A DNA stretch of 13,377 nucleotides from the NCBI GenBank assembly GCA_038858525.1, contig JAWCFL010000018.1, positions 24,700 through 38,076 on the forward strand. The letters are read 5' to 3'. Numbering within the stretch: the first letter of the stretch is position 1; each line of letters starts with the position of its first letter. Below, piece by piece: positions 1 to 13,377 of the stretch. Under the pieces are notes generated by a model. The model searched no databases. It saw only the letters and a list, made by a program, of their open reading frames with translations, and was not told the origin of the DNA. Origin of the DNA: Candidatus Jordarchaeales archaeon. GTDB lineage: Archaea > Asgardarchaeota > Jordiarchaeia > Jordiarchaeales > Freyrarchaeaceae. Both the position numbers and the translations under genes were made by a program.

Positions 1-2
1 TC

Positions 3-857
3 AAACATCTTTTCGACGTGCCGTGGCTTCCCTACACGTGGAACCTGGAGGGAATACCCCTTGTCAGGCCAGCCAAACTCTACTCCCCGAAGATCTACCG
101 CAACGTGATATCTGCTCTAAGAAGGATCTCCGAAGAATACGTTTACTATTCACCTCACGACGGAAAAGAAATAGTCGCCGTCCCCAGGGAAAAAATAAGG
201 AGAGTTTATGTTCCTGGAGAATGCTTCAAGCTCCTCCTCTCCAAGGAAAGACTTGACTCCCTTGAGGAGCGCGCTGTAAGAATTGTGAAGCTTCTCTCGG
301 AGAGCTCCAGCGTTCCCCTAAGCGACTTTGGCATACATGGCTCCATATCTCTCCGAATGCATAGCGAGGAGAGCGACATAGATGTCACGGTTTACGGGTC
401 GGATAACTTCAGGAGAGTTAAGGACGCACTGGCACGCCTCGCTGAGGAAGGAGTTGTTGAGCCGCTCGTAACTGACCGCTTTGACGAGCTCAGGAGGAAC
501 AGAGTAATATTTGAGGGGGTGCGTGTCGTCGTAAACGCCACGAGAAAACTTGAAGAAATAAATGAAAAGTATGGACAGTACAAGTATCAGGCACTGAGAC
601 CAGTCGAAGTAGAATGCACTGTCACCGATGACTGGGAAGCGGTTTTCAGGCCTGCCGTGTACGGCGTGGAGTGTGGCGGACAAGTGAAGCAAGTCGTGAG
701 TATGATAGGGCAGTTCAGGGACGTGGCGCGTAGGGGGGAGCGCGTCAGGGTGAAAGGGGTGCTGGAGCGCGTTGAGGGGGCTGATGGGAGCTGGCTCCGG
801 GTGGTCGTCGGCTCTGGCGTAGAGGACGAGGAGTACATATGGCCTGCGGAGGGTTAG
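3..857 (+). CDS. Predicted nucleotidyltransferase (Pol-beta superfamily, archaeal COG1665-like), 5'-truncated by the window edge
   Basis: GS...DxD signature (HGSISLRMHSEESDIDVTVYG) and a C-terminal beta-rich OB-like segment (VARRGERVRVKGVLERV). The frame is open from base 3 (KHLFDVPWLP...). Alignment by eye to the downstream paralog suggests about 40 N-terminal residues lie outside the window, so the GTG at 18 is probably not the true start. Confidence 0.75.
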   Translation, partial: KHLFDVPWLPYTWNLEGIPLVRPAKLYSPKIYRNVISALRRISEEYVYYSPHDGKEIVAVPREKIRRVYVPGECFKLLLSKERLDSLEERAVRIVKLLSESSSVPLSDFGIHGSISLRMHSEESDIDVTVYGSDNFRRVKDALARLAEEGVVEPLVTDRFDELRRNRVIFEGVRVVVNATRKLEEINEKYGQYKYQALRPVEVECTVTDDWEAVFRPAVYGVECGGQVKQVVSMIGQFRDVARRGERVRVKGVLERVEGADGSWLRVVVGSGVEDEEYIWPAEG

Positions 858-861
858 CGGT

Positions 862-1944
862 TTGGTTTTGAGGGTTAGAGATAGGGACGCGCCTGTGACT
901 CAGGAAGGCATAATTTTCAGGGTTTACGGTTACGATCACCCACCCACCGCCTGCGTCTGCGACGTCGAGTATGCTCCTGAAACCATATATAGAAGCCGTG
1001 ATCCTAGGGCGGTCAGGGACAGGCTCCCCATACGTTACTACAAGTTTTACGGTGATGAAGGATTAAGGTTCGTCATGAAGAATTACCCTCAATACACGTT
1101 CTTCCACGAGCCACTCCAGCGAAAAATGGTGGGTGTCAGGGAGGGTCAGCTTTCCGAGATCAGGAGACCAGACCACAGGTTCCAGCTTTTCTTCAGCGAG
1201 GAGCCGGACAGAATGACTGATGCGGCGATAAGCCTCGTGGAGATGGTCATGGAGGTTTCAGGTCTAAGTTACAACGACTTCGGCGTATTCGGCTCCCTTC
1301 TCCACGACTTTTATAATGAACACTTCAGCGACATAGACCTCGTTATTTATGGGAGAAGAAACCTCCTGAACTTAGTCGATGCGCTCGGTTGTCTCTACGA
1401 GGAGGATGGCCCGCTGGCAAACGAGTTCTCCCAGCCAAGCCCTACACTCCTCAACAAGAACTGGCGCTTCAAGAACTACTCCCTCCAAGAATACTTGTTC
1501 TACGAGATGCGGAAAATGATATACGCCGTCTACGATTCGCCGGAGCTTGGGCGAAAAGTTAAGGTCGAATTCGAGCCGGTTAAAAACTGGAGCGAGATAA
1601 AAAACGAGTACGACCCTAAGTCCAGAATAACTTACAAGGGATGGGTGAGGGTTGAAGCAACCGTAGCGGAGGACGAAGACTCCTACTTCACGCCAGCAGT
1701 ATACTACTTAGAGGACGTCGAAGTGGTCAGCGGAGTGAAGGTGGATGACGTTGTAAGGGCTGTCACATACGTCGAGGAGTTCAAGATGATGGCTAGGAAG
1801 GGGGACCGCGTAGTCATAGAGGGAATGCTCGAAGAAGTCCAGACGCCGAAGAGAAGCTTCCACCAAGTAACTCTCTCCTACATGCCTGGGGAAAAATACT
1901 ATGACCAGGTTCTAAAGCCGGTAACGCCGCCAAACGTAGAATAA
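862..1944 (+). CDS. Predicted nucleotidyltransferase (COG1665-like), paralog of the upstream gene
   Basis: 360-aa ORF with TTG start and GGAGG at 848-852. N-terminus RVRDRD...EGIIFRVYGYDHPP is typical of the family; FGSLLH...SDIDLVIYG catalytic motif; C-terminal ARKGDRVVIEGMLEEV matches the paralog. Starts 4 nt after the upstream stop. Confidence 0.8.
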   Translation: MVLRVRDRDAPVTQEGIIFRVYGYDHPPTACVCDVEYAPETIYRSRDPRAVRDRLPIRYYKFYGDEGLRFVMKNYPQYTFFHEPLQRKMVGVREGQLSEIRRPDHRFQLFFSEEPDRMTDAAISLVEMVMEVSGLSYNDFGVFGSLLHDFYNEHFSDIDLVIYGRRNLLNLVDALGCLYEEDGPLANEFSQPSPTLLNKNWRFKNYSLQEYLFYEMRKMIYAVYDSPELGRKVKVEFEPVKNWSEIKNEYDPKSRITYKGWVRVEATVAEDEDSYFTPAVYYLEDVEVVSGVKVDDVVRAVTYVEEFKMMARKGDRVVIEGMLEEVQTPKRSFHQVTLSYMPGEKYYDQVLKPVTPPNVE

Positions 1945-1975
1945 AAATCAAGGAAAACCGGAAAAAGAAGAAAGT
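1945..1975 (-). terminator. Oligo-T tract, probable archaeal terminator of the larA-like gene
   Basis: The minus strand reads CTTTCTTCTTTTTCCGGTTTTCCTTGATTTT shortly after the stop at 1988, in a convergent intergenic gap. Confidence 0.4.
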
Positions 1976-1987
1976 TGGCAGCGTCTT

Positions 1988-3244
1988 TTAGAAGGGTTTT
2001 TGTATTGTTGCGTCGGGGAAAACGGCTACCCTAGGTTTTCCTTCATGTGTGTTCTTCAGCTCCTCAAGGGTCTCCTCCCACGTCTTCAGCTTGACAGTCT
2101 TTTCTGGTGGAGCCATTTCAAGCCAGTACTGTTTCTCAGGGTAATTGGACAGAATTATTATTTTTCCTGCCCTGTCAAGTATTCTCGTCGGTGGAAGCCA
2201 CAAGTTTCCTCCAACTCTCTTGACGCCCCACCTTCCGTGAACATAGTGCGAAATCTGCCCGGTGGGCGTGTTGCACACTATCACGAGGGTTCCCCCCTCC
2301 TTCATCAAGACGGCGGGCCACGCTGCTATTGTCGCCTCACTAGCCTTAGAGTAGGCGTTCGAAACAACTATGTCTGGGCTCTGGACGAGCTGCGCCCTGT
2401 AATGCGTCATCGCCTCCTTAACCCCCTCTCTTTGCGCCTCTATAATGTCTCCGGCGAATACGTTCGTCGAGTTCCTTCTTAAGTCGACTAGGACGTTTAT
2501 CACCATGTCCACCCCAACCATTCTGGCTGCTTCCTCAGCGTCCCGCCTCATTATGTTCTCTTCGTTAACCCTCCCGTAAGCCAGCTGGCAACTTGGGTGC
2601 ATTTCCCTGTAGTCAGATGCAGCGGACCAGCCGCCGAGGTCGCCATGGTTAAACGAGATCGTCCTAACGCTTGATACCCCAGGCAAGATGATCTTCGCCC
2701 CTCCGCCGAAGCCGAACTGCGGGTGGGGAACTATGCAGCCGATGCACACCTTAAGGTCGCATCCCATTACCTCGGCGTTAACCTCGACGGGTGTTCCATG
2801 TCTTGTATGACCTAGGTAGTCTAAGTTGCTGTAGGGGTTATGGTTGAAGACGGGGTACCCCTCAACTATATCCTCTCCAAGCTTCTTAGCGAAGTCCTCC
2901 CTGTCAAAAGTGCCGTGAGCCCCATTGGCGCAAATAAACCTCACGTGCTCCTCCTTTATGCCTCCTCTCCTAAGTTCTTCGAGAACTAATGGTGCAACCT
3001 CATAAACCTTCGTGGGCCTAGTCATGTCGTCGAAAATTATGGCAGCCTCCTCCCTTCCCTCCGCCAGCCTACTCAGAGACTTGGTTCCGATGGGGTTTCT
3101 CAGCGCAGACAGCACCTGCTCCCTGCTCAAAGGATGCTTCCCATCGCCCATCATGCCACAAACTTGGACATCCCATCCCTCAGGAAACTCTAGTTCTAAG
3201 GTAGTGTCTCCAAACCACGGCATCTGAGGCAAACCAACTCTCAT
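1988..3244 (-). CDS. larA: LarA-family (DUF2088) nickel-pincer-dependent 2-hydroxyacid racemase/epimerase homolog
   Basis: Motifs FDDMTRP, ANGAHG, IVPHPQFGFGGGAKIILPG and SFNHG match the LarA DxTRP, GxH, PH...GGxK and NH motifs. RBS GGTGA at 3251-3255. The substrate cannot be assigned, so the symbol denotes the family only. Confidence 0.85.
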   Translation of the reverse strand: MRVGLPQMPWFGDTTLELEFPEGWDVQVCGMMGDGKHPLSREQVLSALRNPIGTKSLSRLAEGREEAAIIFDDMTRPTKVYEVAPLVLEELRRGGIKEEHVRFICANGAHGTFDREDFAKKLGEDIVEGYPVFNHNPYSNLDYLGHTRHGTPVEVNAEVMGCDLKVCIGCIVPHPQFGFGGGAKIILPGVSSVRTISFNHGDLGGWSAASDYREMHPSCQLAYGRVNEENIMRRDAEEAARMVGVDMVINVLVDLRRNSTNVFAGDIIEAQREGVKEAMTHYRAQLVQSPDIVVSNAYSKASEATIAAWPAVLMKEGGTLVIVCNTPTGQISHYVHGRWGVKRVGGNLWLPPTRILDRAGKIIILSNYPEKQYWLEMAPPEKTVKLKTWEETLEELKNTHEGKPRVAVFPDATIQKPF

Positions 3245-3290
3245 ACAAGCTCACCACAAAGACTCATCAAACAACATAGATGCGTCTCTA

Positions 3291-3298
3291 TTTTTAAA
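3291..3298 (-). promoter_or_regulatory. TATA box (TTTAAAAA) for the larA-like gene
   Basis: The minus-strand TTTAAAAA lies about 47 nt upstream of the ATG at 3244, with a GGTGA RBS in between. Confidence 0.5.
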
Positions 3299-3359
3299 CT
3301 AAATTCCGATTAAACCTTGACGCGCGGGGCCAAAATAGTACAAAACAAATATGGCTGTT

Positions 3360-3392
3360 GACGCTTAAGCCTCTTGGAGGGCGAAGTGCGTC
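3360..3392. repeat. Imperfect hairpin GACGC-TTAA-GCCTC-TTG-GAGGGC-GAAGT-GCGTC
   Basis: Outer GACGC/GCGTC stem and inner CCTC/GAGG stem read directly. Flanked by T-rich tracts on both strands (3408-3420 on plus, 3332-3351 on minus). It may act as a 3'-end structure or terminator of the rib operon. Confidence 0.5.
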
Positions 3393-3426
3393 CTAAAACA
3401 AGACCCGTTTTTTCTTTTCTGTTACG

Positions 3427-3448
3427 CGTGACTCCCAGTCTCGTCACG
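3427..3448. repeat. Inverted repeat CGTGAC-N10-GTCACG just downstream of the reductase stop
   Basis: Perfect 6-bp stem read directly, 17 nt beyond the stop at 3465 on the minus strand. Confidence 0.35.
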
Positions 3449-3464
3449 TCCTTGTAGCGTTCCA

Positions 3465-4139
3465 TTAACTGTTCGTCCCTGGTCTTCCTTTTACCTTGCA
3501 AGTTATCAGCAGACAGCTTCCCACTCTTTCAGCCTTGACGAATTCAACATTCACTGCTTGGCTCACCCTACTGAAGCCTTCCCCCTCAACGAGCGTTACA
3601 GCTTCTCTTCCGCCCACTATGACTGGTGCTATGGCGACTCTCACCTCATCCACAAGTCCCTTTTCAAGCATGCTCCAATTGAGGTTTCCTCCTCCCTCGA
3701 GAAGAAGACTTTTAACCCCCATCTCGGAAAGCCTCTCCATGAGTATTTCCAAGTTGACTTTTTCTTCTTCGCCGCAAACTATGACGTTTGCGCCTGCTTT
3801 CCTCAGCTCCTCAACTCTTTCAGCTGGAGCCCTACCGGTGACCGCTATCACGGTCGGCACCTCCCCCCTCATGAACGTGATCGCTCTAGCCGTAGGAGGC
3901 GTCCTAGCCATGCTGTCAACGATAACCCTTAGCGGGCTTCTCCCAACCTTAGACGTCAACTTTGGGTCATCCACGATTACAGTGTTGACCCCCACCATTA
4001 TCGCGTCAACCTCGCTTCTCAACCTGTGAACCCTCATCCAGTCCTCCTCATCGGAGAACTCGGAGTCACCTGAAACCGTAGCTATCTTCCCGTCCAAGCT
4101 CATGGCAGCGTTAAGTATAACGTAAGGCCTATTTCTCAT
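3465..4139 (-). CDS. arfC: 2,5-diamino-6-(ribosylamino)-4(3H)-pyrimidinone 5'-phosphate reductase (RibD C-terminal domain only; archaeal ArfC/Rib7 type)
   Basis: AAMSLDGKIAT, RVHRLRSEVDAIMVGVNTVIVDDPKLT and LLLEGGGNLNWSMLEKGLVDE motifs. No N-terminal Zn-deaminase domain. Start overlaps the upstream stop by 11 nt. Confidence 0.92.
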   Translation of the reverse strand: MRNRPYVILNAAMSLDGKIATVSGDSEFSDEEDWMRVHRLRSEVDAIMVGVNTVIVDDPKLTSKVGRSPLRVIVDSMARTPPTARAITFMRGEVPTVIAVTGRAPAERVEELRKAGANVIVCGEEEKVNLEILMERLSEMGVKSLLLEGGGNLNWSMLEKGLVDEVRVAIAPVIVGGREAVTLVEGEGFSRVSQAVNVEFVKAERVGSCLLITCKVKGRPGTNS

Positions 4140-5268
4140 GTACCTTCACCCCATCAACGTAGACGCAAACCACGTTCTCCGACTTAACCCTGTGCACCAG
4201 CGTCTGGTAGGGGTGGTGAACTGGCTTAACGTTGGGAGCATCGAGATCTATGATTACGAGGTCAGCGTCCCTTCCCCTCTCAATCCAGCCCGAGTTCAGA
4301 CTCAGAACCTCAGCCGGGTTGACGGTCACCATTTTAAATATGCTCTTCGCGTCCAGCGCCCCGACGCCGGCTCTAGCCCTGACAGCTTTCCCAAGAAAAT
4401 CCATCTCCCTGAAAAGGTCAGGGGAGTTTATCATAACGTTGTCCGTTCCAAGGCACACCTTGACGCCAGCCTCAACCATTCTCTCAACCGGAGGTACCCC
4501 GACGCCCAAGTAAGCGTTAGCTCTCGGGCAGCATGCAACCCCCCTCCCTGAAACTAGAGACAGCTCCTCATCGCTTGCATGCGTCAAATGGACCAGGAGG
4601 TCGGCGTCAAGCATGTTTATGGCCCTCACCACATCGGATACGCCATGCTCCCTAATCGACCTCTCCCTCTCCTCCCTAGTCTCGGAGGCGTGAACCGATA
4701 TTATGGCGCTCCTCATCCTGCACTCTTCACGTATCATCCTCAGCTCCTCGTCACTGTAACTAGTTGTTGATGGTAGCCCAACTCCGTCGCACACGCGCAG
4801 CAAGTCAGCTATGTTCGCATGGTCTCTCCCTAGGATGAGACACTTGATTACGACGTCCTCCAGTGCCCTCCTCAGGATCAGCGCCCCCCAAACTCCTCCC
4901 TCCCTGAAGTCGGCGAATGTCGTCGTGCCCGAGGACAGCATTTCCATAGCCGCCCACCTTATCCCATCCTTAACGTCTCTTTCCGAAGCTGCATCCAGCA
5001 ATCTGTGCTTAAGCCCGTGAGGAGGCGCCACCAGCTCCTCTATGGTGAAGTTGAACCCAACCTCCTTGAAGAAAGAGTCCCCCACATGAGTGTGCGCGTT
5101 TATCATTCCTGGCATCACAAGGCAGGAAGCATACTCTTCATCCACTCTTCCAATGGGATTATGGGAAACCCTCTTTATGAGCCCGCTGCTCGAGAACGAG
5201 ATGTAAATATTTTCCTCAAAGGCCAGCTCTCTCCCTATGAGCCCATACTCGCAATATATCGTCCTCAC
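4129..5268 (-). CDS. Metal-dependent amidohydrolase, deaminase-like subgroup (COG0402-like), inside the riboflavin operon
   Basis: PGMINAHTHVGDS (HxH), SVHASET (HxxE), VHLTHA and GTDN metal/catalytic motifs of the amidohydrolase TIM barrel. The GTG start overlaps the gch3 stop (GTGA). Confidence 0.88.
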   Translation of the reverse strand: MRTIYCEYGLIGRELAFEENIYISFSSSGLIKRVSHNPIGRVDEEYASCLVMPGMINAHTHVGDSFFKEVGFNFTIEELVAPPHGLKHRLLDAASERDVKDGIRWAAMEMLSSGTTTFADFREGGVWGALILRRALEDVVIKCLILGRDHANIADLLRVCDGVGLPSTTSYSDEELRMIREECRMRSAIISVHASETREERERSIREHGVSDVVRAINMLDADLLVHLTHASDEELSLVSGRGVACCPRANAYLGVGVPPVERMVEAGVKVCLGTDNVMINSPDLFREMDFLGKAVRARAGVGALDAKSIFKMVTVNPAEVLSLNSGWIERGRDADLVIIDLDAPNVKPVHHPYQTLVHRVKSENVVCVYVDGVKVHEK

Positions 5269-6032
5269 TCAGGCGGTCCTCCTAAGAATAGTACTGGTTC
5301 CCTCACCACCCCCCTCCTTATCTTTGAAAGGGCTTTATTAGCCTTTGAAAGCGCCTCGCTCGCGTTTCTTCCGAAGCCAACCCCCGCCTTAAGCTTTAAC
5401 CCTACGCTCGTCTCAAGCTTATCGAGGATCTCTTCGAAGTCATACTCCGTTAGCCCGTTGCATACCGATATAAAATTATCCCCACCGTTGAAGAACGTAA
5501 GCGCTCCCTTGCTCATCGAGAGCTTCATCAAAAGAGTAGACAGGTCTGATATAATGTACATCGCCTTGTATGCGTCCTCCCTATCCGTCACATTACTTGT
5601 AAAGTCGTCCACGTCTATGTGAGCTATCTGGACGTAGCTCTCCTTTGCGCCATTGTCGCTGTACGCCAGAACAGCTCTCCTCTCAGAGGACTGAGCGCTG
5701 CCTTTACTTTGAAGTACACGTGTGGCGGCTCGCTGAGCCTCATAAGCGGTCTCTCCTAAGCCTACACCCATGCTCACAGTGACAGGGTACCTTCTGGCTA
5801 TGCTCCTGAGGATCACCTCGTGCTCCCTGAGGTCGACGCCGTTCGATACTGCCAGCATGTTGTCGAAGCGCGTGAAAAAAAGTAGTCCCCCCCTCACCGA
5901 GAACATCCTCTGAAGGTCGGCGTATAGCTCGGACTGAAGCACTTGAATATCGGCTTCTCTGTCTTCCCCGAGCTCCTCAGTCCAAGGACCATAATTGTCC
6001 AGTTGAACCAGCGTTATCTTTATCAACGTCAC
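5265..6032 (-). CDS. gch3: GTP cyclohydrolase III (IIa)
   Basis: VQLDNYGPWT, RFDNMLAV, QIAHIDVDDFT, GGDNF and LKAGVG motifs of archaeal GCH III (ArfA). Starts 7 nt after the ribH stop. Confidence 0.92.
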   Translation of the reverse strand: MTLIKITLVQLDNYGPWTEELGEDREADIQVLQSELYADLQRMFSVRGGLLFFTRFDNMLAVSNGVDLREHEVILRSIARRYPVTVSMGVGLGETAYEAQRAATRVLQSKGSAQSSERRAVLAYSDNGAKESYVQIAHIDVDDFTSNVTDREDAYKAMYIISDLSTLLMKLSMSKGALTFFNGGDNFISVCNGLTEYDFEEILDKLETSVGLKLKAGVGFGRNASEALSKANKALSKIRRGVVREPVLFLGGPPE

Positions 6033-6039
6033 CCTCTCC

Positions 6040-6471
6040 TTACTCTGAAGCCTCCCTCAAACGTCTAACCATTTTTATAGCAGCCTCAACGGCCCGCCTC
6101 GGGAACTCGTCAATCCTCTCCATAGCTTCCATCCTAGTCATCCCGGGACCAGAAACACCGAGGGATACGGGCTTACCGTACTCAACAGCCAAGTCGACCA
6201 TTTTCCTCGCCGCGTGCTGCGCCACAACTTGGTCGTGGTCTGTGTCCCCCTTCATGACCGCTCCTATTGTGACTACAGCATCGACGTCGTCTCTCTCAAG
6301 GAGCTTCTTGACGGCTAATGGCATGTCGAACGCGCCGGGGACCCTCACCACCTTCACCACTTTTGCCCCGAGAAACTCAGCGTGGTCCAATGCCCTCTGA
6401 AGCATTAGGTAAGTTATGTCATAGTTGAACTCTGAAACCACCAAACCAAGCCTCACTTCATCGTCAGCCAT
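6040..6471 (-). CDS. ribH: 6,7-dimethyl-8-ribityllumazine synthase
   Basis: [38 protein letters not shown] and PVSLGV motifs. The start is placed at the ATG at 6471 because GGGTGA lies 5 nt upstream; the ORF track starts at a GTG at 6480. Confidence 0.95.
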
Positions 6472-6515
6472 CACAATCACCCTTCAGCTGACTAAACCAC
6501 CACCCTAAACTTCTA

Positions 6516-7683
<1,168 letters not shown>

Positions 7684-7715
7684 TTTAACACCGCGTCTAC
7701 AGAAAAACACATCCA

Positions 7716-7725
7716 TAATATATTT
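7716..7725 (-). promoter_or_regulatory. Probable TATA box of the riboflavin operon
   Basis: The minus-strand AAATATATTA lies about 33 nt upstream of the ribB ATG. Confidence 0.5.
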
Positions 7726-7730
7726 GTTGC

Positions 7731-7746
7731 TACTCAAAAATGAGTA
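7731..7746. promoter_or_regulatory. Perfect palindrome TACTCA-AAAA-TGAGTA, putative transcription-factor operator of the rib operon
   Basis: Read directly from the sequence; it sits 5 nt upstream of the putative TATA box. Confidence 0.65.
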
Positions 7747-7749
7747 TCT

Positions 7750-7779
7750 GCTTAGCCCTCACCTTGAGGCGGCTTAAGC
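7750..7779. repeat. Imperfect hairpin GCTTA-GCC-CTCA-CCT-TGAG-GC-GGC-T-TAAGC between the larA-like stop and the rib promoter
   Basis: About 12 pairable positions. Its reverse complement resembles the hairpin at 3363-3387. Confidence 0.5.
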
Positions 7780-7800
7780 GAGCTAATTGAAGTGCTCCTT

Positions 7801-9279
7801 TCACCCAGTCCGCGTACAGAAAACGGGTGGCATAGCTGGGTAGGCTACGCTGGCGCTTCTCCCAACGTAGCTGTACGCTTTGCTCAGCGCTTCGCTCAGA
7901 CTTCTAGCCCACTCGAACCCCATTCTCTCGGGAACCTTGGGGTTTGAAGGGGCGACATTTATAACAGTCAGAGCCCGCTCTAAGGCTGGCCTTATGGCGT
8001 ACCAGACGAAGAAGGGGTGAGCTCCGTGATAAGCGTAGCCGTACCTGTACTGCTTGACGTATCTTTCATTCTTGGCAAACTTTCTCTCGTATTTCTCGCG
8101 TAGCTCCCATGGGTCACGCGTCTCCTCTAAAGTCTTATAGAATTCTACATATGAGGGGTGATGCTTCTCGTGAAAGACCTCGTCCATAGGGTTGCAGAAT
8201 ATTAGGACGCCGTTTTTCTTGAGGATGGGCTCCCCGACGCTCAGGAAGCCGTAAGCGTACCCCAAAGCTAGGTTAGCTGTGAGGACGGGATTTTGTGTGG
8301 AGAAGGACGCGTAGGGGCTCATATTTGGGACGCCGATCACCACCACATCGAACTGCCTGTCTACCTTCAGTTCGAGCTGCCTCCTAAGGCTTTTCAATGT
8401 TTCCACGTGCACGTCGTTGACGCTTCCAGCCCCCACATAGGCCATCCTGTAAGACGCCCTAATCCTACTACGAATCACGTCTCTCATTTTTCTCGGGAAA
8501 ATGGAGAACGCTTTTAGTGTTAGGGGTACCCGTAAGCCTTTCTTGTTAGCCAGCGAGAGGCTCGGTTGAAGCTCGTTCGTCACCACAGTTTCGACTTGGA
8601 AAACTCTCACGTTTTTCTCTATAACCTCACCCATCCTCCAAAGTATCCTGTGCATCTTTGAACTCTCAGGATCCATTATGTTCCACCCAAAAACATCGGG
8701 GTTATGGTGGCAGCTTATAGATTCGTATGACCCAAGCCCAACAGCGACGGATTTCCATCCTCCGTTCATCGGAGTAAATGTAACGTTTACGTAGACCAGA
8801 ATGTCGCTCTCAACGATCTCCCTATTCACCGTCACCGGCATGCCGTCAACTGAGCCCAACTCGATCAAGTTTTCTTCATCCTCGGCGTCGTGGCAGACGG
8901 CGCGTCCAGCATGCTCCCCCACTACTGCCGCCAGCTCCCTCCTCGACCATTTTCTATGCGTCCCGTTGGCACATAGAAGCTTGACGCCAACCCCCGCCTC
9001 CTCAGCCATACTTAGAACTTCACCAACAATAATTCTCCTCGGATCCTCTGCGGGAAGGGGTATAGGGAGCACTGGGTCGTCAAAGGCCACAACAATCCTC
9101 CTACACTCCCTTAACGCCTCGCTAAGCGGCTGCTCGCTCAGAGGGTTCTCCAAAGCTTCACGAACCACTGTCCTGGGATCCTTTAGAGGCGGTAAGGGGG
9201 GAGGAGCAGTCAGCACCACGGTTCCTTCCGGGAAATCATCGGTAAGTATGTTATCGCCGTGAATTACTGGAAGCTTCAC
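7801..9279 (-). CDS. Divergent LarA/DUF2088-domain protein (long subtype)
   Basis: VVAFDD, CANGTHR, NGGWKS, CHHN, VFQVETV and AYHGAHPFFVWY motifs. GTG start with GGAGG RBS at the hbd stop; 11-nt gap to hbd. Confidence 0.75.
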   Translation of the reverse strand: MKLPVIHGDNILTDDFPEGTVVLTAPPPLPPLKDPRTVVREALENPLSEQPLSEALRECRRIVVAFDDPVLPIPLPAEDPRRIIVGEVLSMAEEAGVGVKLLCANGTHRKWSRRELAAVVGEHAGRAVCHDAEDEENLIELGSVDGMPVTVNREIVESDILVYVNVTFTPMNGGWKSVAVGLGSYESISCHHNPDVFGWNIMDPESSKMHRILWRMGEVIEKNVRVFQVETVVTNELQPSLSLANKKGLRVPLTLKAFSIFPRKMRDVIRSRIRASYRMAYVGAGSVNDVHVETLKSLRRQLELKVDRQFDVVVIGVPNMSPYASFSTQNPVLTANLALGYAYGFLSVGEPILKKNGVLIFCNPMDEVFHEKHHPSYVEFYKTLEETRDPWELREKYERKFAKNERYVKQYRYGYAYHGAHPFFVWYAIRPALERALTVINVAPSNPKVPERMGFEWARSLSEALSKAYSYVGRSASVAYPAMPPVFCTRTG

Positions 9280-9290
9280 TCACACCCCTC

Positions 9291-10466
9291 CTAGTACTTG
9301 TGGAACCCTCTTCCTGCGTTCTTACCTATCCATCCGCGCTTAACATACTCTTCAAGTAGGGGGCATGGCTTGTAAAGCTCTAACCCATACTTGCCGTACA
9401 TTTCATTTAGTAGGGATGCGAGGACGTCTAGTCCTATGGCGTCTGCGAGCTCGCATAATCCTACAGGTGACATCATGCCAAGCTTTGCAACTTTATCTAT
9501 AGTTTCCGGGTCAGCTACTTCGTCCTCTATTATCCAGAACGCCTCGTTTGCTGCTGCCGCCACCACCCTCATAACGTTGTATGTTTCAGAAGGCTTCCCG
9601 CCTATCTGTGGAGCCCCCCCACTCCAATCGTAGAAACCTTTCCCCGTTTTCTTTCCCAACTTTCCCTTCCCAACCATTTCCTCAAGTAGCCCTACGGGAA
9701 GTAGGAACCTGTCCCCATACGCTTCACGGAAATTCCTGCCGACAGCCGCCACAATGTCCACTCCTATAATGTCCACTGCCTCAGCGAAACCTATAGGGAA
9801 ACCCATGGCCTTGAGTGACGCGTCAAGCTCCTCCGGCGTCACCTCTCCTCTACTTATAGCCCACAATCCTTCAGCTCCAGCAGCCATGAGAATCCTGTTA
9901 AGGACGAAGCCCCTCATGTCCTTCTTCACGACGACCGGCGTCTTACCCAATTTCTCCGCTACACGCGCTATAACTCTCAACGTTTCTTCGCTGGTCTCTC
10001 TGCCTTTGACGACTTCCACTAGAGGCATTAAAATAGGTGGGTTCGAAAAGTGCATACCGCCAACCCTCCCAGCCCCCCTTAGCCCCTCAGCTATCTCCGT
10101 GACGCTTAAGCTAGAGGTGTTGGTTGCGAGCACCACGCTCTCCGGTAGCCCGTCAAGCATACTGAAAAGCATCCTCTTCAACTCCAAGTTCTCGCTCACC
10201 GCCTCAAAAACGAAGTCCACATCTTTAACATCCTCCAGCCTAGTCGTTAACGAGACACGCTCCCAAACGGACTCGAAGCTTTCTCTAGTCATGGACATCC
10301 GCCGAAGCATCTCCACATTATCCCTATACTTGTCTTTCAGCCTGTCAAGAGCCTTCTCTGATACATCTTCCACAACAACATCGCACCCGGAAAGAGCAAA
10401 TAGAAAAGAAACATCGGACCCCATGGTCCCGGCACCAATCACCGCTACACGACCAATTTCACTCAC
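9291..10466 (-). CDS. 3-hydroxyacyl-CoA dehydrogenase (NAD-binding domain plus duplicated C-terminal domain)
   Basis: GAGTMG Rossmann motif, EAVSENLELK, TNTSSLS, GMHFSNP (catalytic His), GFVLNR, and two C-terminal repeats (GFPIGFAEAVDIIGVD...GKLGKKTGKGFY and SPVGLCELADAIGLD...GWIGKNAGRGFH). GTG start with GGAGG RBS. Confidence 0.92.
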   Translation of the reverse strand: MSEIGRVAVIGAGTMGSDVSFLFALSGCDVVVEDVSEKALDRLKDKYRDNVEMLRRMSMTRESFESVWERVSLTTRLEDVKDVDFVFEAVSENLELKRMLFSMLDGLPESVVLATNTSSLSVTEIAEGLRGAGRVGGMHFSNPPILMPLVEVVKGRETSEETLRVIARVAEKLGKTPVVVKKDMRGFVLNRILMAAGAEGLWAISRGEVTPEELDASLKAMGFPIGFAEAVDIIGVDIVAAVGRNFREAYGDRFLLPVGLLEEMVGKGKLGKKTGKGFYDWSGGAPQIGGKPSETYNVMRVVAAAANEAFWIIEDEVADPETIDKVAKLGMMSPVGLCELADAIGLDVLASLLNEMYGKYGLELYKPCPLLEEYVKRGWIGKNAGRGFHKY

Positions 10467-10528
10467 AAAACTCCCTCCAACCAGCCACCCAAAATAGAAT
10501 ACTCTAGATCAGAAATAACTGAAAAATA

Positions 10529-10543
10529 GTTTTTAACTTTGCG
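10529..10543 (-). promoter_or_regulatory. Probable BRE-TATA for the hbd-larA-like unit
   Basis: The minus-strand CGCAAAG-TTAAAAA lies about 64 nt upstream of the GTG at 10466. Confidence 0.4.
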
Positions 10544-10610
10544 AGAAAGCTGAAACCATAAAAACCCGTGACTAACAAAGAATTACGTTCAAGCTTAGAT
10601 TATAGAAAGG

Positions 10611-11135
10611 TTACCACTCGTCTAGTTTCGCTATGGCAGGGTTAGCCGGTCTTCTGCTTGTGGCTAGCGCAGGCTGGGCGTATTCCACCCCAATGTTTTC
10701 TCTTTTATTTTCCTCTTTTACCTCTTCGTTTTTCTCCTCGGTTTTCTTCTGCTCTGGTTTGTATATTTTGACGAATGGACCAGGCGTTACTACTATGTAT
10801 TCTCCTCCGAGCTGCGCTATGTCTCCATCCAGCTGGCGGCATATTCCTCTCAGCTGGTCAACAGCCCTTTTCAGTTCGTTTCTTGTCTTATCTCTCTGGA
10901 GAATAGGCCTTATGTGGAGTATAATTATGTTTCCTGCTCTGAGCTCCGCTACCACCTTCTGGATGTCTGACAGCATTATGAGCGGTATCGACTTGATGTA
11001 TATCTCCTCCGGGGCGGAGATGTTGAACTCTTCGCTCTCCTCCGGATAGCTGAAGTAGCGTCGGGGGTCTGGCACTATGCCCTGAGCGCTTCCATGCCCT
11101 CCACCGTTTCTCTTAAAAAGTCTGGCTATAACCAT
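10611..11135 (-). CDS. sepF: Archaeal SepF-like cell-division protein (COG2450/DUF552) with charged C-terminal tail
   Basis: Core IYIKSIPL...DIQKVVAELRAGNIIILHIRP...ELKRAVDQLRGICRQLDGDIAQLGGEYIVVTP matches the archaeal SepF pattern. GGAGGT RBS upstream of the ATG. Confidence 0.75.
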   Translation of the reverse strand: MVIARLFKRNGGGHGSAQGIVPDPRRYFSYPEESEEFNISAPEEIYIKSIPLIMLSDIQKVVAELRAGNIIILHIRPILQRDKTRNELKRAVDQLRGICRQLDGDIAQLGGEYIVVTPGPFVKIYKPEQKKTEEKNEEVKEENKRENIGVEYAQPALATSRRPANPAIAKLDEW

Positions 11136-11227
11136 CTTAGGGCAACCTCCAAAAGATGGTTCCTAGACCTAAAATTATATGCGTTAATGTTTCACCCGTC
11201 TTATCCTGAAAACACGGAATTCATTCA

Positions 11228-12016
11228 CTACTCGCTTTTGAGGAGGTCTATTACCACCTGGTGTACTCCTCTTAGGATCTCGTGCATGTGTATGAGTGTT
11301 GCCTCCGCTGAAAGCTTGGCAAGCCTGTCAGGGATGTTCATGGCTTTTTCCATGAGTCTTTTAATTTCCTTCTGGAGGAAATCTTCCGCCCGAAGTATAG
11401 CGTCCGTCTTCCCTCTCTCCCTCCGCCTGTAAGCCTCCATAGCTGACTCGAAGAGCTCCTTTACCATCCTCATCACTCTAACCACCTCTATTTTCACCCC
11501 GCCCGAGAGTCCCCTTCTAGCTACTGCATGGGCGGTGTGAGCTAGGTAGTCAGCGACCCTTTCTAGAAGGGAAACGTAACCCGCTCTCTCGAATAGTGCT
11601 TTAGTCTTCTTGGGGCTCTGGGAAATCTGCCTCCTGAAGCGTTGTGCATACCTGTGAACGTTTTCATGGGCGTCTTCTATCGCTTCAGCCATGACTGCGT
11701 CTTCGTTCTCAACAGCCTCCAACACTTTGTCGAAGAGTCCCCTCGTAGCTTCATAAATAAGCTTAAAGATGTCCTCGGGGGTTGAGTCCATCACGTCTTG
11801 AAGCACTATGTTCCTTGGTGTGCAGAAAGAGATCTCGAAGCCCGGTAGCCTGCGAAGCACCTCATTGATCCTTTCAAGGTCGGTGCTGGTGAGTGGCTCC
11901 TCCATCTCTATCCTTATCGATCTTACGCCTTCAACGTAGAGTAGCTCTATGGAGTGCAGTGCTCGTTCAAACTCTTCCCTGCTTCTAACAGTCACCCTTC
12001 TCTCTTCATAGTCCAA
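11228..12016 (-). CDS. PhoU-domain protein, archaeal phosphate-uptake-regulator-like, apparently without the N-terminal AbrB domain
   Basis: LLYVEGVRSIRI middle-domain pattern, a helical C-terminal region and LLERVADYLAHTA resembling the PhoU ERxxD motif. TTG start with GGGGAG upstream. Confidence 0.6.
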   Translation of the reverse strand: MDYEERRVTVRSREEFERALHSIELLYVEGVRSIRIEMEEPLTSTDLERINEVLRRLPGFEISFCTPRNIVLQDVMDSTPEDIFKLIYEATRGLFDKVLEAVENEDAVMAEAIEDAHENVHRYAQRFRRQISQSPKKTKALFERAGYVSLLERVADYLAHTAHAVARRGLSGGVKIEVVRVMRMVKELFESAMEAYRRRERGKTDAILRAEDFLQKEIKRLMEKAMNIPDRLAKLSAEATLIHMHEILRGVHQVVIDLLKSE

Positions 12017-12246
12017 CCTTTGCTCCCCGAGATAGCGTTGACCTTTCTCAAAGAAAAATAATTTGCATTCTCTTTTTATGCCGTTTTATGCAGGCATAAC
12101 CTTTCCCAAGCATCGCCTCCTCGGCCGCCACACCTCATCTCCCCCCCATAAATCGTTAAATCCTTTCCGGAGAAAGGTTTTAGAAAAGGTTATTTTGGCT
12201 GCTTGTATTGTAGCTTTGGGTTTGCAGCCGTTCCTGAATAGATAAC

Positions 12247-12254
12247 TTTATATA
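12247..12254 (+). promoter_or_regulatory. TATA box TTTATATA of tnpA (probably leaderless transcript)
   Basis: Consensus archaeal TATA 20 nt before the ATG at 12275, with no RBS in between. Confidence 0.6.
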
Positions 12255-12274
12255 ACACTTCTTAACATTTTTGT

Positions 12275-12902
12275 ATGATGATTGAGAGGTTGTTGACGCT
12301 TAGTGAAGCCTGCGAGGGATTAGGCGTTCATCCAAATACGCTTAGAAAATGGGATAAACAAGGTAAAATTAGAGTTGTTAGGACTGTTGGTGGTAGGAGG
12401 AGGATACCTGAAAGTGAAGTTGAGCGTTTGATGGACATCGCTAAACCAGACACGCCCAAAAAGCCGTGATTTATACCAGAGTTCCCCCCATGACCAGAAA
12501 CAGAAAGGGGATCTAGAGGGGCAGAAGCAAAGTTTACTGAGTTACGCCAAATCTAAAGGATATGAGGTTGTCGCGATCTTAGAGGATGCGGCAAGCGGAC
12601 TCAACGAAAACAGAAAGTCGCTGAACAAGATCTTTGATATGGTCGAGAAAAGAGAGGTAGGAGCCGTCATAGTAGCCTTTAAGGATAGGCTTACGAGGTT
12701 CGGCTTCAAATACCTAGAGCGCTACTTCCCCCCTCACAACATAAAAATCAAAGTCGTTAACGAGGAGCCTAAAGATGCCCATCAAGAGCTTGTAGAGGAC
12801 CTTGTAGCTTTGGTTTCTAGCTTTGCAGGAAAGCTCTATGGTTTGAGGAGCCATAAGTATAAAGAGGTTGTTGAGGGTGTCAGACAGCTTGTTGCTGAAT
12901 GA
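12275..12902 (+). pseudogene. tnpA: IS607 serine transposase TnpA, interrupted by two frameshifts
   Basis: Three consecutive frames: MMIERLLTLSEACEGLGVHPNTLRKWDKQGKIRVVRTVGGRRRIPESE (from 12275), then KAVIYTRV (about 12460-12483), then HDQKQKGDLEGQ...ASGLNENRK...AFKDRLTRFGF...ELVEDL (12489-12902). The shifts fall at A5 (12458-12462) and at TT-C6 (12482-12489). Confidence 0.88.
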
Positions 12903-13377
12903 GACCTGCAGGTTTAAGCTCCAGCCCAACGATGAACAAGCGGCAATTCTCGAGGATCTCTTCAAGAGCTATTCCGAAATGGTTAAAGCATGCCTGGATA
13001 GGGCTATACGTTTAAATCTGACCTCACGTAGGAGGCTTCATGAAGCAATTTATAAGGAGCTGAGGACGAAGTATCCGAACCACCCATCCCATTACATTTA
13101 TACGGCTATAACACAGGCTCTAAGCATATTCAAATCTTATAGGAGGCTCTCTAGGAAGAGGGGGGAAATTAACCCTCCAAGAATTGAAAAACTAAACACC
13201 ATTCTTTTGGACGACGCCCACCTGTTCTGGTTCAGTTGGGGATGCGTAAGGCTGGCTACGCACAAAGGACACATCGCGATTCCGTTCAGGGTTCATAAGC
13301 ATTCGATGAAGTTCATGGGTTGGCAGGTTAAAGGCTCAAGGCTTGTAAAATTTAATAACGAATACTACCTTCATGTT
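12877..13377 (+). CDS. tnpB: TnpB RNA-guided endonuclease family protein, N-terminal part (3'-truncated by the window edge; absent from the ORF track)
   Basis: Manual translation is open to the window end: (V/M)SDSLLLNETCRFKLQPNDEQAAILEDLF...LHEAIYKELRTKYPNHPSHYIYTAITQALSIFKSYRR...GWQVKGSRLVKFNNEYYLHV. This is a typical TnpB N-terminus overlapping the tnpA end. The start could instead be the TTG at 12889 or 12892. The RuvC motifs lie outside the window. Confidence 0.85.
   Translation, partial: MSDSLLLNETCRFKLQPNDEQAAILEDLFKSYSEMVKACLDRAIRLNLTSRRRLHEAIYKELRTKYPNHPSHYIYTAITQALSIFKSYRRLSRKRGEINPPRIEKLNTILLDDAHLFWFSWGCVRLATHKGHIAIPFRVHKHSMKFMGWQVKGSRLVKFNNEYYLHV

Follow-up and report, generated by a model that had tools for sequence, protein, structure and literature searches.

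The minus-strand gene at positions 4129..5268 of the window, the 13,377-nucleotide stretch of contig JAWCFL010000018.1 from a Candidatus Jordarchaeales archaeon that was analyzed here, codes for an amidohydrolase of 379 amino acids (P0001). We consider it likely that this protein is the pyrimidine deaminase in the branch that leads to riboflavin and F420 (FO) in archaea, removing the C2 amino group of 2,5-diamino-6-ribitylamino-4(3H)-pyrimidinone 5'-phosphate. The deaminase reading rests on the predicted fold, the catalytic residues, the position in the operon, conserved synteny and co-occurrence with the reductase ArfC; we infer the substrate and the metal (Zn or Fe), along with the reaction order, which follows M. 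jannaschii biochemistry as cited in PMC5397151. The prediction is not new: it is a well-supported rediscovery of a proposal made in 2010 and 2017 (see below).

P0001 is specified within a tightly packed run of six minus-strand genes with the order ribB-ribC-ribH-arfA-AH-arfC, where AH is the amidohydrolase gene. The first three code for DHBP synthase (ribB, 6976..7737; TIGR00506, 219.8 bits), an archaeal-type riboflavin synthase (ribC, 6516..6986; TIGR01506, 227.9 bits) and 6,7-dimethyl-8-ribityllumazine synthase (ribH, 6040..6480; TIGR00114, 152.8 bits). These are followed by the gene for GTP cyclohydrolase III (arfA, 5265..6032; Pfam GCH_III, 1.2e-88; NF002587, 299.7 bits), AH itself, and finally arfC (3465..4139), whose product is a stand-alone RibD_C version of the 2,5-diamino-6-ribosylamino-4(3H)-pyrimidinone 5'-phosphate reductase (TIGR01508, 235.2 bits against a cut-off of 186; Pfam RibD_C). 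The GTG start of AH (5268-5266) and the TGA with which arfA ends (5267-5265) run into each other as a GTGA at 5265..5268, and a GGAGG Shine-Dalgarno-like motif, seen by direct reading on the same strand at 5278..5282, lies 9 nt upstream of this start within the end of arfA. At its other end, AH (stop at 4131-4129) overlaps the start of arfC (ATG at 4139) by 11 nt (4129..4139). Both overlaps are as an earlier note on this DNA had described them, and its depiction of an otherwise purely riboflavin operon holds, with Pfam and NCBIfam profiles identifying all five same-strand neighbors of P0001 as riboflavin genes. A scan for sigma-70 promoters and intrinsic terminators, a type of scan that does not apply to archaea, gave counts no higher than those in shuffled sequence. 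Contigs from one sediment metatranscriptome dataset, derived from a close strain, match the operon at 98-99% identity, with one of them crossing the AH/arfC junction; further, all eight reads from a hot-spring RNA run have the orientation that a standard stranded library would give for RNA from the minus strand, and two other RNA runs (X2 and X3) yielded no reads. These RNA data are weakly indicative of transcription of the operon, with which they are consistent, DNA carry-over being possible.

Profile searches match residues 50-374 of P0001 to the Pfam Amidohydro_1 domain (8.8e-52) and recover the NCBIfam model NF005552 (PRK07213, “chlorohydrolase”) at 313.5 bits against a curated cut-off of 294, spanning positions 11-377 of the 382 in the model. 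Its nearest named relatives are proteins from Jordarchaeales and Freyarchaeota MAGs. To place the active site in the context of the family, we aligned 145 representatives, one per cluster at 50% identity, of the sequences that an exhaustive search without profiles recovered. The HxH metal ligands H59-T60-H61 occur after strand 1 (5086..5094, minus strand) and are 99% conserved; the HxxE motif H193-A-S-E196 (4681..4692, minus strand), with a metal-ligand histidine and a proton-shuttle glutamate, is conserved at 100% for the former and 97% for the latter; the catalytic histidine H227 after strand 6 (4588..4590, minus strand) is invariant, as are D276 after strand 8 (4441..4443, minus strand) and the adjacent N277, which belong to a family-specific GTDN motif. 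The six catalytic positions all align with their counterparts in TM0936, the MTA/SAH deaminase of Thermotoga. Hence, the HxH, HxxE (HASE), H and D motifs that had been picked out from the window are genuine rather than chance matches, since the catalytic six (H59, H61, H193, E196, H227 and D276) are 97-100% conserved across the 145 representatives. Beyond these, D64, K87, D120, F121, E123, R148, C247, P248, R249, N277, E288 and R360 are at least 90% conserved in the same set, and the several basic residues among them would suit a phosphorylated substrate. None of the 150 best representatives of the family carries an extra domain; likewise, no homolog of at least 665 aa, the length expected of a fused form, was found, which is weak evidence. 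A lysine-rich representative (P0148) was considered as a possible Methanococcales protein, and this was rejected in favor of a Lokiarchaeota/Thorarchaeota type.

An AlphaFold2 model of P0001 built with 17 homologs (pLDDT 93.8, pTM 0.93) displays a (β/α)8 barrel, which Foldseek aligns with many COG0402-type members at TM scores of 0.82-0.89. The best matches are all of this type and include the MTA/adenosine deaminases, AtzA/TrzN, Vcz, HutF and the guanine deaminases; most of the closest structures are thus C-N aminohydrolases that attack amino groups on rings, accompanied by triazine chlorohydrolases and the iminohydrolase HutF. Judged by its motifs and modeled fold, P0001 is a predicted metal-dependent deaminase of the mononuclear COG0402 type within the amidohydrolase superfamily. 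The nearest solved sequence is TM0936 (phmmer E 4e-28). With TM0936 and the other MTA/SAH/adenosine deaminases (PDB 1p1m, 4gbd, 4f0s), P0001 has in common the barrel, the composite β-sandwich and the six catalytic residues (Foldseek E 1e-28 to 9e-30, TM 0.85-0.87); however, it shares just 22-26% identity with them and differs in its substrate-loop residues and genomic context. In particular, the family-invariant D64, K87, D120, F121, E123, R148, R249, N277 and R360 distinguish it from TM0936. The guanine deaminases and the isocytosine deaminase Vcz (PDB 2uz9, 6ohb, 8is4) also have the fold of P0001 (TM 0.82-0.88), but at 16-20% identity, and their substrates are free bases as opposed to a pyrimidine with a ribityl-phosphate substituent. 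Guanine and isocytosine deaminases act on a 2-amino-4-oxo pyrimidine ring, from which they take off the amino group at C2, and this is exactly the chemistry that the riboflavin pathway calls for. In bacteria, plants and fungi, the same or an equivalent deamination is carried out by the N-terminal domain of RibD and by fungal Rib2, both of which possess the cytidine deaminase fold. That fold is unrelated to the amidohydrolase fold of P0001, which gives no PF00383 match in a Pfam search. If the predicted function holds, P0001 would stand in for the RibD/Rib2 deaminase without being homologous to it.

In the pathway as we read it, ArfA opens GTP, following which a deformylase yields 2,5-diamino-6-ribosylamino-4(3H)-pyrimidinone 5'-phosphate, and ArfC reduces the ribosyl chain of this compound to ribityl. 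P0001 would then put oxygen in place of the amino group at C2 of the 2-amino-4-oxo-pyrimidine ring, with the release of ammonia, to give 5-amino-6-ribitylamino-2,4(1H,3H)-pyrimidinedione 5'-phosphate, which upon dephosphorylation would pass either to RibH for riboflavin or to CofG/CofH for FO. At the active site, a metal-bound hydroxide, with H59, H61, H193 and D276 as the ligands, would attack C2, and E196 and H227 would act as the proton shuttle—a chemistry that would parallel that of the deaminases for guanine, isocytosine and adenosine that have this fold.

Gene-neighborhoods across archaea point in the same direction. We sampled one genome per species and probed the loci of the best 80 of 564 relatives with the riboflavin proteins of the window itself; these 80 loci belong to genomes of the Asgard archaea, the Nitrososphaerota and the Bathyarchaeia. 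The order arfA-AH-arfC, mostly after ribB-(ribC)-ribH, is found in 70 of the best 80 of 564, although many of the loci are from close kin (Nitrosopumilus, Nitrososphaera), so that the counts overstate the independent support. Five further loci of these 80 have arfC directly downstream of AH and two have arfA upstream. Overall, a riboflavin or FO-synthase (cofG-cofH) context is seen in 79 of the best 80 of 564, L014 being the sole locus among them with neither a riboflavin nor an FO gene; the co-localization with riboflavin genes that the earlier note had proposed to look for is thus borne out. Even two remoter homologs (35% identity) have the same neighbors, and the pairing of AH with arfC is near-obligate across at least three archaeal phyla. 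A further arrangement, in which AH-arfC is followed by cofG-cofH, occurs in two families of the Asgard sample (f9 and f5), a Helarchaeota MAG, an unclassified archaeal MAG (L015) and a Bathyarchaeia MAG; at the Bathyarchaeia locus L047, cofG-cofH come directly after AH with no adjacent arfC. Both cofG and cofH exceed their curated cut-offs. The substrate of CofH is 5-amino-6-ribitylaminouracil, which is the dephosphorylated product of the reaction proposed for P0001. Hence, AH is found near riboflavin genes as well as cofG-cofH, that is, near two consumers of one deaminated pyrimidine, and this fits AH and ArfC together making that pyrimidine. As a separate observation, some members of the family occur outside any riboflavin context: P0164, for instance, adjoins formiminotransferase-cyclodeaminase (FTCD) genes on a short contig, and still has NF005552 as its best-scoring model.

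The phyletic pattern of AH is strongly correlated with that of ArfC. Across a sample of 101 Asgard genomes, the NF005552 scores are bimodal, with the orthologs at 200 bits or above and other amidohydrolase relatives at about 150 bits or less; truncated or split copies in two further Asgard genomes score 119-175 bits. An ortholog is present in 43 of the 101 genomes, each of which also codes for ArfC (43/43), and in none of the 56 Asgard genomes lacking ArfC, with merely 2 of the 45 ArfC-bearing Asgard genomes being without it. The 43 ortholog-bearing genomes comprise 15 with ArfA, 11 with RibA (GTP cyclohydrolase II) instead and 17 with neither. The product of RibA is already deformylated, and as RibA needs no deformylase, the fact that genomes with RibA keep AH and arfC together argues against an ArfB-like deformylase role. 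None of the 101 Asgard genomes has a bacterial-type RibD at E ≤ 1e-40 (TIGR00326), so that a complementary pattern of RibD in place of AH could not be seen. Turning to the Thermoproteota (n=101), 21 genomes have a match at E ≤ 1e-45, all 21 with ArfC, and 19 of the 40 ArfC-bearing genomes are without a strong match. Nine of the latter possess an arfA-arfC-ribB operon minus AH and, because of these, linkage of AH to the operon is not universal. In each of five such genomes that were checked, a single divergent amidohydrolase of about 350 aa has NF005552 as its best NCBIfam match and retains the HxH-D, PHG-K, HxxE, PRAN and GTDN motifs. Going by these divergent copies, the P0001 family may be near-universal among the holders of ArfC.

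The genome of the organism itself, with an assembly that is 92.7% complete and thereby sets a limit on any claim of absence, has P0001 as its only COG0402-type enzyme; its other amidohydrolases are a dihydroorotase, an adenine deaminase and an FwdA-like protein. In this 92.7% complete assembly, we found no protein with the PF00383 (cytidine deaminase) fold. Nor did we find an ArfB equivalog there, the sole creatininase-family protein reaching 38 bits where the ArfB model (NF033501) has its cut-off at 180; its gene is on a different contig from that of P0001. P0001 itself gave neither a creatininase-family nor an NF033501 match in the Pfam and NCBIfam searches. Tentatively, the creatininase-family candidate would cover the deformylase step in this genome. 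The ArfB picture in the Haloferax volcanii and Sulfolobus acidocaldarius control genomes is the same. The central suggestion of the earlier note, namely that the amidohydrolase supplies the pyrimidine deaminase step, therefore stands as a computationally supported prediction, favored by the active site, the fold, the pairing with arfC and the co-occurrence with ArfC, and backed additionally by the retention in RibA genomes, the cofG-cofH context and the PF00383 search of the genome.

Several other readings of P0001 have to be weighed against the C2 deamination of the ribityl compound. Under the bacterial order of reactions, P0001 would deaminate the ribosyl intermediate ahead of ArfC, or accept both forms: AH indeed stands before arfC in arfA-AH-arfC, and the sequence of P0001 does not distinguish a ribosyl from a ribityl substrate. 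However, reaction order is not dictated by gene order, and the archaeal pathway is described as reduction followed by deamination in Methanocaldococcus jannaschii work that is cited in PMC5397151; we regard the bacterial order as unlikely. A more radical departure would make P0001 a formamide hydrolase that replaces ArfB and deformylates the product of GTP cyclohydrolase III. The location of AH directly 3' of arfA and the want of an ArfB equivalog in this genome would accord with such an activity, which we nevertheless deem highly improbable: the ortholog tracks ArfC and not ArfA, with 28 of the 43 Asgard genomes lacking ArfA and 11 of these having RibA; AH occurs with cofG-cofH where arfA is missing; no formamidase is present among the nearest structures; and a creatininase-family candidate is available in the genome, as in haloarchaea, where HVO_1235 is the proposed ArfB (PMC8305020). 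Combining the two activities, P0001 might deformylate the ArfA product and later deaminate C2 in lineages that have no true ArfB, whereby one amidohydrolase would close two gaps in the archaeal pathway, if true; to this, too, we assign a very small probability.

It could alternatively be argued that the place of P0001 in the operon is unrelated to its function and that it deaminates nucleosides or bases in general, as an enzyme of the MTA/SAH/5'-deoxyadenosine, guanine or isocytosine type. Its best solved relatives, TM0936 and the MTA/adenosine deaminases of Pseudomonas and Chromobacterium, are enzymes of this kind, and its status as the sole COG0402-type enzyme of the genome also speaks for a general role. 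Against this, the DadD, MtaD and guanine deaminase models score P0001 at just 76-145 bits relative to cut-offs of 375-779, with the HutF and aminofutalosine deaminase models in NCBIfam likewise far under their cut-offs. Moreover, its family-invariant residues (D64, K87, D120 and others) differ from TM0936, the NF005552 matches at E ≤ 1e-50 are limited to four archaeal control genomes (see below), and the synteny across phyla and co-occurrence with ArfC are hard to explain by chance; a general deaminase is, in our estimation, very unlikely. The amidohydrolase superfamily also includes phosphoesterases, raising the possibility of a different task in the same pathway, either as the 5'-phosphatase of ribitylaminouracil phosphate or in damage control through hydrolysis of reactive intermediates. 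The phosphatase step is likewise without an assigned enzyme in archaea (PMC8305020). Such a task is exceedingly improbable, as the HxxE mononuclear site and the near structural neighbors, which are deaminases and dechlorinases, do not resemble phosphatases, and a deaminase would still be missing from the pathway. Deamination of the ribityl pyrimidine is the preferred function of P0001.

The earlier note had suspected that similar archaeal proteins might already have been proposed for this step from gene context, and the literature confirms it. Rodionova et al. (2017, PMC5397151) describe archaea as lacking the deaminase domain of RibD and present “PyrD” as a candidate for the archaeal pyrimidine deaminase based on its clustering and co-occurrence with riboflavin genes; for this proposal, they cite Osterman, Overbeek and Rodionov 2010. 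In a later paper, Pfeiffer and Dyall-Smith (2021, PMC8305020) name HVO_2483 of H. volcanii and MJ0699 of M. jannaschii as candidates, stating that experimental confirmation is needed. Both the proposed role and the type of evidence, clustering and co-occurrence, are the same for “PyrD” and P0001, and the P0001 family is indeed found to cluster and co-occur with riboflavin genes. Of 14 control genomes, only those of M. jannaschii, H. volcanii, S. acidocaldarius and M. acetivorans have an NF005552 match at E ≤ 1e-50, and none of the bacterial controls matched at this threshold. Taken along with the riboflavin clustering, these profile matches suggest that the P0001 family is very probably the published “PyrD” candidate. 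Unlike the “PyrD” proteins of M. jannaschii and H. volcanii, P0001 is an Asgard (Jordarchaeia-like) copy, and the function is predicted for the family as a whole. In the literature searched, we found no enzyme assay or genetic test of any member of the P0001 family.

P0001 by itself adds little beyond an Asgard example of a predicted deaminase family. What is sharper here is the argument for a deaminase over a deformylase: AH follows ArfC irrespective of whether ArfA or RibA is present, and it also travels with cofG-cofH. To our knowledge, the pyrimidine deaminase and phosphatase steps in the archaeal synthesis of riboflavin and the F420 precursor have no demonstrated enzyme, the deaminase gap having persisted since at least 2002, and outside M. 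jannaschii the deformylase, too, is no more than a candidate in the majority of archaea. If the deaminase function were proven, annotations that currently read “chlorohydrolase” or “amidohydrolase family protein” would be corrected by the thousands, and archaea would offer a documented case of an unrelated enzyme standing in for RibD/Rib2 in this deamination.

The riboflavin operon of the Jordarchaeales archaeon, which holds the gene for P0001, the amidohydrolase predicted to act as the pyrimidine deaminase, is bracketed by two homologues of the LarA family of nickel-pincer-dependent racemases/isomerases, one on each side (window 1988-3244 and 7801-9279, both minus strand). The first of these also occurs downstream of arfC in the closest relative (L009). 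The second resembles the LarAH14/15/16 family, yet falls below its cut-off (457 vs 740 bits). Immediately upstream of the second lies a gene for a 3-hydroxyacyl-CoA dehydrogenase whose C-terminal domain is duplicated, seen as two 3HCDH stretches (9291-10466, minus strand), and genes for a SepF-domain cell-division protein (10611-11135) and a PhoU-domain protein (11228-12016), likewise on the minus strand, sit upstream of the window's metabolic genes. At the other end, two tandem plus-strand ORFs (3-857 and 862-1944) gave only weak matches to nucleotidyltransferase domains (E ~1e-3) and none at all in an NCBIfam search. Contigs from a sediment metatranscriptome run match most of the operon (3709-7659) at 98-99% identity; therefore, a close strain is present in that sediment sample, where it is probably transcribing the riboflavin operon.

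Members of the amidohydrolase family also occur outside such operons. A group of Thermoproteota genomes (L093, L095, L097-L099, L101, L105, L107, L110, L111) has an arfA-arfC-ribB operon without an amidohydrolase, and all five tested genomes of this group code for a single, very divergent copy elsewhere (e.g. L112:925-1980). In these five, the protein is ~350 aa long with 30% identity to P0001, retains the catalytic residues and lacks the DFRE motif. The distant homologue P0164 (L091:4451-5590; L092:1629-2768; 31% identity, 207 bits against NF005552), from an archaeon bearing an Arf-GTPase, is encoded on short contigs (3-6 kb) next to formiminotransferase-cyclodeaminase genes rather than riboflavin genes.

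The deformylase step of the Jordarchaeales organism is only tentatively assigned, because its sole creatininase-family gene (G000:C28:3955-4707; L004:1486-2292), flanked by genes for a trehalose-phosphatase-like protein and a GNAT acetyltransferase, is not an ArfB equivalog (38.8 bits vs a cut-off of 180).

Neither of the GTP cyclohydrolases ArfA and RibA was seen in 17 of the 43 Asgard genomes having both the amidohydrolase and ArfC. In one Asgard family, a gene for an MptA-type GTP cyclohydrolase (TIGR00294, 227.7 bits vs a cut-off of 220) is divergently oriented and followed by those for the amidohydrolase, ArfC, CofG and CofH in that order (L120:7001-12095; also L121, L122 and L123). As a lead, this MptA-like neighbor is a candidate source of the GTP cyclohydrolase activity feeding the branch where ArfA and RibA are unseen.
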